A stretch of DNA of 64,000 nucleotides from a phage. This document shows, one piece after another, positions 1-64,000 of this stretch. Position 1 is the stretch's first letter. Every line of letters starts with the position of its first letter. The stretch lies in the sequence record NC_101838.1. One strand, 5' to 3'. The notes under the pieces are model-generated. The model did no database searches and was not told where the DNA came from. It saw only the letters and a program-made list of their open reading frames with translations. Position numbers and translations under genes: made by a program.

Positions 1-20
1 TTTCCAAAGGAGAGAGGTTA

Positions 21-1568
21 ATGTCTAAGATTTACGGACCGTGTTCTGAAAAGCAGAAGATGATCCTCGAAAACGATGCAGATATCTTGGTAATCGGCGG
101 TGCCGCAGGGTCTGGCAAGTCGTTCCTCTTGCAGTTGATGCCACTTAAAATTATTGATGACCCCCACAGCTCTGTGGTTATGTTCCGAAGAACAACCCCA
201 CAGTTGGAAGGTGAGGGTGGACTATGGCCTAAAGCAGTAGCTATTTATAGTGATCTGCCTGAAAACATTAAGCCAAAGTTCAGAGAGAAGGATCATAAGT
301 TCATTTTTCCACGGTTTGATCCGAACACTGGTAAGTGGGATAGAAGCAAAAAGGGAGCTGTTGTAAAATACTGCCATATGGAGTATGTACAAGATAAGCT
401 TAACCATCAGGGGCTTGAGTACACCATGGTTTGCTTCGATGAGGGCACGCAGTTCGAATGGGAGCAGATAGACTACCTGATGTCTCGTCTGCGATCTCAG
501 TCAAAGTATCCATCAAGAATGGTTATCAGCTGTAACCCCGATTCAGAACACATGCTTGCCAAACTGGTTAGATGGTGGTTGGACGATGAAGGGTATCCAG
601 ATCCGGAGAAATGCGGTAAGAAAAGATATTTTATCCGACGCGACGGTGAATTTATATGGGGAGACTCTAAAGAAGAGTTGATAGAGAAATACACCACGGT
701 TAACGGACTGGGTGTGGAGATCAAGCCAAGACCGTTGTCATTCTCGTTTATAGGCGCAACAATATTCGATAATCCTGTCTGCTTAAGAGATAACCCAGAA
801 TACCTTGCTTTCCTTGAAGGTCTGCCGGAACTGGAAAAAGCTCAGCTTCTTCATGGTAACTGGTTTGCAAAGCCTGAGGGTGCAAACTATTTTCAAAGAT
901 CTTTCCTTCGTGATGCCGATAGAGTACCCCTTGGATCAGTATCTTGCAGGGCATGGGATAAGGCAGGAACCGAGAGAACTTCCGGTAATAAATTTCCTGA
1001 CTTTACCGCCAGTATTAAGGTAAGTAAAGATAGCGACGGCTTTTATTACCTGTCCGGTGATTATTGTCCTGAGAACGTGGATGACGGGAGGTATTCCACA
1101 GGTCTGGAAGGCAAGTTCTGTAAAAAGGCTGGTGAACGAGATGTGATCATCAGGAAACAGGCGCAGTTCGATGGTGATGATTGCATAATCGTCTTCTCTG
1201 TGGACCCAGGTCAGGCAGGTAAGAGTGAGTTCTTAACCTCATCCAGATCCTTGCTCGCCGAAGGGTTCAGGGTTGAAGAAGACCCAATGCCTTCCAACAA
1301 ATCTAAACTGACAAGGTTCTCACCTTTTGCCAATCTTGCACAACAAGGAATGGTGAGGATTGTAAAATCCAGTTTCCATCCTGATACTCTGGAAGCATTT
1401 CTGACTGAACTTGAAAAATTCAACGGGGAAAGATCAACATTTAACAGAAAAGACGACTGGGCAGACTGTGTAGCTTCTGCGATTAATTTCCTGGAGAAAG
1501 AGGAGGTAGCACTTCCTTGTGTGATTCCATCAATCTCATCACCTTCTATGTTCAAGCGTTTTATCTAA
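21..1568 (+). CDS. terminase large subunit
   Basis: 515 aa; N-terminal Walker A P-loop VIGGAAGSGKS; AGGAGAGAGG RBS upstream of ATG at 21; first gene of the structural block, followed by a portal-sized ORF. Confidence 0.8.
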   Translation: MSKIYGPCSEKQKMILENDADILVIGGAAGSGKSFLLQLMPLKIIDDPHSSVVMFRRTTPQLEGEGGLWPKAVAIYSDLPENIKPKFREKDHKFIFPRFDPNTGKWDRSKKGAVVKYCHMEYVQDKLNHQGLEYTMVCFDEGTQFEWEQIDYLMSRLRSQSKYPSRMVISCNPDSEHMLAKLVRWWLDDEGYPDPEKCGKKRYFIRRDGEFIWGDSKEELIEKYTTVNGLGVEIKPRPLSFSFIGATIFDNPVCLRDNPEYLAFLEGLPELEKAQLLHGNWFAKPEGANYFQRSFLRDADRVPLGSVSCRAWDKAGTERTSGNKFPDFTASIKVSKDSDGFYYLSGDYCPENVDDGRYSTGLEGKFCKKAGERDVIIRKQAQFDGDDCIIVFSVDPGQAGKSEFLTSSRSLLAEGFRVEEDPMPSNKSKLTRFSPFANLAQQGMVRIVKSSFHPDTLEAFLTELEKFNGERSTFNRKDDWADCVASAINFLEKEEVALPCVIPSISSPSMFKRFI

Positions 1569-1571
1569 GTG

Positions 1572-1600
1572 TTGCCAATCTTAATTAGATGTGGTACAAT
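1572..1600 (+). promoter_or_regulatory. sigma70-like promoter (TTGCCA-17-TGgTACAAT)
   Basis: -35 1572-1577, 17-bp spacer, extended -10 at 1592-1600. Confidence 0.4.
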
Positions 1601-1617
1601 AAAGTAATTGGAGATAC

Positions 1618-1645
1618 TAGCCCTCTGACGAGGGCTATTTTGTTA
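1618..1645 (+). terminator. intrinsic terminator-like hairpin
   Basis: Stem TAGCCCTC/GAGGGCTA with TGAC loop then TTTTGTT; lies downstream of promoter 1572-1600 and upstream of portal RBS. Confidence 0.45.
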
Positions 1646-1669
1646 TACTGTTTTTGAGGGGTAAAGCTT

Positions 1670-3226
1670 GTGTCCAAAAAGAACCGCAGGAAACACAACG
1701 CCACAGCCAAAACTGTGAATAAATCTGGGAACGCAGGCGCACCAACTCATAATGTTCGTATGAGTGAGATCGGTTCTGGCGCACTTTCCCAAATTATGGC
1801 AGAATCGCAATCTATGATGGTTGAGGAATTGCGTTGGCCTCAGCTGATTGCCACAGTGGAGACTATGAAATGTGATTCCACAGTTGCTACTGCCTTAGAT
1901 ACAAAATATGTTTTCATCACGAAAGCATTCAATGATTTTAAGATCCTTTATAATGTTAAAAGTGAAGACTCTAAGAAAGCTGCCGAGCTTATAGAGTATT
2001 CTTTGCGTAATTTGGCAAACCAACAAACTCTTCGAGATATTGCAAGAAGCGCAGCTACCTTTAACGAGTATGGTTTTTCACTGTTTGAGAAAGTATACCG
2101 CAGAGAGAAAGAAGGTAAATATGCCGGGATGCTTCTTATCGATAAAATTGCATTCCGACCTCAGGCCAGCCTGTCCAGATCAGAGCCGTTTGTTTTTGAT
2201 AAGAATAGTAGAACACTGACAGGTATTTATCAGTCACCTAATGCATTTCTAAACACTCAGAATGCACGCTGGGCTGGACCTCTTGCTGCAATGCCTTCAA
2301 AAGGCTTTAATGAGCCTGAAATTTTCATCCCTGCTAAAAAGCTTATGCTCATGACCCTGTCAGGAACAGAATCTAACCCTGCAGGTGTGTCACCTATGAT
2401 AGGTTGCTACAGATCTTTCCGTGAGAAAGTTCTGATTGAAAACCTTGAGGTTGTTGGCTGTTCCAAAGACCTTGGTGGTGTGCTTGAGCTGAAAATTCCT
2501 TCCAATATTTTGAACAAGGCCAGCATTGACCCGAATTCAATGGAAGGGAGAATGGTTGCAGACCTTATGCTTGACGCAGCAAACGCCCATAGTGGTGAGC
2601 AAAGTTTCTTTATACTTCCGTCTGATAGAGATAAGTCTGGTAAAGAGCTTTACTCCATGACCCTGAAGGGGGTTGACGGTATGGGTAAGCAGTATTCCAC
2701 TAAAGATTTGATTGATGCCCGTAAGAAGGCGATTCTTGACCGTTTCGGTGCTGGCTTTATTAACCTCGGTAACGATAACGTTGGATCCTTCTCTCTGTCT
2801 GAGTCAAAACAGTCTATCCATGGTCATTTTGTTCAGCGTGATATAGATATTATCACTGAAGCCTTCAATAAAGATCTTATTCCACAGCTTCTGGCATTGA
2901 ATGGTATCATCCTTGAAGATGATGATATGCCTAAACTGAAACCTGGTCTGATTGAAGAGGTGGACATGGAGAGCTTCTCCAAGTTTGTCCAGAGGATTGG
3001 TGCTGTAGGTTACTTGCCAAAAACTCCTGCAGTAATTAATAAGATTCTTGAAGTAGGCGGGTTTGATGAAAGATTTGACGAGGACATGGATCAGGAAGAG
3101 CTAATGAAGCTCTTGGGCCAGGACATCAGTAGGGCTGGCGATGGAATGGCTGCAGGATCCACTGGCAACGGCACTTCTAAGATGTCATTAACCAGAGATA
3201 ATTCCATATCCAACATGGAAAATTAA
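1670..3226 (+). CDS. portal protein (putative)
   Basis: 518 aa ORF directly downstream of terminase; GTG start with GAGGGG RBS; assignment by size and position only. Confidence 0.55.
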   Translation: MSKKNRRKHNATAKTVNKSGNAGAPTHNVRMSEIGSGALSQIMAESQSMMVEELRWPQLIATVETMKCDSTVATALDTKYVFITKAFNDFKILYNVKSEDSKKAAELIEYSLRNLANQQTLRDIARSAATFNEYGFSLFEKVYRREKEGKYAGMLLIDKIAFRPQASLSRSEPFVFDKNSRTLTGIYQSPNAFLNTQNARWAGPLAAMPSKGFNEPEIFIPAKKLMLMTLSGTESNPAGVSPMIGCYRSFREKVLIENLEVVGCSKDLGGVLELKIPSNILNKASIDPNSMEGRMVADLMLDAANAHSGEQSFFILPSDRDKSGKELYSMTLKGVDGMGKQYSTKDLIDARKKAILDRFGAGFINLGNDNVGSFSLSESKQSIHGHFVQRDIDIITEAFNKDLIPQLLALNGIILEDDDMPKLKPGLIEEVDMESFSKFVQRIGAVGYLPKTPAVINKILEVGGFDERFDEDMDQEELMKLLGQDISRAGDGMAAGSTGNGTSKMSLTRDNSISNMEN

Positions 3227-3245
3227 AAATTATCAACACAGGGGG

Positions 3246-3274
3246 TTGCAAAACCTCCTTTGGCGTGATAAAAT
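3246..3274 (+). promoter_or_regulatory. sigma70-like promoter (TTGCAA-17-TGaTAAAAT)
   Basis: -35 3246-3251, -10 3269-3274 with TG at 3266-3267. Confidence 0.45.
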
Positions 3275-3293
3275 AATCCACATGGGGAATAAG

Positions 3294-3713
3294 ATGCCAC
3301 AGGAAGAAATGATTTCCTACGAAATCATCTACGAACCTGACACTAAAGATGCTCACGGTGAGTGGATGAGTAAAGACACCATCAAAAAGGCTAAAGATAA
3401 CTGGGACGCAGCATACGCCGCAGGCTTAGTTTCTGAAAACCTTTTTCACTTGACCTCTACAGATGCTTTCACCATTGAAAAGACGTGGATTCAAGAAGAG
3501 TTTGATGTTGTAGTAATTGGTACTGAGCAGGTCATCAAGGCTGGCTCTTGGGTTGCTAAAGTTAAATACAATAATCCTGAATTATGGGAAGCTAAGAAGG
3601 CTGGCATTGTTGGTGGCCTAAGCATTCAGGCAACAGGTAATGTTGATGAAGAGACGGGAGAAATTACCAACGTAAATTTCGGGATCAGTGTTGTAGAAGA
3701 GGGCAATGAATAA
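3294..3713 (+). CDS. hypothetical head-assembly protein (139 aa)
   Basis: Track ORF 3246-3713 begins at a TTG that lies inside a predicted promoter; in-frame ATG at 3294 with GGGGA RBS preferred; function unknown. Confidence 0.4.
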   Translation: MPQEEMISYEIIYEPDTKDAHGEWMSKDTIKKAKDNWDAAYAAGLVSENLFHLTSTDAFTIEKTWIQEEFDVVVIGTEQVIKAGSWVAKVKYNNPELWEAKKAGIVGGLSIQATGNVDEETGEITNVNFGISVVEEGNE

Positions 3714-4693
3714 TGTCTGAAAAAACAATCACTATTAAAGAGAAGGGGATTGCCCTGTGCCATAAGGCGCAAGGTTATAGCGCTAACAACAGACCTGTAT
3801 CTCTTTTAATGAAGAGCGATCTTAAGCCTGAGCAGTTAACAGACGATATTGTTAAGGCACTTCGCCAAGTTACTGTGGAGCTGAGTTTTGAAGAATACCT
3901 GCGTCGTTTCTTCGATATGTGGTATGACGATGCTAAGGCACTGGCTCACCTGCTTGGGTTCGAGATTGAGGAAGAAGCTTGGGCAAAAGAACACCCAGAT
4001 TGGGAGTGGGCACAGGCTGATGCAGAGGCTTGTGTGCAGTGGTTAGAAGAACGTTGTGATAACGTAACCATTCACAAAGCTGCTAAAGAAGGTAAAGATT
4101 TAAGTATTGTTGACCAATACACTCTGCTGAAAACCCAACAAGTTTTTGAGCAGATGACCGCTGATCTCTTCGATGAAGAAGGGAAACTTATTAAAGCGGC
4201 ACAGGAAACCACAGAAGAAGTTGTTACAGACGCTGTGGACAATGTTGATAAATCCGCAAATACCGAGGAGAATCCGGTGGAAGACGTAACCAAGTCTCAA
4301 GAGTACCTGGACCTGCTGAAACAGTTCGAAGAACTGAAAGCTACCAATGAAAAAGCTGAAGAAATCATCAAGGCTCAGGTAGAAGTTGAAAAAGCTAAAA
4401 TGCTGGAAAAAGCTCAGGCGTTAAGCTTCACCACTGAAGAAGACCACGCATCTCTGGTCGAATTCATGCTGGATAAAGCTAACGCCCCTGTTGTTGAATT
4501 GCTGGAAAAAGCTCAAGCTCGTATTGCTGAACTGGAAGCTAAAGTTGAAAAAGCTAAAGAAGAGTTCGCAACCACAGAGCAAGGTAAAGATGGTGATGTC
4601 GTGGTGGACGACATTGCTAAATCTGCTGAAGACATTATTGCTGAAAACGTCGCTAAAGCTCTGGCTCGCGCACGTAAAGAATCCAATAAATAA
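3713..4693 (+). CDS. scaffolding protein (putative)
   Basis: 326 aa; C-terminal half is E/K/A-rich with heptad-like coiled-coil character; located between portal and capsid genes; start overlaps upstream stop (TAATG). Confidence 0.5.
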   Translation: MSEKTITIKEKGIALCHKAQGYSANNRPVSLLMKSDLKPEQLTDDIVKALRQVTVELSFEEYLRRFFDMWYDDAKALAHLLGFEIEEEAWAKEHPDWEWAQADAEACVQWLEERCDNVTIHKAAKEGKDLSIVDQYTLLKTQQVFEQMTADLFDEEGKLIKAAQETTEEVVTDAVDNVDKSANTEENPVEDVTKSQEYLDLLKQFEELKATNEKAEEIIKAQVEVEKAKMLEKAQALSFTTEEDHASLVEFMLDKANAPVVELLEKAQARIAELEAKVEKAKEEFATTEQGKDGDVVVDDIAKSAEDIIAENVAKALARARKESNK

Positions 4694-4714
4694 TTTGTTT
4701 AATAGGGGAAAATA

Positions 4715-5089
4715 ATGATCACCACTCAATATTCTGATATCGTGCTCGGCAAAGTTGATTCTAGCGATGCAGGTTTCAACTTTAAAGAAATTGAAATCAC
4801 TCTCACTGCTGATCACGTTGCTGGCGCAGTAGTTACCAAAACTGGCGCTCTGGCTAATAAAGATGGCACAGACACATTTGGTGTTCTGGTTGACCGTGCA
4901 CTTCTGCCGGACTCTGCTGGCAAAGTTAATCTGGCAGAGCCTCTGACTGTGGGTCAGAAATACAAATTAGTCGTTGCTGTTCGTGGCGTTACTTTCGCTA
5001 AAAAACACCTGAAAGTAGCCAGCGGCGAAGCTGCACCTGCTGCAGTTCTGGAAGCCCTCGAAGCCAAAGGCAACAAAGTTCAGGAATAA
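4715..5089 (+). CDS. head decoration or auxiliary capsid protein (putative)
   Basis: 124 aa, immediately upstream of major capsid gene; strongly optimised codon usage typical of abundant virion proteins. Confidence 0.35.
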   Translation: MITTQYSDIVLGKVDSSDAGFNFKEIEITLTADHVAGAVVTKTGALANKDGTDTFGVLVDRALLPDSAGKVNLAEPLTVGQKYKLVVAVRGVTFAKKHLKVASGEAAPAAVLEALEAKGNKVQE

Positions 5090-5135
5090 TCCTAGATCTT
5101 TGGGAAACAAATTTTAAAGTTATTTGGAGAAAATA

Positions 5136-6137
5136 ATGCGTAAAGATGATTTTGGTATTGTTGATTTAGGTGCTACTCTTGAACTGGTTCCACGCCAATA
5201 TCGCCTGATCACTGGTATGGATCTGTTTGAAACCCATCTCGGCACCTCAACAATCGCACAGATCGAACGTGTTGATGAAGTGGTTGGTGATATCGCCGCT
5301 CGCCGTCGTGGTGGTGAACGTAACTACGTTGATAGCGAACGTGCACAGATCAAAAACCTGAACATCCCGTTCTTCCCACTGGATAAGGGCATCACTGCTG
5401 CGGACGTTCAGAACTTCCGTCGCTACTTCACCCCAGATGCACCGAAAACTGTGCAAGACGTGGTTACTCGTGTAGTTCGTCGTATTCGTCTGAGCCACGA
5501 AACCCTGCGTGAAAAAGCTCTTTTTTCTGCAATTCTGGGTAAATCCTATGCGCCTGGCGACACCACCTGTCAGTATGACTATTACAAACTGTGGGGCGTT
5601 TCCCAGAAATCTATCGAAATCGATCCTAAAAATGCAGCACAGGACCCGATGGAAGTAATCGAAGATGCACGTCTGCACATTGCTCTGCAGGCTGGTGACA
5701 ACGCTGGTGCTTACAACATCATCGCGCTGTGCTCTCCGAAATTCTTCTCAGCACTGGTCCATCACCCGCTGGTAGAGCTGGCTTACACCTACTACAGCTC
5801 TTCTCAGGAACCGCTGCGTCGTCGTCTGGGTGCAGGTGGTGAGCAGAGCATTTACCGTGTGTTTGAACACAAGGGTATGACCTTCATCGAAGACATCTCT
5901 GGCAACATTCCGGACGGTGAGGCTCGTCTGATGCCTATGGGTATCGATCAGATGTTCCAGCTGCACTTTGCTCCGGCTGACACTCTGGAAGATGCAAACA
6001 CCCCAGCTCAAGAGCTGTATATGTGGTATAAACACTCTGCCTACCTGAGAGAACAGAAAATCGAATCTGAAACCTCTATGCTGGCAGTTAACACCCGTCC
6101 AGAGCTGGTTGTTAAAGTAACTCTGAAAAGTGAATAA
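5136..6137 (+). CDS. major capsid protein (lambda gpE-like fold suspected)
   Basis: 333 aa; GGAGA RBS 5 nt upstream of ATG 5136 (track start 5124 is a TTG); highly optimised codons (CTG, CGT, GGT, CCG); followed by strong intrinsic terminator; position after scaffold/decoration genes. Confidence 0.6.
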   Translation: MRKDDFGIVDLGATLELVPRQYRLITGMDLFETHLGTSTIAQIERVDEVVGDIAARRRGGERNYVDSERAQIKNLNIPFFPLDKGITAADVQNFRRYFTPDAPKTVQDVVTRVVRRIRLSHETLREKALFSAILGKSYAPGDTTCQYDYYKLWGVSQKSIEIDPKNAAQDPMEVIEDARLHIALQAGDNAGAYNIIALCSPKFFSALVHHPLVELAYTYYSSSQEPLRRRLGAGGEQSIYRVFEHKGMTFIEDISGNIPDGEARLMPMGIDQMFQLHFAPADTLEDANTPAQELYMWYKHSAYLREQKIESETSMLAVNTRPELVVKVTLKSE

Positions 6138-6161
6138 TCACTAAGGTGATTCATCCCATAT

Positions 6162-6196
6162 GGGGAGGGGGTTCTCCCCTCCCCTTTTTATTTATT
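6162..6196 (+). terminator. intrinsic terminator after major capsid gene
   Basis: 9-bp G/C stem GGGGAGGGG/CCCCTCCCC, 5-nt loop, followed by TTTTTATTTATT. Confidence 0.75.
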
Positions 6197-6217
6197 AGGG
6201 TTTAACAGGAGTGTCCC

Positions 6218-7072
6218 GTGAATAGAGCCGTGTATCCAGTCGAGTATGATCCTCTATTAAGAGTTTTCAATAATCAGTTAAGTTTTTATCAATTTTTAGC
6301 ACAATACAATCCAGAAATCAATGTTGGTTTATCAGCCCTGCTGCCACCAACAGAATTCGTTATTGGCAGTGTTCACTATCCGTGCAGAACGATTGTAGAC
6401 TTCTTCGAGAAGATTGCAAAACACACAGGCCTGCCAATTGATACTGGTATCTCAACTATCCGTATGGGTGTTATTCTTCTGTTCTTCACAGAGAACCTTG
6501 ATGAAAGCACTTTAACACTGCAAAGCGGTGATGTCAATATCACACTCACCCCGTCAGTGTTTAAAGAGGTAGATGCCGCTTTCAAAGTTTCAGTGGCAGA
6601 AGGTCATCTGTGGGACCCTGAAGGGATGCCCAAAAAAGTGACCATAAACGATGAGCAATGCAACGTTGCTTATGCAGAAGATACCCAGACTTTCACCATT
6701 GAGTGGCCTAAGAAACGTTCTCAGGTTGTAAATCTTGGGCTGACTTCTACAGTAGCCCCAGAACCTGAACCAGAGCCGGAGCCACCTGTAGGCCCTACTG
6801 AACCTGGTGGTGGCAGTGAGGAATCACCAGGTCCGACCGCACCGGAGGGTACGGAAGGTACTGAGCAGGATCCTGAACAGGCACAAGAATCAAGATCTTC
6901 TCACGGCGATGTTGATGCCATACTGCAGCAAGCCGCAGCTCTTAACAACGAAGATGACAAGAGTGGTTCGAAAGATGCACTCCAAACCTTCGCTAAAGAG
7001 CACGGTGTTACCTTAAGTAAGGCAAAAACTTTCCAAAATATGATGAAAGATTTTGAGGCTGCACTGGCATAA
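6218..7072 (+). CDS. hypothetical structural protein with Pro/Glu-rich linker
   Basis: 284 aa; GTG start with AGGAG RBS; internal PEPEPEPEPP linker encoded at 6758-6787 followed by an acidic C-terminal region. Confidence 0.4.
   Translation: MNRAVYPVEYDPLLRVFNNQLSFYQFLAQYNPEINVGLSALLPPTEFVIGSVHYPCRTIVDFFEKIAKHTGLPIDTGISTIRMGVILLFFTENLDESTLTLQSGDVNITLTPSVFKEVDAAFKVSVAEGHLWDPEGMPKKVTINDEQCNVAYAEDTQTFTIEWPKKRSQVVNLGLTSTVAPEPEPEPEPPVGPTEPGGGSEESPGPTAPEGTEGTEQDPEQAQESRSSHGDVDAILQQAAALNNEDDKSGSKDALQTFAKEHGVTLSKAKTFQNMMKDFEAALA
6758..6787 (+). repeat. short tandem Pro-Glu codon repeat (low complexity linker)
   Basis: CCA GAA CCT GAA CCA GAG CCG GAG CCA CCT encoding PEPEPEPEPP. Confidence 0.6.
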
Positions 7073-7079
7073 TTTTGTT

Positions 7080-7118
7080 AAGGCCCCTTCCAAATCAGGA
7101 ATGGGGCTTTATTTTTAC
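7080..7118 (+). terminator. intrinsic terminator (bulged stem)
   Basis: AAGGCCCCTTCC ... GGAATGGGGCTT stem followed by ATTTTT. Confidence 0.5.
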
Positions 7119-7131
7119 GAGGTATTTTCAA

Positions 7132-7752
7132 ATGGCATGGTATGAAGATGAAGAGATTATCCCGTCCCCTCCTAACCATGATGGTGTAGTCGATACCCCA
7201 GAAGAACCACCAAAAGAAGATCCTGTACCTCCGGAACCTGATCCAGACCAACCTCTTATTAATATTATGAGGTTGTTGCTTGGCAATGTTGATGAGGAAA
7301 CCCTCCCTGATGAGGTAATTAAAACATTCCTTGACATGGAGAAGTTGAAACTAAATTATCCGGCAGATCCTGATAAGCTGCCCCTGCTTAAGTACAATGT
7401 GCTTGTGCAGCTTGTGCGGTGGCTGATGATGCAGGAAGTGTCCAGCGGTAATGCAAGTATAACTTCCCGTCTGGAAAAAATAGGTGATGAGACCATAGAG
7501 ATTCGTGGTGGATCTTCCTACGCCCAATGGAAGGATTTCCTTGATTGGCTGCTGGCACACCCAGACTATGTAGATTCTGAGCTAGATGCTTACAGCAGAA
7601 TGATTATCATTGGTGGTGTTCGTGTAGACGAAGGAATTCGGGTTAAATTTAATGAAAACAGCAACGGACCGTTCGATGTCCAGGGGATTACACCTATCAG
7701 CGGTCTAAATAACCAACCTCCTCGCCACCCAAGACGCAAACGCAGTTTTTAA
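7132..7752 (+). CDS. hypothetical protein (Pro/acidic-rich N-terminus)
   Basis: Track ORF 7075-7752 starts at a TTG inside a terminator hairpin; in-frame ATG at 7132 with GAGG RBS preferred. Confidence 0.4.
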   Translation: MAWYEDEEIIPSPPNHDGVVDTPEEPPKEDPVPPEPDPDQPLINIMRLLLGNVDEETLPDEVIKTFLDMEKLKLNYPADPDKLPLLKYNVLVQLVRWLMMQEVSSGNASITSRLEKIGDETIEIRGGSSYAQWKDFLDWLLAHPDYVDSELDAYSRMIIIGGVRVDEGIRVKFNENSNGPFDVQGITPISGLNNQPPRHPRRKRSF

Positions 7753-7758
7753 AAATTG

Positions 7759-7787
7759 TTGCTTTTGATGTATCTTTGTGGTAAAAT
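7759..7787 (+). promoter_or_regulatory. sigma70-like promoter (TTGCTT-17-TGgTAAAAT)
   Basis: -35 7759-7764, -10 7782-7787, TG 7779-7780. Confidence 0.45.
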
Positions 7788-7805
7788 ACATTAGTGAGGG
7801 ATATA

Positions 7806-8270
7806 ATGCTAAAGGTTAAATGTCAAACAAGGTTCAACCTAAAGCGTTTAGATCGCTTCTACAAAGAACTTGTGAGACTTGAAAGTAAAACAATAACCTA
7901 CGGCTTTTATGACGAACCTCACCCGTCAGGCTTAAATATGGCAACATTGGCAGCCATTCACAACTTCGGTTGGAACGGGCTGCCTGTTCGCAATTTCATG
8001 GAGACAGCTTTTGCATTTCACAGCACTCAACTACAGACCTTGACAGAAAAATTGTTGAGAGCTATGGCTAGAGGATCAAGTGCAGAGGCTATTCTTAAGC
8101 AGATGGGGGACACAGGGGCCAAAGCTATCCAGTTTGTTATTGAGGCTGGTCAGTTTAGTAACCCTACTGTTAGTGAGCAGTGGGCACAAGAGAAGGGCTT
8201 CAACGAGGCTATGCGGCATTACGATGTGCTGCTGGAATCTGCAACCTTTAAAATTGGACAGCAAAAATAA
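7806..8270 (+). CDS. hypothetical protein (possible head-tail joining)
   Basis: ATG at 7806 with GAGGG RBS, downstream of promoter 7759-7787; position between capsid and tail genes. Confidence 0.4.
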   Translation: MLKVKCQTRFNLKRLDRFYKELVRLESKTITYGFYDEPHPSGLNMATLAAIHNFGWNGLPVRNFMETAFAFHSTQLQTLTEKLLRAMARGSSAEAILKQMGDTGAKAIQFVIEAGQFSNPTVSEQWAQEKGFNEAMRHYDVLLESATFKIGQQK

Positions 8271-8279
8271 GGGGGTTGA

Positions 8280-8705
8280 GTGGCAGCAGGTTATAAGCTG
8301 ATAGGAAAGAACAGGCTAATACCCCGTAAAACATTCAAAGGTCGCCACAGAGTGTATAACAAAACAGTTGGTGGTCCTTTTGCTAACGAGGGGTTAGAAC
8401 TTGAGTATGAAGAGTTTGATGTCTTAGAGTGTGTTGTGCAGCCGTTGACAGGAAGGGCAGCTAAAGATTACTCCTCTCAAATAAATCCAGAAGGTGACAG
8501 ACAGTACGAGGCTTTTACAGTCTACTCCTCAACCAAGTTGTATAGTCCAGATGAAGGAACATATGCAATGGCTGATCAAATTCAGCTGCCTGACATCCGT
8601 GGTGACTTGAAATGGTTTACCGTTTTAAAATGCGATGCATATGTTACCTCTGGTGGTGGGAGATATAGATTTTTTGTGGTAGAAGAGCCTGAAGGAGAAG
8701 ACTGA
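8280..8705 (+). CDS. hypothetical protein (possible neck/tail completion)
   Basis: 141 aa; GTG start after GGGGG RBS; stop overlaps next start (TGATG). Confidence 0.4.
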   Translation: MAAGYKLIGKNRLIPRKTFKGRHRVYNKTVGGPFANEGLELEYEEFDVLECVVQPLTGRAAKDYSSQINPEGDRQYEAFTVYSSTKLYSPDEGTYAMADQIQLPDIRGDLKWFTVLKCDAYVTSGGGRYRFFVVEEPEGED

Positions 8706-9256
8706 TGGAAGCTTTTGAAAAAGTTTTTTCTGATCTTGAAACAACCATTGCTAAGCTTGTCAAGGTTGCCACAGGAAGAACTGTAGTTCTGGCAGAAAGC
8801 TCTACCATACCGAAGCCGGAAGGTGAGTTTGTGCTTTTACAAACCTTGGCGATCAATCCCACCACTTGGGAAGATAATGAGTTTCAAGATGCGGAGGGTA
8901 ATGCTTACGTCACCCACAGCTACACTGTTACTTATCTGTTAACAGCTTATCGTGGCAGGGCATATGCTGCACTTAGCAGAGTATTGCAAGCAATAAACCT
9001 TCCAATGTTTTATGACAAGTATTTCCCTCTGGGATCGTGCTTTGCCTACTCTAACAATTCAACAATCTCACCTCAAAGAGTGCCGTTGAATAAGCAGACG
9101 TATGAAAATAGAGCCACTGTGATGCTGACATTTAACGTAAGGTTTGTTGAAACAGACATTGGGGCTTTTGAGGATCTTCAGGGAATTAAGGCTGAAATAA
9201 CCACACACTTCCCTTCACCCAATTCTGGTAAAGCGGTTACAGACAGTGGTCAGTAA
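8705..9256 (+). CDS. hypothetical protein (possible tail terminator/completion)
   Basis: 183 aa; translationally coupled to upstream gene; directly precedes sheath gene. Confidence 0.4.
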   Translation: MEAFEKVFSDLETTIAKLVKVATGRTVVLAESSTIPKPEGEFVLLQTLAINPTTWEDNEFQDAEGNAYVTHSYTVTYLLTAYRGRAYAALSRVLQAINLPMFYDKYFPLGSCFAYSNNSTISPQRVPLNKQTYENRATVMLTFNVRFVETDIGAFEDLQGIKAEITTHFPSPNSGKAVTDSGQ

Positions 9257-9271
9257 TCGTTATAATTGTGT

Positions 9272-9288
9272 AGTGTAATGATTACACT
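9272..9288. promoter_or_regulatory. 17-bp perfect palindrome (AGTGTAAT-G-ATTACACT) in sheath-gene leader
   Basis: Located 5 nt downstream of a TATAAT hexamer (9261-9266); 1-nt centre suggests a protein-binding operator rather than an RNA hairpin. Confidence 0.3.
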
Positions 9289-9328
9289 GCGTGTTTGATA
9301 TCCGTGCACAGATATTAAGAGGAAACAA

Positions 9329-10705
9329 ATGCCATATTTAGATAAAGTGGTAGATGTTACAGTTAACCTCGGAACCCAGCCTATTGACACTGTAGGTTTC
9401 GAAACTCCCCTGTTCATCGCTATCCACAACAACTTTACTGAGCGAGCTCGCGTATATGCAGAGCTGGATCAGATGGTGGAAGATGGTTTCGCACAAGGCT
9501 CTGCAGCGTATGAGTTTGCAGCAAAAGCTTTTGGTGGTGTATTCCCTCCACAATACGTTATGATCGGCAGACAGGCCAAAGAAAAGACCACTGTAGATTT
9601 TAAAGGTATTGCTGCCGCAGCTGATACCGATGTCGTAATGACTATTGCAAAAGGTAGCTACAATACCTCTTTGATAGTCCCTATCTCTGGTGGAACAGCT
9701 GCAACTCAGATTGCAGAGTCAATGAAGACTAAAATCGAAGCAGATGATAACTTGGACGATATCACTGTAGAGGCTGCTGATGGTGTTATCACCATCACTG
9801 GTGACTGTACTGTTGGTTACCATACTGGTAACTATACAATCAAAAATATCGCCAATGCTGAAAAACCTTCTACAGTAGTTGATAAGATCAATGCTGAGCG
9901 TGACAATTGGTACTTCCTGTGCCATGAAGACCACACCGACATTGAAGCATGTGCTAAGTGGGCTCAGGCTAACTACAAGCTGCATGTCTACTCTACTGCA
10001 GAAGATGTGACTGGTAAAGATAATAACATCGCCACCAAACTGAAAGCTGCACAATATGACAGTGTCGGCATGTACGATCCTCGTGCAGATAAGGACTTCC
10101 CGGAGGGTGGTATCATAGGTGCTATGGCATCCAACGATCCGTCTTACGGCGACAGCTTGCACTTAAAACAGATGCCAGGTGTGATTGCACCGTCTCTGAC
10201 TTTAACTCAGCGTATGGCTATTTGGGAAAACCACGTTAACTTCTACAGAATGATTAACGGTGTTGGCGCTTTCTGGGAAGGTAAGTGTGCTTCAGGTCAG
10301 TATGCAGACGCTATTCGTTTTGCACACTGGATCAAGTTCAGATCTGAAGAATCTATGTTTGGGTACATGCATCGTCGCTCCAACATGGGTTTAAGCATGA
10401 AGATGTCTGATGATGATCTTCCGGTTATCAAGTCTGTTCTGATGAACAACCCGATCAATACTGGCATTAAGAATGGTGCGATCCTGACAGGTTTTGACGA
10501 AGACAATAATGTATTCTACGACCCGATCATCACAGTTCCTAAACGTGCAGAAATCCCAACCAATCAGTTGGCTGCTCGTGTTCTGGAAGGTGTGAAAGTA
10601 GAACTGGTGTATAACAACGCCCTGCACTTCGTTCGTATCCGGATCAACGTCCTTCTGGACAAAGTTGGTTCTAAATCCACCAATGCTGTTGCAATGACTG
10701 AATAA
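9329..10705 (+). CDS. tail sheath protein (putative)
   Basis: 458 aa; AAGAGGA RBS; gene order sheath-tube-chaperone(frameshift)-tape measure as in P2/Mu-type contractile tails. Confidence 0.5.
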   Translation: MPYLDKVVDVTVNLGTQPIDTVGFETPLFIAIHNNFTERARVYAELDQMVEDGFAQGSAAYEFAAKAFGGVFPPQYVMIGRQAKEKTTVDFKGIAAAADTDVVMTIAKGSYNTSLIVPISGGTAATQIAESMKTKIEADDNLDDITVEAADGVITITGDCTVGYHTGNYTIKNIANAEKPSTVVDKINAERDNWYFLCHEDHTDIEACAKWAQANYKLHVYSTAEDVTGKDNNIATKLKAAQYDSVGMYDPRADKDFPEGGIIGAMASNDPSYGDSLHLKQMPGVIAPSLTLTQRMAIWENHVNFYRMINGVGAFWEGKCASGQYADAIRFAHWIKFRSEESMFGYMHRRSNMGLSMKMSDDDLPVIKSVLMNNPINTGIKNGAILTGFDEDNNVFYDPIITVPKRAEIPTNQLAARVLEGVKVELVYNNALHFVRIRINVLLDKVGSKSTNAVAMTE

Positions 10706-10715
10706 GGAAGACTAG

Positions 10716-11189
10716 ATGGAAACTCAAATTTTAACTCCTTATGCGTATGACCCTAAAAAGGTCAAACTGTACCTGATGCAGCAGCGTGTCACTGGCTTCG
10801 CTGCTGACACCAAGATCGTTGTTTCAAGAAACGAAGACAACATCTACCCTCACGTTGGTGTGGATGGCGAAATGTCTGCGGCCCTGTCTCGTAACCAATC
10901 TGGTGTTATGACTGTATCTTTGCAGAACACTTCTGTATGGAACGCTTACCTTTCTGACTGGCAGAAACAGGCATCGATTACTGGTCTGGTATTCTTCCCA
11001 GTTCTGCTGGAAGGTAGCCAGGGTCCTGGTATTTCCACAATTGGTTGGATCCAGAAACAGCCTGACCTGACTTACGGAACCGAAGTAGGTCAGCTGGACT
11101 GGGATATCGGTATTCTGGATGCATGGCTCAACCGTGATAACATCACTGGTGCTCTTACTGGCCTCGCAGGTCTTGCAGGTATTATCTAA
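10716..11189 (+). CDS. tail tube protein (putative)
   Basis: 157 aa; optimised codon usage; followed by intrinsic terminator; position between sheath and chaperone genes. Confidence 0.5.
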   Translation: METQILTPYAYDPKKVKLYLMQQRVTGFAADTKIVVSRNEDNIYPHVGVDGEMSAALSRNQSGVMTVSLQNTSVWNAYLSDWQKQASITGLVFFPVLLEGSQGPGISTIGWIQKQPDLTYGTEVGQLDWDIGILDAWLNRDNITGALTGLAGLAGII

Positions 11190-11205
11190 GGGCACACTTT
11201 AGCAT

Positions 11206-11238
11206 AAGCCTCACCTTCGGGTGAGGCTTTTTGCTTTT
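11206..11238 (+). terminator. intrinsic terminator after tail tube gene
   Basis: AAGCCTCACC / GGTGAGGCTT stem with TTCG loop, followed by TTTTTGCTTTT. Confidence 0.75.
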
Positions 11239-11279
11239 ATGGTTTTGACACACGTTCTTGAATTGCTTGAAAGGTTAAA

Positions 11280-11308
11280 TTGACAATGCACCATAATCAT
11301 GGTAAAAT
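11280..11308 (+). promoter_or_regulatory. sigma70-like promoter (TTGACA-17-TGgTAAAAT)
   Basis: Consensus -35 at 11280-11285, 17-bp spacer, -10 11303-11308 with TG at 11300-11301; follows terminator. Confidence 0.6.
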
Positions 11309-11351
11309 ACACAAATATGGTGCACAACATGACTAATAAGGATGCTATAAA

Positions 11352-11825
11352 ATGGCTATAAACTTTAGACCTACAACAGAGATTGATTTAGCAGGGCACA
11401 ACTTTGTGATCACCCACTGGGGACCGATGAAAGCAATGAAAAACATGCCTAAAATCGGTAAGATTGTGGCTGTCCCGCTAGGTGCTATCGGTGGATCTAT
11501 TATCTCTGGTGGTCAGAATATGGCAGAGGTCCTTCCTACTGCTCTGGCTTACCTGTTCCAAGAACTTGATGATAGCTCTATTGAAGAGTTATTTAAAATC
11601 TTGTTCGAAGATATTACCGTAGATGGTGTGGATAAGCTTAACCCAGATGTTGTGTTTGCAGGGCATCTGCTGGAGATGATTAAGCTGGCAGGTAAGGTTC
11701 TGGAGGTTAACTACGGCTGTTTTTTCACACAAGACGGTTTAGGAAGCCTTCTGGAGATGTTACAGCAGATGGGTATGATTCAGCAGGTGAACAACCTGGA
11801 TCAGACTCCGGAAGAGCAGGAATAA
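11352..11825 (+). CDS. tail assembly chaperone (G-like, unshifted product)
   Basis: 157 aa acidic protein immediately upstream of tape measure gene; contains slippery heptamer T TTT TTC at 11720-11726. Confidence 0.65.
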   Translation: MAINFRPTTEIDLAGHNFVITHWGPMKAMKNMPKIGKIVAVPLGAIGGSIISGGQNMAEVLPTALAYLFQELDDSSIEELFKILFEDITVDGVDKLNPDVVFAGHLLEMIKLAGKVLEVNYGCFFTQDGLGSLLEMLQQMGMIQQVNNLDQTPEEQE

Positions 11826-12085
11826 GCAAGGTTGTTGTGAGGGCCAGTGAGTGGGCAGCCAAGAACAGTTCACTCAACTGGTTCGACTTTCTTTGGTGTA
11901 GGGTGCTCAAGAATTTCAAAGGGGAAAATTTTGAATCGCTAAATCTTGCAGATATGGCGTATTTCCTGAAGCTCTGTGAGTATCTTGATATCGAAGAATT
12001 CCTAGATACCGTCCAAAACAGGGAAATGGAGCGGGAGCAGAAGGCTGCCGCAGCTGCTGCGAAAGCTAAGCGCAGGAGAGGATAA
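11352..12085 (+). CDS. tail assembly chaperone, -1 frameshift fusion product (GT-like, about 244 aa)
   Basis: The -1 frame is open from 11711 (just upstream of the slippery site) to 12085; heptamer T_TTT_TTC at 11720-11726; arrangement matches the conserved G/GT frameshift of tailed phages. Confidence 0.6.
11720..11726 (+). other. -1 programmed ribosomal frameshift slippery heptamer (T_TTT_TTC)
   Basis: X_XXY_YYZ heptamer in frame of chaperone gene; -1 frame open from 11711 to 12085. Confidence 0.6.
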
Positions 12086-12090
12086 TCTAA

Positions 12091-12128
12091 GGGCCGGATT
12101 CCTTTTCTGGGATCTGGCCCTTTTTATT
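12091..12128 (+). terminator. terminator-like hairpin before tape measure gene (likely partial)
   Basis: GGGCCGGAT / ATCTGGCCC stem (one G-U pair), 12-nt loop, then TTTTTATT. Confidence 0.4.
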
Positions 12129-12139
12129 ATGAGGAAACC

Positions 12140-14476
12140 ATGGCTACAAACAAAATAGTTGCCACAACAGTCAACAAGATTGGCTTTGAGATAGAGAACT
12201 CCTCCTACAAAAAAGCTGTAGAGAAAATTCGCAGTATTGGGAGGGAGTTCAGGAAACTGGGCGAGGATTTTAACTCAGCCAACCCCATGAGTAGATGGCA
12301 GGCGGTAGCTGTTAAAACCCAGCAGACAATGCAGCGGGTTGCCAGACAGCAATCTCAGGCAAATGCTAAACTGCACAGAGAGAGCGTAGCACAGGCCAAG
12401 AAAGAGGCTGCAGTAAGGGCTGCAATAGAACGTAGGGAGAATGCGAGACGTAAACAAGCTGTAGGTAATCTTACCGCTAAAAATCCAGAAATGGCTAGGA
12501 TGCGTAAGTTCTACCAGCAGCAAGCTAAAGAGGCCAAAAAGGCTGCCAAATCTGCACCAGTGTCTTACGGCGGTTATAAGGCACCTAAGGCAAGAGTTTT
12601 GGCTAATGCCAAATCTTTCAAATATATCCCAGGTAACCCTAATATGGGTGGTGTGGCTTCCGACCCTAACCTTGTGAAAGCTCAGACAGCCGCTATGAAT
12701 CGTTATCATAGACAGCTAAGAAGAGACAGTAAAGCTGGTATGGATAATAGGCTTATGTCGGATCGTGAGGCAAGGAGAACCCACCTCTACAACTCCGCGA
12801 TAAGACTTTCTGCCAAGTATGGGGCCGGATTCCGTGGAAGCTTGCCAGGATACTCAGAGTTAGAGTCCAGGTTTGCTCGCGGGGAGATGAAGAAGTCAAC
12901 CTTTAACGCCCACCTGTCAGCGCTGCAGTCTGGGTTTAAAAGCGCCACCAGCCAAACGCTTACACTAGGCGATGCCATGAGAGACTTACGTAGATCTGTT
13001 ATTAATGCAACAGCTGCGTATACAGCTTTTTCTGGATTTGCTGCGGTTAACAGATCCGGTCACATGATGGAGGGGGCAAGTGCTGCTCTTACTGCTGTCA
13101 CTGGAGATCCAAACAAAGCCAACAGTGAGGTTGCGTTTGTCCAGCAAGAGGCTATGCGTCTTGGTTTTGATCTCAAATCTGGTCTTCAAGGTTACGCCCA
13201 GATGTCGGTAAACGCCAAAAACCAGATGACAAATCAGGAAGTGCATGAGCTGTTTTCTGCATACTCCCAGTATGCTGCTGCTTATGGTGCCGATGAGGTA
13301 AAATACCAGCGCGGTATTATGGCAATCCAACAGATGCTCGGGAAAGGACAGGTAATGTCCGAAGAACTGAAGCAACAACTTGCTGAAGCATTGCCTGGTG
13401 CATACGAACCTTTTATTAAGGCCACCAAAGAGGCTTTTGGTCTTTCTGAACTCTCCATGGATCAGTTCATGGACATGATGAAGAAAGGTGAGGTTAAAAC
13501 AGCCAAGATCATGAAGTATGTGGCTAAGTACATGAACGAGGCATCTGCAGCTGGTTATGAAAGAATGCAGAAGTCTAACGTGCTGGCAGAAAACAGACTG
13601 AAAACCTTTATCGAACTGACTCGTCAGAAACTGTTCACCCGTTGGTCTGACGAACTAACAGAGTTCTATTATACACTAATCCGCACTGGTGAGACTCTGC
13701 AATTTGTGTGGGATGCCTCTGGTGATTTTGTTAGTGGGTTTGTGAGAGGCCTTAACTGGGTAGTTGGTGAACTGAACAACACTATAGTCAAGATCCGCAT
13801 GTTTTTCCTTGAATGGGGGATTAAATGGGGGTTCATAACAGCTAAGACGAAGGAATATTCTGAAGAGCTTCATGACACCTTTAGCTATGCTAAATGGGCA
13901 GGGTTTGCTGCTGCCATCATGCTGGTCGTCAACGCCCTAACAAAAGGTTTTGTCATGGCATCTATGCTTGTAAAAACCTTTAAATTCCTTAGCTCTCTAA
14001 GGGGTGCAGCTGGAGTAGCAGGTGCCGCTACTACAGAAGGATCTGGTGGTGGAGCTCCGGCAGGAAAAGGTGGGGGTGGCCTCAAGACACCTGGTGGCAA
14101 AGTTGGTCTGCTCGGTAAGCTGGGCATTATCGGTACAATACTAAGCGCCGGGGAATTATTTAATGACCGTTACAACCCACTAAGTGAAAGAAATCAGCAG
14201 CTGGATACTATCAGCGATATGATTCGCAAAGATATCATATCGGGAGGTAACGGATTTGTTAATCCTTTGGACACCTTACCGGGCGGGACTCTTCCGTTGC
14301 CAGGTGGCCCTGGTTTTGCCTCTCAATTAAGAACTATGGAAATGCTACCTTTAGAGATCAGTGATGGGAAAATCACGATTTCAATAGATGAGGGTGAGTT
14401 TAACAAAATATTTGATGCAAAACTTGAGTGGGAGAACAATAAAGATATCAACTTCATGTCTACCGACCTTTGGTAA
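12140..14476 (+). CDS. tail tape measure protein
   Basis: 778 aa; helical/charged N-terminal region, hydrophobic and Gly-rich segment (GAAGVAGAATTEGSGGGAPAGKGGGG); directly after chaperone pair. Confidence 0.7.
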   Translation: MATNKIVATTVNKIGFEIENSSYKKAVEKIRSIGREFRKLGEDFNSANPMSRWQAVAVKTQQTMQRVARQQSQANAKLHRESVAQAKKEAAVRAAIERRENARRKQAVGNLTAKNPEMARMRKFYQQQAKEAKKAAKSAPVSYGGYKAPKARVLANAKSFKYIPGNPNMGGVASDPNLVKAQTAAMNRYHRQLRRDSKAGMDNRLMSDREARRTHLYNSAIRLSAKYGAGFRGSLPGYSELESRFARGEMKKSTFNAHLSALQSGFKSATSQTLTLGDAMRDLRRSVINATAAYTAFSGFAAVNRSGHMMEGASAALTAVTGDPNKANSEVAFVQQEAMRLGFDLKSGLQGYAQMSVNAKNQMTNQEVHELFSAYSQYAAAYGADEVKYQRGIMAIQQMLGKGQVMSEELKQQLAEALPGAYEPFIKATKEAFGLSELSMDQFMDMMKKGEVKTAKIMKYVAKYMNEASAAGYERMQKSNVLAENRLKTFIELTRQKLFTRWSDELTEFYYTLIRTGETLQFVWDASGDFVSGFVRGLNWVVGELNNTIVKIRMFFLEWGIKWGFITAKTKEYSEELHDTFSYAKWAGFAAAIMLVVNALTKGFVMASMLVKTFKFLSSLRGAAGVAGAATTEGSGGGAPAGKGGGGLKTPGGKVGLLGKLGIIGTILSAGELFNDRYNPLSERNQQLDTISDMIRKDIISGGNGFVNPLDTLPGGTLPLPGGPGFASQLRTMEMLPLEISDGKITISIDEGEFNKIFDAKLEWENNKDINFMSTDLW

Positions 14477-14486
14477 TAAACTGTGC

Positions 14487-14512
14487 AGGGGGCTCCGGCC
14501 CCCTTTATTTTA
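14487..14512 (+). terminator. intrinsic terminator after tape measure gene
   Basis: AGGGGGC / GCCCCCT stem, TCCG loop, TTTATTTT tail. Confidence 0.7.
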
Positions 14513-14518
14513 TCGGTG

Positions 14519-14547
14519 TTGTAAAAACGGCTATTTTATGATACAAT
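14519..14547 (+). promoter_or_regulatory. sigma70-like promoter (TTGTAA-17-TGaTACAAT)
   Basis: -35 14519-14524, -10 14542-14547; follows terminator after tape measure gene. Confidence 0.5.
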
Positions 14548-14580
14548 ATCTAGATGGTATCGGAGTGTCCTGGAGAGGTT

Positions 14581-15465
14581 ATGCCAAGCAATATAGTTGA
14601 TGAAAAAGACCTGTACAAGCCTCAAGAGGTTAAATCTCCAAAGGCTGAAAAGGCAGAACAGCAAACTGAAAGCGATGTAAAGTACACTATGTTTGTCAGC
14701 GGTCTTAACTATGGTGGTCGCAATACGGAGATGAAGGGTAAAAACTTTACTAACGATCTTGCCATCATCTTCGATCAGGTTGAGAATTACTCTTTCAAAC
14801 ATTCTGTTGATAAGACTGGGTTTGCGGTGGAAGATAAATCTACCCTGTCAGACCACGCTGTAATTAAAGATGGTGTATTTTCTTTTACTGGTAGGGTAAA
14901 TACATCACCACATATAATCTATGAGCAAAACTACATTGACAGGAATACTGACTCTAAAAACCCTGCAGCGTCTATGCGACCAGGCGCTGCACTGGAGGCT
15001 TTGACTGAGATCATTAATAAGCGCCAGTTGGTTTCTTTGGTTACCGAGGAGAGACTCCTTGAGAACTACATCATAACCAGCCTTTCTGCCAACAAGTCTG
15101 TTGGTGAAGGTGCTGCGATGGTGTTTGATGTAGAACTTACAGAGTTCCGCACATTCTACTTGAACAAGGTTGTTAATGCAACTGTATACAGCAACCCTAA
15201 GAAAGTAGGCAAGACCCAGCAAAAAGGTGCTGTCAACGACTGTAAGAATGGCAGTAACGTAGGTAACAAGAGGGACACAGGGGCATTTGCAGACACTGCA
15301 TCCACAAATGCCGCAGAAGAGTGGCAGCCCTACAAATCTATGATGTGGACGGATGAAAACGGTGTTACTCAATCTGCTGCGGATTGGTATTATCAGGAAT
15401 ATGGAAGACCTTCTACCATAGTCCCATCTGAGCAGGGAAACTACAACAAAGTTAACGGAAAATAA
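14581..15465 (+). CDS. hypothetical tail/baseplate assembly protein
   Basis: Track start 14554 lies at the predicted transcription start; ATG 14581 with GGAGAGG RBS preferred; first gene after tape measure. Confidence 0.4.
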   Translation: MPSNIVDEKDLYKPQEVKSPKAEKAEQQTESDVKYTMFVSGLNYGGRNTEMKGKNFTNDLAIIFDQVENYSFKHSVDKTGFAVEDKSTLSDHAVIKDGVFSFTGRVNTSPHIIYEQNYIDRNTDSKNPAASMRPGAALEALTEIINKRQLVSLVTEERLLENYIITSLSANKSVGEGAAMVFDVELTEFRTFYLNKVVNATVYSNPKKVGKTQQKGAVNDCKNGSNVGNKRDTGAFADTASTNAAEEWQPYKSMMWTDENGVTQSAADWYYQEYGRPSTIVPSEQGNYNKVNGK

Positions 15466-15477
15466 GGGGAGCGTGTA

Positions 15478-15858
15478 ATGGAACTTAAAGATTGGTGCAT
15501 AATCACCTTTGTGTGGGACATTGACGGCTTTCCTGATCAAACCATGCGTGTTGTTTTAGACAATGAGACGTATGAAATGCGTATGCAATGGAATGAGAGG
15601 GATGAGTCCTGGTGGTTATCTCTTGGTCCGGTAGGTGACAGCCCTTTAGTAACCAGAAAAGTAACAGCTTGTCAAGATATTTTAGACGGATTGCATTACA
15701 GAGACGATTTACCGAAAGGTAGATTGATGGCGCTGTCGTTTAAAGACGATCAATATTGGGGCAGGGTTGGAAGATATAACCTTGGGGCGAGATCTGAGCT
15801 ACAACTTGTATACGGCACCCCGGTTGATCTTTACAAGGAACAGCAAGGGTTAGAATAA
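15478..15858 (+). CDS. hypothetical baseplate-associated protein
   Basis: 126 aa; tightly packed in baseplate operon. Confidence 0.35.
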   Translation: MELKDWCIITFVWDIDGFPDQTMRVVLDNETYEMRMQWNERDESWWLSLGPVGDSPLVTRKVTACQDILDGLHYRDDLPKGRLMALSFKDDQYWGRVGRYNLGARSELQLVYGTPVDLYKEQQGLE

Positions 15859-16862
15859 TGGCAGAGTACAGACGTAGAACATGGCGATTATTGTTTGGTC
15901 GTCCTGTAGAACATGGCGGTAAATCAAAAACCAATATCCCAAAATCTGTTGAAAAGAAAGGGGAGAGTGATTCCGGAGTTTATGAAGTTAGCTCAGACAC
16001 TGGTGCTGCCAATATAGAGTTTGACATACAAAAGGACAATACCAAAGAGCCAAACAAAGGTTATGTGACAGTTTACAACCTGTCTGACGATACAGTTAAC
16101 TATCTGGATATGCATCAGGCTGATGCCCTTGCAGTTATGTTTGAAGCTGGCTATGATAATGAGAACCAGTTGATATTCTCCGGAACTGTGGAGTTTGTTG
16201 AAGACAGGTGGGAAGGTCCGACCAGAAAAACTAAGTTCATCTTTGGGGATGGCACTGAGAACATCATTAAGTGCCAAAGCACAAGATCTTATCAGAAAGG
16301 TACACCTCTGAACTCTGTGCTTAATGACCTACTGAAGGATATGAACTTGCCAAAAGGTAGGGTTGTTGGTTTTGGAAACCAGACTTTGCAATACTCTATG
16401 GCTTTCTCTGGAAACACTGCAGAGAACCTCCGCAGGTTTGCAAGGCTGACCAACTCAACATTTAGCGTTCAGGATGGGGCTTTGTATTGGACCAAGGTTG
16501 GAAAAAGGTTCAAAGACTCTGTGTTTGAAATAAGTGCAGAGTCTGGGATGCACGGATCTCCTACCCCTAAAAACCCAGAACCTGCTAAAAAACGAAAAGC
16601 TAAAGCTGCTGCCAAAGGTGGTTCGACATCTAAAAAGAAAAAGAAAAACCCGAGAGAGGATGTTGGCCTTACTGTAACCACATGCCTTAACGGAGCTATC
16701 CTCCCAGAGTCCACTATTTATCTTAAAAGCAAGCAATATACAGGCTTCTATAAGGTGATCACGGTGCATCATAAGGGCACCATAGAAGGTGGTGATTACA
16801 CTACAGAGCTTGGCCTTGGGGAAACAGTGGGTGGAGTTGTTGACAAAACTGAGGAGGTATAA
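15858..16862 (+). CDS. baseplate hub-like protein (putative)
   Basis: 334 aa; position immediately upstream of the spike gene as for Mu/P2 hub proteins; Lys-rich internal stretch KKRKAKAAAKGGSTSKKKKK. Confidence 0.3.
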   Translation: MAEYRRRTWRLLFGRPVEHGGKSKTNIPKSVEKKGESDSGVYEVSSDTGAANIEFDIQKDNTKEPNKGYVTVYNLSDDTVNYLDMHQADALAVMFEAGYDNENQLIFSGTVEFVEDRWEGPTRKTKFIFGDGTENIIKCQSTRSYQKGTPLNSVLNDLLKDMNLPKGRVVGFGNQTLQYSMAFSGNTAENLRRFARLTNSTFSVQDGALYWTKVGKRFKDSVFEISAESGMHGSPTPKNPEPAKKRKAKAAAKGGSTSKKKKKNPREDVGLTVTTCLNGAILPESTIYLKSKQYTGFYKVITVHHKGTIEGGDYTTELGLGETVGGVVDKTEEV

Positions 16863-17539
16863 TGGCAATAAATAGGAAAGATGCTGCTGTAAGATCTTTT
16901 ATAGAAAAAATAATGAGGGACTACCACACCAGTATCAGGGCCAGAGTTGTCAGTGTAGACTACAGTATACCTTCTGCAGCCGTGCAGCCAATAGCTGAAA
17001 CTACGTTTGATGACGGAGATGTGGAGAGATACCCTCTTATCTATGACGTTCCAATTCAGGTGATGTCTGCAAACAGCGGAAAGGCAAGGTTAACACTCCC
17101 TATTAAGGCTGGAGATGTTGTAGGATTGCAGTTTTCAGAGAGAAATGAAAACAATAACGACGATCAACAAACTCACGGCCTGTTTCCAGGGTGGGCAATC
17201 ACCTCTGTTCATTCAGACTCAAACGCCTTACAGATCGATCCTGATAACGTAGAGTTATGGAACGATAGAGTTTATTTTAAACTGACACCTTCTGGCGATT
17301 TTGAGCTTCAAACACCTGGTGGGACATTACGGTGCGACAGCAGCGGGGAGTTTTCTTTCACTAACGGGGCTGCCAATTTGCGAGCTGCTGTGGATGGGAA
17401 TATCAGAATGAATGGTGCTACAATAGACCCATCTGGTAGAATTATAACTGCTGCAGGTGTGGATTTGGATTCATTCTATGCAGAATATAAAGGTCATACC
17501 CACTCTTGCCCTGATGGCGAGACAAGTGGACCGCACTAA
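16862..17539 (+). CDS. baseplate central spike protein (gpV-like, putative)
   Basis: 225 aa; C-terminal His/Cys motif YKGHTHSCPDGETSGPH resembling metal-binding spike apex; located just upstream of gp25-like gene. Confidence 0.45.
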   Translation: MAINRKDAAVRSFIEKIMRDYHTSIRARVVSVDYSIPSAAVQPIAETTFDDGDVERYPLIYDVPIQVMSANSGKARLTLPIKAGDVVGLQFSERNENNNDDQQTHGLFPGWAITSVHSDSNALQIDPDNVELWNDRVYFKLTPSGDFELQTPGGTLRCDSSGEFSFTNGAANLRAAVDGNIRMNGATIDPSGRIITAAGVDLDSFYAEYKGHTHSCPDGETSGPH

Positions 17540-17551
17540 TAGAGGGCTTTC

Positions 17552-18268
17552 ATGGCTACGCTTTATAGTGATATATTGATGGACCCGCAGACAGGCGATT
17601 TGGCGATAGACAAAGGTCTTGAGTTGATAGATTCAAACCAGGTAAGTCTGCGCCAGCGCTTGTGGATGAGGTTTAATACGTGGAAGGGGAGCTGGTACTT
17701 TGACGAGCTGTTTGGCTTCCCTTATATGGACTTTCTCAGCAAGAAGGTCATGAAGACTGTTCTTGATAACAAGATCATGGAAGTGGCAAGACAAGAGCCG
17801 GATGTGCTAAACATCATAAACTTCCAGTCTACCATGGACCGAAGATCGAGAACATACCAAGCGTTCTTCGAGGTTGTTACCAAAGAGAACGAGATTGTAA
17901 GGCTGGCTTTCGTAGGTCTTGATCAGTTCACCTACCCACAGCCTGATTCTGGGACAACCTCTCTCTGTGATGATGAGGGTTGGATTAAGTGGGCTAATAA
18001 ACTGTACTATCTGATCAACTTCAGATTGCCTAGAACAGGAGATGCCACATGGTGGAACCAGTATGCTGGCCCTGAGATGGAAAACCCGATCCCTGTAGGC
18101 TCTCTGTTGACTCAGGATAAAGATCTGCTGATGACTGAGGCAGAACAAACCATTAACCGCAATACCTGGACGCTTGCTCCAGATGAGCGCGAATACTCTG
18201 GTGTTATTGCTACCTCCAATGATGAGGCTATTGCCAACCAGTCTGGTCGTGCTATTGATGTTAACTAA
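17552..18268 (+). CDS. baseplate wedge protein, gp25/gpW-like
   Basis: N-terminal segment MATLYSDILMDPQTGDLAIDKG...GSWYFDELFG resembles the gp25/GPW family signature; 238 aa, so carries an extra C-terminal domain. Confidence 0.55.
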   Translation: MATLYSDILMDPQTGDLAIDKGLELIDSNQVSLRQRLWMRFNTWKGSWYFDELFGFPYMDFLSKKVMKTVLDNKIMEVARQEPDVLNIINFQSTMDRRSRTYQAFFEVVTKENEIVRLAFVGLDQFTYPQPDSGTTSLCDDEGWIKWANKLYYLINFRLPRTGDATWWNQYAGPEMENPIPVGSLLTQDKDLLMTEAEQTINRNTWTLAPDEREYSGVIATSNDEAIANQSGRAIDVN

Positions 18269-18277
18269 GGAGAAATC

Positions 18278-18946
18278 ATGGCTGTAGCTTATCCTACAAT
18301 ACCAATTCCAGATCTTGAAGATGCAGAAACAGTCTTGAGTGATGACTTCTTGGTTGTCAACCAGACTGATGGGACAAGAAAGGCTAAGATTGACGATGTT
18401 GTCAACGATCTTAGCATTACTAAGATAGTCTATTTCACAGAGGGTGGTTATCTTAAGAGCAAGAAGGACTTTGCTTATGACCCAGAAACTAAGCGCTACT
18501 ACACGTGGAACGGGGATTATCCTAAAATAATCCTCCCAGACTCCACTGTAGAGGGTGCTGGGGGTGTGTCTGCAAATGCCTGGTCTGTTTTTGGTGAGCT
18601 TGCTGCAACTTCTTCTGGCAGAATAGTTGATTACGGATCTATCGGTGGTCAGCTTGATATGGATCTTGAAGTTGCGGATACCTTTAAGGTTCGACTAACT
18701 TCAAATACCACAATCTCTTTTGAAAATCAAACAGAAGGTCTTGAAGGAGTGGCGAGAACTATAACCGTATGCATTACTCAGACCTCTGGCGGCAACAAAG
18801 TCTATTGGCCTGGTAATGTTAAATGGTCCTACGGAAGAGATCCTATCCTAACATTTACAGCTGGTGCAACAGATATTTTCAAGTTGGAAACCTACGACAA
18901 CGGGTTAACTTGGTACGGGGCACTGATTATCGCAGGAGCTATCTAA
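18278..18946 (+). CDS. fiber/spike anchor-domain protein
   Basis: 222 aa; N-terminal about 100 aa resemble the N-terminus of the 1479-aa fiber at 21581 (DDFLVVNQTDGTRKAKIDDVV versus DDYLVVQQPDLTRRVKIGDVV; FAYDPETKRYYTWNGDYP versus FAYFEEEDLYLRWKGEFP). Confidence 0.45.
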   Translation: MAVAYPTIPIPDLEDAETVLSDDFLVVNQTDGTRKAKIDDVVNDLSITKIVYFTEGGYLKSKKDFAYDPETKRYYTWNGDYPKIILPDSTVEGAGGVSANAWSVFGELAATSSGRIVDYGSIGGQLDMDLEVADTFKVRLTSNTTISFENQTEGLEGVARTITVCITQTSGGNKVYWPGNVKWSYGRDPILTFTAGATDIFKLETYDNGLTWYGALIIAGAI

Positions 18947-18947
18947 G

Positions 18948-21545
18948 ATGCGTATTCAACATAACATTGATAACGTATTTCAGATGATTGAGGGGCACAG
19001 GAAGTGCCTCGATAACAACACAGGTATTACCAACACCCCTACACAAAATAAGCTAGTAAACCCTGATGGTCTTATAGCTGCAGGGTGGGCAGGTAATAAG
19101 ATAAATAATGATTGGGCAATGCATGAGTCCCAAGCTGTGTTGATTCTGGGATACATTGAAGCATACAGGGCATCGAAAAGCGATTTCTATCTGGGTAGGG
19201 CAAAAGATGCTTGGGAAGCTTACAATAGCCATCTTCTGGGTGCATATGCAGTAGAAAGTAAAATGCAAAGATTGTCCCACTACCCTCTATCCACAGATGG
19301 GGTTCCATCACATGGTGGGTTTAAAGATGTAGTGGTGTCTTTTACCAACGGTAGAGGAAAAATCCCAGCTGGATCTCCGACATGGGGGGAATACCTTGAC
19401 AAGGCATTCCAAGCGTATAACGGTGTGTTAGGAAGAAACACTGTAGACTCTGATGTTTACGGTGGCACAGATGCTAACCCAGATTGGACAACATCCGGAT
19501 TAAGTTGGTGGGTTGAGTGGTACATAGCATGTGATGGTAACCGCTATTGGGCTAACGGTAGCATAGCCGACAGTGGTCATACGTCTGTAGAGTTCGGCAC
19601 AATCCAATTACAAGATAAGGGTGTTACAGGCAGCCACAAGGTGACCTATTGTGTAAGATTACCTCAAGAGCAGGGCGGATCGGTGATACCTGCAGGATCC
19701 CCTGTAATTGTAAATCCTATAAACGTGGTTGCAGATAATCAGGCCCCAGAGTTGGACGGGGAAGAAATGTGGTGTGACGCTTGTTATCAACTCTACACCT
19801 TGACAGGTGAGGAAAAGTATTACACCGCGTTTAAACAGTCTTACAACAAATTGCTTAATTTCAGTGATATAAACGCCTACGACAAACTGTTTAGGAAGAC
19901 CACGTTGATTAAGGCACCGTTTACAGATGGTACTTGCCTTGTTGCAGGAACAGTTCCTGTCATGAGCAGGGACAGTGACGGGTATATCAATTTTAGAATG
20001 AACGCACGCCAGCCTTGCGAAATAATTCAAAAAGGGACTACATACAAAATAGGCAGAGATGCTGAAATTGTTATGAATTTCGGAGGAGAAGGGGTTCTGT
20101 TCCAGCCACATTTCATCCTTAATGATGGCAACAATAACAAAAAACAGTACAGGATAGGAGTTCCTTTTGGAGGGGCAGAGGTAACAGAAATAGTTGCCAA
20201 GGTTACTGATTTCGTAGAGGTGGTTGGTAAAGACGGTAATCCATATCTCTTACCTAAAGAGGAAAACATTGCCGTAAGCGGTGGTGCTAGTGTTAGTATG
20301 CAGTATGATACCGACATTTACAACCACTCTGACAACTTCACCCGTTGTAATATAGCAAGAGGTAAAGTAACTTTCAATTTTGGAAGAGAGATTTCTTTAA
20401 ACTCAGTAACTTATCGCTCAGATGATGAGATGGTAAGGGTCAAATTTCTTGACAAAGACAGGTGGTTATGGTATGCTGATCTATATGCCACTAATGGACA
20501 ATGGGTAACAGAAACTCTTACTCTAGGAGATTTCAAACTAGATCCGACACAACCTCATCACACCGAAGAAGAGATTAAACCTTTCTTTGCTAATCCCAAG
20601 GGGCTAACCTCTGTAGATTTCAGCCTAAGCGACAGACAGATAGGTAATGGCTTGTTTGATCTATATTGCGTCAACACACTGCCGCAATTTTATATTGCAG
20701 ATAGAGATGCTTATCTAATTTGGTTTAGCGTGTGGATGGCAAGCAAGACAGAATCAACCGCTAAGGTTGGCGATTGCTATGTCAGAAACTACAAGCAAGG
20801 CGCATACAGGCACACACCAGGTGTGTTCCCTGCCGGAAAGGTGATAGATAAGGAAAACTATCTCTTAGAGGAAAAGCCAAATTGGCCATACCCTGGCATG
20901 CAATACCCAGCAGTATACTGCATGGGTGCAGAAAACATAGATCGCCATAGATTGTCAAATACAATAGGCTTTCTGTATGACGCTCAAGTCTGGTATAATA
21001 ATACATTTAAGACAGAGGGTCCAGTTGCCTCGCGTTATGTATGGCAGAGAGGTAATGAAGGGCTGACTGGTTGGTGGGAGATGGTAGATAACTCTAAGCT
21101 CCAGTCAAGATCTTTTGTTGCTGCGTGCCGCACAATCTATGAGCTCAAGAAACATAAAGAACCTGTTGATGAAAGATTATTCCTGTTCTGCCAGAAATGG
21201 GCATGGTTCCTCAACAGATTCCAGTCATCTCATTCAGGAAATCTGCCTACAGACTTTAACACCTCTGGGGGATATTCTTATCAAGACAGAGGGGACAGGA
21301 TGTGGGTGGTAGGTGAATGGCTTGCAGGTTGCTGCTGGCTAGGTCTGTGCGGGTATTCAGAGACAATACCTCAAATAGACATTGTTGTAGAAGCCTGTAT
21401 GAAGCTACTGCAAAAGCACCACTTCATCAATGGGGATAATGTTTTAAACGGCTGCTGGGCAGTTTCTGATCCGGTGGGCTATCACTCTGGCGAAATCCTT
21501 CGCGGCCTTGGCCTTTATGCTCAATACCGTGGATTGTACCTTTAA
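18948..21545 (+). CDS. large structural protein (possible tailspike or enzymatic fiber)
   Basis: 865 aa, Trp/Tyr-rich; translationally coupled to the anchor-domain gene; no catalytic motif verified. Confidence 0.35.
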   Translation: MRIQHNIDNVFQMIEGHRKCLDNNTGITNTPTQNKLVNPDGLIAAGWAGNKINNDWAMHESQAVLILGYIEAYRASKSDFYLGRAKDAWEAYNSHLLGAYAVESKMQRLSHYPLSTDGVPSHGGFKDVVVSFTNGRGKIPAGSPTWGEYLDKAFQAYNGVLGRNTVDSDVYGGTDANPDWTTSGLSWWVEWYIACDGNRYWANGSIADSGHTSVEFGTIQLQDKGVTGSHKVTYCVRLPQEQGGSVIPAGSPVIVNPINVVADNQAPELDGEEMWCDACYQLYTLTGEEKYYTAFKQSYNKLLNFSDINAYDKLFRKTTLIKAPFTDGTCLVAGTVPVMSRDSDGYINFRMNARQPCEIIQKGTTYKIGRDAEIVMNFGGEGVLFQPHFILNDGNNNKKQYRIGVPFGGAEVTEIVAKVTDFVEVVGKDGNPYLLPKEENIAVSGGASVSMQYDTDIYNHSDNFTRCNIARGKVTFNFGREISLNSVTYRSDDEMVRVKFLDKDRWLWYADLYATNGQWVTETLTLGDFKLDPTQPHHTEEEIKPFFANPKGLTSVDFSLSDRQIGNGLFDLYCVNTLPQFYIADRDAYLIWFSVWMASKTESTAKVGDCYVRNYKQGAYRHTPGVFPAGKVIDKENYLLEEKPNWPYPGMQYPAVYCMGAENIDRHRLSNTIGFLYDAQVWYNNTFKTEGPVASRYVWQRGNEGLTGWWEMVDNSKLQSRSFVAACRTIYELKKHKEPVDERLFLFCQKWAWFLNRFQSSHSGNLPTDFNTSGGYSYQDRGDRMWVVGEWLAGCCWLGLCGYSETIPQIDIVVEACMKLLQKHHFINGDNVLNGCWAVSDPVGYHSGEILRGLGLYAQYRGLYL

Positions 21546-21548
21546 CAT

Positions 21549-21569
21549 AGGGGGCTGTTTGCCCCCTTT
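21549..21569 (+). terminator. weak terminator or RNA hairpin
   Basis: AGGGGGC / GCCCCCT stem with 5-nt loop but only a short TTT tail. Confidence 0.35.
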
Positions 21570-21580
21570 CAGGAGAAAGA

Positions 21581-24500
21581 ATGGCTGATATTAAAGTTGT
21601 CAGAATTGAATCTCTTCCTGCCACTACCGCAGTGACAGAGGATGATTACCTGGTTGTTCAACAACCAGACCTGACCCGTCGTGTAAAAATTGGCGATGTT
21701 GTCCATGTGGATGGGACTGTTTCTCATGTAATCTCCTTTAAGGAAGGTGGTAAGTTAAACGGCCCAATGGATTTTGCCTATTTCGAAGAGGAAGATCTCT
21801 ACCTGCGTTGGAAAGGCGAATTTCCACACACTGTTCCTGCACTATCTTCACCGTACTCAGATGGTGGGATTACTGACGCTGCATGGATGGTATATACTGA
21901 CCCGTCCCTAAGGGAGGAGCTGGAATCTACCATTGGCGCATCTATGATCATGACAGCCGAAGGGCAGTCTGTCCAGGATGTAATGGATGTTACTGTTCAG
22001 ACAGCTAACGATGCTAAAGCACTTGCACAGCGTGTAGATTTTGGTACGGTGCACACTGTAGGTGATGTTATTCACCTTGATAACTTTGTGGGTCCTGCAG
22101 TTATTGAAGAGGGAAGAACCACCAACTACCCTTCTGTAGCAGCTGGTGAAAAATTTCTGAACGGTGTAGTATCTCGTCGTGATACTACAACTGTTGATGG
22201 TATTTTCCGTGGCGCTACATCCGGAGCCATGTATACCATCGCAGTAACCAACGGTGTAGCAACAACAAAAAGAATAGCACTTCGTGATGAATTTAAACGC
22301 CTGGAGGCAAACAACCCAACAAGAACAGTTATCCGTGCTGGAGATGATTTAAACACGGCAGGGTACTTGCAGCTTGACGCAACAGGCCGTTGGGGCATGT
22401 GGAACCAACAAACAGCCTCGTGGCAACCTCTTGCTATAGAGCAAGGCGGTACGGGGGCCAGAGATGCCGCTGGAGTCCGTATCAATATCGGGGCTTTCTA
22501 TAAGCAACGTGCAGCCCTTGAGCCAAATTTCAATATCAATAACTTGACTGGTAATCAGGATGGTGTATACTACCAGCCGATGACTGCTTATGCAACTGAG
22601 GCAAATGGTTACCCTGCAGGTTCTGGTGCTGGTCACTTGATTGTTTGGCAGAACAATGCTAACGGCGGTACAGGTTGTCGTCAGGAATACTATCCATTCT
22701 CTAACGTGGATGTTTGGTATTTGAGAACCTATCAGGCCAACACAAACCAGTGGACTGCATGGCAGCCAATGGTCAGACCTCGTAACGATGATACCTTTAG
22801 ATCGCACATCGGTCTCGGGTCTAGAAACTCCCCTACCTTCGGGCACCTTTACCTGTCTCAAAGTTCTGCTGATGTTAAGTCAGCATCAGGTATTGTTAAC
22901 GGGGACAAATACAGCGCTGACGGTGTCCTTGAGCATGGATATAGGATCTACTCTGAGGTAAGAAACGACAATAAGGCTTGGTTGACAATCCACCTGCACA
23001 AAGGTGCAAAAGGATCTGAAACCCATAGATATTTAGGTTTCCGCGAAGACGGCGTGTTAGACTGCCCTAAATACATGCAGGTTGGGGATCTTACTGGTCA
23101 GCTGACAAACTGGGGACTTGGAGAGTGGATTCGTAGTTCAGGAGCAGAAAGAGGCTTCTGGGGGTCCAAGAAAGCCGCCAAGATGGTTATCTGGGATGGT
23201 GGGATGGACGAATCCGGTAACGGCACTCTGGAATGGGGTGTTTATAACAACCGGAAGGCCAAGTGGGAACCTCTACCTCAAGCCGCAGGTGGCACCGGGG
23301 CTACAACTTTAGCAGATGCTCAGAATCTGTTCAAAGTTCCTATAGCAGCAGGTGTAAAAGACTTCTTAACACTGCCAAGAACCGCAGGGATGGAAGATGG
23401 GAAATACTACCCAATCATCGTTAGAACAGATCCATATTATGCTCCAGCAACTGGCACTGATATTACTATAGTCACCAGGTCTTCATCTGGAAATGACCCT
23501 ATGAACTGTGCCACCCTGCAGTGTCACTATAGAACTGGTGGCTGGACTGACAGGGGAGACTCTTTCTACGGGGTAGTAAATTTCTACCAGAATGAAAAAG
23601 CACTTCTTGGGATGGTTGCTCCAACAAGGGGTAAACAAGAGTATGTTGCTTTCTATGTAGAGGCTCGTGCTTTCCCTGTCAGCATATACGCAAGTAGAAA
23701 TGTTGTCGAAGTGTTTACCAGAGAGCAAGATTACCAGGTTGGGGCTGTAACAGACAATCAGGATGGGGTTAAGTTCGTTGCACCTCTTCAGTCAGCAGAT
23801 TTGAATCTTGCTATTCTTGGTGATAACAACACCAATACCAGACCTATTGTTGACTTCAAAGGTACTTCAGGGTTCTACACTGGGGGCGGCACACAGTGGC
23901 ACTATATAGGCACTGCTGAACGCTATGCTGTGATGAGCAAAATGAATATGCCAAAAGTCGAGCTATGGGCAGACGGTCTTGACTATTTGTGCTACGGCAG
24001 TCCTAGAAAGGCGTTATTCTCTAATGCAGGATTCCAGTGTGCATCCGATGGGACAGAGGATCTGACTAACGGTACGTTTACCTCTAAATGCGGTAATGGT
24101 GCTGGTCTCAAAGGTCAGGCAGAGTTCAGATCTACTCCGGAAGCGGGTCAAGTTATTGTTCGCGATGTTGTAGGCACAGCTCATAGATTCTACAACTTCA
24201 ACAAGGATGGTACTTTCTCAGCACCGGGTGGTTTTGTATGCCACACAGGTGCAGACTGGAACAACCAGTTCGGGAATAACAACCCTTCTAAAATAATGGC
24301 AGGCAATGTCAACGGACCTGAAGGATCGATGGTTGTTGGTGGGTTGTCTGTGGCATTTTCTGGAAACTACGCTTTCCAGATGGCAGGTCGTTTAGATCAG
24401 CTGTACACTCGTTCCATAGAGCAGGGAAACCACAGAGCGTGGAACAAAGTTATTCAGCACCGTGGTCAAGGGTTGGGAACTAATGACCTTAACGACTACA

Positions 24501-26020
24501 AGGCAGATCGTGAAGGGATTTACCATCAAGAGGCAAATGCCAACGCCACAGCGGAAAGAAATTACCCACCAGGGCAGCAGATGGCTGGTACGCTGATCGT
24601 TCTTAGAAACTCCGCTAACGAAGGAACAGGTTGTATCCAGATATATAAAATGTATCTTGGTGGAACATGGGAAAGGTATTACAATAACCTTGGCAGCGGA
24701 ATGGCTTGGAGTCCTTGGAAGAGAACAAGCTTCCCAGAAAACACAACTGCTCCAGTTATGCCTGACTTGTGGTTGCCTTTAACCTCTAACCTAAAACCTG
24801 CATTGGGTGAAGGTGAGATGGTCTTCTCCAGACCTTCCACAGCAACCTATTTCACTAAGCGGGGTGTTATGGCTGTTGCACAAGCAAACCAACCACGTTT
24901 TGAAAGAGATGGGTTGCTTATCGAGGGGCAAAGGACAAACCTCATGCTCAACAGTGAGGACCCAAGCAAGTGGGGTGCACAGCAAGCGATTACTGTCGGT
25001 AGCACTGTAACAAATACTAACGGCACAAAAGGCGCAAGATTTACAGTAAACACCACATCCGGTTTAGAAACAACAGCGTTAAACCTTGCTACAGTTCCAG
25101 CCACCAGAGGTGCCGATGTAACAGGTGCTGAGAAATTCTGTACTGGGTCTATTATTGCAAGGGGAGGTAAAGCGAACCAGAGATTACGTATAAGATTCGA
25201 CATGTACGACGGATCCACCACAACATTTCAAGGTGATGCTTATGTTAACCTGTCAACACTTGAAGTTAAAACAACAGGTGTTGCAGCGGGGAGAATTAAA
25301 GTAAAAGCTGAGAGATGGCAAACAGCCGGACCTGCTTGGATAAGGGTTGTTGCTACGTTTGAGGCAGTGTCCTCTGACAGGAATATCGGTTGCCAGTTCC
25401 AGATTGCCCCGCCGGAGAGTTCTCAACATGCCGTAGGGGATTGGGTTGACGTTGCAATACCTCAGTTTGAGTTGGGATCTTGTGAGTCCTCGTTTATCCC
25501 TACAGGGTCTTCACCTGTAACCAGGGCGGCAGATCTTTGTAAATTCCCAATGACTGATAACCTAGCGCCCAGACCATTCACTATCGCCGCTACGGTTGAT
25601 GCCAACTGGAGAGGCTGGGGCAAAGCTCCTAACGCAGCCCCTAGGGTTATTGATACAGAGGGTCATCAATCCGGTGCTGCATTTATCATGGGGTTTGGCT
25701 CTGCAACAAATATTGCGGAGGACGGTTATCCATACTGTGATATTGGAGGGTCAAACAGACGTGTTTACGAGATGGCTAAAGCCCGTAAATTGAAAATTGG
25801 GTTCAGGATAAAAGATGACGGTAAAACCTGCTCTTTTGCTAACGGACTGGTGAGCACGGAAACGCAGTCTTCTTGGGAATTCCTAGCAGGAGGCGCTTTC
25901 ATCCGCATTGGTGGTCAAACGGCGACAGGTGAAAGACACTTATTTGGTCATATTAAGGACATAAGAGTTTGGAACTCTGCACTGACAGACACCCAGCTTA
26001 TGATGGAGAGTGTTGAATAA
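21581..26020 (+). CDS. giant tail fiber/spike protein with C-terminal lectin-like (LamG-type) domain
   Basis: 1479 aa; N-terminal anchor domain shared with 18278 ORF; C-terminus ...HLFGHIKDIRVWNSALTDTQL matches the concanavalin/LamG-type motif. Confidence 0.5.
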   Translation: MADIKVVRIESLPATTAVTEDDYLVVQQPDLTRRVKIGDVVHVDGTVSHVISFKEGGKLNGPMDFAYFEEEDLYLRWKGEFPHTVPALSSPYSDGGITDAAWMVYTDPSLREELESTIGASMIMTAEGQSVQDVMDVTVQTANDAKALAQRVDFGTVHTVGDVIHLDNFVGPAVIEEGRTTNYPSVAAGEKFLNGVVSRRDTTTVDGIFRGATSGAMYTIAVTNGVATTKRIALRDEFKRLEANNPTRTVIRAGDDLNTAGYLQLDATGRWGMWNQQTASWQPLAIEQGGTGARDAAGVRINIGAFYKQRAALEPNFNINNLTGNQDGVYYQPMTAYATEANGYPAGSGAGHLIVWQNNANGGTGCRQEYYPFSNVDVWYLRTYQANTNQWTAWQPMVRPRNDDTFRSHIGLGSRNSPTFGHLYLSQSSADVKSASGIVNGDKYSADGVLEHGYRIYSEVRNDNKAWLTIHLHKGAKGSETHRYLGFREDGVLDCPKYMQVGDLTGQLTNWGLGEWIRSSGAERGFWGSKKAAKMVIWDGGMDESGNGTLEWGVYNNRKAKWEPLPQAAGGTGATTLADAQNLFKVPIAAGVKDFLTLPRTAGMEDGKYYPIIVRTDPYYAPATGTDITIVTRSSSGNDPMNCATLQCHYRTGGWTDRGDSFYGVVNFYQNEKALLGMVAPTRGKQEYVAFYVEARAFPVSIYASRNVVEVFTREQDYQVGAVTDNQDGVKFVAPLQSADLNLAILGDNNTNTRPIVDFKGTSGFYTGGGTQWHYIGTAERYAVMSKMNMPKVELWADGLDYLCYGSPRKALFSNAGFQCASDGTEDLTNGTFTSKCGNGAGLKGQAEFRSTPEAGQVIVRDVVGTAHRFYNFNKDGTFSAPGGFVCHTGADWNNQFGNNNPSKIMAGNVNGPEGSMVVGGLSVAFSGNYAFQMAGRLDQLYTRSIEQGNHRAWNKVIQHRGQGLGTNDLNDYKADREGIYHQEANANATAERNYPPGQQMAGTLIVLRNSANEGTGCIQIYKMYLGGTWERYYNNLGSGMAWSPWKRTSFPENTTAPVMPDLWLPLTSNLKPALGEGEMVFSRPSTATYFTKRGVMAVAQANQPRFERDGLLIEGQRTNLMLNSEDPSKWGAQQAITVGSTVTNTNGTKGARFTVNTTSGLETTALNLATVPATRGADVTGAEKFCTGSIIARGGKANQRLRIRFDMYDGSTTTFQGDAYVNLSTLEVKTTGVAAGRIKVKAERWQTAGPAWIRVVATFEAVSSDRNIGCQFQIAPPESSQHAVGDWVDVAIPQFELGSCESSFIPTGSSPVTRAADLCKFPMTDNLAPRPFTIAATVDANWRGWGKAPNAAPRVIDTEGHQSGAAFIMGFGSATNIAEDGYPYCDIGGSNRRVYEMAKARKLKIGFRIKDDGKTCSFANGLVSTETQSSWEFLAGGAFIRIGGQTATGERHLFGHIKDIRVWNSALTDTQLMMESVE

Positions 26021-26352
26021 TGAATACTTTTACCCTTGGGTTTACTGACAGGGAGGATTTTAACGGTTTCATGGACGAAATCGGCTTTTACGAGAATGAG
26101 GTGTTACAAAACACCCTTCTTGTAGAGGTTGTCGGGTTCATTTACACAGAGACTGGAGACACTTATGAGGCCGAAGATGAATTTGGCAACATGGTTGTCT
26201 ACCCGGTTTGCGAGAAAAGTGAATTGTTTTATGTTAACGTTCTGGCTCTGGACGAGGATGCAGAAAACATCGTCTCTAAAAGCGGAAAAGTTGTAGATCC
26301 GATAAGGTTGAACATGTTCGACCCATCAGTATCCACCTTGGAAGCACTTTAA
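26020..26352 (+). CDS. hypothetical acidic protein (possible fiber assembly factor)
   Basis: 110 aa; start overlaps upstream stop (TAATG); followed by terminator. Confidence 0.3.
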   Translation: MNTFTLGFTDREDFNGFMDEIGFYENEVLQNTLLVEVVGFIYTETGDTYEAEDEFGNMVVYPVCEKSELFYVNVLALDEDAENIVSKSGKVVDPIRLNMFDPSVSTLEAL

Positions 26353-26358
26353 AGTATT

Positions 26359-26388
26359 GCCCTCGCTTCGGCGGGGGCTTTTTGTTTG
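26359..26388 (+). terminator. intrinsic terminator
   Basis: GCCCTCGC / GCGGGGGC stem, TTCG loop, TTTTTGTTTG tail. Confidence 0.65.
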
Positions 26389-26390
26389 TA

Positions 26391-26419
26391 TTGCGTATTA
26401 ACTTAAAATCTGGTAAAAT
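26391..26419 (+). promoter_or_regulatory. sigma70-like promoter (TTGCGT-17-TGgTAAAAT)
   Basis: -35 26391-26396, -10 26414-26419; follows terminator; drives M/L/K/J-like cassette. Confidence 0.5.
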
Positions 26420-26450
26420 AACTATCATGATTGTTTAACCTGGAGGCACA

Positions 26451-27041
26451 ATGTTTTTATGGGAAAGGCCTAGATACCTTCCAGATATCAGATTGGAGCT
26501 GCTGGCAGATATTGTTACGTTTAAAAGTCCGTTTACAGGTAAAACGCAAAAAGTAACCTATGCCACACCTAACTGGAAAGGCACTTTGACGGTTTCCAAT
26601 ATCAGCGAGTCACAGTTGCTAGAGCTTAAGAGCTTTGTTGATCAGGTGTATAAAGATGGAAACATCTTTCTTATTAAAACTTACGGTCACTCAGTTACAG
26701 CTAATGAGCCAATCGCCCTTGGGCCTACTGGTAACGACGATTTTTTGAAGACGGTTGGGTGGGAGCCAAACAGAGACATAGCTAGAGCTGGGGATAAAAT
26801 ATCTGTCAATGATGAATTGAAAGTGGTAACAGCTCCAGTGCGTAGCGATGGTGTTGGGTCTGCTGTTATAAGCATATCTCCAAGACTTAGAAAACCTATT
26901 GCCGCAGGGGACACTACGAAGATAATAACTCAATCTCCGAAGGGTAGGTTTCATATCAGAGATATTTATAAAATTAAGCAAAAAGTCGATGCTATGCAAA
27001 AAGGTGATAATATAGTTATCAACTTCTTTGAGGATTTCTAA
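26451..27041 (+). CDS. minor tail protein, lambda gpM-like (tentative)
   Basis: 196 aa; region WKGTLTVSNISESQLLELKSFVDQVYKDGNIFL resembles lambda M (recalled); own promoter and GGAGG RBS. Confidence 0.4.
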   Translation: MFLWERPRYLPDIRLELLADIVTFKSPFTGKTQKVTYATPNWKGTLTVSNISESQLLELKSFVDQVYKDGNIFLIKTYGHSVTANEPIALGPTGNDDFLKTVGWEPNRDIARAGDKISVNDELKVVTAPVRSDGVGSAVISISPRLRKPIAAGDTTKIITQSPKGRFHIRDIYKIKQKVDAMQKGDNIVINFFEDF

Positions 27042-27042
27042 G

Positions 27043-27594
27043 ATGATCAGAGCGCCATTAGATAATTTATTTCTTGAAAAGCTGGAGCTTGATGGTGTTG
27101 AGATCTTAATTGCTGCAAAGCTGGAGCTACCGACAGGAACTGTCAGGGTGTGCTCAGGCACTGGTGTTGTAGTAATTGAGGGGCAACATTTTATAGGGAT
27201 AGGTGGATCAGCAACGTTAACTGCTGTGTCTGAGAAAGATGCCACCAACTTCGGATCTGTGGTAGCGACATTGAACGGGTTTGATCCTAAGTATGTGGGT
27301 GATCTTCTGAAGACGGAGTATTCCGGTTGTCGTGCCACGTTGTACATTACCGCTATGGAGAATGGTCTGCCTGTCACAACTAATGGCTTGTTTGACGGCC
27401 TTATAACAGATATGGCTATTCAGACAGGGGAGAATAGTGCTTTGTCCATATCCATCTCTTCCATCTTCAACAGTTGGTTAAGAGGTTTTCCTTATCGGTA
27501 CACGGAGGAAAGCCACAGCTCAAGAAACGATAATGACAGATTTTTTAAATATGTGGATCAGGTGGCGAGCCGCCCGATCATTTGGGAGGTTTAA
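27043..27594 (+). CDS. minor tail protein, gpL-position (tentative)
   Basis: 184 aa from ATG 27043 (track start 27028 is TTG); GAGGA RBS; between M-like and K-like genes. Confidence 0.3.
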   Translation: MIRAPLDNLFLEKLELDGVEILIAAKLELPTGTVRVCSGTGVVVIEGQHFIGIGGSATLTAVSEKDATNFGSVVATLNGFDPKYVGDLLKTEYSGCRATLYITAMENGLPVTTNGLFDGLITDMAIQTGENSALSISISSIFNSWLRGFPYRYTEESHSSRNDNDRFFKYVDQVASRPIIWEV

Positions 27595-28019
27595 TGAGCA
27601 CACATCCTCGTCTAGTGGACTGGCAAGAAAGATTGTGGAAAGTATTTGACGAAGAGGCCACCATACCTTTTGAATGGGGATTCCACGATTGTTGCACCTT
27701 TGCAGCTAAGTGTGTTGATGCCCAATACGGAACAGATTTTCTTTCTAACTTCGAAGGAACGTATAAAACAGAGTTGGAAAGCAAAAGATGGTGCATGCTT
27801 CGTTTCAAAACCACACACCTGCCTACTATTTTTGATCTCTTTCTGACTCGGCTGGATACTCCTAAACAGGTTCAGCGTGGAGATATTGTCATTTTCGAAG
27901 GTCTGAACGGGCTCACCGCTGGTGTGTTCTGGAACAACCAGATTTGGGCGAAAGGTGATAAAGGGGTCTTTATGTTCGACATGAAAGATTCTATCGTTGT
28001 TGATGTCTGGAGGTATTAA
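27594..28019 (+). CDS. tail tip assembly protein, gpK-position, Cys-containing
   Basis: 141 aa from ATG 27594 overlapping upstream stop; motif FEWGFHDCCTF; directly upstream of J-like gene. Confidence 0.3.
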   Translation: MSTHPRLVDWQERLWKVFDEEATIPFEWGFHDCCTFAAKCVDAQYGTDFLSNFEGTYKTELESKRWCMLRFKTTHLPTIFDLFLTRLDTPKQVQRGDIVIFEGLNGLTAGVFWNNQIWAKGDKGVFMFDMKDSIVVDVWRY

Positions 28020-31000
28020 TGCCAATTGCAATGATTGATAACATCGTTGCTTCTGCAAGATCTTCAAGTTATGACTGGAACGCATCCAAGGCAGCTCTGG
28101 CTGACAGCCTGAACACTGTTACCACCAGAACTTTGGATAAGATTTTTGAGGGCAACAAATCTTACAGAAGTCAGCAAGATAGACAAAAGCTTCTCAGATC
28201 TTCTGCTGCACCTTGCTCGGTAGTGTATGGGAAGACACGCACATCCGGATTGCTTGCGTTTTTGGAGCAGGATAGCGACAGAACCCTCCATTGTGCTATT
28301 GTTCTTGCCAATCACCCTCTGGAAGGTGTAGAAGATATACTTATCGACGGTAATCCTATTTCCTCGTATGGAGATTTGGTATCGTGGGAGCTACATAACG
28401 ACAGAAAAACATCTGATCCTTTCATGGGCACACACTGCCCATCATGGTCACCGGACATGATAGGTAGAGGGATCAGTTGGCTACGTGCCAGTTTCAAGTT
28501 TGACCCTAACAAGTTTCCTTTTGGGTTGCCAAACGTTACACTCGTTAAGGTTGGTAAAAAATGCTATGATCCTCGTATCAGTAAAGAGGTGTACACCAAT
28601 AACGCAGCCTTGGTGATCCTAGACTATTTAAGAACGTACCTTAAATGTCCTGACGAAACCATCAACTGGGAGTCCTTTAAGGAGGCCGCCAACATATGCG
28701 ACGAGGCGGTAAAAAACGCTGACGGAACCAGTGAGCGACGTTACACCATTAACGGTGAGTTTGACATGGATGAGGCCCCAGCAAGCATTATGGCAGAAAT
28801 GCTGAAAGCTTGTGGTGCAGATCTCAGCTATGTAGCTGGTAAGTATGGTTTGCTGGTTGGTGCATACTATGGCCCGGCAACAATGACACTGAGTGAGGAT
28901 TGTGTCTGTGGTGAGGTCAAGATCTATCCGGAAGCCTCATTTGACAAAAGATCCAACACAATAACCGGCAGATTCACCAGTCCTACCAAAGGGTATTCTG
29001 AAACAGATTTTCCATCAGTGTTTGTCTCAGAGTGGATAGAGAAGGATGGAGAAAGAAAGATAATCGATATAGACTATCGCTTTGTTACCAGTCCTTATCA
29101 AGCTCAGCGTGTTTCTGCAATCTTCCTAAGACGTGCCAGAGCTGGCAGGATTATTGAAGTCACCTGCAATATGCGAGGTTTCAAATTTAAACCTGGTCGT
29201 TACGTTACAATGGACCTCCCAAGTATTGGTATAGTGGGCCAAGAAATGAGAGTTCTTGAATGGGAGTTTACCAAAAAGGGTGGTGTCAAGGTAAAACTTC
29301 GTCAAGATGCTAAAGAGTGGAATGATGCCACAGGACAACTTCCGGATTCTGGCGATGTAGATATTCCAATATCTCCATCTGGTGTAGCTCAACCGCAAAA
29401 CTTCAGATATTCCGTTCTCCAAGCTGGAGAAGTAACTCACGGTGTTTTGGCTTGGGACAACGTTGGGACCTACGCTCAAAATATTGTGCAGGTAAGAAAG
29501 AACGGAGAGATTGTTTGGACAGCACAAACAGTTGAGCAGTTTGTCCGAGTAGAAGGCTTGACCAAAGGGTCATACACAGCAACCGTGGTTGCAACATCTT
29601 ATAAAGGTGGCGTATCTCCGGAAGCATATTGTGAGTTCAACATTCAGGCACCTGAAGCTCCTGTTTCTGTAGAGGTTAAACAGGGATACTTTGCTATTAC
29701 CCTGATCCCGCACAGCAGAGACTTGGCTAGTGTAAGCACCCAGTACGACTTTTGGACATCTGGGATGACAAGATTGCCAGATACCAGTGATGCAACCGTT
29801 ACTTCAAAAGCCACTCGTATGGGTGTTGGTTCAACTTGGACATCTGAAGGTCTGCAGAACGATAAGATTTATTACTGGTATATCAGGACAACAAATGCTT
29901 TTGGTTCATCTGCTTTTGTGGAGTGTGCAGCCCACTGTTACACATCCATAGAAGATCTTATGCCACAGATTGATGCTGAGTTCAAAAAGACAGAGACTTA
30001 TAAAGAGCTTACCGCCAATCTTGATAATGCAGTCAAGGAAATGGATAAAAATGTTGGTGCAGTCAATGACCGTGTTACTAGCATTTTTGAAGAGCTTGGG
30101 GACACAATAGAGGGTGTTGTCAGAGAGACGACAGAAAAATTTACAGGGGTTAATGGAGAAATTTCTGCCCTTAACAGTAAGCTGGTAGCAGCTCAGCAAT
30201 CCTTTGACGATAAACTTGCAGCAGAGTCTGGTAGGCTTGGGTCACTAATCGAGACAACAAATAGATCAACCGTTGATCTTGTTAATCGTAAAACTCAAGC
30301 ATTGAGTGAGCAAATAACTGCAACTCAAGGTACTCTGCGGGAAGAGTTGAAGAACACTGAGAGCAAACTTAACTCCTCTATTCAAGAAACCAACAAGGCA
30401 ACAACCGATCTGCTAAATAAGACAACGGAAGCTATTAAGCAGGATCTGGTGGCAGCTACAGGGAAGATCACCAAGCTGGAAGATGATGTGCAGAAAGAGG
30501 TTGCCAATCTGCAAGCATCTATTCAAGAAACTAATAGTACAACAGTTGATCTTGTTAATAATACAGCCACAGCGATCCGTCAAGAACTTACCTCTGCAAA
30601 ACAAGAAATTGTTGACGAAATGGGTAATATTGATGAGCTCAGGGCTACAGTATCTAATACCTCTAAAGCTGTAACAACACTTGAGGGTAAAATAGATGCT
30701 CAGTGGGGAGCTAAGATTCAGGTAGACTCTGCAGGGAATAAGTATGTTGCAGGTATCCAGTTGGGGATGGAAGGGTCTGGGGGCCAAGTTCAATCCTACT
30801 TCATGGTTAGTGCAAACAATTTTGCGGTATACAACCCAGGAAATGGAACAGCAACCCTTGCTTTCGCAATCAAGAACAACCAAGCGTTCTTGAAAGACGC
30901 TTTTATAGAGAACGGGACGATTTCATCTGCCAAGATCGCACAAGAAATTTCGTCAAACAACTACGATGGCAACGGGTACCATAAATACGGTTGGTATATT

Positions 31001-31618
31001 AACAAGAACGGGCACGCCCAATTTATGGATGTGTGGGTGAAAGGCAACATCAACGCCAGTTCTGGTAACTTCACAGGGGCAGTTAACGCCACTAGTGGTA
31101 CCTTCCGTGGGGATGTTTATGCCAATAATGGTAGCTTTAGAGGCACCATAGATGCAACCGGAGGTACCTTCCGTGGTCGTGTAGAAGCTTCTGTTATCCG
31201 CGCTAACCAGTTCGAAGGTGCAATTGTTGCACACAGGACTTACGGGGATTGTGCTCCAGTATATAACTCCCAGCAAAGGGTTTGCCGTTGGAGGTGGAGA
31301 TACGTAGATAACGTTTCAGGTCAGGGTAAGAACGTAACATTCTTCTTTAAACTGAATGGTACTCTTGCCAGCTCCCAACTGAATGCATGGATAGCTGGTC
31401 ATCAGATCCTTGCTGGCAAGAAGTATTTTAACGACAACAACGGCATGTGTGCGGTAGGGATAACAGGTCTGGGTGAACAAACTATAGACATTGTTATCGA
31501 GATTTACACACCGTGGTCAACGTCGAGCGTGACAGGTGTCACAATCTCCTGTCCTACTGTGATAGTAAGTCGTTCAAACTCTAGCTTCCAGGGACCTTGG
31601 AACGAGTCTCACGACTAA
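28019..31618 (+). CDS. host specificity / central tail fiber protein, lambda gpJ-like
   Basis: 1199 aa; central coiled-coil region with repeated ...TTDLLNKT.../...TTVDLVNNT... blocks; C-terminal tandem GNFTGAVNATSGTFRGDVYANNGSFRGTIDATGGTFRG repeats; follows M/L/K-like genes. Confidence 0.55.
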   Translation: MPIAMIDNIVASARSSSYDWNASKAALADSLNTVTTRTLDKIFEGNKSYRSQQDRQKLLRSSAAPCSVVYGKTRTSGLLAFLEQDSDRTLHCAIVLANHPLEGVEDILIDGNPISSYGDLVSWELHNDRKTSDPFMGTHCPSWSPDMIGRGISWLRASFKFDPNKFPFGLPNVTLVKVGKKCYDPRISKEVYTNNAALVILDYLRTYLKCPDETINWESFKEAANICDEAVKNADGTSERRYTINGEFDMDEAPASIMAEMLKACGADLSYVAGKYGLLVGAYYGPATMTLSEDCVCGEVKIYPEASFDKRSNTITGRFTSPTKGYSETDFPSVFVSEWIEKDGERKIIDIDYRFVTSPYQAQRVSAIFLRRARAGRIIEVTCNMRGFKFKPGRYVTMDLPSIGIVGQEMRVLEWEFTKKGGVKVKLRQDAKEWNDATGQLPDSGDVDIPISPSGVAQPQNFRYSVLQAGEVTHGVLAWDNVGTYAQNIVQVRKNGEIVWTAQTVEQFVRVEGLTKGSYTATVVATSYKGGVSPEAYCEFNIQAPEAPVSVEVKQGYFAITLIPHSRDLASVSTQYDFWTSGMTRLPDTSDATVTSKATRMGVGSTWTSEGLQNDKIYYWYIRTTNAFGSSAFVECAAHCYTSIEDLMPQIDAEFKKTETYKELTANLDNAVKEMDKNVGAVNDRVTSIFEELGDTIEGVVRETTEKFTGVNGEISALNSKLVAAQQSFDDKLAAESGRLGSLIETTNRSTVDLVNRKTQALSEQITATQGTLREELKNTESKLNSSIQETNKATTDLLNKTTEAIKQDLVAATGKITKLEDDVQKEVANLQASIQETNSTTVDLVNNTATAIRQELTSAKQEIVDEMGNIDELRATVSNTSKAVTTLEGKIDAQWGAKIQVDSAGNKYVAGIQLGMEGSGGQVQSYFMVSANNFAVYNPGNGTATLAFAIKNNQAFLKDAFIENGTISSAKIAQEISSNNYDGNGYHKYGWYINKNGHAQFMDVWVKGNINASSGNFTGAVNATSGTFRGDVYANNGSFRGTIDATGGTFRGRVEASVIRANQFEGAIVAHRTYGDCAPVYNSQQRVCRWRWRYVDNVSGQGKNVTFFFKLNGTLASSQLNAWIAGHQILAGKKYFNDNNGMCAVGITGLGEQTIDIVIEIYTPWSTSSVTGVTISCPTVIVSRSNSSFQGPWNESHD

Positions 31619-31624
31619 CCTTTA

Positions 31625-31653
31625 AAGCCCCGCTTCGGCGGGGTTTATTTTTA
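31625..31653 (+). terminator. intrinsic terminator after J-like gene
   Basis: AAGCCCCGC / GCGGGGTTT stem, TTCG loop, TTTATTTTTA tail. Confidence 0.7.
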
Positions 31654-31661
31654 TGCTCAGA

Positions 31662-31690
31662 TTGACTATTGTTACAAAATTTGGTAAAAT
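31662..31690 (+). promoter_or_regulatory. sigma70-like promoter (TTGACT-17-TGgTAAAAT)
   Basis: -35 31662-31667, -10 31685-31690; follows terminator after J-like gene. Confidence 0.55.
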
Positions 31691-31723
31691 ACCTTGTAGA
31701 GATTTTCATACCGGAGGAGTGAC

Positions 31724-33214
31724 GTGGCTAAGTATGGATTGACAGAGGCTGGTTTCGTTATACCAACCCTAAATGACCTAATCGTTGAAACTAAGCAAAG
31801 CCTGATCCGTGCTTTTGGCGAAAACTTCAACGTACAAAGTAACTCCGTTGCAGATAAGCTGACCACTATTTTCAACGAGCGAGAGTATCAACTTATTCTT
31901 ATGGCAGCATCTGTATACGCATCACAGACGCTGTATGGGGCAGAAGGTATTTACCTGGATGAGCTTCTTGGAAGACAGGGTATTTACCGAAGAGGCCGTT
32001 CTAAATCATCAGGTACCTGCCAGTTGACAATCAACACAACTGTGCCGTACAATATGATTTATGATTCCAAAACTTATACGCTAGACAGTGGCAACTTTGT
32101 TCTTAGCAACGATGTGCAAGTAGCAGGGAATCTTATTGCTCACAGAATAAATGCTCCAGACCTAAGGATTGGGAAATACAACTTCCAAATTACCAACCAG
32201 ACAGATGGAAGTATCAAAACAAAAAGCCTGGTTTTAACAGATAAGTCTCTGGACTCTTCTGATTTGCCAAGCTTTTACGGAGAGATTAAGCAATTCATTG
32301 TCGATAATACAACCCTGTTGAACGACGATTTGATTCAGATCGATATGTTGACAGGAACGTTGTGGATAGGGTACAATTCGAATCTTGATCAAGTTGGACT
32401 TAACAGCAGGGTAGATTTCAGAGTATCCCCGATTGTAGGGGAAAGAACTATCACACTGGATGTTATCGCTAACGAGGCTGGTGAGCTGTCAAGAGAGGCA
32501 GAAACCGTGACAACAATGTCACCTACTCCTAGTGGATTTATCAAGCTTACCAACAGAGAAAGATTCAATGAGGGCAGGGATGTTGAGAAAGACTCAGAGT
32601 ATCGCTTAAGAGCTTCCAGCACAAAACAGTTAACATCTAAGGCTACCCGTCCTGCAATCCTTAGCGCTGTAAGCGAGGTGAAAGGTGTTGAGAAAGTGAG
32701 AGTGTTCTCCAACAACACCGATAAAACTGATGCTAAAGGTATACCTCCTTACAAGTTCCAAGTGGTTGTGTTTGGTGGTGCAACGGAGGACATTTGCCAG
32801 GCACTTTACCAAACTATAGCTTGTACGAACAGGACTTATGGTAATATTTTCTACGATGTCACTACATCTGACGGTCAAACTGAAAGAATTTATTACTCCA
32901 AGGCAAATACCTACCGCCTAGATGTAAGAATTACCTACTCCGGTGCTGCGCTTTCTACAACCGAAAAAGATGCCATTGTAGAGGCTCTTTTGCAGGTTGT
33001 TAACGGACTGGATGTTGCAGATACGTTGTATAATATCCAATTGGTAGGTGCTGCATCTGCTGCTGTGTCAATAGGTAGATTTAATAGACTGGTAATTCAA
33101 GTTAAACCAGTAGGGGCTTCTGATGAAGCTTACACTACAAACGATATTGTTGCGAACATGACCGAGGTGTTTGACCTCGACGAAAGTAATATAACTTTCC
33201 AACAAACTATTTAA
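31724..33214 (+). CDS. baseplate wedge protein, J-like (gp6/gpJ family, putative)
   Basis: 496 aa; GTG start with GGAGGA RBS downstream of promoter 31662-31690; N-terminus GLTEAGFVIPTLNDLIVETKQSLIRAFGENF resembles Baseplate_J family. Confidence 0.45.
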   Translation: MAKYGLTEAGFVIPTLNDLIVETKQSLIRAFGENFNVQSNSVADKLTTIFNEREYQLILMAASVYASQTLYGAEGIYLDELLGRQGIYRRGRSKSSGTCQLTINTTVPYNMIYDSKTYTLDSGNFVLSNDVQVAGNLIAHRINAPDLRIGKYNFQITNQTDGSIKTKSLVLTDKSLDSSDLPSFYGEIKQFIVDNTTLLNDDLIQIDMLTGTLWIGYNSNLDQVGLNSRVDFRVSPIVGERTITLDVIANEAGELSREAETVTTMSPTPSGFIKLTNRERFNEGRDVEKDSEYRLRASSTKQLTSKATRPAILSAVSEVKGVEKVRVFSNNTDKTDAKGIPPYKFQVVVFGGATEDICQALYQTIACTNRTYGNIFYDVTTSDGQTERIYYSKANTYRLDVRITYSGAALSTTEKDAIVEALLQVVNGLDVADTLYNIQLVGAASAAVSIGRFNRLVIQVKPVGASDEAYTTNDIVANMTEVFDLDESNITFQQTI

Positions 33215-33225
33215 GGCGGCGAGAT

Positions 33226-33912
33226 ATGGCAGAGATTAAGTCGGATGTTAACCACATCCACACTCTGCCAGATTTTGTTCAGGGAGGTCTTGACTACCTA
33301 CCTGGAGATTTTCTGGCTGAGAAGGTTAATTTAGTCACATTCTTAACCGTATACCTTAAAAGGTTGGAGGATGTTGATAAGATGCTGGTAGGTTTGGCTG
33401 AAGGAAGATTGCTTAACAATGCCAGCGGAAGATACCTTGACGAAGTTGGTAATCAACTTGGTATTCTTAGGAATGGACTTTCAGATGCTGATTTTCGTGC
33501 CACACTAATTATTCAGCAGGCCGCAGCATCAAGGGGCGGGACTCGCGAAGATGTCATCTCCACCTTGCGACAATTGTTCGGAAGAGACAATTTCGATACG
33601 TGGAAAGGAGACAACTTCAGGTTTGACATAAATATTAGAAAAACTTGCTTTGACATATTGCAGTCTATCGATCAGATCTTAGATATGCTACCATTGCCTT
33701 GTCATTTGCGTCTTACAGAATCGCAAGGGCAAGCTTTTGGTTTTGAAGGGGACTCTACAGCTCTGGGCTTCGGATCAGTGTGGGAAGAAAACCAATTCGG
33801 AGTTGGTGGGCTGGCTACTTTGCTATATGTTCCTGACGTAAGACCTGATTGGGACACCACAACCATTTATTGTGAAAGTATTACAGTAAACGCAACTAGA
33901 CAGGAGGGTTAA
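33226..33912 (+). CDS. baseplate protein, gpI-like (putative)
   Basis: 228 aa directly after J-like gene as in P2/Mu baseplate operons. Confidence 0.35.
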   Translation: MAEIKSDVNHIHTLPDFVQGGLDYLPGDFLAEKVNLVTFLTVYLKRLEDVDKMLVGLAEGRLLNNASGRYLDEVGNQLGILRNGLSDADFRATLIIQQAAASRGGTREDVISTLRQLFGRDNFDTWKGDNFRFDINIRKTCFDILQSIDQILDMLPLPCHLRLTESQGQAFGFEGDSTALGFGSVWEENQFGVGGLATLLYVPDVRPDWDTTTIYCESITVNATRQEG

Positions 33913-35984
33913 TGGCAACAGCTGTTTTTAAACCTTACCGTGATTACTCTACAATGGCTGCACAGTTTCATTACCGCACAGTTCAGGATACTGCCGTTCC
34001 TGGTAGAGATTATGATCATGTTGAGGGCGATGTAACTATCCCAGTTGGGGCAACCAGTATTGAGATCCCAGTGGAAATTGTTGACAAATTACCCAACAGG
34101 TTGCCAAGAAGCTTCTTTATGGAGTTTTCATCAAAATCTCAAGGAGTGATGATTGGAACACAAAGGGCGAAATGTACAATAGTTTCAGATGAGAATCTTG
34201 ACAGGATATCTTGGGATACTGTTGAGGAGAGAATGTTTCACCCAAGATATTGGGTTACAACCACTCAGCAGACTGAAAGTACCTGTATTGTTGCAGATAA
34301 CAACTGTTGTATTAACCGTTTAGTGTCAAGAACATATGGAGGTATGGCTGGGTGCATTTGGGAAACAGTTGACAAGTATGACCATTTCGGTATTGGGTTT
34401 GATGATCACTATGAGATGAGAAACACCAAGCTTTGGTTCAGAATGTCAATAACCAACGCCAGCAACTTCTCCACTCCTGAAAAGATGATTATGACTGTAG
34501 ACCTTGTTGATGGCACAATCATCTATGTTCCTTTAGCTCAATATGCTGTCAGCATCTCAGAGGATAAAAATGTTGCAGAAATTCATATTGATTTTGAGGA
34601 CTGCGTCGGGATGGACCAGAACAACAACATGATGGGTGTTGATCCTCGGCAGGTGAGAAGGATTTTAATACCACTTATGCCTAAAGACTGGGTAAGTAAT
34701 AGCACAGATCCAAGAACGGAAAATGTAGAGTGTGAGTTGCGCCTAGATCTGCTTCAGCCAGACACAGGCTGGAAAATGATGCAACTTAATAATATCCAGG
34801 TGAGAGAGCACGACGTTGGGATCTGCACCGCATATGACGATATGTGGAACGTGTCCCCTTTAAGGGTGTTGAACAATATCAAGCGTCTGGGCTATACCGG
34901 AACCATAAACCATTATGTTGGTATGAGTCATTATTATGACTACACATGGTCAGGAACCCAATGGTCTATAAACAGAACAGGAGCGCTAAACGCTGCAGCT
35001 TATAAATGGCATGATGATTTTATGTACAATGCCAAACGACATAACTTCGACGTTATGCAATCTGTAAGTTTTGAGCTTTTCAGCGATGCCTGCCCGTTGG
35101 AATGGACCCAAAGAGACTGGAACGATAACTACGCTAAAACAGGGTATACACCTTGTAGCTACCTCCTGTCTCCAACCATTGAAGAGGGTATGAATTTCCT
35201 TACTGCAGTATTTAAGAATTTTGCATCAGCCGCTATGAGAAACAACCTGCCAGTGATTATGCAGGTTGGTGAACCGTGGTGGTGGTACAATACCGATACT
35301 CGTAGACCTTGTATTTATGATTACCCTACAAAACAGGCGTTTTATGATGAGACAGGCGAGTATGCATTAGATATTGGGACTATTGACGATCCTAAAACTG
35401 GCGGTGTTTACGATAAGTATGTAGCATTTTGTCGTGGTAAGCTTGGCGCTCGTATTGCTGCTATTTCAAAGGCAATAAAGGCACACGCTGCATCAGCTCA
35501 GATGACAGCTCTGCTGTTTTTCCCAACCATTATGGAAACCGAGCTTACGCAAAAGCTTAACCTTGCTGACCAATATAAAAAGGAAGCAGGTGCTCTTGAT
35601 TTCTTCTGCACCGAGTGCTACGATTGGGTGATGCAGGGAGGTATTGAAAAGGCAAAAGAGTCTGTAAACATACCTATCGTTAAGTTAGGTTGGCAACCGT
35701 CTGAAATACAATACCTTGCAGGGTTCGTTCCTAGTAAAGAGCTTGCTCCGGTATATGGTTACGACCCAACTAGGAATTACCAAGAATTTTTATGGAGATG
35801 TATTTGCGGAAACATGGCAACTATAGAGTATAGATACCCTGAGGTAAAACAGTATGTGTGGGCATACCCGCAAGTAATGTCTGACAGCATCACTGTTACC
35901 GCTAGAGATTCTACCGTGCTTCATATGGGGCAGGTTGCTCTGAAAGGGTATGTAGAAGATGTTGTCCCGCCAGACTTCTCATAA
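33912..35984 (+). CDS. structural protein with N-terminal Calx-beta-like domain
   Basis: 690 aa; N-terminal motif TAVPGRDYDHVEGDVTIPVGATSIEIPVEIVDK typical of Calx-beta domains. Confidence 0.4.
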   Translation: MATAVFKPYRDYSTMAAQFHYRTVQDTAVPGRDYDHVEGDVTIPVGATSIEIPVEIVDKLPNRLPRSFFMEFSSKSQGVMIGTQRAKCTIVSDENLDRISWDTVEERMFHPRYWVTTTQQTESTCIVADNNCCINRLVSRTYGGMAGCIWETVDKYDHFGIGFDDHYEMRNTKLWFRMSITNASNFSTPEKMIMTVDLVDGTIIYVPLAQYAVSISEDKNVAEIHIDFEDCVGMDQNNNMMGVDPRQVRRILIPLMPKDWVSNSTDPRTENVECELRLDLLQPDTGWKMMQLNNIQVREHDVGICTAYDDMWNVSPLRVLNNIKRLGYTGTINHYVGMSHYYDYTWSGTQWSINRTGALNAAAYKWHDDFMYNAKRHNFDVMQSVSFELFSDACPLEWTQRDWNDNYAKTGYTPCSYLLSPTIEEGMNFLTAVFKNFASAAMRNNLPVIMQVGEPWWWYNTDTRRPCIYDYPTKQAFYDETGEYALDIGTIDDPKTGGVYDKYVAFCRGKLGARIAAISKAIKAHAASAQMTALLFFPTIMETELTQKLNLADQYKKEAGALDFFCTECYDWVMQGGIEKAKESVNIPIVKLGWQPSEIQYLAGFVPSKELAPVYGYDPTRNYQEFLWRCICGNMATIEYRYPEVKQYVWAYPQVMSDSITVTARDSTVLHMGQVALKGYVEDVVPPDFS

Positions 35985-35996
35985 TCAGGAGATAAA

Positions 35997-37037
35997 ATGT
36001 CAAAACCTAGTTTTCCATTAGAGATTTGGGCAGAGGAGGATCAGGTTCTGCCTAACACCCACAGACAGAACAGGCTACGCCCGATTGATGATTTGTGGAG
36101 AAAAGGTTGGGATCTTGGTCAAAAGCCCTCATGTGAAGAACTTAACTATATTTTCAATATGCTCGGAACTTGGGCAAAATACATTGCTGACGAGCAGATC
36201 CCCGCTCAAGAAGGCCGTTATCTGGTACGTGATAATAACTTGAGTGATCTTTTGAACATTCCTGTTGCCCGTAGAAACCTTGGGATTATTACTAAGGAAG
36301 AGGCAGACGCCAGGTATGTAAAAGTTACAGGTGATACAATGACAGGCCCATTGGGTTTGCAACGTATCAACTTTAAAGCTGCAGAGACAGATAAGGCTTG
36401 GATAGAGACAACTATTGGCCCAGATAAGACAACTCTCGACTTTGGGTTAAGTGATAATACTGGTTCGTTTGATGATGGTGGTACATCTACGGTAGATGCG
36501 TTTCGTTGGAGATTCCAGCCAACTCAGCCGGATATTAATCCAGAGTTCACTTTGATGTACCTTAACGCGATCACGGCTAACCGTGCGCTGTTGAAAGTGG
36601 TAGGCAATGTTGAAGTTGTCGATAACATGAGGTGCAATAACCTTACTATCAGCAATACAGCAACATTCACCAACTGTAATGTGGCTAGTCAGTTGACGGC
36701 TGGGTCAGTATATGTTAATGGTGGTGCAAGTTGTGACAGTATGGTTGTAAGAAGCCAGCACTGTGTTGTCGGTAACAGAAATGTGGTGCGCTCCGTGAAT
36801 GGAGTGACGGCTAACGGTAACGGTGATGTAACGATCACTATCCCGCAGACAGGTGTGCAAGACATCAGAATCGGTGCAAGACTTGTGGACGGCGTTTCTG
36901 AGTCTCCAATCCGCAACGGCTACGTTGTCACAGGCTGGCATTTCGGTGACAAAAAAGAGATGCGTGGTTCAACTTACTGGGCAGGACCTTTACAAAAACT
37001 TGTAAACGGTCAATGGATCACTGTTAATTATGCATAG
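35997..37037 (+). CDS. tail fiber protein (paralog A)
   Basis: 346 aa; YVKVTGDTMTGPL fiber motif; C-terminus QKLVNGQWITVNYA shared with paralog at 38049; followed by tail fiber assembly chaperone; TAG stop. Confidence 0.6.
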   Translation: MSKPSFPLEIWAEEDQVLPNTHRQNRLRPIDDLWRKGWDLGQKPSCEELNYIFNMLGTWAKYIADEQIPAQEGRYLVRDNNLSDLLNIPVARRNLGIITKEEADARYVKVTGDTMTGPLGLQRINFKAAETDKAWIETTIGPDKTTLDFGLSDNTGSFDDGGTSTVDAFRWRFQPTQPDINPEFTLMYLNAITANRALLKVVGNVEVVDNMRCNNLTISNTATFTNCNVASQLTAGSVYVNGGASCDSMVVRSQHCVVGNRNVVRSVNGVTANGNGDVTITIPQTGVQDIRIGARLVDGVSESPIRNGYVVTGWHFGDKKEMRGSTYWAGPLQKLVNGQWITVNYA

Positions 37038-37051
37038 ATCGGAGGACTAGC

Positions 37052-37636
37052 ATGAAAATACTCCAAGAGTTTAAACTTTACCAACCGGGATCTGGCGAAT
37101 ACCACGCCAACAAGGAAACCAAAGAGCTGACCCCTCAAGAGGTTGAGGACTACACCGCATACACTGGGTATTTTTTACGTAATGATGATGGCGATTGGTA
37201 TGTGCAGTCAAGAACATTACGACAAGAAAATCCGGGTTGTATCTTCCTACTTGTTGACGAAAAGGGAATTCTTAAGACATCTACAGAAGAACCTGATGCC
37301 TTATGGCCTGCTCCAGGTCTTCGTGTGGTTATCGCCAAAAAAGAAGAGGTACCAGAAAACATTATGCTTCACCACGACGCTTTGCGTTTAGTTGGTGATG
37401 AATTTGTCACAGACAATGAATTCTTTGTTCAACAGGCAGAGGGTGTCATAGAGACAGAACTTGCTTGGGCTACTGCTAGAATTGGTGCCTATCAAGACAT
37501 GATTGACCTTGAATATGATCTTACTGATGACCAGAAACGTAACATCAGAGATTTGAAAATGTACAGGGTAAAACTTCTTGAAATAGATACATCTAAAGCC
37601 CCTGACATTTTCTTCCCGGAGCGACCTACCCTCTAA
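37052..37636 (+). CDS. tail fiber assembly chaperone (Tfa-like)
   Basis: 194 aa; C-terminal ...AWATARIGAYQDMIDLEYDLTDDQKRNIRDLKMYRVKLLEIDTSKAPDIFFPERP resembles Tfa family C-termini. Confidence 0.55.
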   Translation: MKILQEFKLYQPGSGEYHANKETKELTPQEVEDYTAYTGYFLRNDDGDWYVQSRTLRQENPGCIFLLVDEKGILKTSTEEPDALWPAPGLRVVIAKKEEVPENIMLHHDALRLVGDEFVTDNEFFVQQAEGVIETELAWATARIGAYQDMIDLEYDLTDDQKRNIRDLKMYRVKLLEIDTSKAPDIFFPERPTL

Positions 37637-37647
37637 GAGGAGGTGTT

Positions 37648-37962
37648 GTGGAGTTGGATTTGGCGGCATTGTACGGTATCTGCATGGGTACCGTTGTCCC
37701 GATCTGTGTATGGGCTTTCAACCAGTGGCACACCAAATGGAAAGGCATTTCCAAGAGGTTGGATGAGCTGGAGAAAGACCTCATCTTAGTGAAAAACAGT
37801 ATGGTTACAAAAGATAAACTTGATTCCGTTATAGAGACCCGGTTAAGCAAGCTAGAGGCCGATATTAACGACCTTAAGCAGGATGTCAGGACAGATGTCT
37901 CCGGCATCAGAGCCGATGTACAAAAGATTTTGCACATGCTCGTAGAGCATAGTAAAAGGTAA
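37648..37962 (+). CDS. membrane protein with coiled coil (holin- or i-spanin-like candidate)
   Basis: 104 aa; GTG start; N-terminal hydrophobic segment LAALYGICMGTVVPICVWAF followed by charged helical region. Confidence 0.35.
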   Translation: MELDLAALYGICMGTVVPICVWAFNQWHTKWKGISKRLDELEKDLILVKNSMVTKDKLDSVIETRLSKLEADINDLKQDVRTDVSGIRADVQKILHMLVEHSKR

Positions 37963-37972
37963 ACAAAGGTCA

Positions 37973-38004
37973 GAACGGAAAGGACTCCGTTCTTGCATTT
38001 TGTT
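37973..38004 (+). terminator. intrinsic terminator
   Basis: AGAACGG / CCGTTCT stem, 7-nt loop, TGCATTTTGTT tail. Confidence 0.55.
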
Positions 38005-38021
38005 CCCTAAAGTGTTAAAAT
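37993..38021 (+). promoter_or_regulatory. sigma70-like promoter (TTGCAT-17-TGtTAAAAT)
   Basis: -35 37993-37998, -10 38016-38021; follows terminator; upstream of fiber paralog B. Confidence 0.5.
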
Positions 38022-38048
38022 AGTCCTAAGGAATTTTCTCAGGAGAAC

Positions 38049-39095
38049 GTGATGACTAAACCAGTTATCCCTCTTGATATTTGGGCCAATCAGGATGTTG
38101 TGCTTGAAAATACGGGAGAGTTGAATAAGTCTCAACCAAAAAAAGAAGAGAGATTGAAAGGTTGGGATATGACACAAAGAGTGGCATGTGAAGTTGTTAA
38201 CTTTGAACTTCACATGCTTTCTGCGTGGTTAAAGCATTTAACAGAAGATGTTGTCCCGGGATGGGATAATAGATTCTTAAGGGTCACTAATAATCTAGCA
38301 GACGTTCCAGACAAAGCTGCTGCACGTCAAGTTCTCAATGTATACTCGCCTGAAGAAATGGACGATCTATATATTGACAAGTCTGGAGACATAATGACTC
38401 AGACTCAAACTTTAGGTCTTCAAAGAATCGAGTTTGCATCTGCGTCAACAGACAATGCGGCAATATATACCACCATAACTCCAGACAAGACGACGATGGA
38501 TTTCTGGATTATGGACAACATCGGTGGTGCTGACGGCACAGACCTTGATGATCCTTCTCACCAAATAGACGGGTTCCGTTGGAGATTTCAACCTTCTGGT
38601 GGGCAGCCTGTGTTTTCGGCTATGAAGCTCAATGCTATAACTGCCAACCGTGCAAGACTGGCTATCCAAGGGAATCTTGAATGCAACGATGCAAAAAGTT
38701 CCTCTGCAAATGCCAATGCGGTCACGATACCAAGAGCCACTATTAATGGACAACAATCCTGCGGAAGCGCTCAAATAGGTGGAAGAGTTGATTGTAACGA
38801 TGAAACCGTCAGGGGCCAATACGCAACAGTTGGTGGAAGAAACGTGGTCCGCAGGGTAAATGGTAACGGCGCAGACAGTAGTGGTAACCTTACTATTCCT
38901 ATGCCTAGCAGAGGGGTTGATGATGTAAGGATAGCAAACCGTTTCAAAACCACCTACAGAGAGTCAAGAGTCTACCCTGGGCATGTGATGTGCTCTGGTA
39001 ACTACGCTTATAAACACCCTTATCAAGGTGACTACTGGACAGGTGCTATCCAAAAACTTGTAAATGGTCAATGGATCACTATATCTTATGCTTAA
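38049..39095 (+). CDS. tail fiber protein (paralog B)
   Basis: 348 aa; alignable to 35997 ORF at N-terminus (PLDIWANQD versus PLEIWAEED), fiber motif SGDIMTQTQTLGLQRIEF, and identical C-terminal QKLVNGQWIT. Confidence 0.6.
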   Translation: MMTKPVIPLDIWANQDVVLENTGELNKSQPKKEERLKGWDMTQRVACEVVNFELHMLSAWLKHLTEDVVPGWDNRFLRVTNNLADVPDKAAARQVLNVYSPEEMDDLYIDKSGDIMTQTQTLGLQRIEFASASTDNAAIYTTITPDKTTMDFWIMDNIGGADGTDLDDPSHQIDGFRWRFQPSGGQPVFSAMKLNAITANRARLAIQGNLECNDAKSSSANANAVTIPRATINGQQSCGSAQIGGRVDCNDETVRGQYATVGGRNVVRRVNGNGADSSGNLTIPMPSRGVDDVRIANRFKTTYRESRVYPGHVMCSGNYAYKHPYQGDYWTGAIQKLVNGQWITISYA

Positions 39096-39106
39096 AAAGA
39101 GGGTAA

Positions 39107-39373
39107 ATGAAACTAACTCAGTTTTTATGGGGACTGGTTGCGGCATCTGATGACCCTACGAAAGTGTCCCAAACTAAGCTATGGTCGAACATAGGCATGG
39201 CGGTGATGACTGGGGTGTTTATTCATATGGGGTATAATGATACGCTTCCTGAATGGTATGCGTGGATATACGCGCCTTCAGTAGCTTGCCCCCAGCTTAT
39301 TAGCAAATTCATCTCGCTCCGGTGGGGTTGCCAGCACCCTGACCACGTTAAAAACGAAGAGCAAAAAGCTTAA
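39107..39373 (+). CDS. small hydrophobic protein (possible holin or fiber-associated membrane protein)
   Basis: 88 aa with hydrophobic stretches FLWGLVAA and IGMAVMTGVFIHMGY. Confidence 0.3.
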   Translation: MKLTQFLWGLVAASDDPTKVSQTKLWSNIGMAVMTGVFIHMGYNDTLPEWYAWIYAPSVACPQLISKFISLRWGCQHPDHVKNEEQKA

Positions 39374-39382
39374 GGAGAAATC

Positions 39383-41128
39383 ATGGCGCAAGACATGACA
39401 AGCTTTGAGCAGGCGGTAGATCAAGTAATTGTTGATTCTGAACGTTTGCACTTGGTTGTCAACGGTAACGCTGTGGATGAAGTTGTCGTAGAGGATGGAA
39501 CCACCATCCCTACGGTACGAAAAGCCATGCTTGACAACCTTTATTTTAAAACGCCACCGATCCCTTGGGCGTATGGTGCATCCACAACAGTTTTTAACCA
39601 GCTGTACGAGTTTAAAGGGGACACAGGCCCTCAGTGGTGGTACGCTCCCGCAGCATCAAAATCTAACCCGGTTAGAATGCCAGCAGATCCTTCACAATCT
39701 CCAAACTGGAGATTATATACCGACTCTGCAGTAATGGCAAAATACTACGCAAAACTTAACAGCCCGAGGTTCGAAGGTGACCCACGAGTACCTACACCTC
39801 CAATGGACGATAAGTCAGAGTCCATAGCAAACACAGAGTTTGTTGTTGACTATGTTGATAGCATATTTAAAGCCATGGAGGGGATGAAAGTTACTGTAGG
39901 GTCTTTGGTGGTAAAAGGTCTTACAGAACTCGCTAACACTATAGTTGGTGGCACCCTTACCTTACATGGACCTGTTAATGGGGCAGATTCTACTGCACGC
40001 TTTAGGAATCTAATCCTCACGGCAAATACTTCTACACTTACTTTTGCGTGGAGCGATCCTAAGCATGCAGACTGGAGAAGTACAGAGCTGCAACCTCATG
40101 AAGTGTCCACCCACAGGGTTATAGCTGACACTATAACTTCTGGGAAACCAGTGGCTAATAATAACGATGTGCATTTTGATGGTCTGGGTAATAACTTTTT
40201 TGACTACGTGTACATTCGTGGTAATGCCATGAAGGCAGCAACCGAACCGACATTGCAGGTCGATGGGACCACCAGGGTTAAGAACCTTGAGGTAACAGGT
40301 ACCGTTACAGGGATAACATACTCTGTCGATGGCACCATGATCTACCCTAGCTATATTGAAAGCACGGGTGATGCATTGATAAATGGCGATTTGGAGGTTG
40401 GCGGGTCTGTAGTTATTCGAGGTACAGCCTCTATCCAAAATATAGCTCTGAATACTCTAAGAGTCAATGAGCGTGCAACTTTTGAAGGAGAAGGGCTTAC
40501 AGCCAATAAAGGTACAATTACCGAGCTAACCACCACCACTTTAACTGCAACAACTGCAAACTCTGAAAACTGCAACATTACCAGAAACTTGCAGGTAAAT
40601 GGAGATGTTAGTTTAAACGCCGCAGGGACTGGCACCACCTACCTTCACAACCTTGAAATATCTGGCACAGTGACCGGGTGGCTGCCAGACTTCTCTAATG
40701 TCAACTTTGTCTGTAATGGCATTAACTCCAGTGGTAAGATAACCACCTCTCAAGAAATTGAGGCGGGTAAAACCATTACTGCCCCTACTTTCCACACAGG
40801 AAAGGTAGATTTTGACTTAGAGGAGGTTGACGCGTCCAGTGGGACATGGACACCTAACGGGCAGGCCAGCATGTATGTTGTCCACGCGAAAGGGGATTTT
40901 ACAATAGGACAGTGGCCTGGGACATCAGCGGAAGATAAACCTTATCCATTCACTGCAGTTATCTATGTCATTCAGGATGCTGTAGGTCACAACGTGACTT
41001 TGCACGATAAGTATGCTATCCTGTCGGCAACACCTGTTATTAACAACAAGGCTAACAGTGTTACCTTGCTGCAATTAACGTATTGTGGTGTTGGTGATAT
41101 TGTAGACGTAGTAATTGCACAACGTTAA
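39383..41128 (+). CDS. tail fiber protein (beta-helix-like repeats)
   Basis: 581 aa; repeated Thr/Gly/Asn-rich segments (LEVTGTVTG, LEISGTVTG, VNGDVSLN); AGGAGA RBS; followed by terminator. Confidence 0.5.
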   Translation: MAQDMTSFEQAVDQVIVDSERLHLVVNGNAVDEVVVEDGTTIPTVRKAMLDNLYFKTPPIPWAYGASTTVFNQLYEFKGDTGPQWWYAPAASKSNPVRMPADPSQSPNWRLYTDSAVMAKYYAKLNSPRFEGDPRVPTPPMDDKSESIANTEFVVDYVDSIFKAMEGMKVTVGSLVVKGLTELANTIVGGTLTLHGPVNGADSTARFRNLILTANTSTLTFAWSDPKHADWRSTELQPHEVSTHRVIADTITSGKPVANNNDVHFDGLGNNFFDYVYIRGNAMKAATEPTLQVDGTTRVKNLEVTGTVTGITYSVDGTMIYPSYIESTGDALINGDLEVGGSVVIRGTASIQNIALNTLRVNERATFEGEGLTANKGTITELTTTTLTATTANSENCNITRNLQVNGDVSLNAAGTGTTYLHNLEISGTVTGWLPDFSNVNFVCNGINSSGKITTSQEIEAGKTITAPTFHTGKVDFDLEEVDASSGTWTPNGQASMYVVHAKGDFTIGQWPGTSAEDKPYPFTAVIYVIQDAVGHNVTLHDKYAILSATPVINNKANSVTLLQLTYCGVGDIVDVVIAQR

Positions 41129-41135
41129 TATATCT

Positions 41136-41162
41136 AACCGCTCCTGACGGGGCGGTTTTCTT
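41136..41162 (+). terminator. intrinsic terminator (probably leaky; no promoter before next gene)
   Basis: AACCGCTCC / GGGGCGGTT stem, TGAC loop, TTTTCTT tail. Confidence 0.55.
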
Positions 41163-41176
41163 ACCTGGAGAACACA

Positions 41177-41422
41177 ATGCTTCCAATCCCTTTGCTAAAA
41201 CTTGGTCGTCATTTCCTCGATAAGAGGGGTGGAATTAAGGAACTTGCTGTTCTGTCATACCCAATAGACAACAGTGATGGTACAAGCAACACAGTATCCT
41301 ATGTAAATAGCTTAGCTATACTTTTTGATGATGGTCAGCTTAATATTACTGGCTATAATAGGTTCGGAGAGTGTCGGACTGGAGATCTTGATACAATAAA
41401 CTATCCTAATGAGGCAGCTTAG
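41177..41422 (+). CDS. 81-codon ORF in frame with downstream giant fiber ORF (probable N-terminal segment)
   Basis: ATG 41177 with GGAG RBS; ends at TAG 41420-41422; same frame as 41567-46804 with no other stop in between. Confidence 0.45.
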   Translation: MLPIPLLKLGRHFLDKRGGIKELAVLSYPIDNSDGTSNTVSYVNSLAILFDDGQLNITGYNRFGECRTGDLDTINYPNEAA

Positions 41423-41566
41423 AACGTAGACCATGTTTGGAGAGCTGACCGTGCATTTGTAATCCGCACATTCGATAATAAATTTTTCTATATTGGTTGC
41501 ACAGCTGGTCTTATCGGATCGGAGGCAGCAGGTGGAAACGATGTTTGTGTCAGAGAGTGGACACCT

Positions 41567-44500
41567 TTGCCGGAACAGATCGTAACAGGGTTGCATTTGG
41601 ACACCCATCCTGAGAGACTTGTTGAAGTAATGGGTGGCGTAAACAATACAGTGTGGGTAATTGCTGCACCAGAGGCTGATGGTATGCTTCACCTGTACGG
41701 CTCTGGCAATAATACTTACGGCTCTCTTCATGTTGACAAAAGTCAACACGCTACTCCAGTTAAGATCGGTGAAACATCTGAAAGTCCAGAGACAGGTCCT
41801 TGGAAAAATCCAAGAATTAATTGTGAAGTTCATGACAACTCGGTTATTTTTGGTGGTCCTAACGGATTCTGGATTGCAGGTTACGATTTCTTAAGAAATA
41901 ACAGCAAAAACACACTAGTTTATCCAGCCGAGCATGTGACTCTTGACCAGTTTAAAGGCATCCCGGTGGGCGAGACATGGAAAGGGTTCATGTGTGGACC
42001 TAATGGTGCAATTATAGCCACAGAAAGGATGCACAAACCTGATGACCAACAGCTTGTTAACGTATTCTACGGGCAAGACGTCTGGGGAGATGACACATGG
42101 CGTTCCTTAAATATCACCTACACCCATGAGGTGATAATGGCTCGTGGATACGGCACAAGTGGCATTTTCTTCAATAATGGCACCAAACAGTATCGTGGCT
42201 TCTCTCGCAATCTGTGCAATGATATTGGTGCACAATCTGCAAACAACAGTCCTAGGGCTAATTTTATTCACTATCAGGCTCTGGCTACGGCTAAATACGT
42301 CGAGCAACGGATGCCAGTAAGCTGGACAGAAAGTGTTTATTTCCAGGGTATCCACAGAGAAGGTTTCTTAGGGACCTTTACTGTTGTTAATGGCAAACTT
42401 TGGTGGTCAGGCATCCCAAGGGGAAGTTTTGCAGGCTCTAATAACCTGTTTGGCGGCAGACTTAATAGTCAGGGGTTCACAGAGGTTCCTGAGAATTGGT
42501 ATAAAAATGTCCCAGTAGACAGTTGGGGCGTTGATGATATTTTCGACGTTAATGGTGTTAGTAGTGTTAGCAATATCTACATTGGTGACACGGTCAAGAT
42601 GAAATTGAAGCCTCAGCCAGAGGGGGCTACGTTCATTATTGACAAGATTGAGTTGGTAAATGCTGCAGGTACGGTTGTTACAGATGCAAATTACCAATTC
42701 TCCACCAACTGGAACCACGGTGGGGCCAACGAAGTTGTTGTTACCCAGTATAACAGAAATGTTAACAGACGTGGCCTGTACTCTGTAAAAATAACCTATC
42801 ATGACAAGCATGGCACAGGCAGAACCCATACGACAAGAACTTTGAACTGGAACACCATAGTTCCTGCGTATCCGTCCAACGGCAAGTGGCATACTGTCGG
42901 TAGAAACAAACAGTTCCATGTCAACGATACTGTATACTTCGGGCTTAACGCAGCTCAACCTGTTGTAGAAGGCGATACATCGTATATGGTACGACTCCAT
43001 AGAATGGATGCCGGGTCTGTAACCTACGATGTGACTCAAGAGATCTACGATCAGAGACGTACCACGTATGACAATGTTGTGAAAACACAAGCCTTGTGGG
43101 AGTTCAACCCTAACGGCAGAGGCGGTAAAATGTTGCAGGTCAACGAGCAAAACGGAACATCGTTGACTGTCCATGAACATCCAGATCCTTGGCCTGATCC
43201 TGGAAAACCTAACTCTGGGGCTCGTACACTGAAAATTGTCAGCCATGATGCAGGATATTTCGGAATACGCTGGGAAGCTACAGTAAGATATGTCGACGGG
43301 ACAACAAACAACATAGGGATTACACTTGGCGGCACTAGTGAAGATAACTCGCTGAAAATTGCCTACACGCCCAGAGGTATCTCTATTGATAATATGGATG
43401 TTGTTCGCAATGGTTACGGCGATGTGAATGTCAAAGTTACTCTTGGCGAACATCTTGGTGGGGAAAGGATCATCATGTATGCCTTTGATCATGATCCACG
43501 CACCAATGGAACTTATGCAAATCAGGCATGGAGTTACCTGATAAATGCACCTGAGCCGAATACTAAAGAGTTCTACTATGGTATGAAGCGAGATGTGTGC
43601 AAGAAAACAGGAACACATGACTGGATTGCTATCTGCGTTAAAGATGAGCGCACAGCTTGGGATGAACCTGTTAACAGATGGTTCATAGGTATTCCTACCA
43701 GAAGTGATAAGTATGTCGCAGAATATATTGTATGCATGGGTGGTACCAACCTGAACATGTGTTGGAACGAGGATGCAAACAAATACTCTGATTATGACTA
43801 TATGAGGGATTACTCTTGTAATCAGTGGTTTAACCAATCAACAGGATACCCTCCACGTCAGGCGAGAGTAAACCCTGCAATCTTCACAGATACGCAGGTT
43901 TTCTTGACAAAACAGGCCAACGAGGTTCAGACCTTCAAGAATAAATACGATCCTAACAAGTGGTTCTACAACTGTTACGGCGCATTTTTCTGGGGACCTG
44001 GTGAGTTACCTGGTGGAGGATCTTGCTTGAATGAGGCAACTTACGCCAGTGACTACATCATGGGGCAGGTCAAGAAGTATAAGATAATCCCCGGTCCTGA
44101 GACTCTGGGCAATGCCGTTGACCCTTATATCATCATGACTGCACTGAGATCAAACATGGACGGGACATCCATGTCTATGCAAATTCCGGTAACAAACGGG
44201 TACAAACGTGTTGTGATGATCATTAAGTGCGACTTAATAGGTAAACAAGTTCTTGCAGAAAACGGGACATCCACACATCCTTTTGAGATTGCTCTGCACT
44301 ATCAGTTTGCTGACTCGCCTTTTGCAGGTGATAAGAGAATATCTGATACAGATACACAGCGTTGTAAGAAAGTATTGTTGGGTGCAGGTTGGTGGTGGTA
44401 TGAGTTTGATTTAACAGACAAATTCACCGACACATCTAAAGTTGTAACAGGACTTCGTCTAGACCTTGGCGAGAACATGCACAAAGCTGTTTGTGATGGC

Positions 44501-46804
44501 ACCTATGGTGACCCTACAATATACCTAAAATATATTTCTTTTGAGCATCCGGAAGATGTTGTCTATGGTCCAAAACTGAGATTGTTTGGCAGTTGGATTG
44601 CAAAAGATAGGGTAGGCATGGGTAAGAAGGTAAGAGGGTTCTTGGTTGATGCAGGAACAGAAGACATGCTGGTTAATGCAGTATGGCCTGAATTACCTGG
44701 GACTCAGTGGGACAACTCAGCCAAATCTATAAACTGGTTTAACATTCATAGGGCCATGTGGACCACTAACTGCTACTTGTGGAGAGAGCTTAACGATCAG
44801 GCCTTTGGATTCAGCGATGGTAGAAGGATGGCGATCATTTGCTGGACAACACTGCAAAGATGTTATGACCATGACTATGAGATTGGGGGCAGGGCATGGA
44901 AAAATATCAGAGATAGAATCATAACCAATTTTGCAGACGACAACGGTGGTGGAGCACATAACTTTGGCACAAGCCGACTCATCCATTTGAACGGATCCTC
45001 AGCCTACAAGAAAGAAGGTTACTCTGGGTCTATGATCGAGTGGGGTCTGGTGAAAGATGCTCGTGTATTGATGGGCCAGCAACTTGCTGCTGCAATAGGT
45101 CCTAGTGCAGTGCAGTCTGCTAAACCAGCGTGGTTCGATATCCCATTATGGTCCTCTGGAACACCAGGGGCTGCTGCAATCAACCCTACCACTGGGGATC
45201 TGGAAATCTCCTGGGAAGACCTGAAGCAGGTCGGTGGCTGGGATAAGACCGGGTACCAGGTGCAGTGGTGGAGGGCTGACGGATCTTTAGCCGCTGATGA
45301 GTTTGTTAAGGACAATTTCTACACTATGTCCTCTGCAAAAGCACAGGAATTGTTCGGTCAGGCAACTCCGTCAACGATCACCATGTCTATGTGCTGTAAA
45401 GACAACAGGACTGGAGCTTTGGGGCCAAGGGTTGCTAAAGTTTTCTCAGGTATTAAATGGAATCTACCTGTCCAAAGTATTTCATGGAAGCAAATAGGTG
45501 ATAACAAGCTGCTGGTTACCCCTGCCTGTCAGTTCAACGCAACTCTTAACGTTGATCCTGCTGTTGCGGCAAACTCAGCTAAAGCTTCTGACTTCTCTGT
45601 GTCTAACACTGCTATGGCAGATGTGAGGAAGATTGACACGCTGAACGCCAGAATTACCTGTAAAAACACTTATGGCACATTCCAAATCATCAACAACTTC
45701 ACAGATGCTGATTCTAAGGTAGTGAGGACAGCAAGCCAGACTCTGAGTTTAGGAACTCTGGCCTATGCGGCCCTGATCACCGAGCAGTCGGCAACACTCC
45801 AAGGAGGTGGTGTAGGCAAGTCCATTGCAACACCTGTGTGGAAGCCAAATGAGTGGGTTGTGTTTGATTTGACTGTGGACTTCTCCAGCGATAATAACTG
45901 GACATGGGTAAGGAATTGTTTGTCACAATTGATGGGCGGTCCAAGCTCCGTTAGTGATAGTCACGACTCTACTGACCCGAGTGTGTTCCAGGTAGGTAAA
46001 ACTCACCCAGAGACTGGAGAAACGTTGCCTGACAGGAAGTATGCGTTGGTTTGCATCTCTTACGGGAAGGCAGATGTCACATTCTCAGGGACACACACTT
46101 ATAACGGAACTTACAACTTCTCAAGGAAGTATAGTCTCAAAGCAGGGAACATTATAGACGAGGTCGGTGTGCTGTATAATCCGGGCAACGGCATAGGGAT
46201 TGTGGGCGGTAAACTGCAGATGCAGGAACCTTCTATCACCCCTTCCAACGTATCCGGGATTAGAAAGACTTGGGAAAGTAGTAATACCAACATTGCAACA
46301 GTGGATGCCACCACAGGGCTGGTAACATTTAAAGCTACTGGGAATGTCACCATAAAGTTTGTAGTTAGAGATGATGCAGGCCGCAAAACGTCTTCAACAT
46401 CGTTTACTGTCAGACAGATGGCACCTCAGTGGTTTATTTGGGAAGGAAATCCTCTTGACGGGGCTTACCCTAGACCTGCAGGAACGTCCAATATGAGGGT
46501 CTTTACCGGTCCGGTCATGAACAATCCGACCACAACCACCAACCCTACATTTTTTGGTGCTTACATACCTGAAATTATTGGCCTACCAAGGAACCAGATA
46601 CAACTGCTTTTCGGAGCAGGTGTTGATGGTCTAGCCACTTTTGGGTACAGTGACAACATTGATGCAGCCAGAAGCTCGGGTTGGATTGGATTTAAGTTTC
46701 AGTGGAACCCTGGTGGTAGAACATTAGGTGTTGCAAGCATAGGTGTTATGCTACCTGGTAACCAGCAATACCATCTCGAAGCTTATACAAACTTCCCTAG
46801 TTAA
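41567..46804 (+). CDS. giant tail fiber/host-range protein (1745 aa as annotated from a TTG start)
   Basis: Long ORF with Gly/Asn/Trp-rich repeats; no in-frame ATG or GTG between upstream TAG and annotated TTG start; followed by bidirectional terminator. Confidence 0.55.
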   Translation: MPEQIVTGLHLDTHPERLVEVMGGVNNTVWVIAAPEADGMLHLYGSGNNTYGSLHVDKSQHATPVKIGETSESPETGPWKNPRINCEVHDNSVIFGGPNGFWIAGYDFLRNNSKNTLVYPAEHVTLDQFKGIPVGETWKGFMCGPNGAIIATERMHKPDDQQLVNVFYGQDVWGDDTWRSLNITYTHEVIMARGYGTSGIFFNNGTKQYRGFSRNLCNDIGAQSANNSPRANFIHYQALATAKYVEQRMPVSWTESVYFQGIHREGFLGTFTVVNGKLWWSGIPRGSFAGSNNLFGGRLNSQGFTEVPENWYKNVPVDSWGVDDIFDVNGVSSVSNIYIGDTVKMKLKPQPEGATFIIDKIELVNAAGTVVTDANYQFSTNWNHGGANEVVVTQYNRNVNRRGLYSVKITYHDKHGTGRTHTTRTLNWNTIVPAYPSNGKWHTVGRNKQFHVNDTVYFGLNAAQPVVEGDTSYMVRLHRMDAGSVTYDVTQEIYDQRRTTYDNVVKTQALWEFNPNGRGGKMLQVNEQNGTSLTVHEHPDPWPDPGKPNSGARTLKIVSHDAGYFGIRWEATVRYVDGTTNNIGITLGGTSEDNSLKIAYTPRGISIDNMDVVRNGYGDVNVKVTLGEHLGGERIIMYAFDHDPRTNGTYANQAWSYLINAPEPNTKEFYYGMKRDVCKKTGTHDWIAICVKDERTAWDEPVNRWFIGIPTRSDKYVAEYIVCMGGTNLNMCWNEDANKYSDYDYMRDYSCNQWFNQSTGYPPRQARVNPAIFTDTQVFLTKQANEVQTFKNKYDPNKWFYNCYGAFFWGPGELPGGGSCLNEATYASDYIMGQVKKYKIIPGPETLGNAVDPYIIMTALRSNMDGTSMSMQIPVTNGYKRVVMIIKCDLIGKQVLAENGTSTHPFEIALHYQFADSPFAGDKRISDTDTQRCKKVLLGAGWWWYEFDLTDKFTDTSKVVTGLRLDLGENMHKAVCDGTYGDPTIYLKYISFEHPEDVVYGPKLRLFGSWIAKDRVGMGKKVRGFLVDAGTEDMLVNAVWPELPGTQWDNSAKSINWFNIHRAMWTTNCYLWRELNDQAFGFSDGRRMAIICWTTLQRCYDHDYEIGGRAWKNIRDRIITNFADDNGGGAHNFGTSRLIHLNGSSAYKKEGYSGSMIEWGLVKDARVLMGQQLAAAIGPSAVQSAKPAWFDIPLWSSGTPGAAAINPTTGDLEISWEDLKQVGGWDKTGYQVQWWRADGSLAADEFVKDNFYTMSSAKAQELFGQATPSTITMSMCCKDNRTGALGPRVAKVFSGIKWNLPVQSISWKQIGDNKLLVTPACQFNATLNVDPAVAANSAKASDFSVSNTAMADVRKIDTLNARITCKNTYGTFQIINNFTDADSKVVRTASQTLSLGTLAYAALITEQSATLQGGGVGKSIATPVWKPNEWVVFDLTVDFSSDNNWTWVRNCLSQLMGGPSSVSDSHDSTDPSVFQVGKTHPETGETLPDRKYALVCISYGKADVTFSGTHTYNGTYNFSRKYSLKAGNIIDEVGVLYNPGNGIGIVGGKLQMQEPSITPSNVSGIRKTWESSNTNIATVDATTGLVTFKATGNVTIKFVVRDDAGRKTSSTSFTVRQMAPQWFIWEGNPLDGAYPRPAGTSNMRVFTGPVMNNPTTTTNPTFFGAYIPEIIGLPRNQIQLLFGAGVDGLATFGYSDNIDAARSSGWIGFKFQWNPGGRTLGVASIGVMLPGNQQYHLEAYTNFPS

Positions 46805-46816
46805 CAGGAGGCAAAT

Positions 46817-46846
46817 AAAAAGGGGCCAGACGGCCCCTTTCTTTTT
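46817..46846. terminator. bidirectional intrinsic terminator between convergent late and early blocks
   Basis: AAAGGGGCC / GGCCCCTTT stem with AGAC loop, A-tract upstream and T-tract downstream. Confidence 0.75.
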
Positions 46847-46850
46847 ATAA

Positions 46851-47051
46851 TTAGTAATATTCCCAACACGACCCATCTTCAGACGGCTGGACACGTTTAC
46901 CTTCATGATCGACATAGGTGTAACCACAGCCTTCACAGATAACAGGGGCCGCATAACCTTCCTTCCACTGGTCCTCTGTGATCAGTCCTTTCAGATCTCC
47001 GCAGTCACGACCAAACAACTCTTCAGAACAATCTTTGCAAAAATCAGCCAT
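46851..47051 (-). CDS. small Cys-rich zinc-ribbon-like protein
   Basis: 66 aa with CxxC...C...CxxC...C pattern (CKDC, CEGC); GAGGA RBS. Confidence 0.4.
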   Translation of the reverse strand: MADFCKDCSEELFGRDCGDLKGLITEDQWKEGYAAPVICEGCGYTYVDHEGKRVQPSEDGSCWEYY

Positions 47052-47054
47052 TTC

Positions 47055-47462
47055 TCAGTCCTCGCATTTAACAAATTTTTCTACAGATCCACCAAGCACA
47101 GCTTGTTGTTTAATGGCACTTTCTTCATCATAGTGGATAGATTTATGTTCCGTACCTCCAAACTTACCTGTGTGGAAGGTGTGCACCCAAATCTCTTTAG
47201 GAAGGGATTTATTCTCTTCCTCCACCAACTCCCACATACCCCACAAGTGATCTGCGATATCTCTGATGAAATATCCCTCACCGAGGTTTGTATTCACACT
47301 ATAAGCTGATTCGTGATCTCCGCAAATATAACGGAAGGCAGTGTACTCTTTACCTGGTGTGAAGTGAGTGTCCATTAGTATAGCTGTTAAAGAATAAGGG
47401 TCTCGAAAGCCTAAGAACTTTAGTTTAACAATTTCGACATTTACATCCGCAAGATTATCCAT
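47055..47462 (-). CDS. hypothetical protein (His-rich motifs)
   Basis: Track start 47501 would lie upstream of the predicted promoter start; in-frame ATG at 47462 has GAGGAG RBS 6 nt upstream; motifs CGDHES and HTFHTGKFGGTEH. Confidence 0.4.
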   Translation of the reverse strand: MDNLADVNVEIVKLKFLGFRDPYSLTAILMDTHFTPGKEYTAFRYICGDHESAYSVNTNLGEGYFIRDIADHLWGMWELVEEENKSLPKEIWVHTFHTGKFGGTEHKSIHYDEESAIKQQAVLGGSVEKFVKCED

Positions 47463-47492
47463 GACGATCTCCTCTGTTCGGTTGGTGAGATA

Positions 47493-47521
47493 ATCATACA
47501 TAGATCTGGTGTTGGTGTCAA
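47493..47521 (-). promoter_or_regulatory. sigma70-like promoter on minus strand (TTGACA-17-TATGAT)
   Basis: Minus-strand -35 at 47521-47516 and -10 at 47498-47493; upstream of ATG 47462. Confidence 0.5.
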
Positions 47522-47599
47522 GTTTAATTTTAAGCGATTCTGGGGAGGTATTTTGTTCAGGAGGGTAATCACACAGGGTAGGGCAATTTATGAAGGCAC

Positions 47600-47617
47600 A
47601 GGCCTCGTTTGAGGCCT
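47600..47617. other. GC-rich hairpin without U-tract in early intergenic region
   Basis: AGGCCTC-GTTT-GAGGCCT; not followed by a T-run on either strand. Confidence 0.3.
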
Positions 47618-47626
47618 TAAAATAGG

Positions 47627-48007
47627 TTATGACGCTTTGACGTAGCGCTCTGACAAAGCTGGGAAGCCAAAAGCAGTACCTATACTACCGTATGCTACCC
47701 ACCATTGAAGTTCATCGTGACACCATTTTCCGATCAGGAAGGTGCTGGGGTAGCGGGTCAGTATTTTGGCATAAGCTTTAGGGTCTGCATCCTCTGGGAT
47801 AATGATACTTGGAACATCTTTGTTATGACCACAGCAGCAGTTTAGAGTTTTCAATCCTGCCGCCCATAGACTCATGATAGGCTTAGCCATGCACTTATCA
47901 AGGCACACACGTTTTTTGCCGTCACGGAGCTTTTTAGGCACATCAACGATAACATTTTGATGCTTGGCACCTTTCACTTTCCAATTATAGGATTTACACT
48001 TGCACAT
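47627..48007 (-). CDS. Cys-rich hypothetical protein
   Basis: 126 aa; CKCK...CLDKC...NCCCGH cysteine clusters; GGAG RBS. Confidence 0.35.
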   Translation of the reverse strand: MCKCKSYNWKVKGAKHQNVIVDVPKKLRDGKKRVCLDKCMAKPIMSLWAAGLKTLNCCCGHNKDVPSIIIPEDADPKAYAKILTRYPSTFLIGKWCHDELQWWVAYGSIGTAFGFPALSERYVKAS

Positions 48008-48037
48008 TTAATCAGTCTCCATCTAGAAAGCAATACT

Positions 48038-48208
48038 TTACTTAAAATCTTTGTCACCTATTACGATTGCACGAATCCACTCATTGTGATGTTCAATGGC
48101 GGTAAGGTGTAACATAATGCAGTGATTGTCATTACCAAACACGGTGCGGTAAGCTTTAGCAGCACCATGATATAACTTCCACATCAGGTAATGATATCTT
48201 CGCCTCAT
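48038..48208 (-). CDS. small ORF (56 aa) not in supplied track
   Basis: ATG overlaps stop of upstream gene in an ATGA arrangement at 48205-48208; fills an otherwise unexplained 200-nt gap. Confidence 0.3.
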   Translation of the reverse strand: MRRRYHYLMWKLYHGAAKAYRTVFGNDNHCIMLHLTAIEHHNEWIRAIVIGDKDFK

Positions 48209-48684
48209 GGCTCTTTCTCCGGTTCAGGATCTGGGTAATCTTCAATAATAAAGGGCCATCCGTTCCGCTTAGCCTCAGACTTGTACTCAATCTCCTTCAT
48301 TGCAAACTCTAACTGATTTTTAGCCGGAATACATGCCGGAGAATCATCAACCCAGATATCTGGGTAGATATCAAACTGCGCCAGGTAGGCTGCCTTCTGA
48401 ACACCGCCAGTATAAAACACACCAACATCGAGCTCCTTGCGCCAATACTCAATGTCCACATTGTCTTGAGTAATGAATCGGAAAGTCACAAGGTACACTG
48501 TCCACCCCTCCTTCTTCAGGTCCCTGATCAGGCGGGAGAAGATGAAAGGGCTCGCATTAAACGTTCCATCAAAGTCAATGGCAATGATGTGTGTGCCGTG
48601 GCGAGTCTCGTATGGATTGCTTGTGGTAAGATTACTGTAGTTAAAAGGAACTTCTTCCCCGCAGTAGCTGTAGTCCATATTCAC
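48205..48684 (-). CDS. HAD-superfamily phosphatase/nucleotidase-like protein
   Basis: 159 aa; motif I IAIDFDGT (DxDGT) near N-terminus. Confidence 0.45.
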   Translation of the reverse strand: MNMDYSYCGEEVPFNYSNLTTSNPYETRHGTHIIAIDFDGTFNASPFIFSRLIRDLKKEGWTVYLVTFRFITQDNVDIEYWRKELDVGVFYTGGVQKAAYLAQFDIYPDIWVDDSPACIPAKNQLEFAMKEIEYKSEAKRNGWPFIIEDYPDPEPEKEP

Positions 48685-48956
48685 ACCTTCTCGTTGATAA
48701 ATTTACGGGCGGTTTGGTGGGTTGTTTCTGCTGTCTTCAGAATGATATTAATTTTATTGTCAAGATCATTCATCTCTGCAGTTAGTTCAGGAATCTCTCC
48801 GGCATGCATAGTGAAATCATACATAGACATGCCCAGAATCTCATTGATGCGACGGTTGCATTCTGCAGCACGCTGGTTCATTTTCCAAGCTAACACCAAA
48901 GCCTCCTGCGTAGCCTCTAGTGCAAAATCTAATACGTCGGCCTCTTCTTTCGTCAT
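48681..48956 (-). CDS. hypothetical protein
   Basis: 91 aa; start overlaps upstream stop; AGGAGAG RBS. Confidence 0.35.
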   Translation of the reverse strand: MTKEEADVLDFALEATQEALVLAWKMNQRAAECNRRINEILGMSMYDFTMHAGEIPELTAEMNDLDNKINIILKTAETTHQTARKFINEKV

Positions 48957-49014
48957 CTCAGTCTCTCCTGTTGTATTGTTGGTAGGTGTATGAATACCTT
49001 ATAACTCACCTTTT

Positions 49015-49581
49015 TTATTCAAACTGCAATAGTAAGTCCACCACCGCGCTAGGTCTGTCAACAAATTCCCCAGGTCCACATGCCCACAGAGGGTATCCGT
49101 CTACATACCGCCAAATCCAACCTGCGGTGTGGAGTTCGAGCAGGGCAGTGCCGTCCTTACTGTCAACCACTCTTTCCCACAGTGTCGGGCAGCGAAGCTT
49201 GAGGACCGGATCACCTCCCTTATACCCGCCCATGTAGATACCCATTGCAAAGTTCAGCATCATCTTTTTGTGCACTGATCTCTTACTGAGGGTGCTCATC
49301 ACTTCCTCTTTGTGAATGTTTGTAAGCTTCTCTTTGGCTACCCGCAGATCGTTGCAACCATTGTTCAGCAGATCTTCCAGACACTTGATCCGAAGGTCGT
49401 GAATGTCTTTGTCGTGTACCGTTGGCACAGGGTCGTAGCGGTATAGCACTGTTGATACAAGGTTGCTCGGGTGTGGGTCTGACAGCAACCCATAACCCCA
49501 ATACTCTTCTGTATCTGAAAGGACAAGACACCCAATGTCTCTGTCAAGCTTTCCTGTGTTGTAAGCCACATTGACCGCCAT
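49015..49581 (-). CDS. hypothetical protein
   Basis: 188 aa ORF from track in minus-strand early block. Confidence 0.35.
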   Translation of the reverse strand: MAVNVAYNTGKLDRDIGCLVLSDTEEYWGYGLLSDPHPSNLVSTVLYRYDPVPTVHDKDIHDLRIKCLEDLLNNGCNDLRVAKEKLTNIHKEEVMSTLSKRSVHKKMMLNFAMGIYMGGYKGGDPVLKLRCPTLWERVVDSKDGTALLELHTAGWIWRYVDGYPLWACGPGEFVDRPSAVVDLLLQFE

Positions 49582-49583
49582 GA

Positions 49584-49829
49584 CTATAGCTCCACTAGCA
49601 AAGTGCTTTCAAAGTGCCGTTCATGCAGACCGTTGTAAGGGACCACTTCCACAACGCCATCACGGACATACGGGGCCATCATGGTGGCATAATCTCCAAA
49701 CGGGTTGGTATTGTCACTAACCACAACCACCTTCTGCCCTTCCTTGGCAGAGTGCCAAATAGATCTGCACTTCATCAGGTGTTCGAGAGCTCCAGGTAAA
49801 ATTTTGTTACGTTCTTTACGGGTCTTCAT
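49584..49829 (-). CDS. hypothetical protein
   Basis: 81 aa ORF from track, tightly packed. Confidence 0.3.
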   Translation of the reverse strand: MKTRKERNKILPGALEHLMKCRSIWHSAKEGQKVVVVSDNTNPFGDYATMMAPYVRDGVVEVVPYNGLHERHFESTLLVEL

Positions 49830-50275
49830 AACAGATATAGCTCCTTATGAAAGTGGTCTTTTAATTTCTCGCTGAGAAACTTCTTGATACCTTCCTCTAA
49901 AGTGTTTTCGATGTAGTCCAGCTTAACTGCTTCGATGGACATATCATAGATCGCCAGCTCTAAGCTGTCAAGTCCCATCATAGCATGAACCATAAGATTT
50001 TCATCTTCAGATACATTCAGAGGACTTCCTATAACATCTGTAGGTAGGATAGTTTCCCAATTATTCTGGGGGGTGGTTCTCCCGCCATCCACTTTACGGC
50101 GCAGTTCGAAGGTGTTCTTAGTGTAGAACACTTCATAAGAAACGATACGACTATCGCTCTCATAATAAACGAAGTTCAGGTAGGAGCCTAGCCGCAGTCG
50201 GCAAACTTCTACCCCAAACCATTGTTTCTTATAAGAATTCAGGCTAATGCTGTCGCATTCACGCTTGCTCAACAC
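49826..50275 (-). CDS. hypothetical protein
   Basis: 149 aa ORF from track, overlapping stop/start with neighbour. Confidence 0.3.
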   Translation of the reverse strand: MLSKRECDSISLNSYKKQWFGVEVCRLRLGSYLNFVYYESDSRIVSYEVFYTKNTFELRRKVDGGRTTPQNNWETILPTDVIGSPLNVSEDENLMVHAMMGLDSLELAIYDMSIEAVKLDYIENTLEEGIKKFLSEKLKDHFHKELYLL

Positions 50276-50291
50276 GGCTATCTCCTTTTTG

Positions 50292-50525
50292 TTAATCTTC
50301 GTAAATCAGGATTTCTGCTTTAGGTTTTCGTGCTTTCAAGTCCAGCTCTATCCAGTGCACCATAGCTGTTTCAAGAAAAACAGCTTGGATGCATCCGTCC
50401 TCAGCGTGCCCCACCAACATAACAAGATCTTCACCTTCGTCATCTGCATCACGAACATACAGAATCTCTCCAGATTCAAAGTCTTTCACAACCTGATTGC
50501 TGGATAATTTACGAATTTTTGCCAT
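50292..50525 (-). CDS. small paralog family member 3
   Basis: 77 aa; shares G-E-[IV]-[VL] ... conserved Cys ... [IV][FY] pattern with the two adjacent genes. Confidence 0.35.
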   Translation of the reverse strand: MAKIRKLSSNQVVKDFESGEILYVRDADDEGEDLVMLVGHAEDGCIQAVFLETAMVHWIELDLKARKPKAEILIYED

Positions 50526-50526
50526 A

Positions 50527-50790
50527 TCAGAAACCCTCTAAAAAGCTTTTGTAGAAAATAATTTCAGTGTCCACACCTGTCACGATCTTATCGTTTCGGA
50601 TCTCATCTGTGAGGTAGGTATCGAAACGTAGTACTTGTGTGGTATTGTCACACATCCACTCAGCTGTGACCATTGCGAAAATCTTAGCATCTTCATTATC
50701 TGGTGTGAATGTTACCACCTCGCCGCACTTAAACTTTTCGATAGGTTGAGTGTTAGCTTTCGGTTCTGCGATAGTGATTTTCGTGGTCAT
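50527..50790 (-). CDS. small paralog family member 2
   Basis: 87 aa; tandem with 50292 and 50790 ORFs. Confidence 0.35.
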   Translation of the reverse strand: MTTKITIAEPKANTQPIEKFKCGEVVTFTPDNEDAKIFAMVTAEWMCDNTTQVLRFDTYLTDEIRNDKIVTGVDTEIIFYKSFLEGF

Positions 50791-51056
50791 TACTCTTCCT
50801 CCATAGTTTCACCAAATACTTCGATACGAGCATCGAGCTCGGTTGCTTTCAGCTCCCCAACAAAATCTTTTAGTTCTTTCTCGTCCAGATCGTAAGCCCA
50901 CACACAAGAAGAACATGCAGATTTCACAATCAGCAGCGTAGATACACGACCTGACTCTGTGATCATGCTCACAATGGTTCCCACAGGGAACGTGTTGATA
51001 GCTTTTTTAACTGGGCGTTCAGCTTTAATTACTACCTCTGTTGCCATAAATAACAT
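50790..51056 (-). CDS. small paralog family member 1
   Basis: 88 aa; tandem with the two downstream genes. Confidence 0.35.
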   Translation of the reverse strand: MLFMATEVVIKAERPVKKAINTFPVGTIVSMITESGRVSTLLIVKSACSSCVWAYDLDEKELKDFVGELKATELDARIEVFGETMEEE

Positions 51057-51062
51057 CCTCTC

Positions 51063-52544
51063 TTACTTAGCGTACTCGATTAATTCCACAGTTTTCCCAA
51101 AGCTCGGGATATAATTTTTATTATACCCTTCGGTGAGAACCCATAAAGTATCGTACTTTTTCCACTTGTTGTCAACAGCCTTTTGTTCAAAGTTATGCTC
51201 AAAGTAGAGGTCGGTAAGGACGATGACATCTTTTGCATTCGGTATGTTAGCATCCAGATACTCGAACACGCAGGCGGCTGTTGTGCCCCATGTTGAGTGG
51301 ACCTCATAGTTAATCATCTCATCGATGTTACCGCGAGTGTATACTTTAACCTCTCCAACCTCCGTTGACCAACAGAACATAGTAACCTTAAACTCTTTAT
51401 ACAAATTGCACAACCCGGTGATCTCATTGAACATTTTCTTTAAAGTTCTTTGTGAGATCGACCCAGAAACGTCTAAAGCCACTACAATATCTATAGTGTT
51501 TTCCGGATTACGACCAGGAACAATAACGTGTTGATTCTTGTTTATAGCTCCAACTTTTCGCATTGTGGTGGTCAAAGACCCAGATCGGCGACCAGGTTTT
51601 CTGTAGGTTAACTCAGCCTTTCTTTTAGATAACATACGTTGCTTAATAATATCTATATAATTGATTACAGGCTTGCCTCTGTTTTTGACAAACTCGCGCA
51701 CCGCCTCGGGACAACGACCTCCTGAAGCTTGCATTGCTGCTTCCAACATGTCACCAGAGTCCTGCATGGCCTGATCTTTGTCAGATTGACTGATTACTGG
51801 TTGCGGCTGATCATACCCCATAGCCTTTCCAAGATCATCACTAGTGCCACCGTTCCCGCTCATGTGATCATCGGTTTGTCGTTTATCTCCTTGGGAGTTC
51901 TCACCTTTACCGTTCTTACTTTTACCGCCATTCTGATCTCTTTGTTTATCAAGAACTGCATAGACGTTCTCAGCAATCCATCCATGAAACCTCATGTCGC
52001 AGTAGCAATTAGCTAAGAAGCCAAAAGGCTTACCTTTTACGAACTCAGTGCTTTTCCCCTTCGGGAAGAAAACACAAGGAGGCTTGCTAAAGTCAACCAC
52101 AAGACCTGTGTTGATAACGTGATCACAAGCAATATTGAACAGTTCCGGCTCAAAGCTTTTACCACGGACCAGATGATCACAGATAATATGCCCCACCTCA
52201 TGTGACAGAAGAAAGGCCACCTCTTTCACAGATTTTGGGGAATAGAAAACCTCAGCCATCTCAAACTGCTTGTCAGTCAGAGATGCTTTAAGAATGGTTT
52301 TACGCTCATCCGCCAACCCCATAATGAACTCAGGGCTGTAGTAGATGCGTTTATGGTCGGTTGCCATGGTGGAGCACCATGTGTGGTTTTCTACGAACTG
52401 CAACCCTGACAGTAGTGTGCCATAAAACGGCAGCTTTTCAAGGAGATACATACGTGCAGCCTGCAACATTCTCAGGGCATCATCTTTCTGCGAGGCAATG
52501 ATTTCTGAACTTCTGCTATCCATTAAAACTCCAGAAGGGGCCAT
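51063..52544 (-). CDS. HExxH metallopeptidase-like domain plus von Willebrand factor A domain protein
   Basis: 493 aa; N-terminal LLSHEVGHIICDH zinc-binding motif; C-terminal vWA MIDAS motif IVVALDVSGSIS. Confidence 0.6.
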   Translation of the reverse strand: MAPSGVLMDSRSSEIIASQKDDALRMLQAARMYLLEKLPFYGTLLSGLQFVENHTWCSTMATDHKRIYYSPEFIMGLADERKTILKASLTDKQFEMAEVFYSPKSVKEVAFLLSHEVGHIICDHLVRGKSFEPELFNIACDHVINTGLVVDFSKPPCVFFPKGKSTEFVKGKPFGFLANCYCDMRFHGWIAENVYAVLDKQRDQNGGKSKNGKGENSQGDKRQTDDHMSGNGGTSDDLGKAMGYDQPQPVISQSDKDQAMQDSGDMLEAAMQASGGRCPEAVREFVKNRGKPVINYIDIIKQRMLSKRKAELTYRKPGRRSGSLTTTMRKVGAINKNQHVIVPGRNPENTIDIVVALDVSGSISQRTLKKMFNEITGLCNLYKEFKVTMFCWSTEVGEVKVYTRGNIDEMINYEVHSTWGTTAACVFEYLDANIPNAKDVIVLTDLYFEHNFEQKAVDNKWKKYDTLWVLTEGYNKNYIPSFGKTVELIEYAK

Positions 52545-52556
52545 TGGCCCCTGTCA

Positions 52557-53597
52557 TTATTTAACGTGTTTGAAAATACCTGCCAACTCGGTCATTGTCA
52601 TGCGGGTGGTCTTCATAAGATCTGTCATAGCTTTCTCCATAATTGGAGATACTACCATAAAGTTTCCTTTAGTGAAACCTTTATTCCAGTCGGTCACCAA
52701 CAGGGGTTTAAGTCCAGCTCCAAGACGTTCACCAGTTAAAGCACAGCATTTGCGAATATACGAACTCTTAAATTGGCTGAATGACAGATCAACTTTCATA
52801 CCTACATCGTAGAACGTTTGACAATAGAAAGTGTAAGCTTTGGCAATCTCAACATCATCAGGTAGTGCAGGAACCTCTTCTGTAAGCTCCTCTTCGACCT
52901 CCTGAGTCTCTTTTTCCTCTTCATGCACCTGTTGCGTCATTTCTTCAATCTCTTCTGTGATAGGCTCGTTTACAATGTCGGAAATGTGCTTCTTGGGTGC
53001 ACGATAAGTAACTTTAGACATCGGTAGCATATCTTCCTCCTCTTCTTCGTCAAAGAGTGCTAGTTTATCCTCTTCCGTTCCATATTGCAAGATGAAATCT
53101 TCAAAAGTATAATCACCTTTCAATTTCTCCATACGCTCTTCGCTCAGGTGGAGCATCATCTGCTGGACAATTTTTCGATCAGTTTCGTCTTTAATCAAGA
53201 CTGCAGTCTTTTTATCTACCAGACAGTCCTTTAGAGAGTTGCATCTCAATCCCACCACACAACAGTTATCAACCGCATAAGGACCTTCATCATCTATCCG
53301 CTCCAGGGATGGGTAGAAAGGATTCCCCAGCCCGTTTTCATCTGTGTGCATGTCAAAAGGTATAAGGGTATAGTCGCATACTCCATCTCCTAAAAGTTTT
53401 TTACCAAATAGGAGGTATTCTTCCCATGACAGGTCGAACTCTATATCTCGTTTCCGTGCGTTATTCTGTTTGCGTCTATATTTTTTGAGCAAGCGCTCTA
53501 ACTCTTCTGGTGTATAATATTTTTCAAGATTCATGAGTCGTCTCTCGTGCTCTGTAAGTGAAGAAATCGTATCAATTGTCTCAACAGATGTCAACAT
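52557..53597 (-). CDS. Endonuclease VII/HNH-like zinc-binding domain protein with acidic linker and C-terminal domain
   Basis: N-terminal region GDGVCDYTLIPFD...ERIDDEGPYAVDNCCVVGLRCN resembles EndoVII-type fold (recalled); acidic linker DEEEEED; internal Met preceded by SD-like GGAGGAAG lies in a 27-bp inverted repeat; ATG 53597 preferred over track TTG 53600. Confidence 0.4.
   Translation of the reverse strand: MLTSVETIDTISSLTEHERRLMNLEKYYTPEELERLLKKYRRKQNNARKRDIEFDLSWEEYLLFGKKLLGDGVCDYTLIPFDMHTDENGLGNPFYPSLERIDDEGPYAVDNCCVVGLRCNSLKDCLVDKKTAVLIKDETDRKIVQQMMLHLSEERMEKLKGDYTFEDFILQYGTEEDKLALFDEEEEEDMLPMSKVTYRAPKKHISDIVNEPITEEIEEMTQQVHEEEKETQEVEEELTEEVPALPDDVEIAKAYTFYCQTFYDVGMKVDLSFSQFKSSYIRKCCALTGERLGAGLKPLLVTDWNKGFTKGNFMVVSPIMEKAMTDLMKTTRMTMTELAGIFKHVK
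52998..53024. repeat. 27-bp inverted repeat, left copy
   Basis: Exact reverse complement of 54862-54888 (CCGATGTCTAAAGTTACTTATCGTGCA); overlaps an in-frame Met of the minus-strand ORF. Confidence 0.85.
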
Positions 53598-53607
53598 CAA
53601 AAACGTG

Positions 53608-53636
53608 TTGACTTTACTCTAACTCCACAATATAGT
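53608..53636 (+). promoter_or_regulatory. sigma70-like promoter (TTGACT-17-TATAGT) for plus-strand early block
   Basis: -35 53608-53613, -10 53631-53636, in the divergent intergenic region. Confidence 0.5.
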
Positions 53637-53676
53637 GCACCCATTCGAAAGAAAACTAACATAGGAGCACTTACTT

Positions 53677-54576
53677 ATGGCAAATCTTAACAGTTTTAGT
53701 ACGCGGTGGAAACAGGACATAACAACCAATCTTTCAGCTGGGGACATCCTTTCTGCAATTTACGAGGCTTTAGATGATAAAGCTACTTCAAAAGCGGTTT
53801 GTACCAACCCATTAATTCCTATAGTGATGAAGGTTATTGAGCGTAGATTGGTATCTGGGTCTGATAAGTGGACATATTTAGATAATGAAGGACACACCTA
53901 TTCCAATGGGTATGTCGATATAAAAGTAGAATACGCGGTATCATACCGCCGGAGCGGTTCTGTAACTTTCAACTTCTCTGGAGGTTTTCGATCTCTGGCC
54001 ACCTCACCTTTTGTTTCCTCAGAGGAGAAGTATGAGCTGCCATTTCTTTGGATGATGGCTAACGCGACAGGAAAAACCCCCGTTAGCATCCGAGTAAAAT
54101 ACAACTACAACGGATCTAGTAAGATCTATGCCGAAAGTGTCTCAGCAAGTTTTTATTTTGTGATGGGGGATGGAATCCTCAAACATATAAAGATGTGCGA
54201 TATGCATGATGTTATAAATGAAGTGACTGATAAGAATGTTCTAGTGAAAGACCTCAACAATTTTTATACACCCGGAGACTATTACGTCAGCCGTCCACTG
54301 TGCATCTTTAATGCCGCACACCCTCTAGGTGAGTATTTGATCGCCAATAGCGATATTGCCAATAACCGCTTCGAGGTAGCAAGAGTTCAGAATGAGGTAT
54401 TGACATCTTGCAAGAGCGGTGATAAGTTTACCGAAGAAGAGATGGGTGTTTTAGAAATGATGGGATATAAGTGTAGCCTTTGGGTAGATGAGGTGTTCAA
54501 TGATTGCATCTATGGACAGGATATTTACCCATTAAAGAAGTATACTGATTCCAGTTTAATTTACGCGGAGATTTGA
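53677..54576 (+). CDS. hypothetical early protein
   Basis: 299 aa; AGGAG RBS; downstream of promoter 53608-53636. Confidence 0.45.
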   Translation: MANLNSFSTRWKQDITTNLSAGDILSAIYEALDDKATSKAVCTNPLIPIVMKVIERRLVSGSDKWTYLDNEGHTYSNGYVDIKVEYAVSYRRSGSVTFNFSGGFRSLATSPFVSSEEKYELPFLWMMANATGKTPVSIRVKYNYNGSSKIYAESVSASFYFVMGDGILKHIKMCDMHDVINEVTDKNVLVKDLNNFYTPGDYYVSRPLCIFNAAHPLGEYLIANSDIANNRFEVARVQNEVLTSCKSGDKFTEEEMGVLEMMGYKCSLWVDEVFNDCIYGQDIYPLKKYTDSSLIYAEI

Positions 54577-54578
54577 CT

Positions 54579-54851
54579 ATGATGAAGTCATGTGGTAGTG
54601 TATATTATGTTGGTGAGAATGTTCAGGCAGATAGTGTGTGGAAATCCATTAAGTCCACCACCGATGATGCCTTTCTGAGCGGGTTATGTTTTCCCAGCCC
54701 AGGGGACACTCTCCCTTACCCTGGAGATTTTGTTGTCAACAAGATGGACGGTTATACCGTGTGCCTGATGGTTGAAAAAATCTTTTTAGACACTAGACAC
54801 AATCACCGTCTTGTGTTAAAATTTCAAGAATGTAAAATGACAATTGCCTAA
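54579..54851 (+). CDS. hypothetical protein
   Basis: About 90 aa from ATG 54579 (track TTG 54573); GGAG RBS. Confidence 0.35.
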   Translation: MMKSCGSVYYVGENVQADSVWKSIKSTTDDAFLSGLCFPSPGDTLPYPGDFVVNKMDGYTVCLMVEKIFLDTRHNHRLVLKFQECKMTIA

Positions 54852-54861
54852 GGAGACCTTG

Positions 54862-54888
54862 CCGATGTCTAAAGTTACTTATCGTGCA
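54862..54888. repeat. 27-bp inverted repeat, right copy
   Basis: CCGATGTCTAAAGTTACTTATCGTGCA; contains ATG 54865 start of acidic protein gene. Confidence 0.85.
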
Positions 54889-55221
54889 GCTATTTACTGC
54901 AATGAACACCCAATCAATAATGATGGTCACTGCCTTTTTAAAGAAAATCAATTGGGCTGTATTGTCCTCCCTGATGAAGGGGAAGGTTATCTGATTGCGT
55001 TGACAGGGTTTGAACCTGAAGCTCTGGAAGCCAATCTTGACTACCTGGTAGAGGAGGGTGCTGCAGACCTGGTTGCCAATGGCCTCTCCATAAGCCTTGA
55101 CGAAGTGGAGCGCTTCATGGGCAATTACCGTGTAGTGCGTGAGTTTACTATCGAGGTGGAAACTCCAGAGTGGGGTAGCCATGAAACTAATGCCGAAGAA
55201 AAAGAAGAGGAGGTAGAATAA
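54865..55221 (+). CDS. acidic hypothetical protein
   Basis: 118 aa from ATG 54865 (track TTG 54844); AGGAGA RBS; first 8 codons lie in the 27-bp inverted repeat; C-terminus highly acidic (EEKEEEVE). Confidence 0.45.
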   Translation: MSKVTYRAAIYCNEHPINNDGHCLFKENQLGCIVLPDEGEGYLIALTGFEPEALEANLDYLVEEGAADLVANGLSISLDEVERFMGNYRVVREFTIEVETPEWGSHETNAEEKEEEVE

Positions 55222-55478
55222 TGAAAGTGCAGATCTTGACTAATGCCGAGAAGATGTTTATTGAAGATACACCTTTTGAAGCTGGTGAGCTACAGTTCAT
55301 TTATTTTGTTGACTTAGATAAGGTGTTCCCTGCACTGAATCTTGGTCTGGATGAAGTTCCTCATAAGGTTTTGTGCCAAGTTGTTCGTGCATTAGCGGCA
55401 GATGGGGAGTTCCACACCCTTGAAGATGTCCAGACCTACGGGTATCTTGAACTACAACGAGAAGAAGAGGTGGACTGA
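55221..55478 (+). CDS. acidic hypothetical protein
   Basis: 85 aa; start overlaps upstream stop. Confidence 0.35.
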   Translation: MKVQILTNAEKMFIEDTPFEAGELQFIYFVDLDKVFPALNLGLDEVPHKVLCQVVRALAADGEFHTLEDVQTYGYLELQREEEVD

Positions 55479-55480
55479 TA

Positions 55481-55861
55481 ATGGCCCAGTGGAAGACAAC
55501 AGTTGACCTTCATGATCAGTGGTTAGGACGCATCACTGAAGACGGGAAGCTAGTGGAGTGGGACAATAAGCATGTTAGCGAGTTGGCAAGTATTGTAGCT
55601 GGCAAGTTACGCTCCAAGTTCCCTGAACAACTGGATCCTGATAGTTCAAAGTTCGATCCTGAGTTAGAGGATGTTGTATACTACTTCGACACCGTTGATG
55701 ACTACGACGCGTGGTTTGCAGCACGGGAGCTTTACCCACAAGGCTCTGCTATGCGCCAGATGGAAGAAGATTATCCTCCGTGCGAGCAATTTAATAGCGC
55801 AATGACTTGCCTCTACGATTGGGCAGATAAGAACCTTGTCTGGATTCGGACTGCATTCTAG
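55481..55861 (+). CDS. hypothetical protein
   Basis: 126 aa; TAG stop. Confidence 0.35.
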   Translation: MAQWKTTVDLHDQWLGRITEDGKLVEWDNKHVSELASIVAGKLRSKFPEQLDPDSSKFDPELEDVVYYFDTVDDYDAWFAARELYPQGSAMRQMEEDYPPCEQFNSAMTCLYDWADKNLVWIRTAF

Positions 55862-55875
55862 CAGGTGGGGCAAGG

Positions 55876-56169
55876 ATGCCACTTAAAAGAGTAATAAACA
55901 TGTTATACCAGAAACACGAACTTTGTGCAGAAAAAGAGTTAAATTTTGACAAAGTTATCCACAGATATTGTTATGGAAAAACCGGAAGACAATTAAGAAG
56001 ATGCACTCCAGCATTCTTTCACCCCAGCAGGCGACTAAGCCCTGAAGAAGCAACAGCAGAAAGGGTTGCATACAACTGGGAAGTTGTGTACGATATTGAC
56101 AGATCCGATGTGACATCTGTTTTGGAAAACTTTGAAAACACTTACACACAAGTAGAGGACTTTTACTAA
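55876..56169 (+). CDS. hypothetical protein
   Basis: 97 aa; stop overlaps start of AAA+ gene. Confidence 0.35.
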   Translation: MPLKRVINMLYQKHELCAEKELNFDKVIHRYCYGKTGRQLRRCTPAFFHPSRRLSPEEATAERVAYNWEVVYDIDRSDVTSVLENFENTYTQVEDFY

Positions 56170-57353
56170 TGTCAAGAAACGTATTTGAAAGTGGTCAAAT
56201 CACTGTCCGTGAGTTGCCAGCCATCATTCAGTTTGCCCAGCGTCATAACCGATCTGTCCTGATTTTAGGACCAATGGGCGTGGGGAAGAGCCAGGTGATG
56301 AAGCAGATCGCTGATAATATGTTCGGTGAGCGAGATGACAACCTGGTTGACGTGCGGCTGTCAGATAAAGATCCTGCCGACTTATCTGGGCTACCTATCC
56401 CTGTAGAAGCGGATGGAACTACACGTACAGTGTTTGCAATTCCAGAATTTTGGCCTGCAGATCCGGACTGGAGCGGAATTATCTTTCTGGATGAGCTCAC
56501 TCATGCAGATAACTATCTGCAAAAGGTTGCAATGCAGATTATGCTCGACCACAAGTGCGGCACCTATGCATTCCCTAAAGGCTCTGTTTTTGTGGCTGCG
56601 GGTAACCGTTCTACAGATGGTGCGGTTCTTTCGGCGCTCGAAGCCCCTCTGGCTAACCGTTTTATCATTGTAGAAGTTACAAGCAATGCAGAGGTGTTTA
56701 TTGAGGACTACGCATTCCTCAATGGGGTGCACTCCTCTGTAATTGGGTATCTGAAAAGAGTTCCATCAGCTATCGATAATTATGAGGCTATGGCTGAGAT
56801 TAATTGTCCATCTTTTGCCACACCGCGATCTTGGGTTGCTGCATCTGACATCTTGCACGATTTTGACAGCGGTATTATTTCTGACGCTATGGCCCGTGTT
56901 CTTCTGCAAGGTGCTATTGGTCACACTGCAGCGGTAGAGATCTGGACCTACCACACCAAGAAACGCAACTTACCGGAAATCGGTCGGATTATGGCAGGGG
57001 GTTGCAAAGAATACATAGGTCCTAAACAGCCAGACATCTTGTGGATTCTTGGGTCTGAAGGTTGTATCGCTATTCGTAATATGATGGAAAATGCAAGTAT
57101 CTCCGACGAAGATCTTGTTAGCTGTGTAGCAAACTTCCTCGATTTCCTTTGGGAAAATTTCAAGGACGAGAACCGAGATTTTGTATTCTCAGTCTTTATG
57201 GCGATGATGAAACCTAATGCCTTAGGAAATGCCTTGCTTATCGGTAAAGGGCGTGACAAGATCGTTGCTCAACTGATCAAAGCGTACCCAAACCTGATGA
57301 AGATTGTAAAAGAGTTTGGTGAAGAGTTTAGCGCCATTTTAGCTAAAGCTTAA
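56169..57353 (+). CDS. MoxR/CobS-type AAA+ ATPase
   Basis: 394 aa; Walker A LILGPMGVGKSQ, Walker B IIFLDELTHA. Confidence 0.7.
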   Translation: MSRNVFESGQITVRELPAIIQFAQRHNRSVLILGPMGVGKSQVMKQIADNMFGERDDNLVDVRLSDKDPADLSGLPIPVEADGTTRTVFAIPEFWPADPDWSGIIFLDELTHADNYLQKVAMQIMLDHKCGTYAFPKGSVFVAAGNRSTDGAVLSALEAPLANRFIIVEVTSNAEVFIEDYAFLNGVHSSVIGYLKRVPSAIDNYEAMAEINCPSFATPRSWVAASDILHDFDSGIISDAMARVLLQGAIGHTAAVEIWTYHTKKRNLPEIGRIMAGGCKEYIGPKQPDILWILGSEGCIAIRNMMENASISDEDLVSCVANFLDFLWENFKDENRDFVFSVFMAMMKPNALGNALLIGKGRDKIVAQLIKAYPNLMKIVKEFGEEFSAILAKA

Positions 57354-57362
57354 GGGGGTTGT

Positions 57363-57743
57363 ATGGCTAAAGTAGGTAAGCGGGGAAATTACCGGGTGGT
57401 ATTGACCGAGGAGCCGGAGAAGGAGTACGAATGCAGCTCCACTTGCGTGATCGATATCCGAGAAAAAGATGTAGATGAAATCTGGTTTAAAATATTAGAC
57501 GCTTGCGACAGCAGTGATTATTTCTTCATCTATGTCAACGATAAGGCTGGATTCTTCCATGACGACGGAGAGTTGCCGTATGAAATCTATGAACTTGTAG
57601 AGGCTTGCCATCGTGGAGATGCGGAGTTGTTTGGCCTACGGCTGAAAAGCGGTAAATTCTTCTATCAAGATGAGTGCATGAATCTTCATAACTTTGTAGA
57701 GGGAACTTGCAACGATGGAGAGATTTTGGCACACTACGATTAA
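57363..57743 (+). CDS. hypothetical protein
   Basis: 126 aa; AGGGGG RBS; followed by terminator. Confidence 0.35.
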   Translation: MAKVGKRGNYRVVLTEEPEKEYECSSTCVIDIREKDVDEIWFKILDACDSSDYFFIYVNDKAGFFHDDGELPYEIYELVEACHRGDAELFGLRLKSGKFFYQDECMNLHNFVEGTCNDGEILAHYD

Positions 57744-57754
57744 TTTCTAAGACC

Positions 57755-57783
57755 TCCCCCGCTTCGGCGGGGATTTTCTATTT
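57755..57783 (+). terminator. intrinsic terminator
   Basis: TCCCCCGC / GCGGGGA stem, TTCG loop, TTTTCTATTT tail. Confidence 0.6.
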
Positions 57784-57792
57784 GGAGTCATT

Positions 57793-58293
57793 GTGAAAAT
57801 TAAGATCTTTGCTATTATTTTGAGCGCACTTTTATCGCTGCCTGTTGTTGCAGCACCAAAACAAAAAGTATATCATACTTGCAAGCCATCAGATACTAAG
57901 GAAAACATTCTGGCATGCAATATCTACAGGGAAGCTAGAGGAGATGGCACGATGGGTATGCTGGCATCTGGGTTTGCCACACTAAACAGGAAATCCCACC
58001 CTAAATACCCAGACACTATAAGAAAGATTGTCTACCAACCTAACCAGTTTTCGTGGACAAACCACGGCAAAACTTTTAAGGTGACAGAAAAAGATTCATG
58101 GGATCACGCTAAAAGTCTTGCAAAGATGCTTCTAAAGGTCTATAATAACAACCATGTTGCATACATGGCTATGGATATAACAGGTGGAGCAACACACTAC
58201 CATACAACCAAAGTACGACCGAAGTGGGCAAAAAAGATGCAGAGGACAGCTCAATTCGGGAGTCATATCTACTACAAGGAGCGCAATAAATGA
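57793..58293 (+). CDS. endolysin candidate, SleB-like cell wall hydrolase with Sec-type signal peptide
   Basis: 166 aa; N-terminal MKIKIFAIILSALLSLPVVAAPK signal-like sequence; motifs NIYREARGDG and QPNQFSW typical of SleB/Hydrolase_2 family. Confidence 0.55.
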   Translation: MKIKIFAIILSALLSLPVVAAPKQKVYHTCKPSDTKENILACNIYREARGDGTMGMLASGFATLNRKSHPKYPDTIRKIVYQPNQFSWTNHGKTFKVTEKDSWDHAKSLAKMLLKVYNNNHVAYMAMDITGGATHYHTTKVRPKWAKKMQRTAQFGSHIYYKERNK

Positions 58294-60272
58294 TTGTAAA
58301 CAGTAATGAAACTAAAGCGGTACTGACCGGGAATATGGAGGTCACCAGGGGCTCAATTTCTCTGAACAAAGAGACTTTTGGGCTAATCATTAAAGGGATT
58401 TACGAAGACAAGGTGCTGGCAAGCTGCCGTGAACCAATCTTCAATGCCGTGGACTCTCATGTTGAGTCTGGACGGGGTGATGTACCGATCATCATTCACT
58501 CTCCTACAGACCTTGAACCATACTTCTTTGTGCAGGACGTTGGATTGGGCATGTCAGAAGAGATGGTCCGCAACACTTTCATGAACCTCGGGGAGTCAAC
58601 CAAGCGCAACAGCAACGCTCTGGTAGGTAATAAAGGTGTTGGTTCAAAGGCTCCGTTCAGCATGGTGGACACTTTCGATGTTATCAGTGTGCACAATGGT
58701 GTTGAAAGCACATATCTATTGTTCTTGGATCAGGGTATCCCAAACGTTACCAAGATCCGTGAGCGGAAGACTGAAGAGCACAACGGGGTAAAAGTTCAGT
58801 TCCATGTTAAGAAAGAGCATGTCCTGAAATATCGCACTGCTATTGCATCGTGCTTACGCTATGCGAAGTTTCCGTTCATCGTCACCGATCCTATGACCAG
58901 TAAGATGTTAGAAGGTGACAAGGTTGAGGCACAGTATCATTACGAGAAGGATGGCTGGAAAATGACCATCCTGAAAGGTTATACCAGTTCTGATGAGAGC
59001 CGTGTTGTGATGGGTCACCAACCTTACCGCTCCAAGTTCCTGGAGACATTGACCGATTACCCTGCAATCTGCGTGGAAATTCCTATTGGGGATTGCAATA
59101 TTAACCCTGGGCGTGAATGGACCATAGAGGGCCATGACGACGGTGGATTCCAGGATCGCCTGGAGGCCTTTGTCAAAGAAGGTATACGTCTTCGCGGGGC
59201 AGAAGTTGTTGCAGAACTGGAGACGGCAAAAACCTCCGCAGAAGCACGTGAAATGATGAAGAATAGTGGAGTGTTCGGACACATCTTCGGCAAAAACTTT
59301 ATGTGGAACCGTTGGGAAGAAACAGGGCTTGGCGACTTAGGCGATTGTGAAATTTTCGCTGGCGGCTTAAATAAAGGCCGCATAGGCTATGCTCGTTACG
59401 GAAAGTCGGAGTTCTTACGAGGTGTATACCTTGTATTTAACGACGGAGACGGCAAATATAACCGGAATAAGTGTAACTACTTAAGCGAGATCACCGGACG
59501 CAACGTTTTCTATTGCCGGAACACGGATCTGGTGAAAGAGTTTAAAGAGGCGGCACACCATCCGTTCTTTGCAGATACGGTCAAATTGTTATCGGAGCTT
59601 CCACGCCGACCTGCGAAGAAAGGTGAAACCAAAACTCGTTACGAGCCAGGCTACTGGGTTAAGAAGCTTAGAGAGGATGGCTACTTCCATCGTGAGCGCC
59701 TCACGAAGGCAGAGTTCAAGAAGATTAAGCATTGCATCCCTTATGAGGGGGATATCCAACGGGGAAGCTGCTGGCTGGGCCAGATGAGTAACATCTACCA
59801 GCAAAATTATGACCGTGTGCGTGCTGCACTCCAGATTCCTGAAGGTGAAGATCTGTACCTGGTATCAGAATCTCGTCTGCTTTGGACTGATCCTGATTGC
59901 CAGTATGTTACAGAGAAGAATGTGGAACATTTGTTGAAAGAGGATGCTTGGAAATTCTTACTGACTCGCGCAGCAAATGAAACTTCATATGACAGCCTGT
60001 ATAGACAATTAGGGAAAATTATCCCCATGCAGGATTTTGGAAATTATCGGCCACATTTCCACAAGTGGGAAGGTAACACCGCGTGGAAGCACAGTGAGCT
60101 AAATCATCGTGCCAAAATCTTAATCGCCAACCGGGTTAAGTGCGGGAAGGCCTATATTGCAAGATTGGAAAAGAAATATCCACTTTTGAAGCATGTGGGC
60201 TTGAAATATTGGGACACTCCTGCTATGATTGAATACCGTGAACTGATTGATACAAAGAATAACATCAAATAA
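58290..60272 (+). CDS. rIIA: rIIA-like protein (N-terminal GHKL ATPase fold)
   Basis: 660 aa; GHKL motifs EPIFNAVDSH, VQDVGLGM, GNKGVGSKAPFSMVDTFDVISVH, similar to recalled T4 rIIA N-terminus; followed by rIIB-like gene. Confidence 0.7.
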   Translation: MIVNSNETKAVLTGNMEVTRGSISLNKETFGLIIKGIYEDKVLASCREPIFNAVDSHVESGRGDVPIIIHSPTDLEPYFFVQDVGLGMSEEMVRNTFMNLGESTKRNSNALVGNKGVGSKAPFSMVDTFDVISVHNGVESTYLLFLDQGIPNVTKIRERKTEEHNGVKVQFHVKKEHVLKYRTAIASCLRYAKFPFIVTDPMTSKMLEGDKVEAQYHYEKDGWKMTILKGYTSSDESRVVMGHQPYRSKFLETLTDYPAICVEIPIGDCNINPGREWTIEGHDDGGFQDRLEAFVKEGIRLRGAEVVAELETAKTSAEAREMMKNSGVFGHIFGKNFMWNRWEETGLGDLGDCEIFAGGLNKGRIGYARYGKSEFLRGVYLVFNDGDGKYNRNKCNYLSEITGRNVFYCRNTDLVKEFKEAAHHPFFADTVKLLSELPRRPAKKGETKTRYEPGYWVKKLREDGYFHRERLTKAEFKKIKHCIPYEGDIQRGSCWLGQMSNIYQQNYDRVRAALQIPEGEDLYLVSESRLLWTDPDCQYVTEKNVEHLLKEDAWKFLLTRAANETSYDSLYRQLGKIIPMQDFGNYRPHFHKWEGNTAWKHSELNHRAKILIANRVKCGKAYIARLEKKYPLLKHVGLKYWDTPAMIEYRELIDTKNNIK

Positions 60273-60282
60273 GGAGACCAAG

Positions 60283-61488
60283 ATGATTTTCATTTACGAA
60301 CACTTCAAAACTCGTAAAGAAGCACGTGACCGCCGTGCAGAACTTGAGAAGAAGGGTTTCACATGTGCCATTGAGAAAGGTGACACAACCTGGACACTGG
60401 CAGTGGGTGCCCCAGAGTTGTTCGATCCTGACCGTGACAGCGTCTGCTACACCCGTGAGGATTTTGAAACCCGTGAAGAGGCCCGTTTATTTCGATATGG
60501 GCTGGAAGATAACGGTAAGTACGCCATGATCTTAGACTTGGGCGAAGGTTCCGTTAAACGTTGGGGCGTGGTATACCCACTGTGTGTTGTTCACGGTGTG
60601 GGGTTCACTGGGGTGGCAATCAAGTCAGAAGAACCTTTAGTAGAAGTCAAAGATCCGGTGCTGGAGGTGGTGAGCAGTGTGTCTCAGCAACAGACTCGAA
60701 GCATCGAGCCTTTAGTAGTTATTTGTGGAGAACTCCTCCAGATCACCTGCAACGAAGGTATTTTTGAAATTCGCCGCAGTGAAAGTGAGGAAGTTTACCA
60801 GAAAGTCTTCGACCATATCTCTGTTCAGGAATATGACGAGGCAATTGGTGAAATCCTTGTCTGGGTGGAACGCAAGAATGAGTTCACCACACTTGCAGAC
60901 AACCTGATCATGAAGGATGGTAAGCTCTACTACTACGGTGTAGAGATGCGATCCACCATTGCAAAGAAAATTGAGAAAGATTATGCAGACGGAACACTGG
61001 ATGACCGCTATGTGAAATTCCTAGTTCGCCTGCTACGCAATCCTTCTGCAAAATCTGTAAACATGCTCTACGATTTTATGCAGGCCAACGATATCCAGAT
61101 TGCAGAAGATGGTCGAATCATTTGCTACAAAGGGGTTCAGTTTAACGGCAGCAAGTGGGTGGATTGGCACAGTGGTAAAGTTCCACAATACCAGGGTGCT
61201 TTTGTATCCATGCCTCGTAACTTTGTAGAGGATGATCCGGAAGCTGCGTGCTCCTATGGCTTACACTGCGCCAGCAAAGAGTATGCAAAGAGCTACGGCA
61301 CTGTAATGACTGTTATGGTTGATCCTGCAGATGTGGTTAGTGTGCCATACCAACACAATAGCGCTAAGTGCCGTGCATGCCGCTATGAGATTGTGGTAGC
61401 TCCGGAAGCACGCAAAGATGGAGACCCTATTGAATATGTAGTTGATCGTGACGGCAACACTATCGACATTCTTTACGAGGAGGCGTAA
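60283..61488 (+). CDS. rIIB: rIIB-like protein
   Basis: ATG 60283 with AGGAGA RBS (track start 60247); C-terminal region LRNPSAKSVNMLYDFMQANDIQIAEDG ... CSYGLHCASKEYAKSYG ... DVVSVPYQHNSAKCRACRYEIV resembles recalled T4 rIIB. Confidence 0.65.
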   Translation: MIFIYEHFKTRKEARDRRAELEKKGFTCAIEKGDTTWTLAVGAPELFDPDRDSVCYTREDFETREEARLFRYGLEDNGKYAMILDLGEGSVKRWGVVYPLCVVHGVGFTGVAIKSEEPLVEVKDPVLEVVSSVSQQQTRSIEPLVVICGELLQITCNEGIFEIRRSESEEVYQKVFDHISVQEYDEAIGEILVWVERKNEFTTLADNLIMKDGKLYYYGVEMRSTIAKKIEKDYADGTLDDRYVKFLVRLLRNPSAKSVNMLYDFMQANDIQIAEDGRIICYKGVQFNGSKWVDWHSGKVPQYQGAFVSMPRNFVEDDPEAACSYGLHCASKEYAKSYGTVMTVMVDPADVVSVPYQHNSAKCRACRYEIVVAPEARKDGDPIEYVVDRDGNTIDILYEEA

Positions 61489-62858
61489 TGGAAAAAGGGC
61501 AGTATGATGTAGGCACAGATGCTGCCCTCGTTGCAATCATGAGCGGTGAGAATGTCTTCGTTTCAGGACCCGCAGGTTGTGGGAAGACGTACCTCATCAA
61601 CATGATCCAGTCAATGTATGGAGACTCTTGCATAACGGTTGCCCCGACAGGGGTTGCCGCTTTAAACGTTAATGGAGCAACAGCACACCGAACCTTCGAT
61701 CTTGCAGCAGGTGTGAGCATGGAGTCAGACTGGACTGCAATAAGGGCAAAAACAGCAAAGCCTTTGAAAAGCAAGGCATTTACCATCCTAATTATCGATG
61801 AAATCTCTATGATCCGTGCTGATAAGTTTATAGAGATGGATAGGAAACTCCGCTTCCTTCGAAAAAATGACAAACCTTTCGGAGGCATACAGGTCATATT
61901 GTTTGGCGATTTTTACCAGGCACCTCCTGTTGTCTCTTCTATGGAGAAGGAGGCCTACTTCAACTTCTACCACACAGACCTATGTTGCTATACCGAATCT
62001 TGGAAAGAGCTGGACCTTCACAACATAGCCCTAATAGACCAGTTCCGACAGGAGTCTATTCGATTTGCCACAATGCTCAACTGTGTTCGTGAGGGTCGTC
62101 GCATAAAAGAGGTTGTAGCAGAACTTAATGCTCGCTGTTACAAAGGCGGTGTACCAACAGACGCTCTCACAATTTGCGCCACCAACAAACAAGCAGAGGA
62201 AGTGAACAGAAGGTTCTATGATGCCATCAACGCCCCAGAGAAGGTATACACTGGTGAAATGAAGGGTAAGTTTCCCTCCACCCTGCCAGTTGAGCAGGAG
62301 ATGAAGTTGAAAATTGGCATGAAAGTTATGATAACCGCCAACGATGTTGACCCGACGCACAAAGTACCTTATTATGTTAACGGAACACGTGCCACAATTG
62401 TTAAATTTAAGAACAAGGCGGTGGTGGTAGAGCTTGAAGATGGAACACAGGTTGACATAGAGCAGAGGTTGTGGGAAAATAACGAGTATAAGCCATCTCA
62501 GAGATACAACATTGCAGAAAGGAAGATGGAGAAGTTTATAGAGAGGGTAGTGATTGGGTCATACAGGCAACTTCCTCTGAAATCTGGGTATGCCGTAACA
62601 TCTCATAAAAGTCAAGGACTTACGCTAGATTGTTACAACCTGGACCTTGGAAAGAACGGAGCTTTCTCTCCTGGGATGACGTATGTTGCTTTGAGTCGGG
62701 TTAAGACAATACAAGGAATAAACTTGTTGCGTCCACTAAGAGAAGTTGACATTATTGTTGACCCGCGAGTCGTAGAGTTTTACAATACAACATTCCCTGA
62801 CTTAGACAAAATTGTCAGGAAAGATTTTGAAACCAGAGCTGAAGAGGGGGACGTATGA
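61488..62858 (+). CDS. Dda-like SF1 DNA helicase
   Basis: 456 aa; Walker A GPAGCGKT, Walker B ILIIDEISM, motifs GDFYQAPPV, YAVTSHKSQGLTLD, YVALSRVK. Confidence 0.75.
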   Translation: MEKGQYDVGTDAALVAIMSGENVFVSGPAGCGKTYLINMIQSMYGDSCITVAPTGVAALNVNGATAHRTFDLAAGVSMESDWTAIRAKTAKPLKSKAFTILIIDEISMIRADKFIEMDRKLRFLRKNDKPFGGIQVILFGDFYQAPPVVSSMEKEAYFNFYHTDLCCYTESWKELDLHNIALIDQFRQESIRFATMLNCVREGRRIKEVVAELNARCYKGGVPTDALTICATNKQAEEVNRRFYDAINAPEKVYTGEMKGKFPSTLPVEQEMKLKIGMKVMITANDVDPTHKVPYYVNGTRATIVKFKNKAVVVELEDGTQVDIEQRLWENNEYKPSQRYNIAERKMEKFIERVVIGSYRQLPLKSGYAVTSHKSQGLTLDCYNLDLGKNGAFSPGMTYVALSRVKTIQGINLLRPLREVDIIVDPRVVEFYNTTFPDLDKIVRKDFETRAEEGDV

Positions 62859-63196
62859 GTTTGTGGAGAAATATAGTTAACTACGTGTGTGGCAATCCAA
62901 CTCCTGAAGAGAAGGATGTTGTGATTCACGATTTTACTAAAAGATCTCGTGAAAAAGATCTACTGCTAACAAAGGTGACTGATAAAGATCCTGCAGTAGG
63001 GGACTGGGCAGGTTTTGCGTTCACATCGGACAAATACACCTTTAACAAAGGTGACTATCTTGTTGTGGATTTTAACGAGGACATCGAGGGTGCTGAACCT
63101 TACTATCAGACCCTTATTGTTGCAGGGTGTGTTGATCTCTCTGCAGGCATGCACAGTTTGATTCTTTTTGAGCTTGACTCTGAAGACCTTCAGTAG
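62855..63196 (+). CDS. hypothetical protein
   Basis: 113 aa; ATG overlaps helicase stop (ATGA); TAG stop. Confidence 0.35.
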   Translation: MSLWRNIVNYVCGNPTPEEKDVVIHDFTKRSREKDLLLTKVTDKDPAVGDWAGFAFTSDKYTFNKGDYLVVDFNEDIEGAEPYYQTLIVAGCVDLSAGMHSLILFELDSEDLQ

Positions 63197-63213
63197 TAAG
63201 ATGTGAGTATAAA

Positions 63214-63231
63214 GGGGAGGCACTCCTCCCC
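63214..63231 (+). other. GC-rich hairpin without U-tract upstream of methyltransferase gene
   Basis: GGGGAGG-CACT-CCTCCCC followed by A-rich sequence. Confidence 0.3.
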
Positions 63232-63258
63232 ACAAAAAACTAGGGAGAGCACCAAACG

Positions 63259-64000
63259 ATGAGCAAAACCAAATTAGAACTAACCTGGATAGGTAAAAAC
63301 GAGCGCAAAAAGTTAGAGCCGCACATTTTGTTAGAAGATTCTAGCAAGTCTTACCACAGCCAGAAAGTGACCGAAAACGATATTTTTGATAATAAACTGA
63401 TTTTTGGAGATAACTTATTAGCATTGAAGGCGCTAGAGCAAGAGTATGCAGGCAAAGTGAAGTGTGTTTACATAGACCCACCATTCAATACTGGAAGGGC
63501 TTTTGAGCACTACGATGATAGCCTAGAGCATTCCATTTGGCTGGGCTTAATGAGGGATAGGTTAGAAATAATTCGTAATCTTCTAAGTGATGATGGGGTA
63601 ATATTCGTTCACTTAGATGATTGCGAAATGGCGTATTTAAAAGTTTTGATGGACGAGATTTTTGGTCGTGCAAATCAGTTAAATACCATATCGATGACCA
63701 CAAATTCCCCTTCGGGATTTAAGGCAACAGGAGCCACAGTTTTCTCCACAGCAAACTTTTTGCTCGTATATGCAAAAGATCGCACCCAGAAACCGCTTAA
63801 CAAAATCTATATACCTAAAGGGTATGATACAGGATATAACAAATACCTATTAAACCCGGATGACCATTATAAAAATTGGACGTGGTGCGGTATTGCCGAT
63901 GCGTTTGCAAAGGCCAATGGCTATAAAGATGCAAAAGAAGCCAAGAAAAAACTGCCTGACACATTCGATGATGAATTAGCACAATTCGCAATTGATAATG
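63259..64000 (+). CDS. N6-adenine DNA methyltransferase (partial; 3-prime end beyond window)
   Basis: ATG 63259 with AGGGAGAG RBS; open to window end (not in track because no stop); motif VYIDPPFNTG (DPPF/Y) and FGDNLLALKAL upstream, as in Type III Mod-like methylases. Confidence 0.65.
   Translation, partial: MSKTKLELTWIGKNERKKLEPHILLEDSSKSYHSQKVTENDIFDNKLIFGDNLLALKALEQEYAGKVKCVYIDPPFNTGRAFEHYDDSLEHSIWLGLMRDRLEIIRNLLSDDGVIFVHLDDCEMAYLKVLMDEIFGRANQLNTISMTTNSPSGFKATGATVFSTANFLLVYAKDRTQKPLNKIYIPKGYDTGYNKYLLNPDDHYKNWTWCGIADAFAKANGYKDAKEAKKKLPDTFDDELAQFAIDN

Follow-up and report, generated by a model that had tools for sequence, protein, structure and literature searches.

Organization of the locus

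The window, by which we mean the whole 64,000-nucleotide stretch of DNA analysed here (NC_101838.1), comes from a Vequintavirus, an rV5-like E. coli myovirus. Three small genes lie head to tail on its minus strand; the surrounding 4 kb match over 100 GenBank phages at 96-98% identity. They are closely packed, with a 1-nt overlap (TAATG) at one boundary and a 1-nt spacer at the other, and occupy the junction between a metallopeptidase/VWA gene and ORF17. The features to which we refer are the following.

50790..51047, minus strand: gene 1, 85 aa (88 aa in the open reading frame as listed, which runs up to 51056); rV5 ORF14, bas54_0054, PHROG 10698
50527..50790, minus strand: gene 2, 87 aa, pI 4.5; rV5 ORF15, bas54_0053, PHROG 12861
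50292..50525, minus strand: gene 3, 77 aa, pI 4.6, the most divergent paralogue; rV5 ORF16, bas54_0052, PHROG 12046
50802..51033, minus strand: exchangeable cassette forming the body of gene 1, delimited by blastn breakpoints against phage Murica
51041..51061, minus strand: translation start region of gene 1 (AGAGG ... ATGGCAA), from the sequence and a repeat search
51063..52544, minus strand: upstream neighbour, a DUF2201_N metallopeptidase with a VWA-like domain (Pfam PF13203, 2e-28; PF09967, 4e-11); synteny anchor, outside the family
49826..50275, minus strand: downstream neighbour ORF17 (PHROG 6790; BLASTP to GAP31_034, 2e-8, and to KP12_35, 2e-3); synteny anchor

The minus-strand block is headed by an Srd-like anti-sigma/HNH-like gene, which lies upstream of the metallopeptidase/VWA gene. 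In PHROGs, genes 1, 2 and 3 each have a full-length match (E=6e-48, 9e-62 and 5e-55, respectively), all labelled 'unknown function'. A longer, spurious ORF overlaps gene 3 on the plus strand.

The initial annotation listed three minus-strand genes of 88, 87 and 77 aa. The reading frames are present as stated, except that gene 1 most likely encodes 85 aa. Its translation would begin at the second ATG (51047) because a GAGAGG Shine-Dalgarno sequence, which abuts the first ATG, lies 9 nt ahead of the second, because all homologues start with MAT, MST or MTT, and because the rV5 record annotates 85 aa. The start region of gene 1 also bears a weak 21-nt likeness (71%; repeat family D1) to that of gene 3 (50519-50539). 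A search for DNA-level repeats within the array gave nothing beyond this likeness at the two start sites.

Sequence relationship of the three proteins

Pairwise BLASTP among the three proteins gave no significant match (E at least 0.68), and word-indexed protein searches returned close Vequintavirus relatives only. Profile methods rise above chance. Comparing the family alignments with hhalign, which are small in each case, families 1 and 2 align over 75 colinear columns (P=7.7e-5) and families 1 and 3 over 62 columns (P=1.7e-3); the direct comparison of families 2 and 3 is marginal (P=0.03, probability 1.6%). None of 150 column-shuffled templates reached the real scores, which were 28.6 against 10.4±2.0 for families 1 and 2, and 21.5 against 9.8±1.7 for families 1 and 3.

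A second line of evidence comes from a bridging sequence. In an exhaustive search of 1.84 billion protein representatives, the family-1 HMM matched only five proteins. One of these, P0039 (83 aa), aligns end to end with the family-1 profile (E=4.5e-4 in that search space) and matches gene 2 by plain BLASTP (E=3e-5), so that it links families 1 and 2. Another, P0038, a 197-aa repeat protein, was judged unrelated. When the family-1 HMM was enriched with P0039 and the paralogues found in phage Murica and its like, it retrieved gene 2 with E=3.3e-7 from the 65 non-overlapping ORFs of the window, the next best ORF scoring 0.39. By these sequence comparisons, genes 1 and 2 are in all likelihood homologous, that is, paralogues.

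For gene 3 the link is transitive. A merged profile of families 1 and 2 aligns with family 3 at 90.4% HHalign probability (P=1.4e-6), covering 68 columns of its 77 residues. Gene 3 as a single sequence still reaches 87% and a score of 33.7 against the merged profile, where the shuffled maximum is 15.1 and the best unrelated real ORFs score 17.6 (40 window ORFs of at most 250 aa) and 15.7 (106 ORFs from related loci), with probabilities of 7% or less. By way of this link, gene 3 is likely to be homologous to genes 1 and 2. Its membership in the family, which draws on the merged profile and on predicted structures of medium confidence, is very probable.

Several candidate relatives were discarded. 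ORF17, used as a negative control, gave an hhalign probability of 0.15%, and ORF18 was likewise ruled out by profile comparison; the 86-aa proteins GAP31_032/KP12_38, which carry a 'GDRV' motif, reached 1%. Searches of genes 1-3 against Pfam, NCBIfam, PADLOC and PDB sequence profiles yielded noise only, and matches to Kelch_HCF, BrnT and vimentin were set aside as far under their thresholds.

The motif skeleton on which the relationship was initially proposed holds in part. Near the N-terminus, G-[TE]-[IV]-[VL] is present across the superfamily with an invariant Gly, and near the C-terminus an x-I-x-[IVL] strand recurs with an invariant Ile, as had been noticed. The proposed conserved Cys does not hold: it is missing in the Murica gp013 type, in P0039 and in P0012, and is displaced in gene 2. 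What had been described as an acidic stretch is better viewed as overall acidity (pI 4.2-5.0) with no positional motif; net charge is -6 to -8 for the three proteins and -4 to -9 across the superfamily.

Predicted fold

Structure prediction was the other route by which a common origin could be checked. With AlphaFold2, each run on its own alignment, genes 1 and 3 are both modelled as all-beta proteins at medium confidence (pLDDT 74 and pTM 0.59 for gene 1; pLDDT 66.5 and pTM 0.54 for gene 3). DSSP assigns five core strands to each model, at residues 25-29, 35-45, 48-53, 58-63 and 65-78 in gene 1 and at residues 21-26, 32-42, 45-50, 55-60 and 70-74 in gene 3. When the two models are placed under the hhalign alignment, which uses sequence only, their strands line up, three of the five exactly by residue. 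The PDB matches of the two models also have PWWP/Tudor/SH3 entries in common, namely 6kco, 6kcp, 7uwz, 3ntk and 4q5w. The Foldseek matches have probabilities of 0.9-1.0 and TM scores of 0.45-0.63, but their E-values are weak (at least 0.05). Over a barrel core of about 50-60 residues the models superpose on PDB barrels with an rmsd of 2.0-3.0 Å, and normalising TM to the small target gives values of up to 0.6.

In BFVD, the matches of the gene 1 model include its own orthologue and, at TM 0.80, the paralogue of the Murica type. Rank 8 is taken by a 78-aa protein of Vequintavirus naam, a phage in which the gene-3 orthologue has 78 codons; this match is probably gene 3 itself, recovered by structure. 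We therefore consider it probable that the proteins share a five-stranded SH3/Tudor-like beta-barrel, a judgement made from the gene 1 and gene 3 models, for a fold that is very common. At the sequence level, Pfam, PDB sequences and NCBIfam place them in none of the described SH3, Tudor, PWWP or KOW families.

Distribution and copy number

The family is restricted to Vequintavirus and close relatives, and within these limits its copy number varies. Seunavirus GAP31, Klebsiella phage KP12, A73 and phiTE have no copy, and profile scans of the Seunavirus, Mydovirus-like, A73 and Certrevirus loci detected no family member. In GAP31 the ORF17 homologue directly follows the metallopeptidase gene, and in KP12 a homing endonuclease sits at the metallopeptidase/ORF17 junction. 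A single junction copy (P0039 and its variants) is found in the L007/L022-25 lineage, the metallopeptidase of which is 61% identical. A further member is dispersed in the same genomes: it lies about 24 kb from the junction copy, with a phosphatase-like gene on one side and a macro-domain region on the other. Three copies, the form seen here, occur in 73 GenBank phage records; four copies occur in 44 records of the Murica type and in L011, a more distant metagenomic lineage.

In the Murica type, which makes up 44 of the 117 phage records, gene 1 is replaced by two paralogues, gp013 and gp014, which share 39% identity (E=1e-11), their identity to gene 1 being about 40%. L011 likewise has two paralogues in the place of gene 1. 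Duplication occurs at this locus. The initial annotation had read the locus as three small paralogous genes of low identity arranged in tandem, to be checked by alignment, structure prediction and copy number in relatives. This reading is supported by the profile-profile statistics, the bridge provided by P0039, the similar strand order and PDB neighbours of the medium-confidence gene 1 and gene 3 models, and a copy number of 0, 1, 3 or 4 depending on the lineage.

Cassette exchange and selection

Aligned by blastn, the DNA of the window and that of Murica are about 96% identical up to position 51033 and again from position 50802. Between these breakpoints the window has 231 nt, and Murica has 501 unrelated nt that encode gp013 and gp014. 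On this alignment, the first position of the array, which we call slot 1, is a site of cassette exchange with sharp breakpoints within conserved gene ends.

The other two genes behave differently. Across the 117 GenBank phage records, the products of genes 2 and 3 are at least 94% and at least 87% identical, respectively. Measured against L011, gene 2 has dN 0.020 and dS 1.23 (omega 0.016) and gene 3 has dN 0.022 and dS 0.51 (omega 0.044), in a comparison where every neighbouring gene has dN 0.13-0.58, with a dS that is mostly saturated. These substitution patterns leave little doubt that genes 2 and 3 are translated, and no other protein in the 6-kb block is as constrained. That the genes are needed only in cis, as an RNA or DNA element, is unlikely given that gene 2 is nearly saturated at its synonymous sites (dS 1.2).

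For slot 1, dN between orthologues is 0.25-0.31. Within the single-copy lineage, the values for the junction gene are dN 0.15-0.20 and omega 0.31-0.53, as opposed to dN 0.006-0.057 and omega 0.04-0.13 for the genes that flank it at similar dS. By these estimates two regimes coexist in one array, a fast and exchangeable slot 1 and a near-frozen pair formed by genes 2 and 3, on which purifying selection is very strong. The term 'diversified', which had been applied to the array as a whole, consequently suits slot 1, with its cassette swap and the raised omega of the junction gene, and does not suit genes 2 and 3.

Dispensability and expression

A genome-wide transposon insertion map is available through HIDEN-SEQ for phage Bas54 (10.1101/2025.11.20.689424), the coordinates of which fit phage MaxBurger, a carrier of the same three genes. 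In E. coli K-12, bas54_0054, bas54_0053 and bas54_0052 are scored as 'Non-essential': insertions hit 17/17, 13/15 and 12/12 of their TA sites, respectively (10.1101/2025.11.20.689424). We are confident, on these grounds, that the array genes are accessory in the sense of being dispensable in E. coli K-12.

The part of the same preprint available to us also compares K-12 with one clinical isolate. There, genes 1, 2 and 3 are not depleted (log2FC +0.46, +0.33 and -1.32; q=1, 1 and 0.68), the metallopeptidase bas54_0055 is depleted (-2.20, q=0.009), and so is the MoxR gene bas54_0063 (-7.23, q=0); MoxR and 26 other genes reach significance, and MoxR was validated by the authors against the predicted system DS-28 (10.1101/2025.11.20.689424). 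As far as this one isolate goes, the lack of a conditional requirement counts weakly against an anti-defence role of the array.

Early expression of the genes is plausible from gene order and predicted promoters: the rV5 record has predicted sigma70-type promoters, one of which, P11, precedes the Srd-like gene. Scans for promoter and terminator consensus sequences gave matches but were uninformative, and a literature search for a Vequintavirus time-course transcriptome found none. Searching the literature on early transcription and anti-defence screens in Vequintavirus, we found the HIDEN-SEQ preprint alone to be relevant (10.1101/2025.11.20.689424), and no phenotype, toxicity or host target for the three genes. 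PADLOC, which covers defence systems, returned no match for genes 1-3. The initial annotation had pointed out that tandem small early genes are frequently host-takeover or anti-defence factors, and for this array such a role may be put forward as a hypothesis.

Origin and possible function of the array

Taking these observations together, we lean towards the following explanation as a whole. One ancestral small gene most likely gave rise to old tandem duplicates, genes 1, 2 and 3, each probably encoding a free-standing, acidic SH3/Tudor-like five-stranded beta-barrel of about 80 residues. The family probably arose in the Vequintavirus lineage, where the metallopeptidase/VWA gene meets ORF17, and grew there from a single copy to three or four, in one lineage seeding a second locus as well. 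Early in infection, the genes would be co-transcribed with the Srd-like anti-sigma gene. Each barrel could then bind or inhibit a partner protein stoichiometrically: for genes 2 and 3 this might be an invariant host or phage component, and for the slot-1 variants a strain-variable partner, for instance a defence or surface-associated factor. The binding or inhibiting mechanism is the more tentative part of this account, and we hold it to be possible rather than probable.

Alternatively, all members could be fast-evolving anti-defence proteins engaged in an arms race, each directed against a different host immune system, which was the preference of the initial annotation. The accessory status of the genes would agree with this, as would the cassette exchange, the changes in copy number and the raised omega at slot 1. 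Moreover, the block holds one validated (MoxR) and one probable (metallopeptidase) counter-defence gene, as far as the available part of the HIDEN-SEQ data indicates. Small acidic proteins are also frequent among known inhibitors. An arms race of all members is difficult to reconcile with the dN/dS values and the high identity of genes 2 and 3 in the 117 GenBank relatives; given those values, these two genes lack the signature of an arms race. Neither the single clinical-isolate comparison in that dataset, in which no array gene was conditionally essential, nor the searches of Pfam, NCBIfam, PADLOC and PDB sequences, which showed no similarity to known anti-defence proteins, speak in its favour. 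We regard this explanation as unlikely, although it stands ahead of those that follow.

In a more elaborate version of the binder model, the array would work as a module with two tiers. Its invariant core, genes 2 and 3, would engage host machinery that is essential and does not evolve, such as RNA polymerase/sigma70, beside the Srd-like anti-sigma, and the slot-1 barrels would serve as specificity or decoy subunits for strain-variable factors, or would retarget the MoxR/VWA-metallopeptidase machine. We consider this improbable; if true, phage effectors of SH3-like fold would form a new family in which a swappable specificity cassette is built in.

Slightly less probable still is that the barrels are adaptor or specificity subunits of an anti-defence machine built from the MoxR ATPase and the VWA-metallopeptidase, to which they would recruit targets, so that a swap at slot 1 would retarget it. 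In all lineages examined, every junction copy lies directly downstream of the VWA-metallopeptidase gene. VWA proteins typically act via bound partner proteins, as in MoxR-VWA pairs such as RavA-ViaA. Within the accessible HIDEN-SEQ results, both MoxR and the metallopeptidase are conditionally required in one clinical isolate, with MoxR validated against DS-28, but the three array genes are not depleted in that same isolate. Seunavirus, Mydovirus-like phages and Certrevirus, furthermore, keep the metallopeptidase (and MoxR where it was seen) without any family member, and the dispersed copy lies in an unrelated locus beside phosphatase and macro-domain genes.

Finally, that three unrelated ORFans converged on a small beta-rich fold, their shared motif skeleton being chance on top of a generic SH3-barrel pattern, would fit the non-significant pairwise BLASTP, the three separate PHROGs families, the 1.6% probability between genes 2 and 3, and the abundance of SH3-like barrels among small phage proteins, with their many weak BFVD matches, but it is just as improbable in view of full-length colinear alignments with P from 7.7e-5 to 1.4e-6, scores far beyond the shuffled nulls and some 150 unrelated real ORFs, the link through P0039, the demonstrable gp013/gp014 duplication within one slot, the agreement of the three genes in length, position and orientation, and the failure of the small beta-rich neighbours ORF17, ORF18 and GAP31_032 to score anything; for genes 1 and 2 it is largely refuted.

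Returning to the explanation we favour, old duplicates evolving under two selection regimes, its consequences can be stated simply. What is new here is that three families of 'unknown function' become one, for which a fold prediction, a history of copy number and the regimes of selection can be given. The evolutionary picture would be that of a genus-specific invention that grew from one to four copies, acquired a recombination cassette and came under two selection regimes. A conserved binding partner is to be expected for the frozen genes 2 and 3, and the slot-1 gene is a candidate determinant of host range or counter-defence. If nothing binds, the locus is an ordinary set of dispensable phage ORFans. 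The array is a compact and cheap experimental target in the rV5-like/BASEL Bas48-59 phages, a group used in therapy and biocontrol for which transposon libraries exist.

Comparison with known systems

The same genes are already present in PHROGs as phrog_10698, phrog_12861 and phrog_12046, but the database keeps them as three separate families; we join them here into one superfamily.

At the level of the fold only, the predicted five-stranded core is alike to SH3-like, Tudor, PWWP and chromo-type barrels (6kco, 2eqk, 3ntk, 7uwz). With a sequence identity of only 8-22% to these barrels and an empty PDB profile search, there is no sequence relationship. The array proteins also differ from Tudor/PWWP-type barrels in having neither an aromatic cage nor a known ligand-binding motif, and from SH3/Tudor/PWWP barrels in general in being acidic and stand-alone and in carrying an extra N-terminal segment.

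The likeness to MoxR AAA+/VWA systems of the RavA-ViaA type, and to the Bas54 MoxR, is one of genomic neighbourhood only, since the array directly follows the VWA-metallopeptidase gene. Disruption of either member of the MoxR/VWA pair lowers fitness in one clinical isolate, and the barrel genes show no such effect in the transposon data for that isolate; they have no sequence relationship to the pair and are missing in other genera that possess it.

Closest in kind are the tandem small accessory early genes of large lytic phages, as in the early regions of T4 and T5 and the host-takeover module of SPO1. Like these, the array consists of short, tightly packed, co-oriented and non-essential genes, lies near host-takeover genes (the Srd-like anti-sigma and MoxR), and undergoes duplication and cassette exchange. 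It departs from them in that two of its three members are unusually conserved. The array is of a familiar kind, a set of tandemly duplicated small accessory phage genes, and its mixture of fast and frozen evolution is its only unusual trait.

Insertions at the metallopeptidase-ORF17 junction

The junction between the metallopeptidase/VWA gene and ORF17, the two neighbours of the beta-barrel array, is an insertion hot spot throughout the Vequintavirinae. Vequintavirus lineages carry one, three or four beta-barrel genes at this position, a homing endonuclease occupies it in Klebsiella phage KP12, and in GAP31 it holds nothing, the two flanking genes overlapping. The lineage with a single beta-barrel gene carries the homologue of ORF19 (49015-49581 in the window) as two tandem copies; small-gene tandem duplication therefore recurs in this block. 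Another member of the beta-barrel family is dispersed, flanked by a gene for a 211-aa NT5C-like phosphatase and a 142-aa gene, and a macro-domain protein is encoded a few genes downstream. The block around this copy is likely another set of accessory or counter-defence genes.

Positions in the window and in the compared loci (L)
Metallopeptidase-ORF17 junction: window, about 50276-51062; L003, about 4906-4922; L004, 4894-5403
Tandem copies of the ORF19 homologue: L007, 5938-6531 and 6577-7128; L022-L025, about 4905-6100
Dispersed beta-barrel family member, locus: L010, 2210-3600; L018/L019, 1800-3200

The metagenomic protein P0038 (197 aa) was set aside as a family member. It consists of about four near-identical repeats of some 50 residues each ('VAWLDLSN..GWQGPIAFGG..'), and the core of the gene-1 family profile matches it three times (E=7e-5) at the central strands. 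P0038 is probably an unrelated beta-repeat protein.

Annotation of the array region

An 86-aa spurious ORF (50247-50507, + strand) overlaps gene 3 of the array and exceeds it in length; naive longest-ORF calling would lose the real gene to it. In RefSeq records NC_041871, NC_019400 and NC_020201 the metallopeptidase/VWA protein (phrog_1314; window 51063-52544, -) is labelled 'HNH endonuclease' and ORF17 (phrog_6790; 49826-50275, -) 'tail protein'. Neither label finds support from Pfam or context, and both look like propagated mis-annotations.

Sixteen GenBank 'Campylobacter phage' records (MG0656xx; matches H13, H16-H25 and others), with C. jejuni as stated host, share 95-96% identity with rV5-like coliphages over the array region. 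The host attribution looks doubtful.

A putative MoxR-VWA pair

In the window, the DUF2201_N metallopeptidase and VWA domains form a single intact ORF of 493 aa (51063-52544, -), whereas in the rV5 record the gene is broken into ORF12 and ORF13. The MoxR ATPase gene lies outside the three-gene array; it is a + strand gene in the divergent block. In Bas54, this ATPase is an anti-defence gene validated by the HIDEN-SEQ authors (10.1101/2025.11.20.689424), whose transposon-insertion tables list both it and the metallopeptidase/VWA orthologue as conditionally required in one and the same clinical isolate. In supplementary file 9 of that study, the sheet 'resampling_K-12_vs_CFE303' carries a command line naming a '311' sample and the next sheet holds the same numbers, so that the isolate could be either CFE303 or CFE311. 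The shared requirement in a single isolate suggests that the two genes, on opposite strands with about 4 kb between them, are a putative MoxR-VWA counter-defence pair.

Follow-up and report, generated by a model that had tools for sequence, protein, structure and literature searches.

Separated halves of a widespread MoxR ATPase and zincin-like/vWA gene module among the early genes of a Vequintavirus

The window analyzed here, a stretch of 64,000 nucleotides from sequence record NC_101838.1, is DNA of a Vequintavirus (rV5-like coliphage) with approximately 97% identity to published genomes. Two of its genes, which a sequence-only reading had proposed to be the halves of a MoxR-vWA pair, were recovered as claimed in the list of open reading frames: one encoding a 493-aa protein on the minus strand (51063-52544) and one encoding a 394-aa protein on the plus strand (56169-57353). 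All four motifs quoted for them, two in each protein, are present where they had been placed, and the opposite orientation and distance of about 3.6 kb also held, with 3,624 nt separating the two start codons. The segment between the genes contains, again as described, an Srd/EndoVII-like ORF (52557-53600, minus strand) and a 27-nt perfect inverted repeat (52998-53024 and 54862-54888); the Srd-like gene, rIIA/rIIB, and a helicase neighbor both genes. The published genomes already label the products "MoxR ATPase" and "putative metallopeptidase / VWA-like protein". The gene pair is real and was annotated before, and its split layout alone is unusual: the two genes are the separated halves of a two-gene module that is widespread in phages and bacteria, here found among the early genes.

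The minus-strand gene encodes the vWA partner, composed of an N-terminal DUF2201_N zincin-like domain, a flexible linker rich in Gly, Asp, and Lys (aa 212-234), and a C-terminal vWA domain. The motif SHEVGHIICDH (aa 114-124) supplies the HExxH residues H115, E116, and H119, with H124 and D141 also invariant, while DVSGSIS (aa 358-364) lies in a vWA domain with a full MIDAS (D358, S360, S362, T421, and D445). Comparison of 47 diverse homologues revealed that all MIDAS and HExxH residues are invariant. The partner matched the Pfam families DUF2201_N (E = 2.3e-28) and DUF2201 (E = 3.6e-11), and the two proteins of the pair matched phrog_1314 (E = 8.9e-123) and phrog_1297 (E = 1.7e-110); as profile matches, these domain assignments are far above chance level. 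For the N-terminal domain, no match was found among solved structures; it is a putative peptidase on the basis of its Pfam name, the HExxH...H...D arrangement of invariant residues, a motif-level M48 match (E = 0.0075), and a modeled secondary-structure order compatible with zincins. Translation is more likely to start at the ATG at 52523, which would yield 486 aa, than at the ATG at 52544, which falls inside the loop of a GC hairpin, since the former has GGAG 5 nt upstream and a 486-aa product fits both the deposited annotation and the cluster representative (P0121).

The plus-strand gene encodes a MoxR-class AAA+ ATPase with Walker A (GPMGVGKSQ, aa 34-42; G37, G39, K40, and S41), Walker B (FLDELTHA, aa 106-113; D108 and E109), sensor 1 (N146), Arg finger (R164), and sensor 2 (R220) motifs, and its catalytic residues are all invariant among 44 diverse homologues. 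Two hairpins are present in the predicted model, one in the helix-2 insert (a beta-hairpin, aa 76-89) and one ahead of sensor 1 (the pre-sensor-1 hairpin, aa 129-134); among solved folds, those of the MoxR proteins CbbQ and NorQ are nearest to that of the ATPase. The families suggested earlier for profile searches were recovered in part: the DUF2201 domains were found in the partner, but the window ATPase scored below every Pfam AAA gathering score in the Pfam search, and CobS/CobT was not matched. Because the AAA gathering score was missed, the MoxR assignment rests on the homologues, which carry MoxR Pfam domains, and on the predicted fold. By BLASTP, the ATPase and the 493-aa protein are homologues, and probably the Vequintavirus orthologues, of gp24 (AAA ATPase; 3e-28 over 355 aa) and gp25 (vWFA protein; 2e-20 over 419 aa) of coliphage N4 (Schitoviridae), which are middle genes and belong to the 14 N4-like core genes (PMC4193335).

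A consensus scan and the sequence itself predict a bidirectional sigma-70-like promoter region at 53566..53636, with a minus-strand promoter (TTGACA-17-TACGAT, 53594 to 53566) and a plus-strand promoter (TTGACT-17-TATAGT, 53608-53636) set around the palindrome GTCAAC...GTTGAC. Divergent units would extend from this region, the minus-strand unit with the Srd-like gene and the partner and the plus-strand unit with the ATPase, and co-expression of the pair from the two promoters is predicted. Bidirectional promoters have been reported between rV5 genes 10 and 11 (PMC3606486), and PVP-SE1 has an annotated promoter at the equivalent place. A GC-rich hairpin between the Srd-like stop and the partner start (AGGGGCC-AAT-GGCCCCT, 52536..52552, minus strand) may be an attenuator or an RNA-stability element. 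A hairpin resembling a terminator, formed by CCCCGCTTCGGCGGGG ahead of a T-rich tail (57757..57772, plus strand; consensus match only), would end the plus-strand unit formed by the ATPase and a 126-aa ORF (57363-57743, plus strand).

To place the pair among its relatives, we surveyed 88 loci (86 phage-derived loci and additional fetched loci) and detected the partner in 74; the 14 loci with no detected partner all stop within approximately 1.1 kb of the ATPase gene. The partner lay at most 600 nt downstream of the ATPase on the same strand in 69 of the 74 loci, on the same strand 1.4 kb away in one, and on the opposite strand in four, all four from Vequintavirinae. The genes are adjacent in N4, the jumbo phage Munch, and Aeromonas phage 2L372X. 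In approximately 70 bacterial chromosomal loci the partner immediately follows the ATPase on the same strand; among 80 chromosomal loci of sulfur-oxidising Gammaproteobacteria, 61 scored as adjacent, and about 10 others missed that score only through an ORF-overlap artefact caused by defining ORFs from stop to stop. The ATPase-partner linkage was the sole one found in all 45 full-length bacterial loci. These results bear out the proposal that the two proteins form a MoxR-vWA pair, since outside Vequintavirinae the homologues are nearly always adjacent and co-directional. Compared to PVP-SE1, L006, L005, and N4, the ATPase shows about 50, 42, 35, and 27% identity and the partner about 45, 37, 34, and 21%, respectively. 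By these identities both diverge at an equal rate, which is weak evidence of coupling because any two co-inherited genes are expected to show it. The hosts of carriers include Escherichia, Pseudomonas, Vibrio, Roseobacter, and Bacillus. Nearly every Vequintavirus record keeps the pair (117 and 118 records at an identity of at least 95%, against 121 by DNA), and the ATPase is at least 99% identical in 104 records.

The gene order in L005 and L006 is helicase (-), SleB (-), divergent point, ATPase (+), and partner (+), while in the window it is partner (-), divergent point, ATPase (+), SleB (+), and helicase (+). The split layout is common to Vequintavirus, Seunavirus PVP-SE1, and L010, and one ancient inversion explains why opposite-strand partners occur only in Vequintavirinae. 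Synteny suggests that this inversion took place in the Vequintavirinae ancestor, that it broke the spacer between ATPase and partner, and that the ATPase moved to the other arm along with the divergent promoter region. The genes would then have been transcribed in opposite directions from one bidirectional sigma-70-type early promoter region, retaining co-expression. Their separation by 3.6 kb, on opposite strands and in separate transcription units, could also mean that the Vequintavirinae proteins have functioned independently since the inversion, or that one has decayed. We consider this highly improbable: both genes are undisrupted, of full length, and keep all catalytic and MIDAS residues, the split layout persists from Vequintavirus to Seunavirus (approximately 50% and 45% identity) with neither gene lost, both diverge at the rate seen in lineages with adjacent genes, and one predicted bidirectional promoter region drives both. 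The analysis demonstrated the domain identities, the conservation of catalytic residues, the gene linkage, and the rearrangement.

From these results we infer complex formation, proteolysis, a client, and a role for the pair. By analogy with NorQ/NorD and CbbQ/CbbO, the likeliest mechanism would be a MoxR/vWA remodeling machine with a tethered peptidase. A hexameric ATPase ring would grip the vWA domain of the partner, whose MIDAS site would bind an acidic residue on the client protein; an ATP-driven pull or twist would pass via the linker to remodel the client, and the tethered Zn-peptidase domain would cut the client, or the partner itself. NorQD uses a finger-in-pore interaction and has the layout N-domain, linker, vWA (PMC13036017); no counterpart of the NorD vWA "finger" was identified in the partner. 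The earlier statement that the role of such pairs is not established was correct, as our literature search found no experimental paper on the pair and no interaction, ATPase, or protease data for any member. Judged by expression timing and neighboring genes, the client would be pre-late and non-structural, and judged by the pattern of conservation, the role in infection would be housekeeping rather than accessory.

The sequence-only reading had raised a host-takeover or anti-defense function, in which, early in infection, the pair would capture and then cleave or unfold a host protein such as a sensor or effector of defense or a housekeeping protein. Early/middle expression would fit this, as would the neighboring Srd-like anti-sigma gene and counter-Rex genes rIIA/rIIB. 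Conflict systems use MoxR-vWA couples as switches (PMC7159879), and the presence of the module in bacteria would suit a conserved cellular client that phages target too. However, counter-defense genes are usually patchy and fast-evolving, whereas this pair is part of the N4-like core, is retained almost universally in Vequintavirus records, and includes a very strongly conserved ATPase. Core-gene conservation argues against an accessory anti-defense role, a carrier host range from Escherichia to Bacillus would need a universally conserved target, and there was no PADLOC family match or third effector/sensor component. We regard this function as unlikely. Core status in N4-like phages together with the bacterial chromosomal operon fits housekeeping remodeling better than accessory counter-defense.

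Core status is also compatible with a morphogenetic necessity, and Iyer et al. 2021 proposed virion assembly for the jumbo-phage version, arguing from a MoxR-vWA system that Acidianus two-tailed virus needs to develop its tails (PMC7824862). A chaperone that helps to build the head or tail, with the peptidase processing structural proteins, would also suit the head completion gene approximately 5 kb upstream of the pair in Munch. We find this doubtful, since the N4 pair consists of middle genes beside a dCTP deaminase, a thymidylate-synthase-like gene, and rIIA/rIIB rather than late structural genes; both window genes start at predicted sigma-70-type early promoters by the Srd-like gene, rIIA/rIIB, and helicase; the N4 homologues in the virion-protein table for N4-like roseophages are all late (gp52, gp54, gp56, and gp59), with gp24/gp25 absent (PMC4193335); and the same operon occurs in bacterial chromosomes without phage context. 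Insertion of a metal cofactor, with the pair opening a client metalloenzyme as do NorQ/NorD, CoxD/CoxE, BchI/BchD, and CobS/CobT and the HExxH serving as a metal-holding site instead of a protease, is in our view improbable as a whole. The nearest solved homologues (NorQ/NorD, CbbQ/CbbO, and BchD) do perform metal insertion or active-site remodeling, and phage pairs repeatedly lie near nucleotide-metabolism enzymes, but no single metalloenzyme neighbor is kept from lineage to lineage: a thymidylate synthase is present at 22 of 37 long loci, mostly of one clade, and a ferrochelatase at only 5 of 45 bacterial loci. Moreover, CobS/CobT and chelatase signatures are absent, and the invariant HExxH glutamate, E116, is the zincin catalytic base, not needed for metal storage alone. 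Together, these results make it probable that the genes are gp24/gp25 orthologues, an ancient module of a MoxR ATPase and a zincin-like/vWA co-chaperone that was split by inversion and would remodel a client.

Neither of the systems to which the pair had been likened proved a close match. MoxR-vWA-centered ternary conflict systems (Kaur, Burroughs, Iyer, and Aravind 2020, eLife 9:e52696; PMC7159879) share the MoxR and vWA core and sometimes have metallopeptidase effectors fused to the vWA protein, and some homologues of the window ATPase carry the bpMoxR Pfam domain PF20030. In contrast, the window has no third component (VMAP, iSTAND, FtsH, or beta-propeller) and no PADLOC match, its putative peptidase is N-terminal whereas the effector position of those systems is C-terminal, and the two-gene module occurs in lytic phages and unicellular sulfur oxidisers. 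The likeness to CobS/CobT was not upheld by profile searches, in which the pair had no Pfam or NCBIfam match to CobS_N, CobT, or Mg-chelatase; compared to the ATP-dependent chelatases CobS/CobT and BchI/BchD, the window has no third chelatase subunit and its partner has an HExxH domain that they do not. FtsH and other AAA+ proteases, a functional analogy only, likewise couple an ATP-driven AAA+ ring to an HExxH zinc peptidase, but in the window the motor and the putative peptidase reside on different polypeptides, with a vWA domain as the bridge, and the ATPase is of the helix-2-insert/MoxR clade and not the classical clade of FtsH. NorQ/NorD and CbbQ/CbbO (MoxR CGN subfamily) share with the partner model the order of N-terminal domain, linker, and C-terminal vWA/MIDAS, although similarity was undetectable by phmmer or hmmsearch against PDB sequences; the partner differs from NorD and CbbO in its HExxH zincin-like N-terminal domain, and the ATPase differs from NorQ and CbbQ in an extra C-terminal helical region of approximately 120 aa.

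The correct reference is N4 gp24/gp25 together with the jumbo-phage MoxR-vWA pair whose vWA component has an N-terminal metallopeptidase (Iyer, Anantharaman, Krishnan, Burroughs, and Aravind 2021, Viruses 13:63; PMC7824862). The latter has the same architecture and predicted chaperone/co-chaperone logic, and tblastn ties the window proteins to the approximately 350-kb jumbo phages Munch, BF17, Serratia BF, and fHe-Yen9-03; that work treats group 2.2 jumbo phages only, proposes virion assembly, and covers neither rV5-like phages nor the relationship to N4 gp24/gp25 nor the split layout. The N4 pair is adjacent and co-directional with a 167-nt spacer, its identity to the window pair is only 21-27%, and the Vequintavirus partner is approximately 110 aa longer than gp25, chiefly because its N-terminal domain and linker contain inserts. 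N4 and the window nevertheless share the same domain content, rIIA/rIIB downstream of the ATPase, and expression ahead of the late genes (PMC4193335).

The ATPase and partner ORFs lie on opposite strands of the window, at 56169-57353 (plus strand, 394 aa) and 51063-52544 (minus strand, 493 aa), respectively, as the sequence-only reading had placed them, and all 4 of the motifs it quoted were found, Walker A and Walker B in the ATPase and HExxH and MIDAS in the partner. The 2 start codons are 3,624 nt from each other, and between them are an Srd/EndoVII-like ORF (52557-53600, minus strand; phrog_3118, with weaker matches to Srd and EndoVII families), the strand-switch region, 6 plus-strand ORFs, and a perfect 27-nt inverted repeat. 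For the partner gene, the probable start is the ATG at 52523, which has a GGAG 5 nt upstream and gives a protein of 486 aa, in agreement with the deposited annotation and the cluster representative P0121; the alternative ATG at 52544 is inside the loop of a GC hairpin. Back-to-back divergent sigma-70-like promoters are predicted from sequence consensus at 53566-53636 (both strands), and the 2 genes are members of the 2 divergent units that start there. Bidirectional promoters have been reported between genes 10 and 11 of rV5 (PMC3606486), and the predicted promoters correspond to these.

We also noted features of the small genes in the plus-strand unit. Three consecutive ORFs have acidic C-termini that resemble one another (..EEEVE, ..EEEVD, and ..VEDFY at 55202-55223, 55462-55483, and 56150-56171), each running into a TAATG stop/start junction with the next gene (direct repeat family D1, 55202-56171), and the sequence suggests that the small genes leading into the ATPase gene are paralogous and translationally coupled. 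The 299-aa ORF at 53677-54576 (plus strand) is annotated in relatives as a "putative alpha 1-3 fucosyltransferase," a label with no support in Pfam or NCBIfam; its sole match was phrog_12338, a PHROG of unknown function.

The partner has 2 domains that are well above Pfam cut-offs. DUF2201_N (PF13203, putative metallopeptidase) matched residues 95-321 with 100 bits (cut-off 23.2; E = 2.3e-28) and is followed by the vWA-like DUF2201 (PF09967) at residues 353-488 with 43.7 bits (cut-off 26.4; E = 3.6e-11). In an alignment of 47 sequences reaching down to about 20% identity, H115, E116, H119, H124, and D141 were invariant in the N-terminal domain, as were D358, S360, S362, T421, and D445 in the C-terminal domain, which make up a complete MIDAS (DxSxS...T...D) on a vWA fold. 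Against PDB sequences the partner itself gave no match, and its profile found only integrin-type vWA domains together with motif-level M48 and minigluzincin matches. The invariant motif and this motif-level similarity to M48 and minigluzincin proteins point to the N-terminal domain as a putative zincin peptidase. The AF2 model (pLDDT 83.5) predicts that the N-terminal domain is helical and places a three-stranded sheet ahead of the HExxH helix; a disordered Gly/Asp/Lys-rich linker (residues 212-234) follows, and then a helical stretch leading to a compact vWA domain. The family is large, with 14,906 clusters at 50% identity (E <= 1e-30), most of them matched over their full length. A conserved basic motif, TYxRPxRR (here TYRKPGRR; residues 314-322, window about 51579-51605), sits just before the first vWA strand; its R320 is nearly invariant across the whole family, and the motif might be a docking or cleavage site.

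Classification of the ATPase was less direct. Its score against AAA_5 (PF07728) was 16.7 bits, below the Pfam cut-off of 22, and AAA_3 (PF07726) was not matched in Pfam. Since the sequence by itself gave only sub-threshold P-loop matches in Pfam, NCBIfam, PADLOC, and PDB sequences, and phmmer against the latter returned only Walker-A-level matches to ClpB and ClpC, we based the MoxR assignment on its homologues, on a profile search, and on the fold predicted for it. The protein falls in phrog_1297 (E = 1.7e-110) and has thousands of homologues, which from about 1e-45 downward carry AAA_3, AAA_5, and sometimes bpMoxR Pfam domains; one of them, P0047 (E = 9e-45 to the window ATPase), passes both AAA_3 (31.7 versus 27) and AAA_5 (26.9 versus 22). 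In the PDB, the ATPase profile picked up AAA modules of midasin (E = 4.4e-11). In the AF2 model (pLDDT 84.6), strands 2 and 3 are separated by an inserted beta-hairpin, and a small hairpin precedes sensor 1; the predicted fold has the helix-2 insert and pre-sensor-1 beta-hairpin of AAA+ clade 7, and its closest folds are MoxR proteins. The catalytic set is complete, comprising Walker A GxxGxGK[ST] (G37, G39, K40, S41), Walker B hhhhDE (D108, E109), the sensor 1 Asn (N146), an Arg finger before strand 5 (R164), and the sensor 2 Arg (R220), all of them invariant among 44 homologues with identity down to 30%. We therefore accept the protein as MoxR-class, with a moderate margin and on a predicted fold.

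The proposal that the 2 proteins are halves of a MoxR-vWA pair found strong comparative support in N4, in other phages, and in bacterial loci. The window ATPase matched N4 gp24 and the partner matched N4 gp25 (BLASTP E = 3e-28 and 2e-20, respectively), whose genes are adjacent in N4, and phage records matched by tblastn are labelled "N4 gp24-like" and "N4 gp25-like." Using tblastn against INPHARED, we found the ATPase in 785 records and the partner in 529. We surveyed 88 loci, consisting of 80 IMG/VR contigs and individually fetched loci, and detected the partner in 74; the remaining 14 all end within approximately 1.1 kb of the ATPase gene, so that linkage was seen in every locus with enough downstream sequence (74/74). 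The partner was no more than 600 nt downstream on the same strand in 69 of these, 1.4 kb downstream on the same strand in 1, and on the opposite strand in 4, all Vequintavirinae. Unlike N4, where the ATPase gene is directly upstream on the same strand, the window has the partner 3.6 kb away on the opposite strand, a layout also present in the Seunavirus PVP-SE1 and in loci L009 and L010. Adjacency extends to the 350-kb jumbo phage Munch, Aeromonas phage 2L372X, and the chromosome of Sulfurivermis fontis. Another 80 loci from Gammaproteobacteria were sampled with a narrower alignment (A5) and represent essentially one clade; their ATPases matched the phage-derived profile (median E = 3e-73). 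ATPase and partner were the only universally linked genes in the bacterial loci. The 2 proteins have diverged in step across the sampled lineages (mirror-tree r = 0.97; Mantel p = 0.001), which is weak evidence because any co-inherited genes correlate. The ATPase, MIDAS, and HExxH residues of the 2 proteins are intact, and the 2 genes are obligately linked across phages and bacteria.

A separate observation in the bacterial loci was an ORF of approximately 370 aa with no Pfam domain following the ATPase-DUF2201 pair in locus L089 (6297-7409) and in 24 of 45 related bacterial loci, which may be a lineage-specific third partner or client. The link to ferrochelatase hinted at by Sulfurivermis was not borne out, being found in only 5 of 45 bacterial loci.

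Comparison of gene order suggested how the split could have arisen. The nearest relatives outside the Vequintavirinae, L005 and L006 (35%-42% identity), have the order helicase(-), SleB-like hydrolase(-), divergent point, ATPase(+), partner(+), and the window has partner(-), Srd-like(-), divergent point, small ORFs(+), ATPase(+), SleB-like(+), rIIA, rIIB, helicase(+). Judged from these orders, one inversion would turn either layout into the other, the inverted segment presumably having one end in the divergent promoter region and the other in the ATPase-partner spacer. The split is old and stable, since it is common to Vequintavirus, the Seunavirus PVP-SE1, and the L010 lineage.

The 27-nt inverted repeat lies within the separating segment, with arms at 52998-53024 (minus strand) and 54862-54888 (plus strand); no perfect repeat of this kind is expected by chance. 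Each coding strand reads CCG ATG TCT AAA GTT ACT TAT CGT GCA (PMSKVTYRA). One copy falls in the Srd-like ORF, within its acidic linker, and the other is found where ORF 54865-55221 begins, so that the same stretch with an AUG occurs in both mRNAs. The plus-strand arm is conserved, and the minus-strand arm is present in approximately 27 of approximately 121 Vequintavirus records and absent from MaxBurger. The repeat was ruled out as the cause of the split, because its minus-strand arm is polymorphic in the genus and Seunavirus has the split as well. The repeat may represent a patch of gene conversion, an internal translation start, or a shared translational-operator site.

By analogy with NorQ/NorD (PMC13036017), and likewise with CbbQ/CbbO and midasin, a hexameric ATPase ring would grip the vWA domain of the partner, the MIDAS site would ligate an acidic residue of a client, and ATP hydrolysis would twist or stretch the linker and remodel that client. 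The modelled partner has a matching layout of N-domain, linker, and vWA. As a family-specific step, its zincin-like domain could then cleave the remodelled client or the partner itself, in which case the pair would be a two-polypeptide analogue of an AAA+ protease.

What such a module does during infection can be read in different ways. A role in virion assembly has been proposed for jumbo phages (PMC7824862), and an accessory anti-defence role was raised by the sequence-only reading. We favour a pre-late housekeeping function over both, since the pair is always in early or middle regions, is part of the core genes of N4-like phages, is nearly invariant within Vequintavirus, and is present in bacterial chromosomes; virion assembly is thereby less favoured and an accessory anti-defence role somewhat disfavoured. 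The neighbours of the pair in these regions include genes of nucleotide metabolism and replication (dCTP deaminase, ThyA/ThyX, 5'-3' exonuclease, and helicase) as well as rIIA/rIIB. A further reading, which we put forward tentatively and consider rather unlikely as a whole, is that the gp24/gp25-type pair represents an unrecognised class of bipartite ATP-dependent metalloprotease, essential before late expression in N4-like, rV5-like, and many jumbo phages, with related bacterial operons acting likewise on a client of the cell. If true, the MoxR ring would capture a specific client bearing an acidic residue by means of a vWA/MIDAS adaptor and would deliver or expose it to the tethered zincin; the Vequintavirinae split would be a natural experiment indicating that co-expression is needed and translational coupling is not.

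With respect to gene neighbourhood, rIIA/rIIB lie a few kb downstream of the gp24-type ATPase on the same strand both in rV5-like phages (56169-61488) and in N4 (L007 1939-12001), and in several other lineages the pair is near thymidylate synthase, dCTP deaminase, or 5'-3' exonuclease. These shared neighbours could be a functional hint or reflect plain common placement in early/middle clusters. Literature searches on DUF2201, MoxR, and phage MoxR-VWA found no experimental study of any pair member. The EdH4 gp004 deletion (PMC9712115) was rejected as knock-out evidence; gp004 is described as a hypothetical protein, and the EdH4 ATPase, at approximately 34-35 kb, is probably a different gene.

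A 6.4-kb segment of the window shares 95%-97% identity with 121 phage records from the genus Vequintavirus, which are rV5-like coliphages such as PMBT16, MaxBurger/Bas54, FFH2, EdH4, and Murica. The ATPase is labelled "MoxR ATPase" or "ATPase" in these records, and the partner "putative metallopeptidase," "VWA-like domain containing protein," or "HNH endonuclease." The last label, carried by phrog_1314, is wrong and is a propagated misannotation that should be corrected. It has spread to RefSeq (N4 gp25, FFH2, Murica, and Aeromonas 2L372X), and the proteins concerned (window 51063-52544; N4 gp25, L007 3165-4307; L092 4173-5642) have DUF2201_N and DUF2201 and no HNH domain. Sixteen GenBank "Campylobacter phage" records (MG0656xx, host C. 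jejuni) are also approximately 95.8% identical to window 51000-57400, and their host label looks doubtful.

The genes themselves are no discovery, since rV5-like genomes were already labelled and a 2021 study had described the architecture in jumbo phages. As a discovery the find is ordinary, and it is a reasonable experimental target because N4, BASEL Vequintaviruses, and EdH4 are tractable coliphages that carry the module. Cas13a-based editing and knock-down by CRISPRi-ART have been used before on N4 and EdH4 (PMC9712115, PMC11879866), point mutants could assign a role, and the split layout leaves each half open to manipulation with no polar effects on the other. With approximately 500 to 800 INPHARED records and approximately 15,000 clusters at 50% identity, the module ranks among the most widespread phage gene pairs that lack a functional assignment.

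Neither of the systems to which the pair had been likened from sequence proved to be the right reference. For CobS/CobT, searches of Pfam and NCBIfam with both proteins returned no CobS_N, CobT, CobT_C, or Mg-chelatase family at E <= 0.01. For NTP-dependent conflict systems, no third component (VMAP, iSTAND, FtsH, or beta-propeller) was found among the neighbouring ORFs examined, the vWA domain of the partner is C-terminal with nothing beyond it to serve as a C-terminal effector, and in PADLOC the partner was unmatched and the ATPase had noise-level matches only. The pair is instead a MoxR-(peptidase-vWA) module already known from phages and bacteria, functionally uncharacterised and here in an atypical split order. 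What is new is that these separated genes are the same module as N4 gp24/gp25, the jumbo-phage pair, and a chromosomal operon of sulfur-oxidising Gammaproteobacteria.

What the first reader, a model, noticed from the sequence alone, without database searches (positions are those of the whole stretch)
52557..53597. EndoVII/HNH-like zinc-binding domain fused through an acidic linker to an unrelated C-terminal domain
The N-terminal 190 aa carry a Cys-rich region (GDGVCDYTLIPFD ... ERIDDEGPYAVDNCCVVGLRCN) reminiscent of the Endonuclease VII fold, but the canonical His residues of the catalytic HxDH segment appear replaced (RIDDE). This suggests either a divergent nuclease or a DNA-binding derivative. 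It is followed by DEEEEED and a 155-aa domain that begins in the 27-bp inverted repeat. The similarity to Endonuclease VII is from memory of the family signature.
Basis: partly seen in the sequence, partly recalled or inferred. Interest (0 to 1): 0.45.

Follow-up and report, generated by a model that had tools for sequence, protein, structure and literature searches.

The report
Phage Srd-like protein with doubled HNH
An early gene of an rV5-like coliphage encodes a relative of phage T4's host-takeover protein Srd: a PacI-type nuclease-like domain (tyrosine in place of the usual catalytic histidine, no zinc cluster) followed by a degenerate second copy of itself. The gene family was already catalogued, but this anatomy gives a testable idea of how Srd-like proteins work.

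Summary
The ORF, its motifs, the acidic run and the 27-nt inverted repeat are all real. The window is a Vequintavirus (rV5-like), and the gene is rV5 gp011, labelled "Srd-like", "anti-sigma factor" or "HNH endonuclease". The true start is probably ATG 53534 (325 aa), downstream of a near-consensus sigma-70 promoter.

PacI is the HNH enzyme that lacks the catalytic His and uses a loop tyrosine. Its Asp-Arg, Tyr, Asn, Asn113 and Lys positions correspond to E78-R79, Y86, N90, N99 and K102, which are invariant or nearly so in 116 relatives and also kept in T4 Srd. Only one of PacI's four aligned zinc cysteines is conserved.

The "unrelated" C-terminal domain is a degenerate duplicate of the N domain (hhalign 97.8%, E 8e-13). 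In two metagenomic phages the halves are adjacent separate genes.

The 27-nt repeat is a patch copied from the start of the neighbouring gp8-like gene, in 27 of 107 relatives.

Function is inferred: an early nucleic-acid-directed host-takeover factor, possibly acting through RNase E like T4 Srd.

The parts
53566..53594 (-). Sigma-70-type early promoter (TTGACA, 17 nt, TG-TACGAT) that drives the gene. It is paired with a divergent promoter-like site at 53608..53636 (+).
   Evidence: The consensus scan matches 10 of 12 positions with an extended TG. rV5 annotates promoter P11 at the homologous place.
52557..53534 (-). CDS of the Srd-like protein, 325 aa plus stop; homologue of rV5 gp011 and Murica gp11.
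   Evidence: The protein matches phrog_3118 over its full length at E 8e-113. All 117 related phage records that match the 2.6-kb region cover at least 80% of it, so none lacks the gene.
53214..53510 (-). N-terminal PacI-type HNH (beta-beta-alpha-metal) core, residues 9-107: a basic helix (K22, R29), C53-D-Y55-T56, strand 1, an omega loop, strand 2 and a helix.
53229..53309 (-). Active-site-type segment S76-L-E78-R79-I-D81...Y86...N90...N99..K102. It aligns with PacI D92-R93, D95, Y100, N104, N113 and K116.
   Evidence: The column counts over 116 relatives are E/D78 116, R79 116, Y86 116, N90 116, N/H99 116 and K102 114. The residue equivalences come from the HMM alignment. The PacI mechanism is taken from PMC5714182, PMC4081073 and PMC3996161.
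53052..53213 (-). Helical subdomain following the HNH core (residues 108-161, four helices). It is also covered by the match to T4 Srd.
   Evidence: AF2 predicts helices 117-129, 132-138, 144-151 and 154-167, with block-mean pLDDT 93-97 over residues 101-160. BLASTP with T4 Srd extends to residue 143. The PHROG Srd profile matches residues 35-241 of the 347-aa ORF.
52869..53051 (-). Acidic, disordered, length-variable linker (residues 162-222, about 36% Asp+Glu), beginning with DEEEEED. It contains in-frame ATGs (M169, M172) preceded by an SD-like GAGGAGG.
   Evidence: pLDDT block means are 43-63 over about residues 171-220. Close relatives differ here by insertions, deletions and substitutions.
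52998..53024 (-). Arm of the 27-nt perfect inverted repeat, encoding P-MSKVTYRA within the linker. It is a short patch copied from the start of the gp8-like gene.
   Evidence: establish the repeat. rV5 reads MSPMQDFKNFMADRAA at this place. 27 of 107 related records carry the patch, while the others match only at the gp8 start. rV5 gp8 starts MSKVTYRAA.
54862..54888 (+). Partner arm of the inverted repeat. It covers 3 nt upstream of, and the first 8 codons of, the gp8-like gene (54865..55221, phrog_12908, unknown function).
52560..52868 (-). C-terminal degenerate copy of the same domain (residues 223-325). It keeps C264, T267, D282 and N291 but has V280, L279, F287 and E300 at the Arg, Glu, Tyr and Asn positions.
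   Evidence: hhalign of the N profile against the C profile gives 97.8%, E 7.6e-13 over 75 columns. T4 Srd residues 30-80 align to residues 249-295. AF2 block-mean pLDDT is 91-98 over residues 221-320.
52536..52552 (.). GC-rich hairpin just after the stop codon and before the DUF2201 metallopeptidase/VWA gene. Murica annotates it as a terminator.

Best explanation
SHOWN BY COMPUTATION. The gene is the first gene behind a strong sigma-70 promoter in an rV5-like phage. Its product belongs to the Srd family and has four parts:
- A His-Me finger (HNH) domain of the PacI type. The general-base His is replaced by an invariant Arg. An invariant Tyr sits in the loop between the two strands. The two metal-ligand positions (Glu/Asp78, Asn/His99) and a Lys are kept. 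The Cys4 zinc clusters of PacI and EndoVII are not kept.
- A small helical subdomain.
- A roughly 60-residue acidic, disordered, fast-evolving linker.
- A second copy of the same domain that has lost the Arg, Glu, Tyr and second Asn.
In other phages the two halves are adjacent separate genes, and in others both tandem copies keep the motif.

INFERRED. The working unit is a pair of such domains, mimicking the PacI homodimer. In this protein the pair would be an intramolecular pseudo-dimer with a single intact site. That conserved site binds, and possibly cuts, a phosphodiester of a nucleic acid with one divalent metal. The protein acts early in infection to take over host nucleic-acid metabolism. 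By homology with T4 Srd, the most concrete candidate function is acceleration of host mRNA decay together with RNase E.

MY ESTIMATES. Fold, PacI-type site and duplication: about 0.9. The site is functional in nucleic-acid binding or cleavage: about 0.55. True nuclease activity: about 0.35-0.4. An RNase E-linked role like T4 Srd: about 0.35.
For: IDENTITY AND CONTEXT. The region is 99.2% identical to phage EdH4, and all 117 related records that match it cover at least 80% of it, so none lacks the gene. rV5 gp011 is noted as 'Srd-like'.

SEQUENCE. The family profile's best PDB hit is PacI at E 0.011, with D92-R93, Y100, N104, N113 and K116 aligned to E78-R79, Y86, N90, N99 and K102. hhalign against the PacI family gives 96.8%, E 2e-10. 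PacI itself matches phrog_3118, phrog_3322 and phrog_1035, the same families hit by the window protein and by T4 Srd.

CONSERVATION. R79, Y86 and N90 are present in 116 of 116 relatives, E/D78 in 116, N/H99 in 116 and K102 in 114. 25 members of the T4 Srd clade keep ER, GY, GN and YN.

PACI MECHANISM. PacI has no His; a Tyr in the omega loop substitutes, and the metal is held by an Asp and N113 (PMC5714182, PMC4081073, PMC3996161).

DUPLICATION. hhalign of N against C gives 97.8%, E 7.6e-13. T4 Srd's one domain matches both halves.

CO-FUNCTION OF THE HALVES. 117 of 148 representatives have the N+C architecture. Six have two N-type copies; a motif scan finds the full motif in both copies of one, and three more keep D-R, GY and both Asn in both copies by eye. 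Contigs L008 and L009 encode N and C as adjacent, overlapping genes, each with its own RBS and ATG.

T4 SRD FUNCTION. Srd binds the catalytic N-terminal half of RNase E and speeds host mRNA decay (Qi et al. 2015, as summarised in PMC4980113, PMC7430671 and PMC13232886).
Against: There is no experiment on this protein or on any two-domain member.

The sequence-only link to PacI is borderline in a database-wide search (E 0.011). The T4 Srd clade profile does not reach PacI directly (0.5%), so that link runs through the rV5-type profile.

PacI depends on Cys4 zinc sites that are absent here, so the geometry of the site may differ. I could not inspect model coordinates or inter-domain contacts. 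The pTM is only 0.58, and the TM-scores to two-domain homologue models are only 0.32-0.42, so the pseudo-dimer packing is unverified.

The only characterised relative, T4 Srd, is reported to act through RNase E rather than as a nuclease. It shares only the N domain and helical part (24% identity over the aligned stretch) and has a different tail, so transfer of function is uncertain.

Invariant residues could also serve protein binding or fold stability.
Confidence: 0.6

Rival explanations
1. The protein is a non-catalytic adaptor just like the current model of T4 Srd. The HNH-like domain is a pseudo-nuclease scaffold that binds the catalytic half of host RNase E and stimulates it, and the conserved 'active-site' residues serve protein contacts or RNA presentation without cleavage.
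For: The N domain and the helical subdomain are homologous to T4 Srd: PHROG Srd profile 2.9e-10, BLASTP 3e-7, HMM 60.8 bits, hhalign 98.9%. Srd binds the RNase E N-terminal half and accelerates host mRNA decay. Both are early genes of lytic coliphages. Inactive His-Me fingers that retain binding are known, namely Smad MH1 and ENPP.
Against: Every PacI catalytic position is invariant or nearly so across relatives that share only 20-30% identity. That is more than a protein-binding scaffold usually keeps. T4 Srd has a different C-terminal tail and no second domain, and it is not known which part binds RNase E. Identity to Srd is only 24% over the aligned stretch.
Confidence: 0.3
2. This is the first reader's reading: an Endonuclease VII-like, zinc-binding junction or branched-DNA nuclease (or a DNA-binding derivative) fused to an unrelated C-terminal domain.
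For: The domain has the same superfamily fold. T4 EndoVII 1e7l appears in the Foldseek list at E 2.7. T4 gp49 and the window protein both hit phrog_1035, at 4e-6 and 1e-10. C53 and C98 occupy two of the four canonical Zn-ligand positions.
Against: No Pfam Endonuclease_7 or HNH match is found for this protein or for any of 116 relatives. hhalign against the gp49 family gives 2.7%. The H-x-D-H segment and the Cys4 cluster are absent family-wide. The C-terminal domain is a duplicate, not unrelated.
Confidence: 0.04
3. This follows the database label: an anti-sigma factor or decoy of host sigma-70 that redirects host RNA polymerase.
For: Many GenBank records use 'anti-sigma factor'. phrog_4592 'decoy of host sigma70' matches at 2.9e-15. 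The T4 record calls Srd a 'postulated decoy of sigma factors'.
Confidence: 0.04
4. The gene is a free-standing HNH homing endonuclease, that is, a selfish mobile gene.
For: PacI-like HNH genes have been proposed as homing endonucleases in Skunavirus. Some single-domain relatives carry N-terminal extensions that could bind DNA (judged by eye only). RefSeq uses the label 'HNH endonuclease'.
Against: All 117 related records that match the region cover at least 80% of it, so the gene is present in every one. It is also syntenic with the DUF2201 gene in the more distant Seunavirus and in metagenomic contigs. It sits directly behind an early promoter and shows no presence/absence polymorphism. The two-domain architecture with a dead copy is conserved in 117 of 148 representatives.
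Confidence: 0.02

Closest known systems
PacI restriction endonuclease (PDB 3LDY/3M7K; His-Me finger 'group 20' of Jablonska et al. 2017)
   Different: This protein has no Cys4 zinc sites (1 of 4 aligned ligands is conserved, 2 of 4 in this protein) and no N-terminal zinc ribbon. It has an extra helical subdomain. Its second copy is catalytically degenerate. It is a phage early gene, not a restriction enzyme. No DNA target is known and no activity has been shown.
Bacteriophage T4 Srd (phrog_1400; 'anti-sigma factor' in databases; RNase E stimulator, Qi et al. 2015)
   Same: The N-terminal domain is homologous and carries the same ER...GY...GN...YN motif, and the following helical part is shared. 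Both are early or host-takeover genes of a lytic coliphage. rV5 gp011 was annotated 'Srd-like'.
   Different: T4 Srd has one copy of the domain plus an unrelated tail of about 150 residues. The C-domain HMM hits only Srd's N-terminal domain. Identity is 24% over the aligned stretch. The RNase E function has been shown only for T4 Srd.
T4 Endonuclease VII (gp49; Pfam PF02945 Endonuclease_7)
   Same: Both have the beta-beta-alpha-metal superfamily fold, and both match the bridging family phrog_1035.
   Different: This protein gives no Pfam match, and hhalign gives 2.7%. It has no H-x-D-H segment and no Cys4 zinc site. Its architecture and its position in the genome are also different.
Catalytically dead His-Me finger domains (Smad MH1; ENPP1-3 nuclease-like domain)
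   Same: They are a precedent for the C-terminal copy: the fold is kept, the catalytic His or Tyr is lost, and the domain is retained for binding or structural support.
   Different: Those are eukaryotic domains in unrelated architectures. Here the dead copy is a paralogue of an adjacent copy that looks intact.

Membership tests
Endonuclease VII (Pfam PF02945; T4 gp49) | Significant match to the Endonuclease_7 profile or to a gp49 family profile | tested here: not met
   Pfam gives no hit for this protein at E up to 10, and none of 116 relatives matches it. hhalign of the N profile against six gp49 homologues gives 2.7% probability.
Endonuclease VII (Pfam PF02945; T4 gp49) | Catalytic H-x-D-H segment with a His general base | tested here: not met
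   The segment reads L-E-R-I-D. Arg79 occupies the His position in 116 of 116 relatives.
Endonuclease VII (Pfam PF02945; T4 gp49) | Cys4 structural zinc site (CxxC...CxxC) | tested here: not met
   The aligned positions are C53, T56, G95 and C98. Family-wide they are Cys in 115, 1, 0 (not among the four commonest residues) and 10 of 116. Metal content itself cannot be tested here.
Endonuclease VII (Pfam PF02945; T4 gp49) | Domain-swapped dimer that resolves branched DNA | not testable with these tools
   This needs biochemistry or an experimental structure.
His-Me finger / HNH superfamily | Beta-beta-alpha-metal fold | tested here: met
   [not shown]
His-Me finger / HNH superfamily | Catalytic histidine at the end of strand 1 | tested here: not met
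   It is replaced by an invariant Arg79. The same exception is known for PacI, group 20 of the superfamily classification.
His-Me finger / HNH superfamily | Metal-ligand positions (an acidic residue before the His position, and Asn or His in the helix) | tested here: met
   Position 78 is E in 102 and D in 14 of 116. Position 99 is N in 111 and H in 5 of 116. This is alignment-level evidence only; metal binding was not tested.
PacI group (His-Me finger group 20) | Specific sequence and structure similarity to PacI | tested here: met
   [not shown]
PacI group (His-Me finger group 20) | Asp-Arg in place of Asp-His, plus an omega-loop Tyr acting as general base or nucleophile | tested here: met
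   E78-R79 and Y86 align with PacI D92-R93 and Y100, and R79 and Y86 are invariant. Y100 is the only Tyr between the PacI strands (sequence). Its role is taken from PMC5714182 and PMC4081073. Catalysis was not tested.
PacI group (His-Me finger group 20) | Two Cys4 zinc sites | tested here: not met
   There is no N-terminal zinc ribbon, and the second site keeps only 1 of 4 ligands family-wide.
PacI group (His-Me finger group 20) | Homodimeric, sequence-specific double-strand DNA cleavage | not testable with these tools
   Only the tandem and split-gene pairing of two domains is seen.
T4 Srd family (phrog_1400) | Homology to the Srd N-terminal domain | tested here: met
   phrog_1400 matches at 2.9e-10. 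BLASTP gives 3e-7. The N HMM scores 60.8 bits on Srd residues 11-92. hhalign of the Srd clade against the N profile gives 98.9%.
T4 Srd family (phrog_1400) | Srd architecture: one domain plus the Srd-specific C-terminal tail | tested here: not met
   The window protein has a second, degenerate copy instead of the tail. In Srd the C-domain HMM finds only the N-terminal domain.
T4 Srd family (phrog_1400) | Binds the RNase E N-terminal half and stimulates host mRNA decay | not testable with these tools
   This is known only for T4 Srd, from the literature.
Anti-sigma factor (database label) | Similarity to a known anti-sigma family, or binding of sigma-70 | tested here: not met
   Pfam and NCBIfam give no meaningful match. 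The label derives from the 'postulated decoy' note on T4 Srd. Binding cannot be tested here.

The most novel reading that the evidence does not exclude
Srd-family proteins, including T4 Srd itself, are not anti-sigma decoys or passive RNase E adaptors. They would be working tyrosine-dependent, zinc-less PacI-type metal nucleases. They would act as a pair of domains with one live site (a built-in nickase or RNA endonuclease), and their own cuts in host nucleic acid would initiate host shut-off or co-operate with RNase E in it.
Probability: 0.25. Interest if true: 0.65.

Novelty: new variant of a known kind. Interest (0 to 1): 0.4.

Why it matters
T4 Srd is one of very few phage proteins known to reprogram RNase E, and how it works is unknown. 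Its relatives in rV5-like, phi92-like, Aeromonas and many uncultured phages carry contradictory labels: anti-sigma factor, anti-termination protein, HNH endonuclease, hypothetical protein.

Placing the family next to PacI turns a vague label into a concrete experiment. The family keeps every PacI catalytic position, has no zinc cluster, and its domains occur as a live copy plus a dead copy, as two copies that both look intact, or as two split genes. Mutating Y86, R79, E78 or N99, or the matching residues in T4 Srd, and then testing nuclease activity, RNA binding and RNase E stimulation, would decide between the readings.

If the site is catalytic, it would be a second, widespread lineage of tyrosine-type HNH enzymes. 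It would also revise the Srd model. If the site is not catalytic, the family is a clean example of a nuclease active site re-used for binding.

The result also flags several propagated annotation errors.

Tried and rejected
- Single-sequence searches against Pfam, NCBIfam and PDB sequences gave nothing useful.
- The first AlphaFold run, with 7 close homologues, was unusable at pLDDT 47. A 116-sequence alignment was needed.
- BLASTP of the N half against the C half found nothing (E 5.8). Only profile-profile comparison showed the duplication.
- Scanning 116 relatives, and ten relatives with other architectures, against Pfam found no HNH or EndoVII family and no informative fused domains.
- PADLOC gave no defence-system match.
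- Apparent 'C-only' proteins were checked. P0038 is a contig-end fragment. The 'N-only' proteins P0039 and P0075 turned out to be real split genes followed by a C-type gene.
- The T4 Srd tail is not a hidden C domain.
- A direct T4 Srd clade to PacI profile comparison fails (0.5%).
- No conserved gene partner was found outside Vequintavirinae; the DUF2201 neighbour is absent in Aeromonas and phi92-like phages.
- There is no second copy of either domain elsewhere in the window.
- Literature searches found no paper linking Srd to HNH or PacI. The primary Srd and PacI papers (PMC4649665, PMC2886031) are not held.
- I considered the 27-nt inverted repeat as a structural or regulatory DNA element and rejected that reading. 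It is absent from rV5 and about 80 relatives, and it matches the ancestral start of the gp8-like gene.
Full report
1. WHAT IS IN THE SEQUENCE

It encodes all the quoted strings: GDGVCDYTLIPFD, ERIDDEGPYAVDNCCVVGLRCN and DEEEEED.

A near-consensus sigma-70 promoter (TTGACA, 17 nt, TG-TACGAT) lies at 53594..53566, inside that ORF. rV5 annotates promoter P11 at the same place. Phage Murica annotates the CDS from the ATG that corresponds to window 53534. The product is therefore most likely 325 aa (52557..53534), and I use that numbering throughout.

A GC-rich hairpin (52536-52552), annotated as a terminator in Murica, follows the stop codon.

The 27-nt perfect inverted repeat is real: 52998-53024 and 54862-54888, with none expected by chance.

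2. WHERE THE WINDOW COMES FROM

The region is 99.2% identical to Escherichia phage EdH4 and 98-99% identical to Murica and many other Vequintavirus (rV5-like) phages. All 117 related records that match the region cover at least 80% of it, so none lacks the gene.

Other records call it anti-sigma factor, anti-termination protein, HNH endonuclease or hypothetical protein.

The downstream gene encodes a DUF2201_N metallopeptidase-like plus DUF2201 VWA-like protein. The upstream, divergently transcribed genes have no known function.

3. DATABASE-LEVEL IDENTITY

Pfam, NCBIfam and PDB sequence searches with the single protein find nothing meaningful.

PHROGs places it full-length in phrog_3118, labelled 'HNH endonuclease', at E 8e-113. 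Its N-terminal part also matches:
- phrog_4592, 'decoy of host sigma70', at 3e-15;
- phrog_3322, 'endonuclease', at 1e-13;
- phrog_1035, 'endonuclease VII', at 1e-10;
- phrog_1400, 'Srd anti-sigma factor', at 3e-10.

A profile search of 1.84 billion representatives finds 760 relatives at E up to 1e-3, mostly 230-330 aa. None of 116 of them matches any Pfam HNH or Endonuclease_7 model.

4. THE C-TERMINAL DOMAIN IS A DUPLICATE

BLASTP of the two halves against each other shows nothing. T4 Srd, however, aligns with both halves. Srd 4-133 aligns with residues 8-143 (E 3e-7), and Srd 30-80 aligns with residues 249-295 (E 1e-3).

Profiles of the N half (residues 14-112) and the C half (222-325), cut from the 116-sequence alignment, align with 97.8% probability, E 7.6e-13, over 75 columns. 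The register is:
- DIEFDLSWEEY...C53DYT...SLERID...Y...N...VV (N half)
- GMKVDLSFSQF...C264ALT...PLLVTD...F...N...VV (C half)

The 'unrelated C-terminal domain' is therefore a divergent copy of the N domain.

5. FOLD

A first AlphaFold run with 7 close homologues failed at pLDDT 47. With 116 diverse sequences the model reaches pLDDT 88.7. Two well-predicted modules span residues 1-167 and 223-325. The segment between them is disordered: pLDDT is below 50 at 182-198, and block means are 43-63 over about residues 171-220. Each module contains a strand-loop-strand-helix unit.

Foldseek against the PDB returns almost only HNH nucleases at the top: the GeoCas9 HNH domain, PacI, Gme HNH, McrA and Cap5. 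T4 EndoVII 1e7l appears at E 2.7. The E-values are weak but consistent.

Against predicted viral structures the model matches its own two-domain family first. It then matches giant-virus HNH proteins (Medusavirus, Pandoravirus, Fadolivirus) and T4-like Srd proteins. Giant-virus proteins are the main members of the PacI group in the His-Me finger classification (PMC5714182).

6. PACI, NOT ENDONUCLEASE VII

The family profile's best hit among all PDB sequences is PacI, at E 0.011 over PacI residues 30-123.

Against a small PacI family alignment (six homologues), the N profile gives 96.8% probability, E 2e-10, over 88 columns. The C profile gives 2%.

Against six T4 gp49-type Endonuclease VII sequences the N profile gives 2.7%.

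PacI itself matches phrog_1035 (8e-12), phrog_3322 and phrog_3118 (3e-4), the same set hit by the window protein and by T4 Srd. T4 gp49 matches phrog_1035 only weakly, at 4e-6. The connection to EndoVII is therefore at superfamily level only.

7. THE ACTIVE-SITE PATTERN

PacI is the known exception among HNH enzymes. It has no catalytic His, and a Tyr in the loop between the strands takes its role. The single metal is held by an Asp and by Asn113 (PMC5714182, PMC4081073, PMC3996161).

The HMM alignment and the column counts over 116 relatives give these equivalences:

| PacI residue | This protein | Conservation in 116 relatives |
|---|---|---|
| D92 | E78 | E 102, D 14 |
| R93 | R79 | 116 |
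| D95 | D81 | D 88, N 18 |
| Y100 | Y86 | 116 |
| N104 | N90 | 116 |
| N113 | N99 | N 111, H 5 |
| K116 | K102 | 114 |

Y100 is the only Tyr in the PacI loop.

K22 and R29, in the preceding helix, are also conserved (108 and 112 of 116).

The 25 members of the T4 Srd clade keep the same E-R, G-Y, G-N and Y-N residues.

By contrast, PacI's zinc ligands C63, C66, C109 and C112 align with C53, T56, G95 and C98. Only the first is conserved across the family. The description 'zinc-binding' is therefore not supported.

The C copy has L279, V280, F287 and E300 at the Glu, Arg, Tyr and second-Asn positions. It keeps only C264, D282 and N291, so it is not expected to be catalytic.

8. ARCHITECTURE ACROSS THE FAMILY

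Of 148 representatives, 117 have the N+C arrangement.

Six have two N-type copies. A motif scan finds the full motif in both copies of P0129. P0131, P0142 and P0149 keep D-R, GY and both Asn in both copies when read by eye.

Others are single-domain, including T4 Srd. The Srd tail is not a C domain.

In two unrelated metagenomic phage contigs the halves are separate, adjacent, overlapping genes, each with its own RBS and ATG:
- L008: 956-1408 and 1395-1778;
- L009: 3001-3435 and 3432-3824.
The C HMM scores 74 and 95 bits on the downstream genes.

Fusion and fission of the halves, together with tandem intact copies, argue that two such domains work together. This parallels PacI, which works as a homodimer. 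That step is an inference. I could not inspect inter-domain contacts: pTM is 0.58, and TM-scores to two-domain homologue models are only 0.32-0.42.

9. THE LINKER AND THE 27-NT REPEAT

The linker (residues 162-222, 36% acidic) is the variable part of the gene. Close relatives differ there by insertions, deletions and substitutions, while the two domains are nearly identical.

The repeat arm encodes P-MSKVTYRA inside the linker. Its partner covers the first eight codons of the gp8-like gene (54865..55221), 1.8 kb away on the other strand.

rV5 and about 80 other relatives have the sequence only at the gp8 start; rV5 gp8 begins MSKVTYRAA. Their linker reads MSPMQDFKNFMADRAA. 27 of 107 records carry the patch.

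The patch was therefore copied from gp8 into the linker in one sub-lineage. It is flanked by short shared stretches, CCGATG and ATCGTGCA. It is a recombination scar in a tolerant linker, not part of the folded domain and probably not a functional DNA element.

10. MECHANISM

Shown by computation: the fold, the PacI-type residue pattern, the absence of the zinc cluster, the duplication, the split-gene variants and the early-promoter context.

Inferred:
- The conserved site of the N domain is functional in binding, and perhaps cutting, nucleic acid with one metal ion.
- The dead C copy is its partner, standing in for the second subunit of a PacI-like dimer.
- The protein is an early host-takeover factor.

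The only characterised relative, T4 Srd, binds the catalytic half of RNase E and accelerates host mRNA decay (Qi et al. 2015). That is the most concrete candidate function. However, Srd shares only the N domain and the helical part, at 24% identity over the aligned stretch.

The chief rival is a purely non-catalytic adaptor. The anti-sigma, EndoVII-resolvase and homing-endonuclease readings are poorly supported: see the rival explanations, and for presence of the gene in every related genome that matches the region.

11. NOVELTY AND VERDICT

The gene family is already catalogued, and 'HNH endonuclease' already appears as a label. That label seems partly accidental, because the same label is attached to the unrelated DUF2201 neighbour.

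I found no paper in the held library linking Srd to HNH or PacI. PacI-like HNH genes have been noted in Skunavirus as putative homing enzymes.

What appears to be new is:
- the specific PacI-type, tyrosine-bearing, zinc-less site shared by the whole Srd family;
- the pairing of a copy that looks intact with a dead copy;
- the gene-fission variants.

I rate this a new variant of a known kind, of moderate interest (0.4).

Noticed in passing
window 51063..52544 (-), probable start 52523: The downstream gene is a DUF2201_N putative metallopeptidase plus DUF2201 VWA-like protein (Pfam 2e-28 and 4e-11). PHROGs (phrog_1314) and RefSeq (rv5_gp012, SSE121 gp112) nevertheless call it 'HNH endonuclease', which looks like a propagated annotation error.
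   Followed up: partly
window 52000-54600 versus INPHARED records MG065655, MG065658, MG065662, MG065677, MG065690 and others: Sixteen records named 'Campylobacter phage' (host C. jejuni) are 90-100% identical to E. coli rV5-like phages across this region. They are probably mislabelled or contaminant genomes.
   Followed up: no
window 53018..53053 (-): Inside the acidic linker, an SD-like GAGGAGG lies 6 nt before the in-frame ATG of M169, with a second ATG at M172. A weak promoter-like site (TTGACG, 16 nt, TATGCT; 53053..53026) lies just upstream. Because other phages encode the C half as a separate gene, internal initiation of a free C-domain product is conceivable. This was not tested.
   Followed up: partly
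window 54865..55221 (+) and 52995..53027 (-): The rV5-type linker and the gp8-like start already share the flanks CCGATG and ATCGTGCA(GC) on either side of the copied patch. This microhomology could have guided the short-patch transfer.
   Followed up: partly
phrog_1035 (PHROGs library): The family labelled 'endonuclease VII' is matched by PacI (8e-12), the window protein (1e-10), T4 Srd (9e-8) and true T4 gp49 (4e-6). It is a bridging or mixed family, so its label should not be read as gp49-like.
   Followed up: yes
P0129, P0131, P0142, P0149, P0168: These relatives have two tandem N-type copies. A motif scan finds the full motif in both copies of P0129, and P0131, P0142 and P0149 keep D-R, GY and both Asn in both copies by eye. 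They look like single-chain versions of a PacI-like dimer. Some single-domain relatives (P0122, P0138) carry N-terminal extensions that look like small DNA-binding domains by eye, with no Pfam hit.
   Followed up: partly
window 53566..53636: Back-to-back divergent sigma-70-like promoters, 53594..53566 (-) and 53608..53636 (+), each matching 10 of 12 consensus positions, drive the two early gene blocks.
   Followed up: no
window 55202-55223, 55462-55483, 56150-56171: A junction sequence, AAGAAGAGGAGGTAGAATAATG, recurs between small early genes of unknown function. It combines an acidic C-terminus, an RBS and a stop/start overlap, which suggests translational coupling.
   Followed up: no
[not shown]
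   Followed up: no
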